From assembly GCA_963717435.1 (NCBI GenBank), contig OY970332.1, forward strand, positions 96,001 to 160,000: 64,000 nucleotides of DNA, written 5' to 3'. How positions within the stretch are numbered: position 1 is the first letter of the stretch; each line of letters begins with the position of its first letter. Origin of the DNA: an uncultured bacterium (GTDB lineage: Bacteria; Babelota; Babeliae; Babelales; Babelaceae). The translations under genes and the position numbers were made by a program. The notes beneath the pieces were generated by a model, which ran no database searches, was not told where the DNA came from, and was given only the letters and a program-made list of their open reading frames with translations. This document shows positions 1 through 64,000 of the stretch, piece after piece.

Positions 1-1
1 C

Positions 2-1024
2 AAGATATAACTGGGCAACAGAATGCAGGTCGGTGGATCCAACTGACACAGTCGGCGTAATACCAACAAAAACTTCTTTACCTGAAAGATCTAACTGCTT
101 GCCAAGACTTTCCCCCACAAGTTGTCTGTACCATTGTCCTAGGGCAAATAAATTGGGTAAAAATATAAAGCTGTCATGAATATTAATTTTGTTTTTATGG
201 TTTTTATAATGCTCAAATAAAATCGCCGCACTTATAGCCGGGTTATTATCAACACTATTTTTCACAGAGTCTGGGTTAAAACAAATATCAAGCATGTCTT
301 GCGCACCTTGGCACAAACTTTCTGTATCTATATCAATTAATTTTAGGGGAAATAAACCAACAGCAGACAAGACCGAATACCTGCCCCCAACATTTTTGGG
401 GATCTCAAGTAGACTAAATTTTTCTTTTTGGGCAAGATCCCAAAGCTTAGAATTTTTATCTGTAGTAGCAACTATGTAATCTTTATAATTTTCGGGTTTA
501 TATTTTTTTAATAAATCTAAAAACAGTGCAAAATTTGCTACTGTCTCAGTTGTCGTACCAGACTTACTAATAACGTTTAAAATTATATTATTTCCAGAGA
601 TTAACTCTTGTTCAACTAGCTTTAAAATAGAACTTGTATAACTTGGCTCAATAGTATCGGCAAAATAAACTTTAAGTGCACTTGTGTCTCTATAATACTG
701 ATTAGAATATAAGCCATAAATAGCTTGAAATACTGCTTGAGTTCCCAAATTTGAGCCACCAATTCCAATAATAACTAAAACTTTTGGTGATAATAATTTT
801 TTTTGCTCTACAAGCTTGTTAACAGCTTCGCGTAGTTCTTTATCTCTAGGCAAATTTAAACTTGCGTATTCAGAATCATAATTAGTTTTTTTATCAGAAT
901 TTAATAAATTCAAGACTTGCGAAATCTTTAAAGATTCAGATTTCAATATTTCAAGATTTTTCTCAATATCCTGCTTCTGAACCAAACAACTGTCTAAGTA
1001 ATTAAATAATATCCGCTTCAACAA
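2..1024 (-). CDS. pgi: Glucose-6-phosphate isomerase, 3' end runs off the window
   Basis: Absent from the ORF track. Manual minus-strand translation gives the PGI motifs IGIGGSNLG, SKSGTTTET, VGGRYSVLS, QLVGESLGK and GSTDLHS. TTG start at 1024 or 1021. Confidence 0.9.
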   Translation of the reverse strand, partial: MLKRILFNYLDSCLVQKQDIEKNLEILKSESLKISQVLNLLNSDKKTNYDSEYASLNLPRDKELREAVNKLVEQKKLLSPKVLVIIGIGGSNLGTQAVFQAIYGLYSNQYYRDTSALKVYFADTIEPSYTSSILKLVEQELISGNNIILNVISKSGTTTETVANFALFLDLLKKYKPENYKDYIVATTDKNSKLWDLAQKEKFSLLEIPKNVGGRYSVLSAVGLFPLKLIDIDTESLCQGAQDMLDICFNPDSVKNSVDNNPAISAAILFEHYKNHKNKINIHDSFIFLPNLFALGQWYRQLVGESLGKQLDLSGKEVFVGITPTVSVGSTDLHSVAQLYL

Positions 1025-1209
1025 AATGGGCCCTTATAAATTTAACAAAAAATTTTAATTAATTTTTTAAGTAATTTCTTTTAATAAATTTGTTGATTTA
1101 TTAACAACAAAAATAATAAATATAACTTGAGTATCACAATAAAAAGTAGCTTTAACAAGTGAATCTAATTTAAAATCTTAAAATCCTTAAAACCTATTGG
1201 AGAGATGTC

Positions 1210-1653
1210 GTGAAAAAAAATATAAGCCCCCAAATTTTTTTAGCAGTATTTTTAACAGTATTAATATTATCAATAACAAATACAGTGTGGTCCGCCAGCA
1301 AACCCTCCCCAACATCTATAGAAAAATTATTCGCCGATATACCGTTTAGGAGCTACAGAAACATAAATTCAACAGAAGCAAAAGAACTGATAAAGAAAAT
1401 CCAGACCTCCAATGTATCGTTATCTCAAGACTCTTGGGAAGATTTAATTATACGGGGCCGAACAAAATTTGAACAAAACAAAGATTGGTACGATGTGGTA
1501 AGAACTACATTTGAGCAAATAAGCAAAGACGATTTACAATCAAGAAGAGAATTTTTACGAGCTCTGGACGATTTAGAAACAAAAGATTATGAAACCGCAA
1601 GTGAGCTTCGCGATTTTTTAAGAAAAGCAAAATTAATCGACATAGCCAAATAA
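1210..1653 (+). CDS. Hypothetical secreted protein
   Basis: GTG start after GGAG; hydrophobic signal-peptide-like N-terminus. Confidence 0.7.
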   Translation: MKKNISPQIFLAVFLTVLILSITNTVWSASKPSPTSIEKLFADIPFRSYRNINSTEAKELIKKIQTSNVSLSQDSWEDLIIRGRTKFEQNKDWYDVVRTTFEQISKDDLQSRREFLRALDDLETKDYETASELRDFLRKAKLIDIAK

Positions 1654-1681
1654 TCTCTAAATTGCATATTAAATTAACAGA

Positions 1682-1716
1682 GAAAAGAGGCCGGAGAAAT
1701 TCTCTGGCCTCTTTTC
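1682..1716. terminator. Bidirectional intrinsic terminator
   Basis: gaaaagaggccggaga/tctctggcctcttttc hairpin between convergent genes. Confidence 0.7.
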
Positions 1717-1747
1717 ATAAAATTCACTTTATAAATACTGAAATCAC

Positions 1748-2293
1748 TTACTTTGGCAAGTAACCAGACTGTTCAAGAAATCTTTCTGTTGGAACATATA
1801 AAGTAACAGCTTGAATCAAGTTGCGTAACCAGTTAGCAGGACGCCTATTTTGCTTCTCTTGACTCGTTTTTGCTTCACAATCATCTATTAAATCTTCAAT
1901 AGCCAATTCTTTCCCAATACCAAATGGAATTTGCTTTACCATTTTTTGGCAAGCTTCTGTATTAACTAATTTACCCAAAATATAAAGTAACGGTAATCTT
2001 GTTGCCCAACGCTTAGATCCTTCTGAAAGATCCCCTTCAGTACCTATCCATAAAGCAGCAAGAATTGCTTCAACTCTAAGTGCCATGCCTAATTCTGCTG
2101 AAGTACTTTTATCAAATGGACTTCTTTTTGTTGCAGCATCAACAAGAACTCCTGATCCAGCCCCTATTCCAAGTGAAATTAAAGCACGCCCATATCCTGG
2201 AATCGTTTTCCAAGAATCGGAAAGTCCAGCACCACGAACATTCGCAGCTAATACTAAAACAGACAGGGACAAAAATCGCTTAAAATTATTCAT
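1748..2293 (-). CDS. Hypothetical secreted or membrane protein
   Basis: Likely start MNNFKRFLSLSVLVLAA (signal peptide); ORF track extends it to 2365. Confidence 0.65.
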   Translation of the reverse strand: MNNFKRFLSLSVLVLAANVRGAGLSDSWKTIPGYGRALISLGIGAGSGVLVDAATKRSPFDKSTSAELGMALRVEAILAALWIGTEGDLSEGSKRWATRLPLLYILGKLVNTEACQKMVKQIPFGIGKELAIEDLIDDCEAKTSQEKQNRRPANWLRNLIQAVTLYVPTERFLEQSGYLPK

Positions 2294-2370
2294 AATAACC
2301 CTTTTCGAGTTTAAAGTTGTAACACCTACACTACAAACACACGCAGCATACACAAATTTTTGCATAAAAA

Positions 2371-2393
2371 AAAGCGGGTTAAAAACCCGCTTT
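2371..2393 (-). terminator. Intrinsic terminator after rplM
   Basis: aaagcgggtt/aacccgcttt hairpin followed by a T-run on the minus strand. Confidence 0.7.
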
Positions 2394-2405
2394 AGAATTC
2401 AATAG

Positions 2406-2912
2406 TTAAATATTGTCTCTCTTGAAACCTTCAAGTTGAGCTTTATGTGGATGCTCTGACCCTGTATAAAGTTTCAACTTTTTCATCAGGCTGCTTGAAA
2501 GTGTATTTTTTGGAAGCATTCTTTTAACAGCAAGCTCAATAATTCTTGTAGAATCTTTAGCCATAATTTGCTCAGCTGTAAGACTCTTCAAGTTACCGAT
2601 CCAACCACTGTATGTTTCGTATGTTTTATCTTTAAGCTTGTTACCTGTAAAAGCGATCTTATCTGTATTGATCACAACAACATAATCGCCACCATCTGCA
2701 TGGGGTGTAAATGTAGCTCTGTCTTTGCCACGTAGAATATCGGCTATTCTTGTTGCCATTCTACCTGGAACTTGCCCAGCAGCATCGATCAAGACCCATT
2801 TAGGAACTCTTGATTCTTTTTTCATGAAGTAAGCTTTATTCATGTCAACACTGTGAACCGGTGAAGTCTCGGCTTTTTTTGCTGCCGCCTTCTTTGTTTG
2901 TTTTTTTTCCAT
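2406..2912 (-). CDS. rplM: 50S ribosomal protein L13
   Basis: WVLIDAAGQVPGRMAT, TPHADGGDYVVVIN, AVKRMLPKN, HPHKAQ; Lys/Ala-rich N-terminal extension; start uncertain (2912 or 2951). Confidence 0.95.
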   Translation of the reverse strand: MEKKQTKKAAAKKAETSPVHSVDMNKAYFMKKESRVPKWVLIDAAGQVPGRMATRIADILRGKDRATFTPHADGGDYVVVINTDKIAFTGNKLKDKTYETYSGWIGNLKSLTAEQIMAKDSTRIIELAVKRMLPKNTLSSSLMKKLKLYTGSEHPHKAQLEGFKRDNI

Positions 2913-3049
2913 GACCCTGAAAGACTTTCGTATTTTGTAAGTAATTTTCAATAATAGTAGTAATTTATAAATCTTGCTAAAATATATATAATATTAAAAA
3001 AAAACTTGAAATAGGTCAAATTAAAGCTTTTTATATCGGGTATTTTCTT

Positions 3050-4603
3050 ATGCAAAATTCTATAATTATTCTTCTACCATCGGTAATTTTACTTGCTGTG
3101 GCAGTATACACCAAAAATGTCATAAAGTCTCTTCTGACCGGCATAATAGCTGCTGCGTTCATAGTAAAAAACTTTGCTCCAGTTGAGTCTATAAATCTTG
3201 TTGCAAGAAGATTGTTTGAACAAACCGAAATATCTAATTTAATCTACAAAACTGGTAGCTATGACAATCTTTATACTTTTGCATTTCTAATAATACTTGG
3301 AATAATAATATGCATGATAACCCACACAGGGGGCATGGCAGCCTATACCAAAGCTATCAAGACAAGACTTCACGGTCCCAAAGCGACCCAAACTGTATCT
3401 CTAATACTTTCCAACTTTTTCTTCATGGACGACTATCTTAATACGCTTACAGTAGGCAGCGTCATGAAGCCACTTACAGATGCATTTAGAATACCTAGAG
3501 CAAAATTGGCATTTCTATTAGATTCCATGAGTTCAGCTTTGTGCACCCTAATTCCAGCTTCAAGTTGGACAGCTATAGTTCTATCCCAGCTTCAGGGTGT
3601 CGGCATACAGGACACTTTGGGGACATATTTAACAGCTATGCCATTTATTTTCTACAGCTGGCTAATAATATTTACGGCCTGGTTTGTTGTAAGGGCGGGT
3701 ATATCTTTTGGCAAAATGAGAGATTTTGAAGACATAGCCCTAGAGACGGGAAATTTATTTGGCGGCAAAGAGCCGATTCAAGATTTGACAGAAAATATAA
3801 ACAACCAACAAAAATCTTCTCTGACAGATTTTTTCCTACCCATTGGCTTGTTCATGTTCAGCGTATTCTTATCTTTTGCCTATACGGGTTCTTGGGCATT
3901 CTTGGGGGGACAAAACAATCTTGTGACTGCCCTGCAAAAAGGGGATGCGTTATACTCCCTATTTATAGCAAGTTTAATTACCCTAATAATTTCAGTAATA
4001 TACTTTGGGCTTAACAAAAAACTTAGCTTTAAAGAGTTTACAGACATGTCCATAAACGGGTTCTATTTGATGAAAAACTCAATAATATTATTATTACTCG
4101 CAAAAACGATGAGCATGCTTCTCAAATCAGATTTGAACACGGGCGCATATCTTGCAGGCCTAATGGTTGGATCTGTTCCTGCTTGGTTATTCCCTGCGAT
4201 AATATTCGTAACGTCGTCATTGGTTGCGATGGCAACGGGTTCATCATGGGGAACAATTAGTGTCATGATACCACTTGGGATCCCAATGGTTGGTTCATTT
4301 GACGCAATTTTATTATCACCAACACTTGGCGCAATACTTTCAGGTTCTATTGCAGGCGCACACTTATCGCCGATATCTGACCCTATGTTAATTTCATCGA
4401 CAAGTTCAGGGTCTTACCATCTGGACCATATACAAACTCAAATAGTATACGCAGCACCTGCTATGCTAGGCACAATCTTAGCACTATTACTAACCGGCTT
4501 TATCCTAACCCAAAATACGATTATTACGGGCCTAATAGCTTTGCTTACAGGCGTAATATTCACCGGCTCAGTGTTATATTTTCTCAATAAAAAAAGATCG
4601 TAA
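3050..4603 (+). CDS. NhaC-family Na+/H+ antiporter or amino-acid transporter
   Basis: FFMDDYLN, AFLLDS, ATGSSWGT, GAHLSPISD motifs; many TM segments. Confidence 0.85.
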   Translation: MQNSIIILLPSVILLAVAVYTKNVIKSLLTGIIAAAFIVKNFAPVESINLVARRLFEQTEISNLIYKTGSYDNLYTFAFLIILGIIICMITHTGGMAAYTKAIKTRLHGPKATQTVSLILSNFFFMDDYLNTLTVGSVMKPLTDAFRIPRAKLAFLLDSMSSALCTLIPASSWTAIVLSQLQGVGIQDTLGTYLTAMPFIFYSWLIIFTAWFVVRAGISFGKMRDFEDIALETGNLFGGKEPIQDLTENINNQQKSSLTDFFLPIGLFMFSVFLSFAYTGSWAFLGGQNNLVTALQKGDALYSLFIASLITLIISVIYFGLNKKLSFKEFTDMSINGFYLMKNSIILLLLAKTMSMLLKSDLNTGAYLAGLMVGSVPAWLFPAIIFVTSSLVAMATGSSWGTISVMIPLGIPMVGSFDAILLSPTLGAILSGSIAGAHLSPISDPMLISSTSSGSYHLDHIQTQIVYAAPAMLGTILALLLTGFILTQNTIITGLIALLTGVIFTGSVLYFLNKKRS

Positions 4604-4619
4604 TTTTAAGCAAAAACAA

Positions 4620-4657
4620 AACTGGCCCGTTAGGATTTTGCACCTAACGGGCCAGTT
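4620..4657. terminator. Bidirectional terminator hairpin
   Basis: 15-bp perfect stem aactggcccgttagg/cctaacgggccagtt between convergent genes. Confidence 0.75.
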
Positions 4658-4682
4658 CTAATCTCAACATCAAACGCAAATT

Positions 4683-5327
4683 TTACTTCTTAATTTTGCC
4701 CAAAAATTCACTATTAATTTTATAATGAATATCTCCACTCCCATTAGGCACGACGACACTATACAAATCGCTTCCTTTTTCCGCCACAACTTCTCCTATA
4801 AAGAAATTTGCTTTTTTTAGAGACGATTGATCATATGACGCCTGTGATCCATTCAAGACAGGGACCACCACCCTCTCTCCGATTGCAAACTTATTGTCTT
4901 TTGAAAAATTGGCCATTAAAAGCGCAGCTCGTTCACTAATTTGTTGACCAATTTCTTGAGCAGGAGGCGAGAATATCCAAAATGTCCTAGGATAGCCCTC
5001 AGAGAACATGTTTTGGTCACGAATGGCCCTAATCTTCCCATCCTTGAACGCGAAGACAATCCCATAATTCAAATCCCCATTACTTCGTTTAACTAAAACC
5101 AGATCCCCCATCTCCAGAGGTCTGTTTTCCTCGTTCTTATGAAAATATTTTTGCAAACTCGGATCAACAACTTTGCCGAGAATTTTTTCTCGATGATCTT
5201 TATAGGCAAGAAGATCTTCGATTGTTATTTTTGCCGTCTCAGGTTTTTCCATGCTATACGAACTATTCACGCCCAAAAGCATCGCTGCCAGCAAAACACC
5301 TGTTATATACAATTTATTGCTTTTCAT
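4683..5327 (-). CDS. Secreted paralog 3 of tandem triplet (two SH3/KOW-like repeats)
   Basis: Signal peptide + SME; GDLVLVKR and GERVVVP repeats; ends EFLGKIKK. Confidence 0.8.
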   Translation of the reverse strand: MKSNKLYITGVLLAAMLLGVNSSYSMEKPETAKITIEDLLAYKDHREKILGKVVDPSLQKYFHKNEENRPLEMGDLVLVKRSNGDLNYGIVFAFKDGKIRAIRDQNMFSEGYPRTFWIFSPPAQEIGQQISERAALLMANFSKDNKFAIGERVVVPVLNGSQASYDQSSLKKANFFIGEVVAEKGSDLYSVVVPNGSGDIHYKINSEFLGKIKK

Positions 5328-6113
5328 AATATTCTTCTCTTCTGTTAAAAATTTATACTTTACTTCTTAATTTTGCCCAAAAATTCAGGTTTGACCGAGT
5401 ATTGTTTTTCATTGACCTGGACTTTATATTTACCATTGGTCTTATCTCCCGCAATCTTTCCTACTAAGAAGTTTCTAGTTGTTTCGAAAGAGTTTTCATC
5501 ATCAACGGCTAATCCTTGCAGGAGGGGAACAACTACCAATTCTCCTAATTTAAACTCATTATTTTTTGCAAAATTAGCCAAAGAAAACGCTCCGGAATCC
5601 CCAATATTTTCACCTTGAATTAGAACTTCTTCAGGATTTCCCCTCATGTATTCTTTAAACACATACAATTCCTGAGGGTATATACCCCTTTCACCACCAA
5701 AATCTACTTTCACCCTAACTCCACCTTTTTCCCTGGTTTTTTTATCCGCCTTGGTGATAAATCCATATGTCAACAATGGTTGATTAGTAGACGGGTCCTT
5801 AGCATTTCTTGGAGCCACAACCAATTCGCCCAGCTCGAAGTTATAATCTTTGGACTCATTCAATTTGAAATAGTCTTTTAGTAAATTTTTATCAGCAACT
5901 TTGCCGAAAATTTTTGCGGGATTATCTCTATATGCAAGAAGATCTTCGATTGTTATTTTTGCCGTCTCAGGTTTTTCCATGCTATACGAACTATTCACGC
6001 CTAAAAGCATCGCTGCCAGCAAAACACCTGTTATATACAATTTATTGCTTTTCATAATATTCTTCCCTCTGTTAAAAATTTATACTTTACTTCTTAATTT
6101 TACCCAAGAATTC
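5206..6113. repeat. Near-identical direct repeat of about 180 bp (5206-5386 and 5934-6113)
   Basis: Covers the 3' end of one paralog, the intergenic spacer and the first ~40 codons of the next; the 3'-end part recurs at 4682-4709. Confidence 0.9.
5360..6055 (-). CDS. Secreted paralog 2 of tandem triplet
   Basis: First 42 aa identical to the 4683 gene; GELVVAPR and GELVVVP; ends EFLGKIKK. Confidence 0.8.
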   Translation of the reverse strand: MKSNKLYITGVLLAAMLLGVNSSYSMEKPETAKITIEDLLAYRDNPAKIFGKVADKNLLKDYFKLNESKDYNFELGELVVAPRNAKDPSTNQPLLTYGFITKADKKTREKGGVRVKVDFGGERGIYPQELYVFKEYMRGNPEEVLIQGENIGDSGAFSLANFAKNNEFKLGELVVVPLLQGLAVDDENSFETTRNFLVGKIAGDKTNGKYKVQVNEKQYSVKPEFLGKIKK

Positions 6114-6761
6114 CGGCAGAATAAAATACGTGCTAATTAAGCCGGGAACACCAGCCATAACCTCATATTTATTACGCTGCTTTTGCGAACTGGCGACCAT
6201 GCCTAGGTAGAACTTTGCTGATTCCATGGAGGGTGCATAATTGACAACTGTTGCACTTGAAAATGAAACTATGACCCATTCATTTTTATTAAACTCATTA
6301 TCTGCTGAAAAACTCGCTATAGAGCGTACCGTTTGTTTGTCAATTTCCTGCCCAATTTTAAACACCTTCCCGTTAATTTTAATTGTCTCAGGTTCACTTG
6401 CTATCGATTTATACAAGAGTTTGGGAGGCAAGTCTTTAACAATTCCATTCTCTAATTGCACCCTAATCAAACCCTTAGCTTTAGTTTCTTCTTTTGTCTC
6501 CATAAGAATTCCATAAGTAAGCTTGCCACTGCTTCTTGGAACTACAACCAATTCACCTATTTCAAATTTATATTTATTATCTTTGTTAGGTATAAAAAGG
6601 TTCAGTAAGTCCCCAGTGGTCTCTTTGCCCAGAATTTTTTCAGGATTTTTCTTATAGTTAAGGATATCTTCACGGGTTATTTGTTCCATATTATAAGAAT
6701 TATTCATACCCAAAAACATAGCAGCCAAGATAGCTGATATGTAAAATTTATTATTTTTCAT
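6087..6761 (-). CDS. Secreted paralog 1 of tandem triplet
   Basis: Signal peptide + NME; GELVVVPRSSG; ends EFLGKIKK. Confidence 0.8.
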   Translation of the reverse strand: MKNNKFYISAILAAMFLGMNNSYNMEQITREDILNYKKNPEKILGKETTGDLLNLFIPNKDNKYKFEIGELVVVPRSSGKLTYGILMETKEETKAKGLIRVQLENGIVKDLPPKLLYKSIASEPETIKINGKVFKIGQEIDKQTVRSIASFSADNEFNKNEWVIVSFSSATVVNYAPSMESAKFYLGMVASSQKQRNKYEVMAGVPGLISTYFILPEFLGKIKK

Positions 6762-6797
6762 AAAATATCCCTATATATTAAAAATATTTAAAAAATA

Positions 6798-6824
6798 CCT
6801 GGAACTGAGTTTTTCAGTTCCAGG
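6798..6824 (-). terminator. Terminator hairpin after small ORF
   Basis: cctggaactga/tcagttccagg, then tattttt on the minus strand. Confidence 0.7.
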
Positions 6825-6832
6825 CTATAATC

Positions 6833-6976
6833 TTACTGAGCAGATTGACCAGATGCATCAGCTTCTTTTGTTTGTGGTTGTTGAGGTCTTTGGCAAGGAC
6901 ATATTGCAAGCATATTGCTTGAAACAACGAAGCCAAATAAAACTGCTACAACTAATTTTTTTAAATTAGAAAACAT
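6833..6976 (-). CDS. 47-aa secreted peptide with CPC motif (not in ORF track)
   Basis: MFSNLKKLVVAVLFGFVVSSNMLAICPCQRPQQPQTKEADASGQSAQ; GGAGG RBS upstream; own terminator. Confidence 0.75.
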   Translation of the reverse strand: MFSNLKKLVVAVLFGFVVSSNMLAICPCQRPQQPQTKEADASGQSAQ

Positions 6977-7105
6977 GAGAAACCCTCCATAAATTATTTA
7001 AATTATATTGTACTTACAATTTAATTCTGGCAAATCTGGGCTTCAAAAGTCAATGGTTTTAAAGATTATTTTCAGATTCTACCAATTTAAAATGGGCAAA
7101 AAAAA

Positions 7106-7143
7106 GCTTATAAGAGAATCATTTGAATGATTCTCTTATAAGC
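7106..7143 (-). terminator. Long hairpin, probable terminator
   Basis: 18-bp stem gcttataagagaatcatt/aatgattctcttataagc with a T-run on the minus strand. Confidence 0.7.
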
Positions 7144-7158
7144 CCAAAATTAACTCGC

Positions 7159-7479
7159 TTAGTTTTTATTAAGTGTAACCAAATAATCACCTTCAGGAGA
7201 ATCCTCTATGTTTAATTTCATAGAACCCGAAACACCCCAGCTTCTAATTTCTTTGATAATTTCACCACCAACTGAAACTGTAATTTGCTTTATAATACAT
7301 AATCCAATATCAACAGGTTTTTTCGATTTTTTTTCTAATCTTTCATATTTGTCAGGACATGAGTCAAGTTCAATTTCAACCCCGACCTTAGAATCCGAAT
7401 TGTTTGAAATATCAACTTGATATCCCCAAGCAGATCCCCCAAGCAATAATAAGCTTGCAAAAAATAAACTCTTCTTCAT
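7159..7479 (-). CDS. Small secreted beta-rich hypothetical protein
   Basis: GGAGG + MKKSLFFASLLLLGGSAWG signal peptide; two Cys. Confidence 0.75.
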   Translation of the reverse strand: MKKSLFFASLLLLGGSAWGYQVDISNNSDSKVGVEIELDSCPDKYERLEKKSKKPVDIGLCIIKQITVSVGGEIIKEIRSWGVSGSMKLNIEDSPEGDYLVTLNKN

Positions 7480-7621
7480 AAAACCTCCCATTTTTTTTAA
7501 AATTACATACACTCATTTTAACTATATCTGAAATACATTCTAAAATGCAACAGTTTTTCTAGTTTTTTATAGAGAAAAACAGCTAAAAACAGAGATGAAT
7601 TTGTTATTTATTGTCTTCTAC

Positions 7622-8923
7622 TTAAGAAACTTTTTGTAGGGCCATAAACTTTTCTATATCATCTATTTCTTTGGGCAACTCTTCACTTAAGCAAACAGCC
7701 TCGCCACCTGCAATCCAGTAGTCATCTTCGATTCTTACGCCCAGGTTCTCTTCAGGTATATAAATACCCGGTTCGATAGTAAACACATCGCCCTCTTCTA
7801 ACGGACGTGAATAATCACCAACGTCGTGGACATCTATGCCAAGAAAGTGGCCTATAGAATGGGTAAAGTATTTGCCATACCCTGCGTCATCCAAAAACTT
7901 TTTAGCCAAATGGTTTAAAGATTTTTCAGGCATATCTTTATTGTTTAACCAATAACCAGGTGCCGCCAAATCTTGGATATAAAGCTGTGTTTCCAAAACT
8001 AAGTTATAAATCTCCTTCTGTCTTTCAGTAAATTTACCTGAGACAGGATAAGTTCTGGTTAAATCTGCGCAATAATAATTATATTCAGCCCCAATATCAA
8101 CAACAACCAAATCACCAGATTTTAATACAGTATTATTATCATGATAATGCAATACTGTGCTATTTTTGCCACCGGCAACTATCGATGGAAAAGCTGCTCT
8201 GCAAGACTCAGAAGCATACGCATATTCAATAGCCGCTTGAAGTTTTGATTCATTAACGTCTGGAGCGAGCATAGCTAGCGCAGTCTCATGCGCGTCCATT
8301 GTGCAGTCTATTGCTTTATAAATTAACTCTATTTCTTGTTTATCTTTTTTACGTCTTAATTGTGCGACTAGCAGCGAAATATCAACTAATCTTTCAGTCA
8401 GTTCCGGAACAAATTTTGCAAGTCTTTCAAGCTGAATTCTCTGATTTACATATGCACCCGGCTTATCGGGACAAAAAGTAAAAATCGCAACTTTTTTTGC
8501 GACTATTAATTTTAAAAATTCTATTAAGTTTTTAAACTCACCTTGAGAAAAATTTGGGTATATATTATATCCACGACAAGCTTCTCCAAGATAATCTATG
8601 CTTTCAACAAATATCTCTTGCGCTTGATTTTCACCAGGCTCGATACAACCCGACATCCATTTTGATCTTGGTTCTTGATATCTTGGAACAAATAAAATTC
8701 CATTAGAATCTCGTTCAAGATTTATCGAAGAAACCAATACAGATCCAGGCTCTTCAATTCCCGTTAAGTAATAAAAACTACTTTCCTGCCTAAACTTAAC
8801 AGTTTCCTGTTCAAAACCACCGAGCAACAAAATTATCCCGTTCGGGCTTTCTGGATACTTATAAGCAATTAATTTTTTTAACTCTTGAAATCTATTTCTA
8901 AAAACTGAGTAATCTTTTTTCAT
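7622..8923 (-). CDS. pepP: Xaa-Pro aminopeptidase (M24B)
   Basis: FRQESSFYYLTG, DIGAEY..YCADLTRTYP, HSIGHFLGIDVHD, TIEPGIY, GVRIEDD. Confidence 0.92.
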   Translation of the reverse strand: MKKDYSVFRNRFQELKKLIAYKYPESPNGIILLLGGFEQETVKFRQESSFYYLTGIEEPGSVLVSSINLERDSNGILFVPRYQEPRSKWMSGCIEPGENQAQEIFVESIDYLGEACRGYNIYPNFSQGEFKNLIEFLKLIVAKKVAIFTFCPDKPGAYVNQRIQLERLAKFVPELTERLVDISLLVAQLRRKKDKQEIELIYKAIDCTMDAHETALAMLAPDVNESKLQAAIEYAYASESCRAAFPSIVAGGKNSTVLHYHDNNTVLKSGDLVVVDIGAEYNYYCADLTRTYPVSGKFTERQKEIYNLVLETQLYIQDLAAPGYWLNNKDMPEKSLNHLAKKFLDDAGYGKYFTHSIGHFLGIDVHDVGDYSRPLEEGDVFTIEPGIYIPEENLGVRIEDDYWIAGGEAVCLSEELPKEIDDIEKFMALQKVS

Positions 8924-8954
8924 AATAACTTTCAAAATATTTCTAATTTTTTAT

Positions 8955-9581
8955 TTACGATAATTTATCGTAAAGCTCGCCATTTTCCAATTTGATCAAA
9001 GCCATAACAATAGCTTGCTTGGTGTATTCTATTCTATCGACTCGGCCGTTGGTCAAAATTCCCACAACGCCGTTACCTTTAGAATCAGTAGTTATCCCCA
9101 ATTTGTTAAAAGTTTGCTTCATTTCAAAACCATCTTTGACCATCAAATCGGTTGCTTTATCGGGGCATTCGAATGCTGATGACAACCCTACATAAAAATT
9201 AGATCCGTCATATATCACGCAAGCACAAATATTCATATAACCAGTTTTTGTATAAGGCACTTGAAAAAGACCGCTTTCTATCCCAAAGCTCAAATCGCAA
9301 GAATTAAAACCATTCTTTGCGCGATTCATGGCCCCTTGTAATGTTTCTTCCAAAGATAAAGGCTGATTCCTAACCAAAGAAGATATTTCTTCTGAGCAAA
9401 TTTTTGCAGAAGAAAGAAATGCGTATTCTTTGCAAATCTGCTCAACAGCGGCTATTTTCACCGGATTTAAAGATGCAACTTTTATTGTTTTTATCGTATT
9501 AATAGATTTTGACCCGGCAGATTCGGGACAGGATAAAAAAACCAAGTTAGTTACTAATAAAAAAAGTATCAATTTTTTCAT
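8955..9581 (-). CDS. yjjX: YjjX-family inosine/xanthosine triphosphatase with N-terminal signal-like peptide
   Basis: ASLNPVKIAAV, QPLSLEETLQGAMNRA, GIESG, GVVGILTNGRVDR. Confidence 0.85.
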   Translation of the reverse strand: MKKLILFLLVTNLVFLSCPESAGSKSINTIKTIKVASLNPVKIAAVEQICKEYAFLSSAKICSEEISSLVRNQPLSLEETLQGAMNRAKNGFNSCDLSFGIESGLFQVPYTKTGYMNICACVIYDGSNFYVGLSSAFECPDKATDLMVKDGFEMKQTFNKLGITTDSKGNGVVGILTNGRVDRIEYTKQAIVMALIKLENGELYDKLS

Positions 9582-9596
9582 AAACTTCCTCAAAAA

Positions 9597-29532: not shown

Positions 29533-29979
29533 TTAATTCAAAAATGTCTTGCACTTGAACCAACCGCGGTCGCCATTGCCTTGATAAAATTGGTCACTGC
29601 AGACCGTTTTATTATCAATATTAATATCACCAAAAACGGGTCCTGCATTTTTTGTGGCCTCAATACTTTGCAGCAACATGGTTCGTAAGCTATTATCAAT
29701 TGTAGGAATTGAGTTTTTTATTTTGCCAAGCTCACTCTTTTTAAAATAAATAGTACTTTCAAGCACCTTTTTATTTTGATATTGTTTAAGCTCAACTAAA
29801 AATTTTTTAGTGATAAAAGCATAGCTGCAATCTAAATCCCGTTTATTTTCACAAGCAGTCCTGAAAGCATCAATAAGCTTGAGTGTGATAAAATTGCCGT
29901 CTTCGTTAACGTCCATAGAGTAAACGTAGCTGCTAATAAACAAATTACTTAAGAATAGTAATATAAAACTTTTTTTCAT
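29533..29979 (-). CDS. Secreted hypothetical protein
   Basis: MKKSFILLFL signal peptide + SMD. Confidence 0.7.
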   Translation of the reverse strand: MKKSFILLFLSNLFISSYVYSMDVNEDGNFITLKLIDAFRTACENKRDLDCSYAFITKKFLVELKQYQNKKVLESTIYFKKSELGKIKNSIPTIDNSLRTMLLQSIEATKNAGPVFGDINIDNKTVCSDQFYQGNGDRGWFKCKTFLN

Positions 29980-30006
29980 GTAGTTATCCAAGTTGGTAAT
30001 AGTAAA

Positions 30007-31014
30007 TTATCTTTCTGAGATCCAATCACCAATAATTTCAACAGCCTCTGGATCCTGAATTATATCCCTATGGTTTAAACATGGTAAAATTCTAATCGCA
30101 TCCCCGGCGTCTCTGATGACATCTGAATATTTGTCAGGGTTGCCAGCCTCATCTTCAGATCCGACTAATAATATAAACTTATTTTTTAACCCAGCAAAAT
30201 CTTTTTTTAAATCAAAAATTCTTGGCATTAAAGAGTGCATGAGCCTATAAGAATATGTTAGTGTTTCTTTTCCGGTCCAGGTCAATCCCGGCTTATTAAA
30301 ATCTAAAATCGGCAAAGAATTCAGACCCGTAATTCCAAAAAAGTTAAATATAACTAGCCCAATATTTCTTAACTTATGGAGATTTGCCCAACCACCTGCA
30401 TTATTATTTTTTAAAACAGCTGAATTTGGAATCGCAGGCGCAAGCAAAACATAACCCTTAATTACGTCATTGTATTTGCTGCCGGCAAATCTAATAGCAA
30501 GTCCGCCACCAAGTGAGTGCCCTCCCAAAAATATATTTTTATTATCTTTTTCAAATTTATTTATTAGATCAACAATATCATCTTCAATTTGGCCGATATA
30601 TTCGCAATCACCTCTGTGTCTGCCCGATAAGTAATGCCCGCGCAAGTTTGGTACATAGACTTTACAGATATCATTTCCACTTAAATGTCTTGCAAGATAA
30701 TTCAAATACTCACCATGTCCACTGGAGCCGTGCAGTAATATAAGTATTTTATTATTATTAAAACTATTTTTAGTATTATAAACGCGATAACTTAGCCAAT
30801 CGCCATCACGTGCTTGAAATCTTTGCAAATCCGGCAAACCAATTAAATCTGGGCTAAACTGCGCAAAAATATGTCTTTCGCGTTGCGATCTGTCAGTGCT
30901 GCCCGGGTTTAAAACTAATAAAAAAGCTGCAAATAAAATTAGAAAAATTAAAAATATAATACTTAAAAATATTTTTTTAAGATTAAAATTTAAAGAACCA
31001 AACTTTGTATCCAA
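30007..31014 (-). CDS. Membrane-anchored alpha/beta hydrolase
   Basis: LLHGS, NLRGH, GHSLGG, N-terminal TM. Confidence 0.88.
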   Translation of the reverse strand: MDTKFGSLNFNLKKIFLSIIFLIFLILFAAFLLVLNPGSTDRSQRERHIFAQFSPDLIGLPDLQRFQARDGDWLSYRVYNTKNSFNNNKILILLHGSSGHGEYLNYLARHLSGNDICKVYVPNLRGHYLSGRHRGDCEYIGQIEDDIVDLINKFEKDNKNIFLGGHSLGGGLAIRFAGSKYNDVIKGYVLLAPAIPNSAVLKNNNAGGWANLHKLRNIGLVIFNFFGITGLNSLPILDFNKPGLTWTGKETLTYSYRLMHSLMPRIFDLKKDFAGLKNKFILLVGSEDEAGNPDKYSDVIRDAGDAIRILPCLNHRDIIQDPEAVEIIGDWISER

Positions 31015-31243
31015 AGATCCTCCCTATTCATTTAATAAACAAATTCAGAAACTTGTATAAATATTTCGCCATCTCTCTAAATATATATATAAAAATGTTG
31101 TTTTGGAACGCTAAATGCCATAAACAGAACCTACTTTTAGAACAAGCTGACAATTTAGATGAATTTTATGATATAATATTTGAATCTATATTAAGAAGTT
31201 TTGATATTTATTTAAAAGCAATTAAATCGAGTATTTTATAACC

Positions 31244-31438
31244 ATGAAAAAAGTTTGGATCGAACCGGGTTGCATAACCTGCGGATCATGCCAATATTTG
31301 GCTCCAGAAGTATTTGAAGTTACAGACAGATCTCGCGTTAGGCCCTGTGCTGATCTTGCAAAAAACAAAGAACTTATAGAAAAAGCAGCGAAAGCCTGTC
31401 CAGTTCAAGTTATTAAATTTGAAGAAGATAATAAATAG
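31244..31438 (+). CDS. Small single-cluster ferredoxin
   Basis: CITCGSC..APEVF..CPVQVI. Confidence 0.9.
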   Translation: MKKVWIEPGCITCGSCQYLAPEVFEVTDRSRVRPCADLAKNKELIEKAAKACPVQVIKFEEDNK

Positions 31439-31549
31439 TCTAAAAACTTACAAAAAGCCCTTTTTTATACCATTTGTCATAGCAAAACCCTGATGTTATT
31501 ATATGAAATATAAGTTAAAAACAAAATAATACTCCTGGGATTTTAAAAT

Positions 31550-32563
31550 ATGGGCTTAAGAAATAAATCGATAGAACTGTTACTATCAAGCCTGTTTATA
31601 AGTGCAGGTTATAAAGCAAGTATAGGGGCCCAATATTATCTTGAATTTGGGAAAGACAGACAAGAGAGTATATCGATAAATCCAGAAGTAACCCTGTCAT
31701 ATAAGTCGCCTGATATATCTGAAATACAAGATTTACTTTTAACAACAGAAGATGACGTTGAATTCGAGGCCACTCTTTTTGACAGAGGGAGCGATACATT
31801 AATCGTTCTTGGTCAAGGATTTCCTGGGGGCAAAGAGAGCATGTATGGCTATAAGAAAAAATTCACAACCTATGACCTTATAGCATTTGATTATCGCTGG
31901 AACAATATAATATCTTACAGTGCAAATCCCAAAACACTAATACACCCAATTAACAGACTTGTTTTAGATTCGACTAAAGAAATAGAAGCTGTCTTAGAAT
32001 TTGCCCAAGATTCTGGGTACAAAAAAATTATAGCCTTGGGAAATTGCTACAGTAATTTCTTATTTGCGAGCTTGGCCAACAGATTCGACAAAATAATTTT
32101 AGATAGCTGCTGGCTCTCAGTTAACGCTTTTGCTGAAAGTATAATAGAGGATCCATTAATACCTATATGGCCGCAAGATGGTGGAACTCCTGAATGTCTA
32201 AAGAAAATTTTAAAAACTAGATTTGTAAAAACACCATTAATGTTTTTATTAAATTTTATTCTTCCCAAATTATCTATAGAAGATCATCTTAAGAAAATAG
32301 AAGCCACCCCCGTATTATTTATTTACGGACAAAAAGATCTAATGGTATCAAAAACGCATTTTGAAACTATATGGAACTCGACAAGCAGCCCGAACAAATT
32401 TGTGTTTGTTACACCCCATGAACATTCAAATAATACAGAAAACCCTTTAATTTATAGTTACGTATGTAGCAAATTTATAGAAAGCTTGGATACCCCAACT
32501 TTTATAAAAAATATTAAAGGGATTGCAAATGAACAAAAATCAGAGAAAAAATCAGAGATTTGA
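31550..32563 (+). CDS. Alpha/beta hydrolase with Cys at the nucleophile position
   Basis: AFDYR, LGNCYS, IILDS, GQKDLMV, HEHS. Confidence 0.75.
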   Translation: MGLRNKSIELLLSSLFISAGYKASIGAQYYLEFGKDRQESISINPEVTLSYKSPDISEIQDLLLTTEDDVEFEATLFDRGSDTLIVLGQGFPGGKESMYGYKKKFTTYDLIAFDYRWNNIISYSANPKTLIHPINRLVLDSTKEIEAVLEFAQDSGYKKIIALGNCYSNFLFASLANRFDKIILDSCWLSVNAFAESIIEDPLIPIWPQDGGTPECLKKILKTRFVKTPLMFLLNFILPKLSIEDHLKKIEATPVLFIYGQKDLMVSKTHFETIWNSTSSPNKFVFVTPHEHSNNTENPLIYSYVCSKFIESLDTPTFIKNIKGIANEQKSEKKSEI

Positions 32564-34097
32564 AGAGTTATATAAAGAGATATCTAAAGACGGCAAGATA
32601 ATTTATTCAGGAACATTGCTTGAAAGAGCAGCAAAAAACTGGCCACACAATATAGCTATAATCTGTGCCGATCAAAAAATAACCTACCAAGAACTTTATA
32701 ATAGAGCAGCAAATTTATCTTTAGAACTAAAACAACTGGGTCTGCAAAAACAAGACAGAGTAATTTTGTTTTATGAAAATTCTATAGAGTTTTATGTTGC
32801 TTATTATGGCATATGGCAAGCAGGTGGCGTTGTTGCGGCGCTTAATATTTTTTTAGGGCAAAAAGAACTTGAGCATATCATAAAAGACTGCTCACCTAAA
32901 ATTATTATTACATCAAGCACTTTAGTAGAAAAAGTTAATCTTGCATTTGAAGCTTTAAAAAGTGCAGGATTCTCCGGCGAACTTCCAAAAATAATTACAG
33001 ATCTGTCTGGTAATGCAAACAAAAACTTGCCTGAAAATTTTATTATAGAACAACTTGAACCCGAAAGCATGGCGGCTTTATTATATACATCCGGCACAAC
33101 AGGCATGCCAAAAGGCGTCATGCTAAGTTCAAAAAATATTATGACAAACTTAGTTCAGGGCGCATCACTATTAAATGTCACACCAAAAGATAGCGTCTAC
33201 GGTGCGTTGCCATTATTTCACGCGCTTATGCAAAATGCATGCTTATGGGGAGCTGTTTATGTCGGCGGAACAACGATACTTGTTCCAAAAATAGACAGAA
33301 AAAACTTAATTGACGGCTTAAAACAAAAACCTACTATAATTATAGCTGTTCCTGCTCTATTTGGGCTATTCTGCATGATGAAAAATTTAGATTTTTCACG
33401 CGTAAAATACTTCTTCTGCGGAGGTGACGCACTGCCTGATAAAATTCGTATGTATTTTTCGCTGATATATGGCAGGAAAATATGTAACGGTTATGGTCTC
33501 ACAGAAACGTCGCCACTAATTGCAGTAGACACTGACGACTACGTACAACCCACTGACACTGTTGGTTATCCTGCGCATGGAATAGAGTGCCAAATTAGGG
33601 ACGACCAAAACAATGTATTAGATAGCAATAACACTAATAATATTGGAGTTTTGTGGGTAAAAGGGGATAATATCATGCTCGGGTATTATAACGCCAAAGA
33701 AGCAACAGAAAAAGTTTTAAATAATAACTGGCTAAATACTGGCGATCTTGCAAAATTTGATAGCTCAGGAAAAATAGTTTTGGCTGGACGCGAAAAAGAT
33801 TTGATAGTAAATAAGGGCCTGAAAATTTATCCTCAAGAAGTTGAAAACGTTTTGATGTCCCATCCTGCAGTTTTTAAAGTTGGCGTTGTTGGCCAAAAAG
33901 TTGATGACACAGAGATCCCGGTTGCATTTATTGCAACCAAAGAGAAAGACACTGAGAAATTAAAACTAGAACTTCAAGATTTATGTTCAAGAAATCTGGC
34001 GCATTATAAGCATCCAAGAAACTATTTCTTTAAAGACGACCTGATATCTACAGCAACCGGAAAAGTTGACAAAAAAGCACTGCGCCAAGAATTATAA
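32529..34097 (+). CDS. Long-chain fatty acid--CoA ligase (AMP-binding)
   Basis: LYTSGTTGMPKG, LPLFH, GYGLTETSP, TGDL, GREKD, TGKVDK. Confidence 0.92.
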   Translation: MNKNQRKNQRFEELYKEISKDGKIIYSGTLLERAAKNWPHNIAIICADQKITYQELYNRAANLSLELKQLGLQKQDRVILFYENSIEFYVAYYGIWQAGGVVAALNIFLGQKELEHIIKDCSPKIIITSSTLVEKVNLAFEALKSAGFSGELPKIITDLSGNANKNLPENFIIEQLEPESMAALLYTSGTTGMPKGVMLSSKNIMTNLVQGASLLNVTPKDSVYGALPLFHALMQNACLWGAVYVGGTTILVPKIDRKNLIDGLKQKPTIIIAVPALFGLFCMMKNLDFSRVKYFFCGGDALPDKIRMYFSLIYGRKICNGYGLTETSPLIAVDTDDYVQPTDTVGYPAHGIECQIRDDQNNVLDSNNTNNIGVLWVKGDNIMLGYYNAKEATEKVLNNNWLNTGDLAKFDSSGKIVLAGREKDLIVNKGLKIYPQEVENVLMSHPAVFKVGVVGQKVDDTEIPVAFIATKEKDTEKLKLELQDLCSRNLAHYKHPRNYFFKDDLISTATGKVDKKALRQEL

Positions 34098-34207
34098 AGT
34101 CTTTTTTTAATTTTTTATTTTTTTACTATTTTTTTGTGCTATGTAAACTTTGAATGTTGTATTAGCACAACTTACAGATTCGAAAAATTTATACGGGCAC
34201 CTAACCT

Positions 34208-35323
34208 ATGCACAAAACAAAAATATTACATGTTATTTCTAGTTTGAAACTTGGGGGTGCGGAGCAGGTTTTATATAGTATTTTGGATAGTCACAAAGAC
34301 AATGTTGAGCATGAAGTTGTTTATTTTCACGATGGGCCGATCAGAGAAAAAATAGAAAATTTGGGGATTAAAACTACTAAGATTACAGGGTTAATAGTTA
34401 ATTATGACCCTGTTTTTTTGTATAGATTTTTTAAAAAAATAGTTAACTTTAAGCCAGACTTAATAAGTTCAAGTTTGTGGGCGGCCAATTTACTTTCAAG
34501 AATTTCAGCTAAAATTTTAAATATCCCAGTTATAAACGCAATTCATGCGTTGCCAATATTTGAAGGCAAATTTAGAAACAAACTAGATAATATAAGCTTA
34601 AATCTGGCAACAAAAATTATTAGCGTAAGCAATAATATATCTCAAGAACTGTTAGCAGCAAAAAAAATTGCTCCCGAAAAGCTTGAAACAATACAAAATG
34701 GTATTAATATTTTGGATCTTCAAGAAAAATTTACAAATTCTAACATAACCAAAAATAGTTTGGGGCTTACAGAAAAAAATATAGTTATTGGCACAGTTGG
34801 CAGGTTTATCGGGGAAAAAAATCAAGATAAATTAATCAAAGCTTTCAGTATTGTTCACAAAAAAAACCCAGATTCTAGATTATTATTAGTTGGCGTGGGG
34901 CCATTAGAACAAAATTTAAGAGAACTGACAAAAGAGCTAAATCTTGAAAAATCTGTGATATTTATTGTTGGACAACCAGCATATAAATATTTACCTATTA
35001 TGGACATTTTTGCATTACCATCAAGATTTGAGGGGTTACCCATCGCCCTTCTTGAGGCGATGACGTGTAAACTGTCGGTTATTGTCACGGGTAAAAACAA
35101 AAATCACGAAGTTGTTCAAGATTTACAAACAGGACTTATAATCGAAGCTGATAATATCGAGCAACTATCAGATTCGATTATAGAACTAATCTTAACTCCG
35201 GAGCTTAAAAATAAACTCGCAAAAAAGGGGCAAGACTTAGTTAAAGAAAAATATAATATCAGCTTAATGTCCAAAAAGTATCAGGATTTATTTAATAAAC
35301 TAGCTGAGCAAAAAAATCTTTGA
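34208..35323 (+). CDS. GT4 glycosyltransferase
   Basis: GGAE, IQNGI, VGRF..EK, PSRFEGLPIALLEAM. Confidence 0.92.
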   Translation: MHKTKILHVISSLKLGGAEQVLYSILDSHKDNVEHEVVYFHDGPIREKIENLGIKTTKITGLIVNYDPVFLYRFFKKIVNFKPDLISSSLWAANLLSRISAKILNIPVINAIHALPIFEGKFRNKLDNISLNLATKIISVSNNISQELLAAKKIAPEKLETIQNGINILDLQEKFTNSNITKNSLGLTEKNIVIGTVGRFIGEKNQDKLIKAFSIVHKKNPDSRLLLVGVGPLEQNLRELTKELNLEKSVIFIVGQPAYKYLPIMDIFALPSRFEGLPIALLEAMTCKLSVIVTGKNKNHEVVQDLQTGLIIEADNIEQLSDSIIELILTPELKNKLAKKGQDLVKEKYNISLMSKKYQDLFNKLAEQKNL

Positions 35324-35398
35324 TTATTCCGTCGACTATTATAAATATTTTGTGCCAAAATATTTAAGGGACAAAATTTTATAAAAAAGGGGCGGATC

Positions 35399-36169
35399 GT
35401 GAAAAAAAGTTTATTTTTATTTCTGTTTTTTATTTCGGCTTATTCTAATGTTATTTGTCGGGAACGACGGCATCATAACCGGAATCATAATTGGCCTAGT
35501 TATTATACGCCACAAAATACAGTTTTTGCGTTCGATTTACATGACGTGCTAGTAAAAACCAACTATTGGGAAGCTGTTAAAGTCAGCTTTAAAGAGTTAT
35601 CTATATCTGACATGATATTTATAATCACTCACAAAGAAGTAAGAAGAAGCTTTAAAGCAGCATTTAATAATCAAATTACTGTAGAAAAAATGCTTGATAA
35701 TTTGAGCCGAAAAGAAGAACGGGTCAAAAAACTAAAAGAGCCGATTATAAAAATTATTAACTGCCAAGATATAAACCAGGACGTCTTGGACCTGGCACAC
35801 GAGATTAAAACTCTGGGGTTCAGATTATACCTGCTTTCAAATATAGGCATCCAGGCCCTAAACAACTTATACACAAAACACCCTAATCTAAATAAACTTT
35901 TTGATGGATTTTATGTACCTAGACCTGAGAATTTTTACATGCGAAAGCCGTCTTTATATTTCTTTTCAGAGTTTAAAAGATACTTAAGAGAGATAGGGGA
36001 TAAGCAGAAAAATATTATATTTATCGATGATCTTAAAGAAAACGTCGAAAATGCCCGAAAATTGGGCTTTAAAGCTATACATTTCACATCTAAAAAACAG
36101 CTTGAATATGACCTTAAAAAAATGGGCTTTAACCTGCAAACCCTACCTGTTGCCAAAAAACAGCAATAA
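35399..36169 (+). CDS. Secreted HAD-family phosphatase
   Basis: Signal peptide; FDLHDV, LLSN, RKP, FIDD. Confidence 0.82.
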   Translation: MKKSLFLFLFFISAYSNVICRERRHHNRNHNWPSYYTPQNTVFAFDLHDVLVKTNYWEAVKVSFKELSISDMIFIITHKEVRRSFKAAFNNQITVEKMLDNLSRKEERVKKLKEPIIKIINCQDINQDVLDLAHEIKTLGFRLYLLSNIGIQALNNLYTKHPNLNKLFDGFYVPRPENFYMRKPSLYFFSEFKRYLREIGDKQKNIIFIDDLKENVENARKLGFKAIHFTSKKQLEYDLKKMGFNLQTLPVAKKQQ

Positions 36170-36228
36170 TTTACACTTAGTAATATATCACTAAAGTGAT
36201 TACTAAGAAGAATTAATGGAGGAGTATC

Positions 36229-36615
36229 ATGTTAAAACACCTAAAATCAGGTTTATTAAAGTTATTATGTCTTTCTATGCCTTTTGGCATAAATTCGACA
36301 GCAGAGTCCATCTCTGTTCAAAAAACTGAGATTAAAGCCGAAAACAAAAAAGAAACTACAAGTAAATATGCTCAAATAAAAAAGTGGGCAAAAGATAACA
36401 AAAATCTGCTACTTGCTGCGGGCGGGACGGTAATTTGCATATGCGCCTATTACTTTTTTTCAACAAAAACAGGCAACAATAATTTATTACCTTCTGGTGG
36501 GGAACTTTTTGAGAGCAAAAAAAGTGTCTCAAGTAATTCTGAAACATTAGTGCCTCTTGAAAATGCTGACCTATACACCGGTTTTTTAGAACAGCTGAAT
36601 AATGACGAAAATTAA
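36229..36615 (+). CDS. Small secreted/TM protein (WxKxN-TM family)
   Basis: Signal peptide; WAKDNKN followed by a TM segment. Confidence 0.7.
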   Translation: MLKHLKSGLLKLLCLSMPFGINSTAESISVQKTEIKAENKKETTSKYAQIKKWAKDNKNLLLAAGGTVICICAYYFFSTKTGNNNLLPSGGELFESKKSVSSNSETLVPLENADLYTGFLEQLNNDEN

Positions 36616-36652
36616 ATTTTAAAATATAAAATAACTCTTAAATGGAGAAGTT

Positions 36653-37378
36653 ATGAAATCTGTTATACAAAAAATTAATTTTAATATTTTATTATTACTG
36701 GCAGTTTTTAGTGCCCAGTTTAATATAGCCTGCGCAAGGCAGTTTACGCCTGAAAATACGGTATTTGCGTTTGATTTACATGACGTTGTCTTAAAAACTG
36801 ATTATACAAGGGCAATAAAAACTGGTGTCAACGAGCTGCCTAAGTTGCCAGCTTTAAAACTCTTGGCCAACCCTTGGGCAATATCAAAAATGGTAGAGAC
36901 CAAGAAAAGATATGGGGTCAACGAAAAATTCTTTGAAGAAATGGCAGGCGAATACCCAGAAATAGCCGATTGCAAAGAAACGATATTAAAACTTGCAAAC
37001 TATCAAAATATAAACGCCCCTATGCTTAAAACTATAAAAGAGCTAAAACAACTTGGGTATAAAGTTTATATTTTTTCTAATATTTCGACAGAATCTTTAA
37101 ATTACTTAAAAACTAATCAGCCCGAACTTATGTCGCTATTTGACGGAGTTCAAAATCCAAATCAAGAAAATAATTTCACAAGAAAGCCAAAATCTCAAGC
37201 TTATTTATTATTCAAAGAACAGCTAGAGAAAAATGGGGATCAAAATAAAACTGTGATATTTTTGGACGACAATAAAAATAATATAAAAACAGCTAACAAC
37301 ATGGGCTTTATTGGAATAAGATATAAATCACCCGAAAAATTTAAATCCAGACTGTGCCGACTGGGAATTAAGTTCTAA
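36653..37378 (+). CDS. Secreted HAD-family phosphatase, paralog of 35399
   Basis: TPENTVFAFDLHDV, FSN, RKP, FLDD. Confidence 0.82.
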   Translation: MKSVIQKINFNILLLLAVFSAQFNIACARQFTPENTVFAFDLHDVVLKTDYTRAIKTGVNELPKLPALKLLANPWAISKMVETKKRYGVNEKFFEEMAGEYPEIADCKETILKLANYQNINAPMLKTIKELKQLGYKVYIFSNISTESLNYLKTNQPELMSLFDGVQNPNQENNFTRKPKSQAYLLFKEQLEKNGDQNKTVIFLDDNKNNIKTANNMGFIGIRYKSPEKFKSRLCRLGIKF

Positions 37379-37381
37379 AAT

Positions 37382-38323
37382 TTAGCTATTGCCTCCCCAG
37401 CTAAATGGTACCAAACTTGCAAATAAACTCTGCTGTTTTTTTACGGGCAAGATATTAAGCTTTACTAGCTCGCCTCTCAAATTGGAACATTTTTTGTCGA
37501 CCAATATCCCTTGCATGCCACACAACTTTGCGGCTTCAATATTTTCAGGCTGATCGTCAATCATTAAGCATTCTTTAGGCGAGATTTTATAGTTAGTTAG
37601 GTGTTCTAAAATAATTTTATAAGCCAAACTTGATGGCTTCATAATTTTCGTAATACTCGAGATAAAAATATTTTCTCTCTCAAAATAACCAAAAATTTCT
37701 TGCATGTTTTCAGAATTATAAATCTCATTAAAAGAATTCTGTTCCCAATTGGAAAGCATTAACAGTTTATAATCTTCATGCTTAAGAGATTTTAACTCAG
37801 CCAAAATAGAAACAGACCCTTTTATGGGCAGCGTAAATTCGGCAAGTTTTTTTGAATCAAACATAATTCTTACAATTTCGCTAAGAACCCGTCTTTCTGC
37901 TTCACTTTTAATCTTGTCATGCCCTATTTGAGATAAATTATTCAAATAATCTTGCACTTTTGCATTTGCATCTTCACCAGAAATATGCCCTCTTAACCAC
38001 TGGCACATGACTTCCGGAAGATCTGTGTTGCCATGTTTTGCAACTAGACCGTTGTCGCATTTCTCTTGATGGCCAAGCTCACCCATTATTTCCAAAACTT
38101 TTTCTTTAAGTCCCAAGTTAGAAAAATCCAGAGAAAAAAGATCAGTAATACCAAGTGCTGCAAGATTGGCTAGCCCTATTTCCCAGGCAAATTTACTTTC
38201 ACTTGTTTTTGCCAAAACTCCACCAAAATCGAATATAATCGCTTTTATTTCACAGCGTAAGTGAGAAAAAGATAGTAAGACAAAAAACAAAAAGAATTTT
38301 ACTGATCCAAAAATTCTGTTCAT
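37382..38323 (-). CDS. Secreted HAD-family phosphatase
   Basis: IIFDFGGV, LSNW, MKP, MIDDQPENIEAA. Confidence 0.82.
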   Translation of the reverse strand: MNRIFGSVKFFLFFVLLSFSHLRCEIKAIIFDFGGVLAKTSESKFAWEIGLANLAALGITDLFSLDFSNLGLKEKVLEIMGELGHQEKCDNGLVAKHGNTDLPEVMCQWLRGHISGEDANAKVQDYLNNLSQIGHDKIKSEAERRVLSEIVRIMFDSKKLAEFTLPIKGSVSILAELKSLKHEDYKLLMLSNWEQNSFNEIYNSENMQEIFGYFERENIFISSITKIMKPSSLAYKIILEHLTNYKISPKECLMIDDQPENIEAAKLCGMQGILVDKKCSNLRGELVKLNILPVKKQQSLFASLVPFSWGGNS

Positions 38324-38433
38324 ATCACCCCAAAATCAACAAGTATAAAAACCCACATAACTCGAGTATAATAGCACTTATTCTTTGGAGATTACAAGAA
38401 ATAGTATAATTATTTTTAGATCAAAATTTAAAA

Positions 38434-39114
38434 CTATTTCTTTAATAAATTCTGCTGAGCAAGATATTCAAGTAATATATTTAAAGCTTCGTCCACATCA
38501 TCAGTAAATTTCACAAAATCAAAATGCTCCGGCAATATTAACCCATTTTTTAATCCTGACTCTTTGGACCATTTTTCAATATCTGCCCAATACTGTTTTC
38601 CTATAATAATAACGGGCGCATATTTTAAATTATTTGTCTGCATCAGCGTCAAAACTTCGGCAAGCTCATCAAGTGTCCCAAATCCACCAGGAAAAAAAAC
38701 ATATCCGTTAGAATAGTTAATCAAGAGCCATTTTCTTGCCCAAAAATAGTCAGTTGTTATAATCGCATCCATACATGGATTTGCTTCCTCAAGCTTATCC
38801 AACCCCTTGACAGTGATCCCTATAGTTTTTGCTGTTTTTCCACCATGGGCCGCACCACAACTTGCCGACTCCATAATGCCAGGTCCTCCACCGGTCAGAA
38901 CAGAAATATTGTGTTCTATTAAATTACGACCCAAATTATGGGCCATTGTTGCATATGGGTTGTCCTGTTTTAATCTCGAACCACCAAAAATAGTTATAAC
39001 TGGGTGACGCAGTTCTGAAACGGTCCAAATGAACCTAACCTGTTGGAAAGAAATTTTAATAAACTGGGCCAAAAGCTTTATATATTTTATAACTTTTCTA
39101 ATTCTGAACATCAC
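38434..39114 (-). CDS. LOG family nucleotide monophosphate nucleosidase
   Basis: TIFGGSR, TGGGPGIME, PGGFGTLDE. Confidence 0.9.
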   Translation of the reverse strand: MMFRIRKVIKYIKLLAQFIKISFQQVRFIWTVSELRHPVITIFGGSRLKQDNPYATMAHNLGRNLIEHNISVLTGGGPGIMESASCGAAHGGKTAKTIGITVKGLDKLEEANPCMDAIITTDYFWARKWLLINYSNGYVFFPGGFGTLDELAEVLTLMQTNNLKYAPVIIIGKQYWADIEKWSKESGLKNGLILPEHFDFVKFTDDVDEALNILLEYLAQQNLLKK

Positions 39115-39375
39115 AACTTCCCGCTTTTTTATAGTTTTTAAAAACTTATCAGTAGCAGTTTTAAAGTATCATAAACTCTCATGTATAAACAACACAATAA
39201 AGCAATAAAAATTATTTATATGCAAAAAAGTTATTTATATTATTTTATAAAATTTTAGTTGTAATTTTATTTTTTTTGGACCAAAATACTAATATCTGAG
39301 AGTAGATACCTTAAACCTATATTCAATTCTGGTTTAATAATTTATAATTTCGATTTAAATTTAATTTGGTAGCCC

Positions 39376-40029
39376 ATGAAAAAAATCAATTTTATTTTAG
39401 TCTCTTTAATTTTTAATATACTTATTGGCCAAAAAAACCCCCAAAATACGCTTTATTTAAAAAACAAAACGGTTGAAAATATCAAACTACATGGCTCTGC
39501 CAATCTAAATAAAGTCTTGGTAGAAGATGAGACCGATATTACCGGGGATCTTGAAGCAGATAATAGCCAATTTGCCTACGCACCAAACAAAGACTTCAGC
39601 TGGGCTTTAAACCTCAAAGGCGGGGCTAAATTAAAAAATAGCAAAATTCATGGCAATGCCAACATTAATGGCAATATTTCTAGCATAAACTCGAGCTTTT
39701 TTAAAGCCCTCTTGGTCCACGGAAAATCTGACCTAATCAAGACTCTAATTAAACAAAATTCGAAATTTTATGGGAACACAAAAATCTCGGATTCACAATT
39801 TCACGAAGATATCTATATTGCCGATACTGATCAAATTACCGCTATTAATTCAGTATTTGAAAGAGGTTTAACTTTAGACAGCGATTCAAGACAACCGGTA
39901 ATAAACCTTGTAAATTCGAGAGTACAAGGCGAAATAGTTTTCAAGGGCAGAGCTGGTGTTGTTGTTTTAGCCCAAAAAAGCAAAATCAGCGGCGTCACCA
40001 ACGGAAAAATTGTTAAAGTTAAAAAATAA
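39376..40029 (+). CDS. Secreted beta-helix / bactofilin-like protein
   Basis: Repeating pattern like IHGNANINGNI; signal peptide. Confidence 0.6.
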   Translation: MKKINFILVSLIFNILIGQKNPQNTLYLKNKTVENIKLHGSANLNKVLVEDETDITGDLEADNSQFAYAPNKDFSWALNLKGGAKLKNSKIHGNANINGNISSINSSFFKALLVHGKSDLIKTLIKQNSKFYGNTKISDSQFHEDIYIADTDQITAINSVFERGLTLDSDSRQPVINLVNSRVQGEIVFKGRAGVVVLAQKSKISGVTNGKIVKVKK

Positions 40030-40243
40030 CCCCAAACCTGCCAGATTCAGCAAATAACCCCCCCCACCATCCCAACCTATAATCCTGCCTGAAATTTAAG
40101 CCCCCTTAGGGCTTTTGCTGCTTTATTTAACCCGTGCTATAATTATAATACAGGCTGAAATTGGCCCCAATCTGGGCCCGGAAAGCCATACCTGTCTTAC
40201 AGGTTAGAAAAAAGCAATAAATTATAAACAATGGGGCGTTAAC

Positions 40244-40531
40244 ATGAAAAGTCTATTAAACAAGCTAATTTTATTTGGTCTTATATTATCCCCAGTATTA
40301 GTTATGGGGCAAACAAGTGAGCCAGAAACGAAAAAAGCACAAAATTGGCGAGAAAAAGTTGCTAAAAATTGTAACTCTTTAACAAATAAAGCCAAAAAAG
40401 AATTGGGCCATTTAAAAACTTGGATTCGAGAAAATCCAAAAACTTATGCTGTAATAGTTGGACTAATAGCTACAACGTTACATGTTGGTACGAAAATGAA
40501 ACTTGAAAGAGTTCAAAAATCAAAGCCATAA
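40244..40531 (+). CDS. WxKxNPK-TM family protein
   Basis: Signal peptide; WRE; WIRENPK + TM. Confidence 0.75.
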   Translation: MKSLLNKLILFGLILSPVLVMGQTSEPETKKAQNWREKVAKNCNSLTNKAKKELGHLKTWIRENPKTYAVIVGLIATTLHVGTKMKLERVQKSKP

Positions 40532-40563
40532 ACTAATGTCTCATCAATAAAGGATTATTTAAT

Positions 40564-41190
40564 ATGATTAACAATATACTAAACAAGCTAATTTTGACTG
40601 GATTATTATTGCCTAGTTTATCTATTGCCAATAATCAGCCAGAACAAAATCAAGTAGTAGAAAGCCAGGACAGTAAAAAAACAACTGAAGCTGAGACTGA
40701 GCATAACGAATATGCAAATCGATCAAAATTGAGCCTTTGGGCGGAATATATGACTGCAAGAGGCGAAATTGCTCTTGAAAATTTTAAAGAGAGAATTGAG
40801 CCGATTACAACACAAATCAGCGACGGGCTAAATAACGGCTATTTGTGGATCAAGAAAAATCCAAAGAAAACTGTTGTCGGAATAGCCGTTTTAATTTTGG
40901 CTATTATTGCTGCCAAAAAAACTAAAAATGCACCTGATAATGTTATCAATCAAACGGCTGAACAAAAGCAGCGCCTTGAAAAAAAATTAGACGAATTCAA
41001 AGCACGCCAAAAACACCTCGAAACAAAATCTACAATTTCTGTGCCAGCCGCCCCGACATCCATAATACCCAGTAACAACCCTGGTTATCAAAGCATATAT
41101 GGCGACGTCGGCAATATGATGCAACCCGTTGCAGATGATCTTGCTGCTAACAATCCCTACAAAGTAGTGATAAACCAAGAAAGACAATAA
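40564..41190 (+). CDS. WxKxNPK-TM family protein
   Basis: Signal peptide; LNNGYLWIKKNPK + TM; short coiled coil. Confidence 0.75.
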   Translation: MINNILNKLILTGLLLPSLSIANNQPEQNQVVESQDSKKTTEAETEHNEYANRSKLSLWAEYMTARGEIALENFKERIEPITTQISDGLNNGYLWIKKNPKKTVVGIAVLILAIIAAKKTKNAPDNVINQTAEQKQRLEKKLDEFKARQKHLETKSTISVPAAPTSIIPSNNPGYQSIYGDVGNMMQPVADDLAANNPYKVVINQERQ

Positions 41191-41194
41191 GCCC

Positions 41195-42280
41195 ATGAAG
41201 AAAATATTTTTACTACTAACAATAACTTTGGCACAAGCACAAGTTTGTCTTGCTAATTCTGCTGAAATCGCGGTACAAAGCGCTGTTGAAAATTCTCAGC
41301 AAACAAAAGATAATAAGCCACAAACATGGCGCGAGTATTTTGACAGCAAAGTTGCTAGCACAAAAAACAGACTAAATAATGGCTATTTGTGGGTTAAGAA
41401 AAATCCGAAAACCACAGGAGTGATAGTCGTAAACATAGCCATCATTTGCGCATTAACATACGCAATTGTCTCTTATAAATCTGCAAATGATAAACTATCT
41501 GCAAATGTAGGATCTTTACAAAATCAAAATGATAAACTTCTTGGCAAAGTTGATACCCTAAGAGGAGAAAAAGCGAGTCTTGATAACAAGGTGAGCACAC
41601 TACAACTCGAAATGAGCCAAGAAACGAATGATTATGGCAAAAAAATATCTGCCCTTAGCGAACAAAACCAAAAATTAGCTTTTGATAATGGGAATTTAGC
41701 AAAAGAAAAAGATGCTTATGTTTCACAACTTAGAACTGCTTATTTGGACAAAAACAAAGTAATAGAAGCTCTTAATGAAGAAAAGAACAAATATGAACTT
41801 TTAGCTAAAAAAGAAACAATAATTAAAGCTATCGCCGATGCCGAAAATCTTAGAGAAGCGAACAAAAAATTATCATTATACAGAGATGTGTCCGACAACA
41901 CAATTGAAAGTTTGCGCTCAGAAATTGATAAAAAAGCAGAAATTTTTGCTAAAGAAAAAACAGCTTTGGTTTCAGAAATTACAGAGCAAAAGCAAAAATA
42001 TGAACTCATGACTAAACCCAAAGATGGGATAGAGAAAGCACTTAGTGACAAGATAAAACAATTATATGATGAAATCAGAAATCTAAAGACTTTATCCGAG
42101 AAACAAGAATATTTTATAAAATTTATAACTCAAAATGAATATAACGTTGTGCTCGCTAACTTAAGAGAGGCTGCGGAGTTTTTGCTTAGAGAAAATGAAG
42201 CTCTGAAAAGTGGGGTATTTCCATGGATTGGGCGCGATGCTAGAATAGAACAGAGTATTCGCCTGGTAAATCAAAATTAA
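41195..42280 (+). CDS. WxKxNPK-TM family protein with long coiled coil
   Basis: LNNGYLWVKKNPK + TM; heptad-rich C-terminal region. Confidence 0.8.
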   Translation: MKKIFLLLTITLAQAQVCLANSAEIAVQSAVENSQQTKDNKPQTWREYFDSKVASTKNRLNNGYLWVKKNPKTTGVIVVNIAIICALTYAIVSYKSANDKLSANVGSLQNQNDKLLGKVDTLRGEKASLDNKVSTLQLEMSQETNDYGKKISALSEQNQKLAFDNGNLAKEKDAYVSQLRTAYLDKNKVIEALNEEKNKYELLAKKETIIKAIADAENLREANKKLSLYRDVSDNTIESLRSEIDKKAEIFAKEKTALVSEITEQKQKYELMTKPKDGIEKALSDKIKQLYDEIRNLKTLSEKQEYFIKFITQNEYNVVLANLREAAEFLLRENEALKSGVFPWIGRDARIEQSIRLVNQN

Positions 42281-42597
42281 TGCTGCCAAGTTCACATCGC
42301 TGAAAATTATTAGTAAATAAGAGAAAATATTTCATTTACAGAAAATCTTGTTCTAGAATTCTAATAATTGAGAAAGATCTAATTATGAAGAAAATATTTT
42401 TACTACTAACAATCACATTATCACAAGCACAAGTTTGTCTTGCTGATTCTGCTGAAATAGCAGTACAAAGCGCTATTGAAAATTCTCAGCAAACAGAAGA
42501 AAACAAGCCAGAAACATGGCGCGAGTATTTTGACAGTAAAATTGCTAGCACAAAAAACGGGCTAAATAACGGATATTTGTGGGTTAAGAAAAATCCC
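41195..42597 (+). repeat. Near-identical 5' segments of about 210 bp (41195-41407 and 42385-42597)
   Basis: Shared signal peptide through WVKKNP, then unrelated sequence. Confidence 0.88.
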
Positions 42598-42912
42598 GGA
42601 AAAATTATCATCGGGGCAATAATAACATTAATAATTATTGCTGATGCTCATAGATTCAAAAAAAGACACCTGTCCAATTCAAATAATGCTAATAATAACA
42701 ACAATATTTTGAATGATGCAGCCAGGAAATTACTTGAAGAAACAGAACACGATATTGCCGCGGAAGGCGATAACCCGTTTGCAACTGATGATGAAAAACG
42801 CGATCCAAAGTTTTTTAGATTAATTAAACGCGCTAGGGGCATAAATTTGAGCAAGCAAGAAACTAATCCTAGCGAGAATTCAGATACTGAGAGCGGCGCA
42901 GAACAGATTTAA
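42385..42912 (+). CDS. WxKxNPK-TM family protein
   Basis: N-terminal ~70 aa nearly identical to the 41195 gene; shares TTAA stop with rsmA. Confidence 0.78.
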   Translation: MKKIFLLLTITLSQAQVCLADSAEIAVQSAIENSQQTEENKPETWREYFDSKIASTKNGLNNGYLWVKKNPGKIIIGAIITLIIIADAHRFKKRHLSNSNNANNNNNILNDAARKLLEETEHDIAAEGDNPFATDDEKRDPKFFRLIKRARGINLSKQETNPSENSDTESGAEQI

Positions 42913-43688
42913 CTATTAATCTTGTTCCAGAATTCTAATAACTGGGGCTTGGTAAGTTGCTGGGCGCGGAGAGTGAGAAGTTCGGGCTGCACAGCGTCTA
43001 GATTGTAATGCGTTTGTTGTAAGTTATTTTTGATCGTTCTTCTTGGTTGCTTAAACACAAGCTTAACAAATTTCCAAAACTCTTCTTCGTTTTCAATCTT
43101 ATCCAAAACTTTTCTTGGCTTAAAATATAATAATCGAGAAAATACTTTCGGTGGTGGGTAAAACGCATCGGGAGAGATTTTATCTAGTAATTTCCATTCA
43201 AAAAAATGCTGAAAATATACAGAGACAAAGCCGTAATCACGACCACCAGATTTGGTGATCTTTTGCGCAACTTCTTCTTGAACCATTATTACACCTTCAG
43301 AAAAAATATCTCTATTTTTCTGAAATAAATATAAAAGCGGGAACGTAATTTGATACGGCAAATTTGCAAGTAGTGTCCAGGGCTTATGCTCTTGAAATCT
43401 TGAAAAATCTACATCAAGAATATTTTCTAAGTTCATAGTAAGACGAGGATCCGGATAGGTCTTCTTGACATAAGACGCCCATTCCGGATCTATCTCAAAT
43501 ATCCAAAGTCTGGCTATGTTAGTATGCAAAATAGATTTAGTTAAAAAACCGTCACCGCAGCCAATTTCAAACACGCTTGTGTTTTTATCAAGTTTCACAT
43601 GATCAAGCATAGAATCGATAACCGATTGTCTGCGCAAAAAATGCTGCCCGTATTTTTTCTTTAATCTAATTCCGTCTAATTCTGCCAT
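42909..43688 (-). CDS. rsmA: 16S rRNA dimethyladenosine transferase
   Basis: KKKYGQHFL, EIGCGDG, ANLPYQIT, MVQEEVA, FYPPPKV. Confidence 0.95.
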   Translation of the reverse strand: MAELDGIRLKKKYGQHFLRRQSVIDSMLDHVKLDKNTSVFEIGCGDGFLTKSILHTNIARLWIFEIDPEWASYVKKTYPDPRLTMNLENILDVDFSRFQEHKPWTLLANLPYQITFPLLYLFQKNRDIFSEGVIMVQEEVAQKITKSGGRDYGFVSVYFQHFFEWKLLDKISPDAFYPPPKVFSRLLYFKPRKVLDKIENEEEFWKFVKLVFKQPRRTIKNNLQQTHYNLDAVQPELLTLRAQQLTKPQLLEFWNKINS

Positions 43689-43727
43689 TTTATTATTTTA
43701 GTAAAAATTTATTTTATTATATTTAAT

Positions 43728-44792
43728 TTACGTTTTCATGAGTGCGTCTTTGAAAAAGTCTAGTTGCTCTAGAACTTTTCCCGCACCATTTACAACACAG
43801 AATAATGGATTTTCTGCTATTCTTACAGGCAAACCTGTGTCTTGACTTACAAGTTCACTAAGACCGCGTAATAGCGATCCGCCACCTGCCATTACTATAC
43901 CCTTATCCACCAAATCTGAAGATAACTCAGGCGGTGTATTTTCAAGCGCAACGCGAATAACATCCACTATGCTCGCAACAGTTTCTAATAGAGATTCATG
44001 CACTTCTGCGCTGGTTAAAATAATTGTCTTTGGGACACCGGTCACGAGATCGCGACCCTTAACTTCCATTGTTTCAATATTTGAGTTATGCAAAACTGTA
44101 CCGATCTGAATTTTAATTAATTCTGCAGTACGTTCACCTATTAATAAATTATACTTTCTTTTTACATATTGGACAATGGAGCGATCCATGCCATCGCCAC
44201 CAACTCTTACGGATCTGCAGAAAACTACGTCTTTTAGAGTTATAACAGCAACTTCGGTTGTACCACCACCAATATCAACTATCATGCTGCCCGACGGATC
44301 CTGAACCGGAAGTCCTGCGCCAATTGCTGCAGCCATTGGCTCCATAATTGTATAAACTTCTCGCGCACCAGCCTGCTTTGCTGAATCTTCTACTGCACGT
44401 CTTTCAACTTGTGTGATTCCTGAAGGTACACCTATGATCATACGAGGACGAACCAATGTTCTTCGGTCGTCATGCACAACCCTGATAAAATATCTTAACA
44501 TGCTTTCTGTAAGCTCAAAATTTGCAATTACACCATCACGCATTGGCCTGCATGCAATTATACTTTCAGGAGTTTTTCCTAACATTTCTTTTGCTCTACG
44601 ACCCGCGGCAAGAACCTGATTTGTGTGAGCCTTAACCGCAACCACAGATGGCTCATCAAGAACTATGCCTCTTCCAGGAACATAAACAACTGTGTTTGCT
44701 GTTCCTAAATCGATAGCCAAGTCGTTAGAAAAAAAACCGAAGAGCCTTTTGGCTGGAAAAAATTTATCATAAAAAGTGTTCATATTGCTCAT
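43728..44792 (-). CDS. mreB: Rod shape-determining protein MreB
   Basis: IDLGTANT, EPSVVA, EPMAAAIGAG, DIGGGTTEVA; likely start 44792 or 44783. Confidence 0.97.
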   Translation of the reverse strand: MSNMNTFYDKFFPAKRLFGFFSNDLAIDLGTANTVVYVPGRGIVLDEPSVVAVKAHTNQVLAAGRRAKEMLGKTPESIIACRPMRDGVIANFELTESMLRYFIRVVHDDRRTLVRPRMIIGVPSGITQVERRAVEDSAKQAGAREVYTIMEPMAAAIGAGLPVQDPSGSMIVDIGGGTTEVAVITLKDVVFCRSVRVGGDGMDRSIVQYVKRKYNLLIGERTAELIKIQIGTVLHNSNIETMEVKGRDLVTGVPKTIILTSAEVHESLLETVASIVDVIRVALENTPPELSSDLVDKGIVMAGGGSLLRGLSELVSQDTGLPVRIAENPLFCVVNGAGKVLEQLDFFKDALMKT

Positions 44793-44809
44793 ATATTTTT
44801 TACCTACAA

Positions 44810-46078
44810 TTAAAAACAGGACTCTATCAAAAGCGATACAAAATTTGTTTTTGGCGTACGTTTTGGTGTCACAAAGAAGTTGGTCGGAATATCCCATGCA
44901 AAAGATACAATGGGTGATAGCCCGCGGTCCTCTTTGAACCTTCCAAAATCATAACGAAACTCTAAAGTAACATGCTCCATAACCCACGAAGATCTTTTGT
45001 ATACACATGCAAGTGCAGCATTAACAGATTTATCGCATCTCATGTCAGTTATATCATCTTTTTGATGTTTGACAAATGTGTAGCCCACTAACAACCCGAA
45101 GCCCTCACGCAAGCCGTCAAGTCTAAAATATGGGGCAATAATAAACGTAAATCCCGGATCGACTTTTAAGGGACCAACATTGATGCCATAATTGGTTGGC
45201 TCCAATAAAACTGGAAACCTGCTTTGTATTGTTTTTGTAAAACGCTTGTTCAACCGCAAAAGTGCTCCCAATTTCATATCGCGCTTTAACTCAAATTCTG
45301 CGTCAATTGCGCCATAAATACCCCAAAATCCATTGCCACCAAATGGCACCGATGCGGGGTTATTTATATCTAGTTTGCCACCAGTTGGAATTATAACACC
45401 AAGACGACCGCCAACATCTATGCTGCGCATCTTAAGTAGATAATCAAATCTGTCGCCTGCTCTTAAATAAATATCAAGATCTCCAAATCCAAATGCGCTA
45501 AACTCTGGAGAACTTACGCCAATCAATCTATTCATTGTTTGCTTTAAAAGTAAGAGCTCGTTTTCATCACCTTCCGGCTGGGCTGGCAAACTTGTCTGAA
45601 TACCCCCAACTTCTCTTCGAAACTGCTGATGATATCCCACGTGCATAAAAAGAGCTGAGACACCCAGAGCCATGTGGCAACCAAGAGACTGATGATATAA
45701 AAACGCAACACCTTGTGTTTCTAAAAGGCCATAAGGATCCCAAGGAACTGTCGCTAGACCCATCCAATCTGATCTGAATAAACTGCCTGAAGTTTTTCCT
45801 GAAAGTTGTAACGCTTTGTCTATTTTGACCATATCGTATGGTCCGTTAAAAGCAGTTATTGAAGTAGTTTCGCCCGTGTCATTGTAGGCACTGTCTGCCG
45901 TTGAAGCAAATGGCTGGACTATTAAATGTGATAGATAATCTTCGAATTTTGTGTACTGTTTTTGATATAATGGCACAAATCTGTTATCAAAAGTCATCGC
46001 CTGTGATTTATTCAAACATATAACCGAAATAAATACGGTTGCTATAAATTTGAGAAGTTTGTCTGTATTTACTGTCAT
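44810..46078 (-). CDS. Putative outer-membrane beta-barrel protein
   Basis: Signal peptide, alternating beta strands, GFGDL..PTG..FGGNGFWG, terminal Phe. Confidence 0.65.
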   Translation of the reverse strand: MTVNTDKLLKFIATVFISVICLNKSQAMTFDNRFVPLYQKQYTKFEDYLSHLIVQPFASTADSAYNDTGETTSITAFNGPYDMVKIDKALQLSGKTSGSLFRSDWMGLATVPWDPYGLLETQGVAFLYHQSLGCHMALGVSALFMHVGYHQQFRREVGGIQTSLPAQPEGDENELLLLKQTMNRLIGVSSPEFSAFGFGDLDIYLRAGDRFDYLLKMRSIDVGGRLGVIIPTGGKLDINNPASVPFGGNGFWGIYGAIDAEFELKRDMKLGALLRLNKRFTKTIQSRFPVLLEPTNYGINVGPLKVDPGFTFIIAPYFRLDGLREGFGLLVGYTFVKHQKDDITDMRCDKSVNAALACVYKRSSWVMEHVTLEFRYDFGRFKEDRGLSPIVSFAWDIPTNFFVTPKRTPKTNFVSLLIESCF

Positions 46079-46238
46079 AAAGTTTCCCGGTTATACTCTG
46101 CTTATATATTTTGAGAAGGGATCTTTTGCCCAAAACAACGTATACATAATAAATTAACTATCTCTTTTGGGCAACTTCTACTTGCTCTTATCGTGCAAAA
46201 CTTAATTAATATTTTTAAAAATAAAATTTTTAATAAAA

Positions 46239-46275
46239 AATTGGGCCCGTAGAAAGTGTATCTACGAGCCCAATT
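46239..46275 (-). terminator. Terminator hairpin after the 46326-47639 array
   Basis: aattgggcccgtaga/tctacgagcccaatt with a T-run on the minus strand. Confidence 0.65.
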
Positions 46276-46325
46276 AATTTAAAATCAAAAAAATATTTTT
46301 GAAAAATTTGTAAAATTATTAATAG

Positions 46326-46799
46326 TTATTTATTTCCAACAACCAACTTGCCATAAGCCGCCAAAGCATACTGCATCTTTTTAGCTGCCAAATTTAATAG
46401 CCGAAGTTTTTCAGATTTTTCAGACAATTTTTCTATACCGACTAAAATAATAAATGGGCCATAAGCCGGGGCAAGAAATATTTTCTGACAAATTGGCCTC
46501 TCTAAATCTTCTTCATCTTTACATAGAGGGCTATAAAGCAAACCAAAACCTATAAGTTCTAGAGCTAACAAAGTTGTTATGGCACCTGCTTTTTTGGGAT
46601 TATCTTGCGCCCATTTTGCCAAACTTGATTCTTTAATTTTATCCAAGTTTTTTGAAAAAAAAGTTTTATTTTTATCAGATTTTTCTTGAGCTAGTTTTTC
46701 TTGATCAATATTTTTATTAAATTCTTGCGCTGCACCGAGACATACCCCAGTAAATAAAATTAATAACAAATATAACTGTGCTTTAAATATTTTATTCAT
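46326..46799 (-). CDS. WxKxNPK-TM family protein
   Basis: Signal peptide; WAQDNPKK + TM; second hydrophobic segment. Confidence 0.75.
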   Translation of the reverse strand: MNKIFKAQLYLLLILFTGVCLGAAQEFNKNIDQEKLAQEKSDKNKTFFSKNLDKIKESSLAKWAQDNPKKAGAITTLLALELIGFGLLYSPLCKDEEDLERPICQKIFLAPAYGPFIILVGIEKLSEKSEKLRLLNLAAKKMQYALAAYGKLVVGNK

Positions 46800-46846
46800 G
46801 ATTACACGTGATCCTCAATAAGATTATCTAACAGCCACTCTTTAAA

Positions 46847-47254
46847 TTATTTTTTTATTTTTTCTAATCCCAACAAAGTTTGCTTGATAAAATTTTTCAT
46901 AGCAACTTTTACGGGATTTTGTTTAGAAACACAAATACTTACTGTTTCTTTAACAGGCAATAATAATGCAGCCAAACATATTAACGGAAAATCACAATTT
47001 TCAAGAGCACTAATTTTTTTATTGGCTTTAAACTTTGTATAAATATGCAAATAACTAGCATAGCTATATAAACCAAAGCCAGTTAATGCAAGAGAGATTG
47101 CTACTTTTTTGGGATTTTGCTTGATCCAATTGACAGCTTTATCACGCCCAGATTTTACCTGTTCTTTTGCTTCTTTAATAGAATAAGCTGAGACCAGATT
47201 GGGGATTAAGCCTGTAAAAGCAAGATATAACATCAGTTTTGATACAAATTTCAT
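46847..47254 (-). CDS. WxKxNPK-TM family protein
   Basis: MKFVSKLML signal peptide; WIKQNPKK + TM. Confidence 0.75.
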   Translation of the reverse strand: MKFVSKLMLYLAFTGLIPNLVSAYSIKEAKEQVKSGRDKAVNWIKQNPKKVAISLALTGFGLYSYASYLHIYTKFKANKKISALENCDFPLICLAALLLPVKETVSICVSKQNPVKVAMKNFIKQTLLGLEKIKK

Positions 47255-47640
47255 ATTACTTCTTACCCACAAGTTTTTCTATCGAATATTCTAAAAAATC
47301 CAAAAGATTATTTATATAAGCTGGATTATCAAACTCGCTTCTATTTAATAAAATTTTAGTTAAAACAGCTATACCCGCCAGAGGAGAAACGATAGCTTTT
47401 CTCCACAATGGGGCCTTGATCTCATCGTCTTGGTTTAAACCATGTAAACCCAAGCCACTAATCGGAAGTAAAACTGCAAGGGCTAAAAGCTTTTTCTTGT
47501 GTGTTTTAGAAAACAATAAGGCTTTATCACAACCCGCTTTTACCTGTTCTGTTGCCTCCTTAATAGAATAAGCTGAGATCAGATTGGGGATTAAGCCTGT
47601 AAAAGCAAGATATAACATCAGTTTTGACACGAATTTCATA
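47136..47640. repeat. 120-bp near-identical 5' segments (47136-47255 and 47521-47640)
   Basis: Shared signal peptide and AYSIKEA..QVK.G.DKA. Confidence 0.88.
47256..47639 (-). CDS. Paralog of the 46847 gene
   Basis: Same N-terminus; FSKTHKKK + TM; GGAGG RBS. Confidence 0.75.
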   Translation of the reverse strand: MKFVSKLMLYLAFTGLIPNLISAYSIKEATEQVKAGCDKALLFSKTHKKKLLALAVLLPISGLGLHGLNQDDEIKAPLWRKAIVSPLAGIAVLTKILLNRSEFDNPAYINNLLDFLEYSIEKLVGKK

Positions 47641-47963
47641 AAAAACCTCCAAATTAATACTTTTAGGTTATTTTCAGGTATAAATTATTAATAAATATAT
47701 CTAAAAATCAGCCAGTATATTATTAAATTTAATATATATTGCCAGGTTGTCAATTGGGTGGGCCTCCAAGAAAGAGTCAGGAAGCGGCAGAACCCCAAAA
47801 ACATCCCTGAACAAATCTAATAACTATAATAATTAACTGTAATATTTAATATATTTTTAGACTTGCTTGTAAGCTCATGATAAATTACAGATAATTACGG
47901 CGCATATATTAGCGTATATATTTAAAATATTTTGAAATTAAAACAGTTTTAGAGGAGTCGATT

Positions 47964-49400
47964 ATGATAACCCAAAAACTTCAGGCAGTGGTTCTTGCAG
48001 CAGGAAAATCGTCAAGATTTAATACAAAAAATTCGAAATTAAGTTACAAACTTTGTGGACAAGAGATGATCGCATATCCAGCAAAGTTGTTAAATAATTT
48101 GGGAATCAACACAACACTTGTAGTCGGTTATCAAAAAGAGTTAATCAAAGATATTTTGAATAAATATAATTTAACGAATATTAACTACGTAGAACAAAAA
48201 GAACAAAAGGGCACAGGACACGCTCTTATGTGCACAGAAGATTTTTGGAACGCAGATAATATTTTGGTAATGAACGGCGATATGCCATTAATATCACAGA
48301 GTTTGATAGAAGAGCTAATAGAAAAACACCAAAAAACTGAAGCCGCTATAAGTTTTGTTATAGCACATAACGATGACCCTACTTTGCCAGGATATGGCAG
48401 AGTTGTGGAAGAAAATGGCGCGATTAAAATTATTGAAGCTAAAGAATTTAATGGTGACTTTAACACACATTGCTGGATAAACGCCGGGGTTTATATAATC
48501 AGAAAAGATTTTTTAAAAAGTTATAAAGATCTTTTGACAACAAATAGAACCAGTGGCGAAATTTATATTACTGATCTAATATCACTTGCAAGTTTAAACG
48601 AAGAAATCATAACACCGGTCAAAACGTCTTTTGATCAAGTACGTGGCATAAACACTCTAAAAGAATTGTGGACAGCTGAGCAGATTAAAAGATCTGAGCT
48701 TATAGCTTATTGGAAAGAGAACGGCGTATATTTTTCACTTGCGCAAAGTGTTCATATCGATCTTGAAGTTACTATAGGTGCCGGAACAATTGTTGGAATT
48801 GGCGTACAACTTCTTGGAAAAACAAAAGTTGGCTCACGCGTTCAAATTGGCGTAGGCTCTGTAATATCTAACAGCCTGATTCATGACGATGCTTTTATAC
48901 ACCCATGTTGTGTAATTACAGATTCTGAAATTCAGTCTGAGGCAAAAATCGGGCCATTTGCGCACATAAAAGATAAATCAAATATTGGCAAAAATAGTTC
49001 TGTTGGAAACTTTGTTGAAGTTACAAGATCGACGCTTGGAGAAAAAACAAAAGCTAAGCATCTGGCTTATATTGGCGACGCAATAGTTGGCGCAAACGTT
49101 AATATTGGCGCAGGGACAATAGTTTGCAACTATGACGGCTTTAATAAGAACAAAACTTTTATAGAGAATAATGTTTCTATTGGGAGCAACAACTGCTTGG
49201 TCGCTCCTGTTACACTTTGTGAAAGTTCAATAACAGCTGCAGGGTCCGTCATAACAGAAGATGTTCCAAAAAACAGTTTAGCTATCGCAAGAACTAAGCA
49301 AGTTAACAAAGAGGGCTACGCTACAAAATTAAGGGATAAGTTAAGCAAAAAAATAAAAAAGATAAATCCTGCAAAAACAGAGTTTCAAGAACTGGCATGA
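47964..49400 (+). CDS. glmU: Bifunctional UDP-GlcNAc pyrophosphorylase / acetyltransferase
   Basis: LAAGKSSR, GTGHA, GDMPL, hexapeptide repeats, GPFAH, HLAYIGDA, NYDG. Confidence 0.96.
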   Translation: MITQKLQAVVLAAGKSSRFNTKNSKLSYKLCGQEMIAYPAKLLNNLGINTTLVVGYQKELIKDILNKYNLTNINYVEQKEQKGTGHALMCTEDFWNADNILVMNGDMPLISQSLIEELIEKHQKTEAAISFVIAHNDDPTLPGYGRVVEENGAIKIIEAKEFNGDFNTHCWINAGVYIIRKDFLKSYKDLLTTNRTSGEIYITDLISLASLNEEIITPVKTSFDQVRGINTLKELWTAEQIKRSELIAYWKENGVYFSLAQSVHIDLEVTIGAGTIVGIGVQLLGKTKVGSRVQIGVGSVISNSLIHDDAFIHPCCVITDSEIQSEAKIGPFAHIKDKSNIGKNSSVGNFVEVTRSTLGEKTKAKHLAYIGDAIVGANVNIGAGTIVCNYDGFNKNKTFIENNVSIGSNNCLVAPVTLCESSITAAGSVITEDVPKNSLAIARTKQVNKEGYATKLRDKLSKKIKKINPAKTEFQELA

Positions 49401-50647
49401 TCAAATTTATACACACCGCTGACATACATTTTGGGATGGAAAACTATGGCAGAATAGATCCCCAGACTGGAATACACACCAGATTATTAGATTTTGAAAG
49501 AGCATTAAATTTTTGCATAGACTATGCAATCGACAATAGTTTCGATTTTTTTCTATTTTCTGGAGATGCATATAAAACTGCGCATCCGACGCCAACTCAG
49601 CAGAGATTATTACTACAGTGTTTTCTGAGATTATACAAAGCAAATATTCCTGTAATTATAATTGTTGGAAATCATGATAACCCATTAAGTTTTGGAAAAG
49701 CGCATGCCCTTGAAATATTTGGGCAGCTGCCAGTTGATGGATTTTATGTAGTTAGCAAACCAGAAATTATTAATTTAAAAACTAAAAACGGCCCCATAAA
49801 TATTGTGGGAATACCCTGGCCAACCAAAGGTAACATAGCATCTTCAAATCAACACTTATACTCTTCTGCTTTTGAACTTACAAATTATATCAGTGCCGCT
49901 ATAAGTTCGATAATAAAAAAATTTGCTGCCGAACTTGACCCAAAAATACCCGCGGTTCTTGCAGGACACTTAACAGTCACATCTGGTATTTTTTCAGGAT
50001 CTGAAAAGCGTGCAATATATGGCAACGATCCAGTATTTTTGCCGTCTCAACTTGCAATAGAGCCATTTGATTATGTCGCACTGGGACATCTGCATAGACA
50101 TCAAAATTTAAATATTAATGGCTATCCGGCAGTTGTTTATTCTGGCTCTATAGAGCGTGTTGATTTTGGTGAAAGAAAAGAAGAAAAAGGCTTTTGCGCT
50201 GTTACTATTACAGAAAAAAATAAAACAACTTATGAGTTCATAAAAACACCCACTCGTAAATTTATACAGATAGAAGTCGAACTCAACTCTATTAATTCTA
50301 GTAATTCTACTGAAGATCAAACTGATCAAATAATTAAAGAGATATCAAAATATAATATCACTGATGCTGTGATAAAAATTCTTTATACTGTCCCTTCGGG
50401 CCAAAAAGACAGGGTTGACCTGCAAAGGGTTCAAGCTTATTGCGCTGACGCGATTTACATTGCTGGAATTATACCCATCAGATTTCATGAGATTAAAGAG
50501 AAAAGAGCAAATTTAAAAGTCGATATGGACCTTGTAAATTTGCTCAATGCTTATTTTGAAACTAAGCCAGAGTATAAACAACAAAAAGATAAACTTATTT
50601 TAAAGGCTCTTGACCTGGAATCTGAATGTTGTGATAACGAATCTTAA
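49397..50647 (+). CDS. sbcD: Exonuclease SbcCD subunit D
   Basis: HTADIHFG, SGD, GNHD, YVALGHLH, YSGSIERVDFGE. Confidence 0.93.
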   Translation: MIKFIHTADIHFGMENYGRIDPQTGIHTRLLDFERALNFCIDYAIDNSFDFFLFSGDAYKTAHPTPTQQRLLLQCFLRLYKANIPVIIIVGNHDNPLSFGKAHALEIFGQLPVDGFYVVSKPEIINLKTKNGPINIVGIPWPTKGNIASSNQHLYSSAFELTNYISAAISSIIKKFAAELDPKIPAVLAGHLTVTSGIFSGSEKRAIYGNDPVFLPSQLAIEPFDYVALGHLHRHQNLNINGYPAVVYSGSIERVDFGERKEEKGFCAVTITEKNKTTYEFIKTPTRKFIQIEVELNSINSSNSTEDQTDQIIKEISKYNITDAVIKILYTVPSGQKDRVDLQRVQAYCADAIYIAGIIPIRFHEIKEKRANLKVDMDLVNLLNAYFETKPEYKQQKDKLILKALDLESECCDNES

Positions 50648-51485
50648 CTGAGTCGAACAGCTTGTTTTCATAATCTTTCATGCGATCTTCGTATGCTTTT
50701 AATTTTAAAATTTCTTCGATTTCCTGACGTCTTTCCTCAAGCGGAACATTATGGGCCTCTGTTTTTGAAACCAACTTAACTAGATAAACTCCGTCGTCAG
50801 TTTTTTTGAATATAGAAACCTGATCTATACCCATGCCCGTTATAAATTTCTGATCTTCAGAAAACTCAGATAGTTTAAATTCTACCGGTTCATCCCAAGA
50901 AACTGCGTACTGTATATCGCCACTATTAATTAGTTTTTCTATGCCCGCAATATTTTCTTCCGGTGTTTTTTCTTTGTTAAAAGCAAAAAAAGTTTGTGAA
51001 ATTTTATAGCTTTCTTCTATTTTGATTGGATTTTTATCGTTATAGTCTTTAATTGCTTCGTCACTAATCACAACTTGGTTTTGTTGTCTGACTCTATAAG
51101 ATACAACTTCTTGGACCATGTTGGTTTTTTTTAGCTCTTGCCTGCCCTCTTCAGGCGTTAACCCAAGCTCTAAAAAGCCATTTTCTATTTGCTTCAAACT
51201 GTAACCTGTCTGCTTTTGCAACATTGCCAAATATCGCTCAACATCTTCGTCTGAAACCTCGACATGTAACTTTTTTGCATCTCTAAGCGCCAACTCCTGA
51301 AATAACAGGTCTTTTAATGTTCTTGGGCTCCCATCAAGAGAAGGTCTTATATCTGAAAGTTTAATTAAAATATTTCCCTCGGGATTGTATGCCGTTGCCA
51401 CGGTTCCATCAAGAATATGTAATTTGCCAAACAATGGCGTTAAAAAAGCAGCCAATCCAAAAAACAGTATAATTTTAAATTTCAT
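50595..51485 (-). CDS. SurA-like periplasmic chaperone
   Basis: Signal peptide; LDGTVA, AKKLHVEVSDEDV, ISDEAIKDY; 53-bp convergent overlap with sbcD. Confidence 0.7.
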   Translation of the reverse strand: MKFKIILFFGLAAFLTPLFGKLHILDGTVATAYNPEGNILIKLSDIRPSLDGSPRTLKDLLFQELALRDAKKLHVEVSDEDVERYLAMLQKQTGYSLKQIENGFLELGLTPEEGRQELKKTNMVQEVVSYRVRQQNQVVISDEAIKDYNDKNPIKIEESYKISQTFFAFNKEKTPEENIAGIEKLINSGDIQYAVSWDEPVEFKLSEFSEDQKFITGMGIDQVSIFKKTDDGVYLVKLVSKTEAHNVPLEERRQEIEEILKLKAYEDRMKDYENKLFDSVKIRYHNIQIPGQEPLK

Positions 51486-51700
51486 ATTCACTCCTTTAGG
51501 CAAGTCACGTAAGTTTTTTATTATTTTAACAGAAATAAGCAATAACAGAACATTAATAGAGAAAATAAGTATATTGAAAAAAAATATTTAAAAAAAATTA
51601 TTTTAAAAATCTTGCAAAATCATAAACAATAGTAGCAGATTACTACAGGAACTAGATATTACTCTGTGAATTTTATGTTCATAAAACTGAAAGGGGCGTT

Positions 51701-52540
51701 ATGATTCAATCAAAGATTAACTCTATGTTTCTTGTCCTGTCTGTTTTTTTGTTCAACCCAAAATATTCTTTATCAACCGGAGGTGATAGTGAGTGGACCG
51801 ATTGTGAAGACTCAGCCGTTGAATCATCAGCCATGAGCGAATATAACCCAGGTGACGATGAAAGCTATGCACCAATAATTGGAACCCTATTGCCCTCGTC
51901 CAAAACCGCAAAAGAGGAAGTTTCTGAAAAAGACAAAGAAGTGCTAAGACTTAGCGCAGAGGTTAATGAATTGACATCAACCGTAAAGTACCTCTTACGT
52001 AAAGAGAGGAGAGACAAAATCGAGCAAAGACAATCTTTTGCTCAATATAAAACCGATATTGACGAGGTGCTAAAAAAAAATCTGTTTGAACAAATACAGG
52101 ACGCAATGATGCATAATAGAGATTCAAATAAAGAATTTTTAAAATCGGAGATATTTAAATTTAAAAAGCATATAAATATGAGGGACAAAAATGGCGACAC
52201 CCTTTTGCATATGGCCGTACAAGTCAAAGATTTAAAGGTTATAAAATATTTAGTGGCTAATGGCGCTGATTATAATATTAAAAATTCGCTAAACCAAACT
52301 CCTGTGGACCTGGTTAATATTCTCAGAGCGGCTTCAAAAGAAAAAGATATCGATCCCGCAGTGAAAAAACAGAACAAAGCATTGGTATCATACTGGCACA
52401 AGAAAGTTATGAAAAAGAAAGATATAAACTTTGAGGACCAAGAACTGAACAAGTTTGAAAAATTAAAACTCGGGTTTGCAAAACAGATCAGCAAATTTAA
52501 AGGTTTTAATTCAAAATTTTCAAAAAGCGCAGACAATTAA
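51701..52540 (+). CDS. Secreted ankyrin-repeat protein
   Basis: INMRDKNGDTLLHMAV..LVANGADYNIKNSLNQTP. Confidence 0.85.
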   Translation: MIQSKINSMFLVLSVFLFNPKYSLSTGGDSEWTDCEDSAVESSAMSEYNPGDDESYAPIIGTLLPSSKTAKEEVSEKDKEVLRLSAEVNELTSTVKYLLRKERRDKIEQRQSFAQYKTDIDEVLKKNLFEQIQDAMMHNRDSNKEFLKSEIFKFKKHINMRDKNGDTLLHMAVQVKDLKVIKYLVANGADYNIKNSLNQTPVDLVNILRAASKEKDIDPAVKKQNKALVSYWHKKVMKKKDINFEDQELNKFEKLKLGFAKQISKFKGFNSKFSKSADN

Positions 52541-52579
52541 ATTTTTGCATAAAATTTGAATAAAATATTAACACAAGTA

Positions 52580-52628
52580 AAAAGAGAGAGCGTAAAATAA
52601 GATTTTTATTTTACGCTCTCTCTTTTTT
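52580..52628. terminator. Bidirectional terminator
   Basis: aaagagagagcgtaaaataa/ttattttacgctctctcttt between convergent genes. Confidence 0.75.
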
Positions 52629-52652
52629 TTATACTCTTAAATATCTGTTAAA

Positions 52653-53666
52653 TTATAGTGAACCGCCATTTGATTGAGCTTGAGGCTGAGCTTGGGTCGC
52701 AGCTTCAGGCATAGCTTCTTGGCCTTGTTCTGCTGGAGCCGGAACAGGCTTTGCAGCGAAGAACTCTTTGTTCTCAACAACCTTCAAATTATTTTTTACT
52801 TCATCGATTTTTGCTTTGAATATTTCAGGAAGCTTGCTTTGTTGAACAACTTCTTTTACAGCTTCTTTAACTTGCGCAAATGGAGCAAACTCCGTATCTC
52901 TTTTTCCTTTAATTCGAATAACCCAGAATTTTTTATCTGCACCTTTAGAAAGAATAACACCTGTGATATCGCGTGCTGAAAGAATATCTTTTTTTACGTT
53001 AGAATCCACATCTTGGCTTTGCGCACTTACTGCACCAAAATCAGCCACACTCTTTTTAATGTCTCTTGCTAAATTAGCAAAATTTGCTGCAGCCGCTTTT
53101 GCTTTAGCCATAAAGTCTTTTGCAGATTTTTCAGAATCGAAGCTTACGCCTTCAGATTCTACGCCACCAGCAGATACAACAAACGGTTGTTGTTTAAAAT
53201 AACCAGATTTGTCTTTATTTTCGTTGTAATATTTTTCAGCTTCTTCATCAGATACAAGATTTGCTGCATTTTTCATAACATCTTGCTGGAAAGCTTCGAT
53301 TGCTAATTTGCGATCGATCATTTCATAAGCTTTATCTCTATTTTTCTTGTAATCAGCGTCTTGATCTTTTTTGTTACGTTTTACCCATTCTGTGAAAATA
53401 TTTTGGTAAACCAACTCTTCAAAAATACCTTTTCTAATTTCGTCTTTAACTGCAGGATTAATTGCCAAATAAGACTGCAAATCTTGTCTCATATTTAAAA
53501 AGTCATTATAAAAAGTTTCATAATCACTTTCGTATATTACCGGCTTGCCATCTATAGACAATAGAATTGCGCCTGATTTTTTCTCGGATTTTGTCTCTTT
53601 TCCTGTATCCATGCAACCTGGAAGAATAAACAGAGAAGAAAGTAACAATACAAGATTTTTCTTCAT
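52653..53666 (-). CDS. PrsA/PpiC-like foldase lipoprotein
   Basis: Lipobox LPGC; SIDGKPVI, VSDEEAEKYYNENK, FANLA, PFAQVK. Confidence 0.7.
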   Translation of the reverse strand: MKKNLVLLLSSLFILPGCMDTGKETKSEKKSGAILLSIDGKPVIYESDYETFYNDFLNMRQDLQSYLAINPAVKDEIRKGIFEELVYQNIFTEWVKRNKKDQDADYKKNRDKAYEMIDRKLAIEAFQQDVMKNAANLVSDEEAEKYYNENKDKSGYFKQQPFVVSAGGVESEGVSFDSEKSAKDFMAKAKAAAANFANLARDIKKSVADFGAVSAQSQDVDSNVKKDILSARDITGVILSKGADKKFWVIRIKGKRDTEFAPFAQVKEAVKEVVQQSKLPEIFKAKIDEVKNNLKVVENKEFFAAKPVPAPAEQGQEAMPEAATQAQPQAQSNGGSL

Positions 53667-53796
53667 AATAAGAACCCTTTTGATTAGTTATAACTGTTGA
53701 ACTTCTAAAATAATTTAATATTTTCTAGTAGATTATCACATAAGAACACATGTTGCAAAACTGCAGCCTGTTAATTTTGATAATCTTAATTTAAGA

Positions 53797-54576
53797 TTAT
53801 ATAGTCCTGCACCCCACAACCGCGATTATAGAGCTTGGTTTTAATTTTTTTATCTCTTTTGCTAAATTTACCAAAGTCGATCCAGTCGTCATAAGATCGT
53901 CAACTATTAAAATTTTTTTATTTTCGAAAGCCCCTCCCTCGATACATTCTACTTCGCCAAGGCTACGTAGAACACTCGGGACGAGCGGGTGTTTAATTTT
54001 ACTCTTAAATTTTATAAAAAATATATTTATTAAATTATTTAAATAACTATATTTTTTTAATTCAAAAGCGTTTTTTAAATTTGACTGTCTTTGATGGCTC
54101 AGAAGAGCTCTCTGGAACAAAGTTTTTTTATTTCTCCGCACAACATCAATTACTGGTTTGCCGCTAAATTTTGATATTTCTCGCGCCATTATTTCAGCCT
54201 GATTAAATCCACGACGCGAAAGCCTTGTCCAGTGTAATGGCACAGGAATTATAAAATCAAAGTCTAGATTTGAAATATCTGTTTTTTGCCAAATAATCTG
54301 CGCAAGCTGCTTGCTTGCCAATCTATCAGAAAATATTTTTGCCAAAATTAATTTTTTGAGCGGGTATTTATACTCTGATGCTGCATAAACTGACATCTTG
54401 TATTTTGGCGTAACTTCTAGTGTACAGGAGACAACCGGAGTAATTTTTTTAAAGCAGTCATCACAAAAAATATAATAATCTTTTAGAAATATATAGCAGT
54501 AGGCACAATATGGAGGCGATAAAATTTTATAAAATTTATCTAAAATAAATTTCACAAATTTAAAATTAAAAAGCAT
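53797..54576 (-). CDS. comF: ComF-family phosphoribosyltransferase-like protein with in-frame palindrome insertion
   Basis: CxxC..CxxC, IPVPLH..RRGFNQA, ILIVDDLMTTGST. Confidence 0.9.
   Translation of the reverse strand: MLFNFKFVKFILDKFYKILSPPYCAYCYIFLKDYYIFCDDCFKKITPVVSCTLEVTPKYKMSVYAASEYKYPLKKLILAKIFSDRLASKQLAQIIWQKTDISNLDFDFIIPVPLHWTRLSRRGFNQAEIMAREISKFSGKPVIDVVRRNKKTLFQRALLSHQRQSNLKNAFELKKYSYLNNLINIFFIKFKSKIKHPLVPSVLRSLGEVECIEGGAFENKKILIVDDLMTTGSTLVNLAKEIKKLKPSSIIAVVGCRTI
53935..53989 (+). repeat. Palindromic element, type A frame with nested type B module (inside comF)
   Basis: tccc TCGATACA ttcta cttcgccaaggctacg tagaa CACTC ggga CGAGCGG. Confidence 0.9.
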
Positions 54577-54591
54577 TAAATATAGCCAAAA

Positions 54592-55068
54592 TTAAAGCCA
54601 AGAAAAATATATAAATAAATTTAATATAGCGTTGCTGATAAGTCCGGCAGCAATATCGTCAGCCAATATACCAAGCGCACCAGGATATTTTTCGACTTTA
54701 TTTATGCCCATGATTTTTGTTATATCAAAAAATCTAAACAGCAAAAAGCCAAGAATAAAAGCTTTGTAAGAAACCGGTATCATAAAAAAAGTAAATAAAC
54801 ATCCTACAAATTCATCAAATACAATCTGGGACGGGTCACTTGAATAAAAATATGTAAGCGCATTTTTGATTATAATATAGCCAATAACTGTTAACAAAAT
54901 AAGTATCAGAGCAGACGAAAACATAGAACGAGATAAATTCGGGTTATTATTAAACACCCACATGAAAATTAAACCGGGAACAGATCCCCAGGTCCCAGAT
55001 GCAGGCAAATAACCCAAGGGCCCAATCGTTGCAAGCCAGTTAAAAATTGTATCAAGATTAGTCTTCAT
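54592..55068 (-). CDS. pgpA: Phosphatidylglycerophosphatase A
   Basis: ASGTWGS, DPSQIVFDEFVG, FRFFDI, GILADDIAAG. Confidence 0.93.
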   Translation of the reverse strand: MKTNLDTIFNWLATIGPLGYLPASGTWGSVPGLIFMWVFNNNPNLSRSMFSSALILILLTVIGYIIIKNALTYFYSSDPSQIVFDEFVGCLFTFFMIPVSYKAFILGFLLFRFFDITKIMGINKVEKYPGALGILADDIAAGLISNAILNLFIYFSWL

Positions 55069-55537
55069 AAAATATTATCTTAATAAACATAAAAAAAACC
55101 CCTAAAGTGATAAAAATATCTGCGATATTAAAATTTGGAAAAGAAAAACCGCCAAAATTAAAAGCCAAAAAATCAACCACGCCCTCGTAAAAAAATCTGT
55201 CTATCAAATTCGATACCCCACCAGAGAGAACCAAAAATTCTGCAAAGACAGAGTGGCCCGAATTTAATCTATTAATAATATATAGCCCCAGAAGAGCCAA
55301 AACAACTGCTATTATAAAACTTATTAAATAGAAAAAAATAATATTATTTGTGTGAAATACACCCCAAGATATGCCCCTATTAAAGCTTAAATCAAAAGAA
55401 AAAAATTTGTTTATATAAACCGGGGTTTGCAAATACGATCTTGCAAAAAATTTTGTTAGTTGATCAAGCAGAATAATAAATATACCCAGAAAAAGTAGCC
55501 CCAGAAGCTCTTTTTTTCTTAAAATATTTTTTAGCAT
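55058..55537 (-). CDS. lspA: Lipoprotein signal peptidase
   Basis: LDQLTK, NRGISWG, SNLIDR, VVDF, FNIAD. Confidence 0.94.
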   Translation of the reverse strand: MLKNILRKKELLGLLFLGIFIILLDQLTKFFARSYLQTPVYINKFFSFDLSFNRGISWGVFHTNNIIFFYLISFIIAVVLALLGLYIINRLNSGHSVFAEFLVLSGGVSNLIDRFFYEGVVDFLAFNFGGFSFPNFNIADIFITLGVFFMFIKIIFYED

Positions 55538-55589
55538 GTTTGTGTTACTTTCTCAGCACTTATTATTAATTTTTAATTATTTTTTATTA

Positions 55590-57926
55590 CTATCTTATTG
55601 CAGCACCAAGTTGTTGAAGATCACTGACCACAGACTCGTAAACTTCGTCTATTTCGGGCTTTGTTAAAGTTTTGTTTTCGTCAGAAATCACAAACCTCAT
55701 AGTTATAGATTTTAAATCTTTCCATTCAGATTTATAGAAATGGTCAACAAGTTCAACAGACTTTATTTTGCCGTCAGCAGATTTTATAACTTTTTGAATC
55801 TCCCCGACTGTAACAGTTTGAGGTATGAGCATGCTTACATCAAGATCGACTTCAGGATATTTTGATAAATGCGCAAACTTCTTAACTTCGGGTTTATAAT
55901 TCAAAATAAAGTCAGCGTTAAGATCAAATACAAAACTGTCCCCCTCAAAGAACTTTGAACCAAATTGCGGCAAAACTTTCCCCGCAACTCCAACTAGAGC
56001 ATCTTTATGGTATATAGCGGCAGTTTGGTATTTATCAAACCAAATATCAAGATTAAAATCGGGCTTGGCAAAATTCACTTCGATAGACATAGATTTAAAA
56101 AATCTTTCAAGCTCAGATTTTATCTCATAAAAATCTACAGGAGACTTTCTGTCTGCGACTATCCCTGATAGTCTTAAAATTTCTTTGGATTTATTTTCAA
56201 GTTTCAGCCAGGTTTTATTAAGCTCAAAAAATCTTAAATTAATCTGACTTGCCTGAGCAGTAACTATAGCTTTAAATAAATTTGGAATTAACGAAGTGAC
56301 AAGTCTTTTGTTGTTTTCAGATATTGGATTAATTAAATTTATAGTGTTATCAGGCTCAAAATTTATTTGGCGCAGAAAATCTTCGTCGTAAAGGGCATAT
56401 GTATAAACTTCATGCATATTAGCAGAATGCGCAAAAAAGTTTTTGACTTTACGCGTATTTGTTACATTAGTTAAGTCAAAATTCCCCATAGCTCTTTCTG
56501 GCAGCTTGTGGGCGATATTTGTATAACCAAAAAATCTTGCTATTTCTTCAAGTATGTCTTCTTTTATTGTCACATCTTTTGACGATCTTGAAGTTGGAAC
56601 AGTAACCTGATAAGAGTTGTCTTTCAAAAGTCTTACGCCAAAACCCAGTTTTGAAAAAATATCCAGTATCATATCCTGACTTACTGAAACACCCATTCTT
56701 GAGTTAATCATGTCCTGAGATATTGTAATTATTTTTTCTTGTGCAAGATTGCCCAAAGATATAATATTTTGCGATGACTTATAAGCAATTTTATAGTCAT
56801 CTAACAATTTTAAAAATCTGGTTATTGCTGTAGTGTTTTGGTTTGGATCGAGAGTTTTTTCAAAACGGGCCGAGCTTTCTGTCCGTTTTTTTAATCTCAA
56901 AGATGTTTGTCTAATTATCGACGCTTCAAAATTTGCAGACTCAAGTAATATAGACTTTGTCGAATTACTAACAGCTGTCGATTCCCCACCCATTATGCCA
57001 GCAAGTGAAACAGGAGTTGTTCCGTCATAGATAGCTAAATCTTTTGAACTAAGAGTTACAGAGCTGTTATCAAGCAGATTTAAAACTTCGCCGTCAGTCG
57101 CAAATTTTGCAGCAATTTTTTTATTTTTTAATTTGTCTGCGTCAAATGCGTGCATTGGCTGCGACGTATCAAGCATGACGTAATTTGTTAAGTCAACAAT
57201 AAAATCTATTGGGCGAGAATCTAGTCTTGCCAATCTATGTGCAATAAATAAATTAGATGCGTTATTTTCTATCTTACTTATATACAAACCAGCAAATCGC
57301 TTACAGCTATTCAGATCCTGAATCTCAAACTCAAACGGATTATCTGTGCTATCAACAGATTTTTTGTCGTAATGCTTTATCGACTGGTTAACCATAAATC
57401 TCTCTTCTGGCCATAGTTCCAGATCCAATATTGCAGCTATTTCACGAGCAAATCCGCGATGACCCCACATATCGGGTCTATTGGTTATCGATTTATTATC
57501 AACAGTTAAAATATAATCTTCGGTTTCAACATGCTTTCTCCAACCGCCCTTTAGATATTCTGGGTCAGAGATCCATAAATTTGTTAATAAGCCGTCTTTA
57601 TCGGAGTTTAGATCTTTTAGAGTCGCCCATTTTAGTTTTTTATTTTCTTTACGAGCAAGATATATCCCGTTATTAATTAGATCAGTTCGGTTATTATTTT
57701 CTGCAAGAATTTCTACTAGCTTATTATTTTCTGTATTATAAAACTCAAAAGAGTTACTATTTTTTACAGCTTTGACCAAAATAAAATTATCTGGATTAAA
57801 TTCGACTTTATTAAAGTGCTCAGTTTCTGCAGTAATCTGATTAAATCTTTTGACCAGATCAACTATATCATATTTTTTCCAGTCAGCGTTTATATGATCG
57901 AAAATCCAAGAAATAGAGAGTTTCAT
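55590..57926 (-). CDS. pheT: Phenylalanine--tRNA ligase beta subunit
   Basis: ITNRPD..GHRGFAREIA, NYVML..QPMHAFD, LAGIMGG, EDILEEIARFFGY, C-terminal anticodon-binding domain. Confidence 0.95.
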   Translation of the reverse strand: MKLSISWIFDHINADWKKYDIVDLVKRFNQITAETEHFNKVEFNPDNFILVKAVKNSNSFEFYNTENNKLVEILAENNNRTDLINNGIYLARKENKKLKWATLKDLNSDKDGLLTNLWISDPEYLKGGWRKHVETEDYILTVDNKSITNRPDMWGHRGFAREIAAILDLELWPEERFMVNQSIKHYDKKSVDSTDNPFEFEIQDLNSCKRFAGLYISKIENNASNLFIAHRLARLDSRPIDFIVDLTNYVMLDTSQPMHAFDADKLKNKKIAAKFATDGEVLNLLDNSSVTLSSKDLAIYDGTTPVSLAGIMGGESTAVSNSTKSILLESANFEASIIRQTSLRLKKRTESSARFEKTLDPNQNTTAITRFLKLLDDYKIAYKSSQNIISLGNLAQEKIITISQDMINSRMGVSVSQDMILDIFSKLGFGVRLLKDNSYQVTVPTSRSSKDVTIKEDILEEIARFFGYTNIAHKLPERAMGNFDLTNVTNTRKVKNFFAHSANMHEVYTYALYDEDFLRQINFEPDNTINLINPISENNKRLVTSLIPNLFKAIVTAQASQINLRFFELNKTWLKLENKSKEILRLSGIVADRKSPVDFYEIKSELERFFKSMSIEVNFAKPDFNLDIWFDKYQTAAIYHKDALVGVAGKVLPQFGSKFFEGDSFVFDLNADFILNYKPEVKKFAHLSKYPEVDLDVSMLIPQTVTVGEIQKVIKSADGKIKSVELVDHFYKSEWKDLKSITMRFVISDENKTLTKPEIDEVYESVVSDLQQLGAAIR

Positions 57927-58075
57927 CTTTGGGCCTTAATTAATTACCAAACTTTTACCAAACTTATAGAATAATAAAATTAGAAAATTAGCTCTTGCGC
58001 TATATTCTGTGCCATATAAAAATTATTATATAAAAAATTATATAGAGATTAAGATAAATTAAAACAACCAAACCA

Positions 58076-58618
58076 TCAATTTTTTATTAAATACTCAGGA
58101 TCCAGAATTTGAACTTTCCCGGTTAATTGCAAGCCCGACGAAGTTAAATTTAAATCTAATACCCCGTGGCCCTTTTGGGAAATTGGAGAATATACGTTTT
58201 TGTATAACTTAGCTTCGTTCAGATCGTCAATTTTATAAACAGATGCCATATATCCTGATGGACATAAACCACATTTTGAACAGTTTTTGTCATCGATCAC
58301 ATAGTGCTTATATTTTATGCTAAGCTTCGATGGCTTTCTTTGCCCTAAAATACTATACACAATAAAAAAGCCACTCGCTGGTCCCTCAGGGGTCTCAAAA
58401 CTAAACTCATCAAGTTTTATAGAAGAATTTTTTCTGATTTTGAACTTTTTTTGCTGACTAGAGCTAGGCAACGACTTTATCGAATCTTTTAACGTTGATA
58501 TTGTTACCTGCACAGGTTTATCTGTTGAATTTATAAAAGAACCCAACTTTAAACCTGCTGATTTTAAATTAAAAAAAGCCAACACAACAATCAAGCAAAA
58601 TATTTTGCCTCTATCCAT
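58076..58618 (-). CDS. Secreted hypothetical protein
   Basis: Signal peptide; FINSTDKPV; CxxCxxC. Confidence 0.7.
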   Translation of the reverse strand: MDRGKIFCLIVVLAFFNLKSAGLKLGSFINSTDKPVQVTISTLKDSIKSLPSSSQQKKFKIRKNSSIKLDEFSFETPEGPASGFFIVYSILGQRKPSKLSIKYKHYVIDDKNCSKCGLCPSGYMASVYKIDDLNEAKLYKNVYSPISQKGHGVLDLNLTSSGLQLTGKVQILDPEYLIKN

Positions 58619-58742
58619 ATTGTTCCACCCCTAACCCTAAAAGTCTGCACTAATAAAGAAAAGCAAACTTTTCTGTTTTAATTATATATACCAGCCAAAC
58701 CTGACTGCAATAATTTTATTCAAAAAAAATTTATAAGAGAGC

Positions 58743-58913
58743 AAGTGGGCTGCCCTACGACATGTGTCCTGCGTAGCCTTGACGTAGAGGGAAACCTGCC
58801 AAGCTCCGTTGTGGCCTGGGGGAAGTGGGGCCTGCCCGTATCTTTGGAGTCGTAGGGGGGCCTGCCCTCCGTAGCCTGCCAAGCCGGGAGGCGTGGATAG
58901 GCGTAGGGGGGGC
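58743..58913. repeat. GC-rich cluster of several degenerate palindromic (type B) modules
   Basis: Three ggg(c)ctgccc units, cgtagccttgacgtag, cgtagcct[..]aggcgtag, cctgccaagc twice. Confidence 0.75.
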
Positions 58914-59010
58914 TTTTGAAAAAAAATAAACTTCTTCTATACTATAATTATAGGTAAAATTATAGCTAAACAGCCCTAATTAGCCCTAAGTCTCACAAAA
59001 TGGAGCAGAT

Positions 59011-61131
59011 ATGACAAATTTTAAAAAACATATATTTTCGATAATTTGGGTAATTCTAGGGGTTTTTACGCCCTTAAATGCCTCAAATATCGCTTTAAAC
59101 CAACAAAAATATGAATTTTTGTGTTCTACCCTGCTCTCAAATGAAACTAAGGACCAAGAGGTTTCTGAGGTTGAAGATAAGAACCTACAACAAGGGAACA
59201 TTTGGAGCAGACTTTCTGAGCTTGTCTTAGGAAAAAGACAAAAAACACCTGATTTGAATATAAAGACATTAAATAACTACGAAAAACTGGATTTAACTCT
59301 AAGTAATATTTCACCCTGCCAAGCCGATTTTGGGGTCGTTGAGGAGCATGTGATGAAAGAACTTAGTTTAACTACAGGTGCAGGTTCAAATAAGCAGGAG
59401 CATTTGGTTAATTCTATAAACAGATGTTCGAGCATATTTGGCTATATTACGCTTGCTCAAGAGATTTCAAACCCTACGGACAATATCGAACTCTTGGAAA
59501 AAAAGCAGGAGCTTTGCAAGCAGTTTTTAAACTCTGACAAGGCCAGAGAAAAAATCACTCAAAATCTTAAAGATATTAAAACGGGCGAAGATTCTTTACT
59601 TAGACTTTATGAAAAAAAGAATATGTTTCACCATAAAGTTAAAGAGTATAGTATCGAGAAATATCTTTCTTCTAACCCTGTTCTTAAACCACTTGGAAAA
59701 GAACTTGATTCTAGCCCAACGGCTCTTACCCACTGGAAACGTGCCGCTATTTTGAACAAGCTGTCCGGAACATTAAACTTCCCATTCGTTGGAAGTGTTG
59801 CAGGTGGTGCATTCTTAATAAAGAACGTTCAGTGGTTACTATCTACGGACATTGCGCAGGGCATAAAACAGGTTAAAGCTCTAACTGAGTATGTTAAAGA
59901 CACACAAATGGTCAAGACTTTAACAACTTTTACAGACACAAAATATCTATACAAAAGCTTTATGGAGTCTGAGACAAGCACAAAAGTTAAGTTGGCGCTT
60001 TTAGCAGCAGTGCTGGCGGTGCCCTATGGGATAATATACAGAGTGCAGCTAGATAACATATTTGGCGGAATAGACTTTGATAATCAGTTGGTTAACAAAG
60101 TAAAAACCGAAATCCAAAATATTTCGATATTAATTAAAGCTTTAATTAATATTAATAGTTTCGCGCAGAATTATAAAAACAAAAAATATTTCGAGCATAT
60201 TAAGGGCCTAGAATACTTAAATAATGTATGCACAAAGCCTGAACTGATTTCAGAAAAATTAAAGCAGCTATTAGAAATAATATTATCTGGAAAAGAGATT
60301 ACCGATGGTGAAGCTCTTGCTTCATATTATCTTCTGGATGACGTCAAGAAAGAGATAATGCCTGCTCTAGAGGTTATAGGTCAAATTGATGTTGCAGTTT
60401 CAACAGCTAGTTTAATAAAAGAGTTTGAAAACAAAAGAGTTAAATTTAGCTTTGTTAAATTTGTTAAATCAGATAGGCCATATTTAATAATCAAAAATGG
60501 CTGGACCCCGTTAGTTAATCCAGAATTTGTTGTTGCGACAGATTTTGAAATTAATGGGCCAAGAGACATAAAAAACATGATGTTAACAGGACCCGGTGGT
60601 TGCGGTAAATCTACAAGTATGAAAGAGCTTTGTAATAATATTATTATGGCTCAAACACTTGGTATTGCCCCTGCTGATAGCATGGAACTTGCGCCTTATA
60701 GCAAAATCTGCACGGCTATTGGTGTCGAAGAAGATTTAAGCAGAAATAAATCTAAGTTTATGGCCCAACAAGAGCGCATGAATAATATAGAAAAGACTAT
60801 CGACGAAACAGACAGGCTTGTGTTTATAGCAGTCGACGAGTGCTATAACGGGACAACTGAGATTCTTGGAGCAAAATTATTATATAATTTCGCATTAAAA
60901 GCGGGTCAGTCAGAACACACCACTTCGATAATTTCAACCCACTTTAGGGTTGGCGCCGAAGTGCCGAACTTCTCTAATTTCCAGGTTGAATTACTTGAAC
61001 CTACACCCGGTAAATTTAAAAGAACATTTAGGCTTCTTGATGGAGTTTGTGAGTGGTGGTTGCATGATGCTGAAAAAGCTGCGCGCTTTGCTCGTTGGCT
61101 CCATGGTATGGAGATGGTCTCGGGCATATAA
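59011..61131 (+). CDS. MutS domain-V ATPase-like protein with signal peptide and TM segments
   Basis: GQIDVAVS, WTPL, LTGPGGCGKST, MAQTLGIAPA, SKFMAQ, VDE..NGT, ISTHF; no mismatch-binding domain evident. Confidence 0.82.
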   Translation: MTNFKKHIFSIIWVILGVFTPLNASNIALNQQKYEFLCSTLLSNETKDQEVSEVEDKNLQQGNIWSRLSELVLGKRQKTPDLNIKTLNNYEKLDLTLSNISPCQADFGVVEEHVMKELSLTTGAGSNKQEHLVNSINRCSSIFGYITLAQEISNPTDNIELLEKKQELCKQFLNSDKAREKITQNLKDIKTGEDSLLRLYEKKNMFHHKVKEYSIEKYLSSNPVLKPLGKELDSSPTALTHWKRAAILNKLSGTLNFPFVGSVAGGAFLIKNVQWLLSTDIAQGIKQVKALTEYVKDTQMVKTLTTFTDTKYLYKSFMESETSTKVKLALLAAVLAVPYGIIYRVQLDNIFGGIDFDNQLVNKVKTEIQNISILIKALININSFAQNYKNKKYFEHIKGLEYLNNVCTKPELISEKLKQLLEIILSGKEITDGEALASYYLLDDVKKEIMPALEVIGQIDVAVSTASLIKEFENKRVKFSFVKFVKSDRPYLIIKNGWTPLVNPEFVVATDFEINGPRDIKNMMLTGPGGCGKSTSMKELCNNIIMAQTLGIAPADSMELAPYSKICTAIGVEEDLSRNKSKFMAQQERMNNIEKTIDETDRLVFIAVDECYNGTTEILGAKLLYNFALKAGQSEHTTSIISTHFRVGAEVPNFSNFQVELLEPTPGKFKRTFRLLDGVCEWWLHDAEKAARFARWLHGMEMVSGI

Positions 61132-61155
61132 GCTATAACTACTTTAATAAATCAT

Positions 61156-61192
61156 AAAATAGTACACCGTAGAACCGTGTACTATTTTTTTT
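61156..61192 (+). terminator. Intrinsic terminator
   Basis: aaaatagtacac/gtgtactatttt followed by a T-run. Confidence 0.65.
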
Positions 61193-61293
61193 ACAAATCT
61201 TGGAATAAATTAATCTTTTAGATTATATTTAAACTATATTAGTATATTTACAGTATATTTCACAACAATCTTTCTAACTTTTTTAATAAAAAT

Positions 61294-62217
61294 ATGGAAA
61301 AAATAATTCTCTTTTATAAATACGTAAAACTAACCTATCCACACCAAGTTATGAAATGGCAAAGACAGCTTTGCTCGCAACTTGGCCTAAAGGGCAGAAT
61401 CGTGCTTGCAACAGAAGGCATTAATGGCACACTGGGCGGATCGGTAGAGGCTTGCGAAATTTATAAGAAAGAGATGGAAGCCAGCGAATTCTTTAAAAAT
61501 ATAGACTTTAAAGAAAGCGAAGGTGGAGCAGACTGCTTTCCAAGACTAGAAATCAAAGTTAAAAAAGAAATTACACATTTGGGTCTGGATACAGAACTTT
61601 ATACAGCAGAAAATGGTGGAATACACTTAACGCCAGAAGAAGCCCATAACTTAATGGCAAATCCTCCAAAAGATTTGATTATTCTTGATGGTAGAAATAA
61701 TTACGAAGCGGCAATTGGCAAATTCGTAAATGCTATAACACCTGATGTTAACCATTTTAGAGAGTTTCCAAATTATATAGATAATAATTTAGAGCAGTTT
61801 AAAGATAAAGAAGTCTTGATGTATTGCACGGGTGGGATACGTTGCGAACGCGCTTCAACTTACCTAAAATCTAAAGGCGTAGCCAAAAACGTTTACCAAA
61901 TTCTTGGTGGAATACACAGATATGCAGAAAAATATCCTGATGGCTTTTTCAGGGGCAAGAACTACGTATTTGATGCACGAGTAACTGTAAGAATTAATGA
62001 CGACATTTTGGGTTCTTGCAAGTTTTGCAATATCCCATTCGATGATTATACTAACTGCGTTAATTCTGTGTGCAATAAGCAGATTATAGTTTGTCCAAAA
62101 TGCTGCCAAGAGAATATTAATACGTGTAGTGCTGCATGCGCAGAACTTGTAAAAAACAAATCTGTAGTTGTTCGTCAAAAGCCTAAAAAGATTAATATAT
62201 CAGCTTGTAGTATATAA
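61294..62217 (+). CDS. trhO: Rhodanese-related tRNA U34 hydroxylase (UPF0176/YceA)
   Basis: LFYKY, GRI..EGINGT, DGRNNYE..GKF, YCTGGIRCE, GGIHRY, YVFDAR. Confidence 0.9.
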   Translation: MEKIILFYKYVKLTYPHQVMKWQRQLCSQLGLKGRIVLATEGINGTLGGSVEACEIYKKEMEASEFFKNIDFKESEGGADCFPRLEIKVKKEITHLGLDTELYTAENGGIHLTPEEAHNLMANPPKDLIILDGRNNYEAAIGKFVNAITPDVNHFREFPNYIDNNLEQFKDKEVLMYCTGGIRCERASTYLKSKGVAKNVYQILGGIHRYAEKYPDGFFRGKNYVFDARVTVRINDDILGSCKFCNIPFDDYTNCVNSVCNKQIIVCPKCCQENINTCSAACAELVKNKSVVVRQKPKKINISACSI

Positions 62218-62236
62218 AATTAAGGGGTTGATTATC

Positions 62237-63418
62237 ATGACCGTTCAAACTGTAACTGAAAATTATAATAATTTAGTTAATTTTGATCATGAGTTGATCC
62301 AAGTTAATATCCCGCTTAAAGACAAAATTTGGTTCAGAACCGGTGGTCCCGCTAAATATTTTTGTGAACCCAAAAACGCACAAGAATTCGGGCGAGCACT
62401 CGATTTTGCAAAATGTAATAATCTTGAGATTTTTGTTCTCGGCCAAGGCGCTAATGTTCTTGTCAGCGATGACGGCTTTGACGGACTTGTTATCAGGCCA
62501 AAAATAAATTTTATAGAGTTACTCGATCCCTCGATACAAAATTCCTGCGGAATTTCACTCGGGACGAGCGGGTCATCTTCAAATAATATAAGCACAGTAG
62601 ATACAAAAAAAACAGAAGAAATAAACAAACAAGAAGATCTCAACAAAGAAAATTTATCCCACCGCTCGTCCCGAGTGTTTTTCGAAAGCGAAGCTGAGAA
62701 AAATGTATCGAGGGATATTGCGGACCAAACACTTGTAAAATCAGGCTCGGGAGTAATCTTTCAAGATTTAATTAATTTCTGCTTAGACAATAACATGGTT
62801 GGCCTAGAAGAATTTAGTGGAATACCCGGCACAGTTGGCGGATCAGTATTTATTAATATTCACTACTTTGAGTTTTTATTGAGTCAGTTTTTAGAATCAG
62901 CAGAAGTAATAAATAAAAATAGCGGCGAAATATTAACTGTCGATAAAAACTGGTTTAATTTCGGGTATAACTATTCACAACTTCATGAAGAAAAATATTA
63001 CTTAATCTCTGCAACTTTTAAATTAAAAAAAGCTACCGAACTTGAAGCTGCTTATTCTCGCGGACGTAGCCATGAGATAGCAAGACAAAGAGCAAAAAAA
63101 TATCCTGTAACAAATACATGCGGCAGCTTTTTTAGAAACTTTCATGATCACGAAGTTACGCTTGTAAGTAATAATAAAAAATTAATTTATGTTGCTTACT
63201 ATTTAGACAAAATAGGAGTTAAGGGGACATTATCTGTTGGTGATGCGATAGTATCTTATCAACATGCTAACATGATAGTTAATAGAGGCGCTGCAACTTC
63301 TAGTGATATTATTAATCTCGTAAAAACCATGCAACAACTTGTTAAAGAAAATTATAATATAACACCACAACCTGAGTGCAGATTAATTGGTTTTAAAGAA
63401 TACCCATTATTAAAGTAA
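62237..63418 (+). CDS. murB: UDP-N-acetylenolpyruvoylglucosamine reductase with in-frame insertion of ~63 aa
   Basis: FRTGGPA, LGQGANVLVSD, GIPGTVGG, GSFFRN, HANMIVNRG, PEC. Confidence 0.93.
   Translation: MTVQTVTENYNNLVNFDHELIQVNIPLKDKIWFRTGGPAKYFCEPKNAQEFGRALDFAKCNNLEIFVLGQGANVLVSDDGFDGLVIRPKINFIELLDPSIQNSCGISLGTSGSSSNNISTVDTKKTEEINKQEDLNKENLSHRSSRVFFESEAEKNVSRDIADQTLVKSGSGVIFQDLINFCLDNNMVGLEEFSGIPGTVGGSVFINIHYFEFLLSQFLESAEVINKNSGEILTVDKNWFNFGYNYSQLHEEKYYLISATFKLKKATELEAAYSRGRSHEIARQRAKKYPVTNTCGSFFRNFHDHEVTLVSNNKKLIYVAYYLDKIGVKGTLSVGDAIVSYQHANMIVNRGAATSSDIINLVKTMQQLVKENYNITPQPECRLIGFKEYPLLK
62527..62715. mobile_element. Inverted pair of type A palindromes (62527-62572 + and 62662-62715 -) forming a 189-bp MITE/REPIN-like unit inside murB
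   Basis: tccctcgataca..cactcgggacgagcgg and ccgctcgtcccgagtg..tgtatcgaggga around an A-rich spacer; mobility is inferred. Confidence 0.75.
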
Positions 63419-63423
63419 TTTTA

Positions 63424-63472
63424 TCACGCGACCCTTCGATACACCCTGCGGGCACTCAGGGCGAGCGCGTGA
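63424..63472 (+). repeat. Palindromic element, type A (intergenic, after murB)
   Basis: tcacgcg a ccct TCGATACA ccc tgc ggg CACTC aggg CGAG cgcgtga. Confidence 0.88.
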
Positions 63473-63518
63473 AAATAAATTATATAAAACTAAGCATTAA
63501 ATTTGAGAGTTTATTTTT

Positions 63519-64000
63519 ATGACACTAATATTTGTTTTATACGCACTTATTGCATCAACTTTTGTTATGGCAAAATATGCACTGTTTTATGCAAAGCCCA
63601 TATTTTTGATAGGGGTCAGGATGGTACTGGCCGGAACAATATTATTGGGCTATTTAAAATTATTTGATAAAAACAATTTTAAAATCGACAAAACTGATAC
63701 TAAAAACTTTCTTCTAGTAGCTTTATATCACATATATTTGTCTTTTATATTAGAGTTTTGGGCGTTGCAATATTTAAGCTCATCAAAAACTAATATTATT
63801 TATTCGATTACGCCGTTTATATCTGCTTTTATAGCTTATTATTTTTATAAAGAAAAACTTAATATATATAAAAAAATTGGAATGCTCTTGGGGATTTTGG
63901 CTATAATCCCAGTTTTAGTGGCGCAGTATAACCCACAAGAATCTGGCTCTATACTTAATTTCTCAACTGCTGAAGTTGCCATGCTTGCGGCAGTTTTTTT
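63519..64000 (+). CDS. EamA/DMT-family transporter, 3' end runs off the window
   Basis: MTLIFVLYALIASTFVMAK..PIFLIGVRMVLAG..ALQYLSSSK..ITPF..KEKL. Confidence 0.85.
   Translation, partial: MTLIFVLYALIASTFVMAKYALFYAKPIFLIGVRMVLAGTILLGYLKLFDKNNFKIDKTDTKNFLLVALYHIYLSFILEFWALQYLSSSKTNIIYSITPFISAFIAYYFYKEKLNIYKKIGMLLGILAIIPVLVAQYNPQESGSILNFSTAEVAMLAAVF

What the first reader, a model, noticed from the sequence alone, without database searches (positions are those of the whole stretch)
62527..62715. Exactly 63-codon inverted-pair element inside murB
Seen: two type A copies in opposite orientation, with different inner stems, enclose an A-rich spacer and span 189 bp without a stop. They add DPSIQNSCG..EKNVSRD to the FAD-binding region of a normally essential enzyme. 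The layout resembles a REPIN or MITE, and the RNA could fold into one long hairpin. Across recR, comF and murB the element is translated in both orientations and in all three frames of one strand.
Basis: partly seen in the sequence, partly recalled or inferred. Interest (0 to 1): 0.8.

Follow-up and report, generated by a model that had tools for sequence, protein, structure and literature searches.

The report
In-frame palindromic repeat pair inside murB
A small selfish DNA repeat, present about 100 times in this tiny genome, sits in frame inside the cell-wall gene murB and at least 23 other genes, much like the palindromic elements known from Rickettsia, and it has entered the same MurB loop in several related lineages.

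Summary
Window 62526-62716 is an inverted pair of two ~56-nt repeat units around an 88-nt A-rich spacer, in frame in murB (62237-63418). All 29 related genera with a murB match lack it. A 97%-identical protein from another metagenome carries it with a one-codon indel, so it is not an assembly artefact and the frame is being kept. The AlphaFold model shows a disordered loop (residues 101-159, pLDDT <50) between two strands of an otherwise good MurB fold.

The unit (ATCCCTCGATAC, variable hairpin, CACTCGGGACGAGCGG) has 106-121 copies in this 1.2-Mb genome. Twenty-nine copies lie in frame in 24 long ORFs, including RecR, MnmG, two Mur ligases and a class-I tRNA synthetase. Both stems covary strongly. 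The motif occurs in 34 of 151 genomes of the order and, letter for letter, in Myxococcota and Gammaproteobacteria.

No Y1 (RAYT), TnpB, reverse transcriptase or matching insertion sequence was found. Of the 121 closest MurB proteins, 13 carry inserts of 31-94 residues, all in this one loop, scattered over the tree.

Verdict: an RPE-like, REPIN-shaped selfish element translated as a tolerated surface loop. It is a new family in Dependentiae, and how it moves is unknown.

The parts
62237..63418 (+). murB ORF (393 aa plus stop), UDP-N-acetylenolpyruvoylglucosamine reductase
   Evidence: Translation. Pfam MurB_C 1.7e-18 and FAD_binding_4 1.4e-12 in two stretches. PDB MurB hits 3tx1, 4pyt and 1hsk. 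The model matches 1hsk and 3tx1 with TM 0.85 normalised to the target.
62517..62580 (+). Repeat unit 1, the left arm. P2 5' strand TCCC 62527-62530; loop TCGATAC 62531-62537; inner hairpin 62538-62555; CACTC 62556-62560; GGGA 62561-62564; CGAGCGG 62565-62571.
   Evidence: Covariance-model hit G000:158517-158580, 63.5 bits, E 1.6e-11. Sequence read.
62573..62660 (+). A-rich spacer (88 nt), translated as SSSNNISTVDTKKTEEINKQEDLNKENLS
   Evidence: It is not repeated elsewhere in the genome; only scattered low-complexity 14-mers match.
62653..62725 (-). Repeat unit 2, the right arm, in opposite orientation, with a different and longer inner hairpin
   Evidence: Covariance-model hit G000:158653-158725 on the minus strand, 65.2 bits..
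62515..62721 (+). Segment that two close relatives' contigs replace with 30-33 other letters (11 codons, in frame)
   Evidence: read laying joints 62514->62722 (run X4) and 62517->62722 (run X2), with the letters between listed in table 5c.
63422..63477 (+). Third unit, variant type (CCCTTCGATAC...CACTCAGGGCGAGCG), just after the murB stop codon
   Evidence: Covariance-model hit G000:159422-159477, 52.2 bits..
9795..9868 (+). Unit inside recR (ORF 9597-10298 on the minus strand), read antisense as PARAECSSEPFAEKNVSRH
   Evidence: Pfam Toprim_4 and RecR_C. A 92%-identical RecR (P0124) lacks it.
53925..53997 (+). Unit inside a ComF-like phosphoribosyltransferase gene (ORF 53797-54576 on the minus strand), read as HPLVPSVLRSLGEVECIEGG
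   Evidence: Pfam Pribosyltran.

Best explanation
The insert is a doublet of a short, structured, multi-copy selfish DNA repeat. Two units lie in inverted orientation around an A-rich spacer. The doublet landed in the part of murB that codes for a length-variable hairpin loop splitting the FAD-binding domain.

The conserved boxes contain no stop codon in any of the six frames, and the inserted length is a multiple of three, so the gene stays open. The element is most likely transcribed and translated with the gene, giving MurB an extra hydrophilic, disordered surface loop of about 62 residues that the enzyme tolerates.

The same has happened in at least 23 other long ORFs of this genome. The phenomenon therefore works like the Rickettsia palindromic elements, with a REPIN-like layout.

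Shown: the repeat family, the in-frame state, its absence from orthologs, its presence in an independent close relative, and the disordered-loop model. Inferred: translation and retained enzyme activity. Unknown: how the element moves.
For: **Repeat family.** A pattern search found 106 full units. The covariance model found 121 hits at E <= 0.01.

**Structure under selection.** On 47 units from this and other genomes, helix P2 is 95% paired with 4 of 4 pairs changed on both sides. Helix P3 is 92% paired with 6 of 6 changed on both sides. The covariation score is 0.56 against 0.18 in shuffles (0 of 500 reach it) and at most 0.21 when the partners are slid.

**In frame in many genes.** Twenty-nine units lie in 24 ORFs of at least 200 codons. 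By Pfam these include SufBD, PGI, RecR, a ComF-like phosphoribosyltransferase, GpsA, a SpoU methylase, MnmG, a transketolase-like protein, AsnB, a class-I tRNA synthetase that also holds an inverted pair, two Mur ligases, PGM, NurA and MiaA. All six reading frames of the unit are used (my reading).

**Absent from orthologs.** murB of 29 of 30 relatives matches in two pieces that stop at residues 90-112 and restart at 155-169, with no ~190-nt gap between them on the subject DNA. All 11 aligned orthologs lack 58-62 residues there.

**Not an artefact, and the frame is kept.**
- P0002 (another metagenome, 97% identical over 302 aa) has the insert with two substitutions in the spacer and a one-codon indel.
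- A 233-nt contig of run X1 is identical across the left junction, though it may come from the source sample.

**Tolerated loop.** In the AlphaFold2 model, residues 101-159 have pLDDT below 50 and no secondary structure. They lie between strands 93-95 and 164-170, and the flanking blocks score 79-95.

**Gene intact and single.** The only other match in the genome is a 31-aa hit to another element copy. All invariant columns of 11 sequences are kept.

**Selection against most genic copies.** 29 of 106 units sit in long ORFs, against 68% expected for random placement; binomial p = 2e-17.
Against: There is no RNA or protein evidence. No RNA run holding the stretch was listed, so translation of the insert and activity of the enzyme are inferred.

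The model rests on only 11 aligned sequences (mean pLDDT 68.7). Low confidence in the insert is expected for any sequence without homologs in the alignment.

No transposase can be tied to the element. No target-site duplication could be defined. 'Mobile element' therefore rests on copy number, patchy distribution and insertion polymorphism alone.

All MurB inserts in 13 of the 121 closest homologs lie in one loop. Random insertion followed by selection may not fully explain this.
Confidence: 0.75

Rival explanations
1. The loop is a preferred target or a self-renewing site. The element is either directed to this place in murB, or an old remnant there is repeatedly refreshed by gene conversion from other copies. 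Under this reading the insert is not just one random hit that selection let through.
For: Among the 121 closest MurB proteins, 13 have 31-94 residues in this loop where 103 have 11-18 and 5 have 19-23. No other internal site has an insertion of 8 or more residues.

Several inserts read as element peptides (PSIHFA..NTQDER, VRPECF..NVSKG). One was seen as DNA: L123 holds a +/- pair with an ~81-nt spacer at the same position, in a MurB only 58% identical.

On the tree, the 12 insert rows need 11 changes, and at least 8 are forced by well-supported branches. P0007 (loop 73) and P0082 (loop 18) are sisters with branch lengths of about 0.01.

Close relatives (runs X2 and X4) carry a different 30-33-nt GC-rich allele at the same place. 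The loop length varies stepwise from 16 to 73 within one clade.

RecR and GpsA also show a second lineage with an insert in the same loop.
Against: The flanking DNA differs between G000 and L123, so no shared target motif is evident.

A very strict structural filter on an essential enzyme could give the same pattern. Alignment inside a variable loop cannot place inserts to the exact codon.

The spacer similarity between G000 and L123 is marginal: score 20 against 15 +/- 2.4, reached by 42 of 1000 shuffles.

The tree used the quick method, and 52 of 117 inner branches are unresolved.
Confidence: 0.3
2. The element is removed before the protein is finished, either by RNA processing of the long hairpin or by protein splicing, so mature MurB lacks it.
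For: The RNA is predicted to form a very stable hairpin, -67 kcal/mol.
Against: The frame and the absence of stops are kept in a 97%-identical relative despite an indel, which is exactly three nucleotides.

All 29 genic units are open in the host frame.

Pfam finds no intein or Hint domain in the protein. About 63 residues is, from my recall, well below known mini-intein size.

No Rfam family, including ribozymes and introns, matches 62000-64000 at E <= 5 apart from four chance-level hits.
Confidence: 0.04
3. murB is a decaying or non-functional copy, or the insert is an assembly artefact.
For: None was found. Dependentiae do have reduced genomes.
Against: The ORF is intact and single-copy, with all invariant residues of the family kept.

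The GSFFRN serine and the C-terminal PECxxxGF glutamate are present. Their catalytic role is recalled from E. coli MurB, not tested here.

Two Mur ligases are also intact.

The insert recurs in an independent metagenome protein and in a contig of a public run.
Confidence: 0.03
4. The insert has been co-opted. It might act as a regulatory RNA hairpin within the mRNA, or as a protein loop with a function of its own.
For: The arm peptides are identical in the 97%-identical relative, and all three changes fall in or beside the spacer. Intergenic -/+ pairs carry promoter-like TTGCAT-N16-TATAAT spacers, by my reading.
Against: Nearly all orthologs do without the insert. The arms are conserved genome-wide at the DNA level, which alone explains the identical arm peptides. 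The insert is predicted to be disordered.
Confidence: 0.08

Closest known systems
Rickettsia palindromic elements (RPE)
   Same: Both are multi-copy palindromic repeats in the small genome of an intracellular bacterium. Both are inserted in frame in many unrelated housekeeping genes and are thought to be compatible with the protein fold. I saw passages of the review PMC10969869: RPEs of ~150 bp, 44 integrations in metabolic genes of R. conorii, nearly half in ORFs.
   Different: The phylum differs (Dependentiae, inferred from names of homologs and related records). The sequence appears unrelated to RPEs, but this was not compared directly.

The basic unit here is a 56-nt hairpin with a strictly conserved asymmetric internal loop. 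It occurs singly or as doublets in either orientation.

The same core occurs in other phyla. The same protein loop is hit in several lineages.
REP / REPIN elements mobilised by RAYT (Y1 HUH transposases)
   Same: Both are short GC-rich imperfect palindromes with covarying stems. Both are often arranged as inverted doublets that can fold into one long hairpin, and both reach a hundred or so copies per genome.
   Different: 27% of copies are inside genes.

The unit has no GTAG-type 5' head (that feature is recalled).

This one-contig genome has no Y1_Tnp gene. Only 2 of the 6 genomes with 20 or more copies have one. The four Y1 loci examined have no unit within ~1.5 kb.
Bacterial MITEs that make in-frame fusions (e.g. 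Coxiella burnetii QMITE1/2)
   Same: Both are small non-autonomous repeats, sometimes lying in frame inside ORFs and sometimes carrying promoters. I saw the abstract and passages of PMC5896051.
   Different: No direct target duplication could be defined here. The only insertion sequence in the genome is IS481-like (rve_3 plus HTH_32, 3 copies), and its terminal repeats are unrelated.

Membership tests
Rickettsia palindromic elements (as a kind) | Multi-copy palindromic repeat able to fold as a hairpin | tested here: met
   106-121 copies. Fold z = -7.2. Covariation in both stems.
Rickettsia palindromic elements (as a kind) | In-frame insertion in many unrelated protein-coding genes | tested here: met
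   29 units in 24 ORFs of at least 200 codons. 20 of the 24 have Pfam families.
Rickettsia palindromic elements (as a kind) | Sequence similarity to a described RPE family | not tested
   No RPE consensus was available from a tool. Rfam gave no match.
REP/REPIN-RAYT | Inverted doublets of a short palindrome | tested here: met
   22 adjacent opposite-strand pairs were listed, with spacers of 2-88 nt; 6 of them are overlapping hits to a single copy.
REP/REPIN-RAYT | Cognate RAYT (Y1_Tnp, PF01797) gene in the genome, flanked by the repeats | tested here: not met
   0 matches in G000; the control genomes ring. No unit was found in four Y1 loci of other genomes. Across the order, 18 of 34 genomes with the repeat have Y1, against 36 of 117 without it. 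This is weak and not corrected for kinship (tabulated by hand).
REP/REPIN-RAYT | Extragenic location | tested here: not met
   29 of 106 units lie inside long ORFs.
MITE | Terminal inverted repeats | tested here: met
   The doublet ends ATCCCTCGATACA / TGTATCGAGGGAT.
MITE | Target-site duplication | tested here: inconclusive
   No direct repeat is visible at the murB junctions. The closest relatives carry a different allele rather than an empty site.
MITE | Parent insertion sequence with the same ends | tested here: not met
   The only IS found has ends GTTCATATACATATGAGACT.... No DDE_Tnp_1, TnpB or RVT_1 was found.
Intein | Hint or intein splicing domain | tested here: not met
   Pfam finds only FAD_binding_4 and MurB_C. 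The insert is about 63 residues.
Any Rfam RNA family | Match at or near the gathering score | tested here: not met
   The best hit in 62000-64000 is 17.6 bits against thresholds of 40 or more.

The most novel reading that the evidence does not exclude
The 56-nt unit is a mobile structured module shared across bacterial phyla, moved by machinery that is not among the known small-repeat mobilisers.

Its architecture is two covarying helices around an invariant asymmetric internal loop TCGATAC/CACTC, followed by a CGAGCGG tail. It occurs in Dependentiae, Myxococcota and Gammaproteobacteria.

In Dependentiae it returns again and again to the same few loops of essential enzymes, either by targeting or by gene conversion onto remnants. 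This makes those loops fast-evolving length polymorphisms even between near-identical strains.
Probability: 0.25. Interest if true: 0.8.

Novelty: new member of a known kind. Interest (0 to 1): 0.6.

Why it matters
This would be a second large, independent case of palindromic repeats living inside essential genes, after Rickettsia. It lies in a different phylum of intracellular bacteria.

It offers natural insertion-tolerance maps of enzymes such as MurB, Mur ligases, RecR and a tRNA synthetase.

The repeated use of one MurB loop, with presence and absence differing between near-identical sequences, makes testable how such elements choose or survive at their sites.

The same 24 specified letters occur in unrelated phyla with no known mobilising enzyme. 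That raises the question of what recognises the motif.

Tried and rejected
- **RNA evidence:** no RNA holder was listed, so expression could not be examined.
- **RAYT link:** not supported.
- **Other mobilisers in G000:** no RVT_1, TnpB-type or DDE_Tnp_1.
- **IS481-like element as parent:** its ends are unrelated.
- **Rfam:** nothing.
- **Literature:**
  - Three 13-letter strings of the box gave 0 papers.
  - 'Dependentiae' with 'palindromic' gave 6 papers; none of the 5 listed looked relevant by title or abstract start.
  - 'Dependentiae' with 'miniature inverted-repeat' gave 0 papers.
  - The main texts of PMC6561590 and PMC4776705 have 0 occurrences of palindrom, MITE, repetitive, inverted repeat or transpos. 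Their supplements were not read.
- **Outer helix:** the register 13-16/74-77 is only 52% paired, because the 5' flank pairs with CGAGCGG in at least three registers (and my reading).
- **Replication-strand bias:** 58 against 48, none.
- **Folding strand from wobble pairs:** 1 T-G against 10 C-A/A-C, too few to decide.
- **Spacer homology between G000 and L123:** marginal.
- **L140:** a 1738-nt tblastn span looked like a large insert, but its murB is a normal 327-aa ORF.
- **Other metagenome murB loci:** only 1 of 80 (L123) has units inside murB.
- **Earlier notes of this scan:** nothing to show.
- **DNA of the 97%-identical relative and of the sister pairs:** could not be fetched. The tool that looks up the contig encoding a given protein is closed, and records near the window's genome are left out of scans.

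Full report
**What is there.** The window is G000:C1:96001-160000 of a one-contig genome of 1,198,203 bp with 34.6% G+C. murB is the ORF 62237-63418 (393 aa). Pfam finds MurB_C and FAD_binding_4, the latter in two stretches whose best one starts only at residue 163, on profile position 62. The solved Listeria MurB 3tx1 aligns to residues 11-87 and 165-385, leaving about 77 residues against about 11 in the crystal protein.

In between lie two perfect inverted repeats: 62526-62538 with 62704-62716, and 62556-62571 with 62662-62677. They belong to two copies of one repeat unit in opposite orientation. The copies have different inner hairpins and are separated by an 88-nt A-rich spacer. As RNA the region folds at -67 kcal/mol, z = -7.2. 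The arms pair with each other and the inner hairpins fold on their own.

**The repeat family.** The unit reads (flank) ATCCC TCGATAC [variable hairpin] CACTC GGGA CGAGCGG.
- A pattern search finds 106 full units in the genome.
- A covariance model built from 47 units finds 121 hits at E <= 0.01.
- On those 47 units, taken from this genome, relatives and other phyla, the 4-bp helix next to the boxes is 95% paired with all 4 pairs changed on both sides (TCCC/GGGA, CCCT/AGGG, TGGT/ACCA).
- The inner hairpin is 92% paired with all 6 tested pairs changed on both sides.
- The covariation score is 0.56 against 0.18 in shuffles (0 of 500 reach it) and at most 0.21 with slid partners.
- The internal loop TCGATAC/CACTC and the tail GAGCG are invariant in all 47.
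- An outer helix in one fixed register is not supported (52% paired). The 5' flank pairs with different parts of CGAGCGG in different copies.
- Wobble pairs are almost absent, so the data do not say which strand folds, or whether it folds as RNA or DNA.

**Inside genes.** Twenty-nine units lie in frame, at least 45 nt from either end, in 24 ORFs of at least 200 codons. This compares with 68% of random placements (29 of 106, p = 2e-17). Genic copies are therefore depleted but far from absent.

By Pfam the hosts are MurB, SufBD, PGI, RecR, a ComF-like phosphoribosyltransferase, GpsA, a SpoU methylase, MnmG, a transketolase-family protein, an NTP-transferase, GT2, AsnB, a class-I tRNA synthetase (which also holds a +/- pair), two Mur ligases, PGM, GT1, a heparinase II/III-like protein (two units), NurA and MiaA. 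Four hosts have no Pfam family.

Eighteen units are antisense to the gene and 11 are sense. By my reading, all six frames of the unit are used. The boxes contain no stop in any frame.

**Is the murB insert real, and is it an insertion?** murB of 29 of 30 relatives, all of other genera, matches in two pieces with no ~190-nt gap between them; one relative gave no match. Eleven were aligned and all lack 58-62 residues between ..RPKINFIELL and IADQTLVKSG...

A 302-aa partial protein from another metagenome, P0002, is 97% identical and has the insert. It differs by two substitutions and one extra codon, all in or beside the spacer. So the insert is not an assembly artefact, and the frame has been kept through an indel. 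A 233-nt contig of run X1 is identical across the left junction, but it may come from the source sample.

Contigs of two other runs (moss and lake metagenomes) match the flanks at roughly 85-97% and replace 62515/62518-62721 with 30-33 GC-rich letters, in frame as 11 codons. The closest strains therefore carry a different short allele at the same spot, not a clean empty site.

**Effect on the protein.** The AlphaFold2 model was built on an alignment of 11 sequences (mean pLDDT 68.7, pTM 0.69). Blocks flanking the insert score 79-95. Residues 101-159 have pLDDT below 50 and no secondary structure, and lie between strands 93-95 and 164-170. The model matches solved MurB structures, with TM 0.85 to 1hsk and 3tx1 normalised to the target.

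All columns invariant among the 11 sequences are kept in G000. murB is single-copy. A tolerated, disordered surface loop is the most likely outcome, but this is inferred. No RNA run holding the stretch was listed.

**One loop, many lineages.** Among the 121 closest MurB proteins in the large protein collection, the segment between residues 88 and 167 has these lengths:

| Segment length (aa) | Number of proteins |
|---|---|
| 11-18 | 103 |
| 19-23 | 5 |
| 31-94 | 13 |

No other internal place in the alignment holds an insertion of 8 or more residues. Several inserts read as element peptides. For one, L123 (a MurB 58% identical), I saw the DNA: a +/- pair of a variant unit with an ~81-nt A-rich spacer at the same position.

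On a tree built without the loop columns (120 rows; the partial P0002 was left out; quick IQ-TREE; 52 of 117 inner branches unresolved), the 12 insert rows need 11 changes, of which at least 8 are forced by well-supported branches. Four insert rows have insert-free sisters. One such pair has branch lengths of about 0.01.

In RecR, a 92%-identical relative lacks the unit, and one distant homolog (P0219) has its own insert in the same loop. In GpsA, one other homolog has a 27-aa insert at the same site, not recognisably element-derived.

Either very few loops are permissive and the element has bombarded these genomes for a long time, or the site is preferred or renewed by gene conversion. I cannot separate these readings without DNA of the sister pairs.

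**Distribution.** The 16-mer with up to 1 mismatch occurs in 34 of 151 sampled genomes of the same order. The distribution is patchy over 13 of 20 other families, with 20 or more copies in six genomes, and the reversed-pattern control gives 0.

The exact pattern of both boxes (24 specified letters) also occurs in records titled Myxococcota, Myxococcales, Solimonas, Sinimarinibacterium (including an isolate) and Gallionellaceae, as well as Dependentiae, Babeliales and TM6.

In those other phyla the hairpin covaries and often ends in UUCG- or GNRA-like loops. In one Myxococcota genome, 17 copies sit as -/+ pairs inside a ~215-nt element with its own terminal repeats. In Sinimarinibacterium, three units cluster in one intergenic region.

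**Mobility.** G000 has no Y1_Tnp, RVT_1, TnpB-type or DDE_Tnp_1 match. Its only multi-copy transposase is an IS481-like gene (3 copies) with unrelated ends.

Across the order, Y1_Tnp is found in 18 of 34 genomes with the repeat and 36 of 117 without it (tabulated by hand, not corrected for kinship). Only 2 of the 6 high-copy genomes have it. Four Y1 loci hold no unit. The mobilising activity is unknown.

**Comparison with what is known.** The phenomenon is the one described for Rickettsia palindromic elements (passages of PMC10969869). The layout is REPIN-like. Membership in REP/RAYT fails on the RAYT test and on extragenic location. MITE membership lacks a target duplication and a parent insertion sequence.

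I found no report of such repeats in Dependentiae in the searches named under Tried and rejected.

**Verdict.** This is a real, in-frame, RPE-like element and a new family in a new phylum. Its hit in murB is one of at least 29 such events in this genome. The recurrent use of one MurB loop and the cross-phylum core motif are the parts that deserve follow-up.

Noticed in passing
L023-L056 (genome contigs); L057-L068; L060:1490-1660: The same two boxes (24 specified letters) occur in Myxococcota (17 copies in one 7.1-Mb genome, inside a ~215-nt element with terminal repeats CTGACCCATCCCCAG), in Sinimarinibacterium (three units in one intergenic region), in Solimonas and in a Gallionellaceae record. 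The hairpins covary and have tetraloop-like ends.
   Followed up: partly
G000:C1 193741-193905, 438284-438454, 452905-453058, 830579-830749 and similar (outside the window): Intergenic -/+ pairs share an AT-rich spacer that reads like a sigma-70 promoter (TTGCAT, 16-17 nt, TATAAT/TATAAG) pointing into the unit with inner stem AATCACC...GGTGATC. Many also have an outer motif CTGTTGAGTTTTACATAAATTG 35-50 nt away. This could be a small RNA gene or a larger composite element.
   Followed up: no
window 63422-63477; L009:1402-1465 and 2560-2625: A unit sits directly after the murB stop codon in G000. In relative G006, units flank murB on both sides without entering it.
   Followed up: no
window 62237-63418, residues 243-247 (GYNYS): Where Listeria MurB 3tx1 has YRFS, G000 has YNYS, and the 11 aligned relatives have N or D at that place. 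From recall, this arginine is an active-site residue in E. coli MurB. The change is clade-wide and unrelated to the insert.
   Followed up: no
G000:C1 349486-350544, 618258-619298, 638304-639344: Three copies of an IS481-like element (rve_3 plus HTH_32). One lies next to a tRNA-like GGGTTCGATTCCC sequence.
   Followed up: partly
G000:C1 224352-225042, 538575-539307, 862348-863038: Three dispersed copies of a HEPN plus nucleotidyltransferase gene pair, a toxin-antitoxin-like arrangement.
   Followed up: no
L017 = G145:C98 and L056: A contig whose public title says Candidatus Saccharimonadales belongs to a genome that the genome collection places in the same order as the window's genome. Either the label or the binning is off.
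   Followed up: no
whole genome G000: Cumulative GC skew has its minimum near 499 kb and its maximum near 1067 kb, so the two replichores would be unequal. Gene-strand bias is weak: 336 against 297 long ORFs.
   Followed up: no
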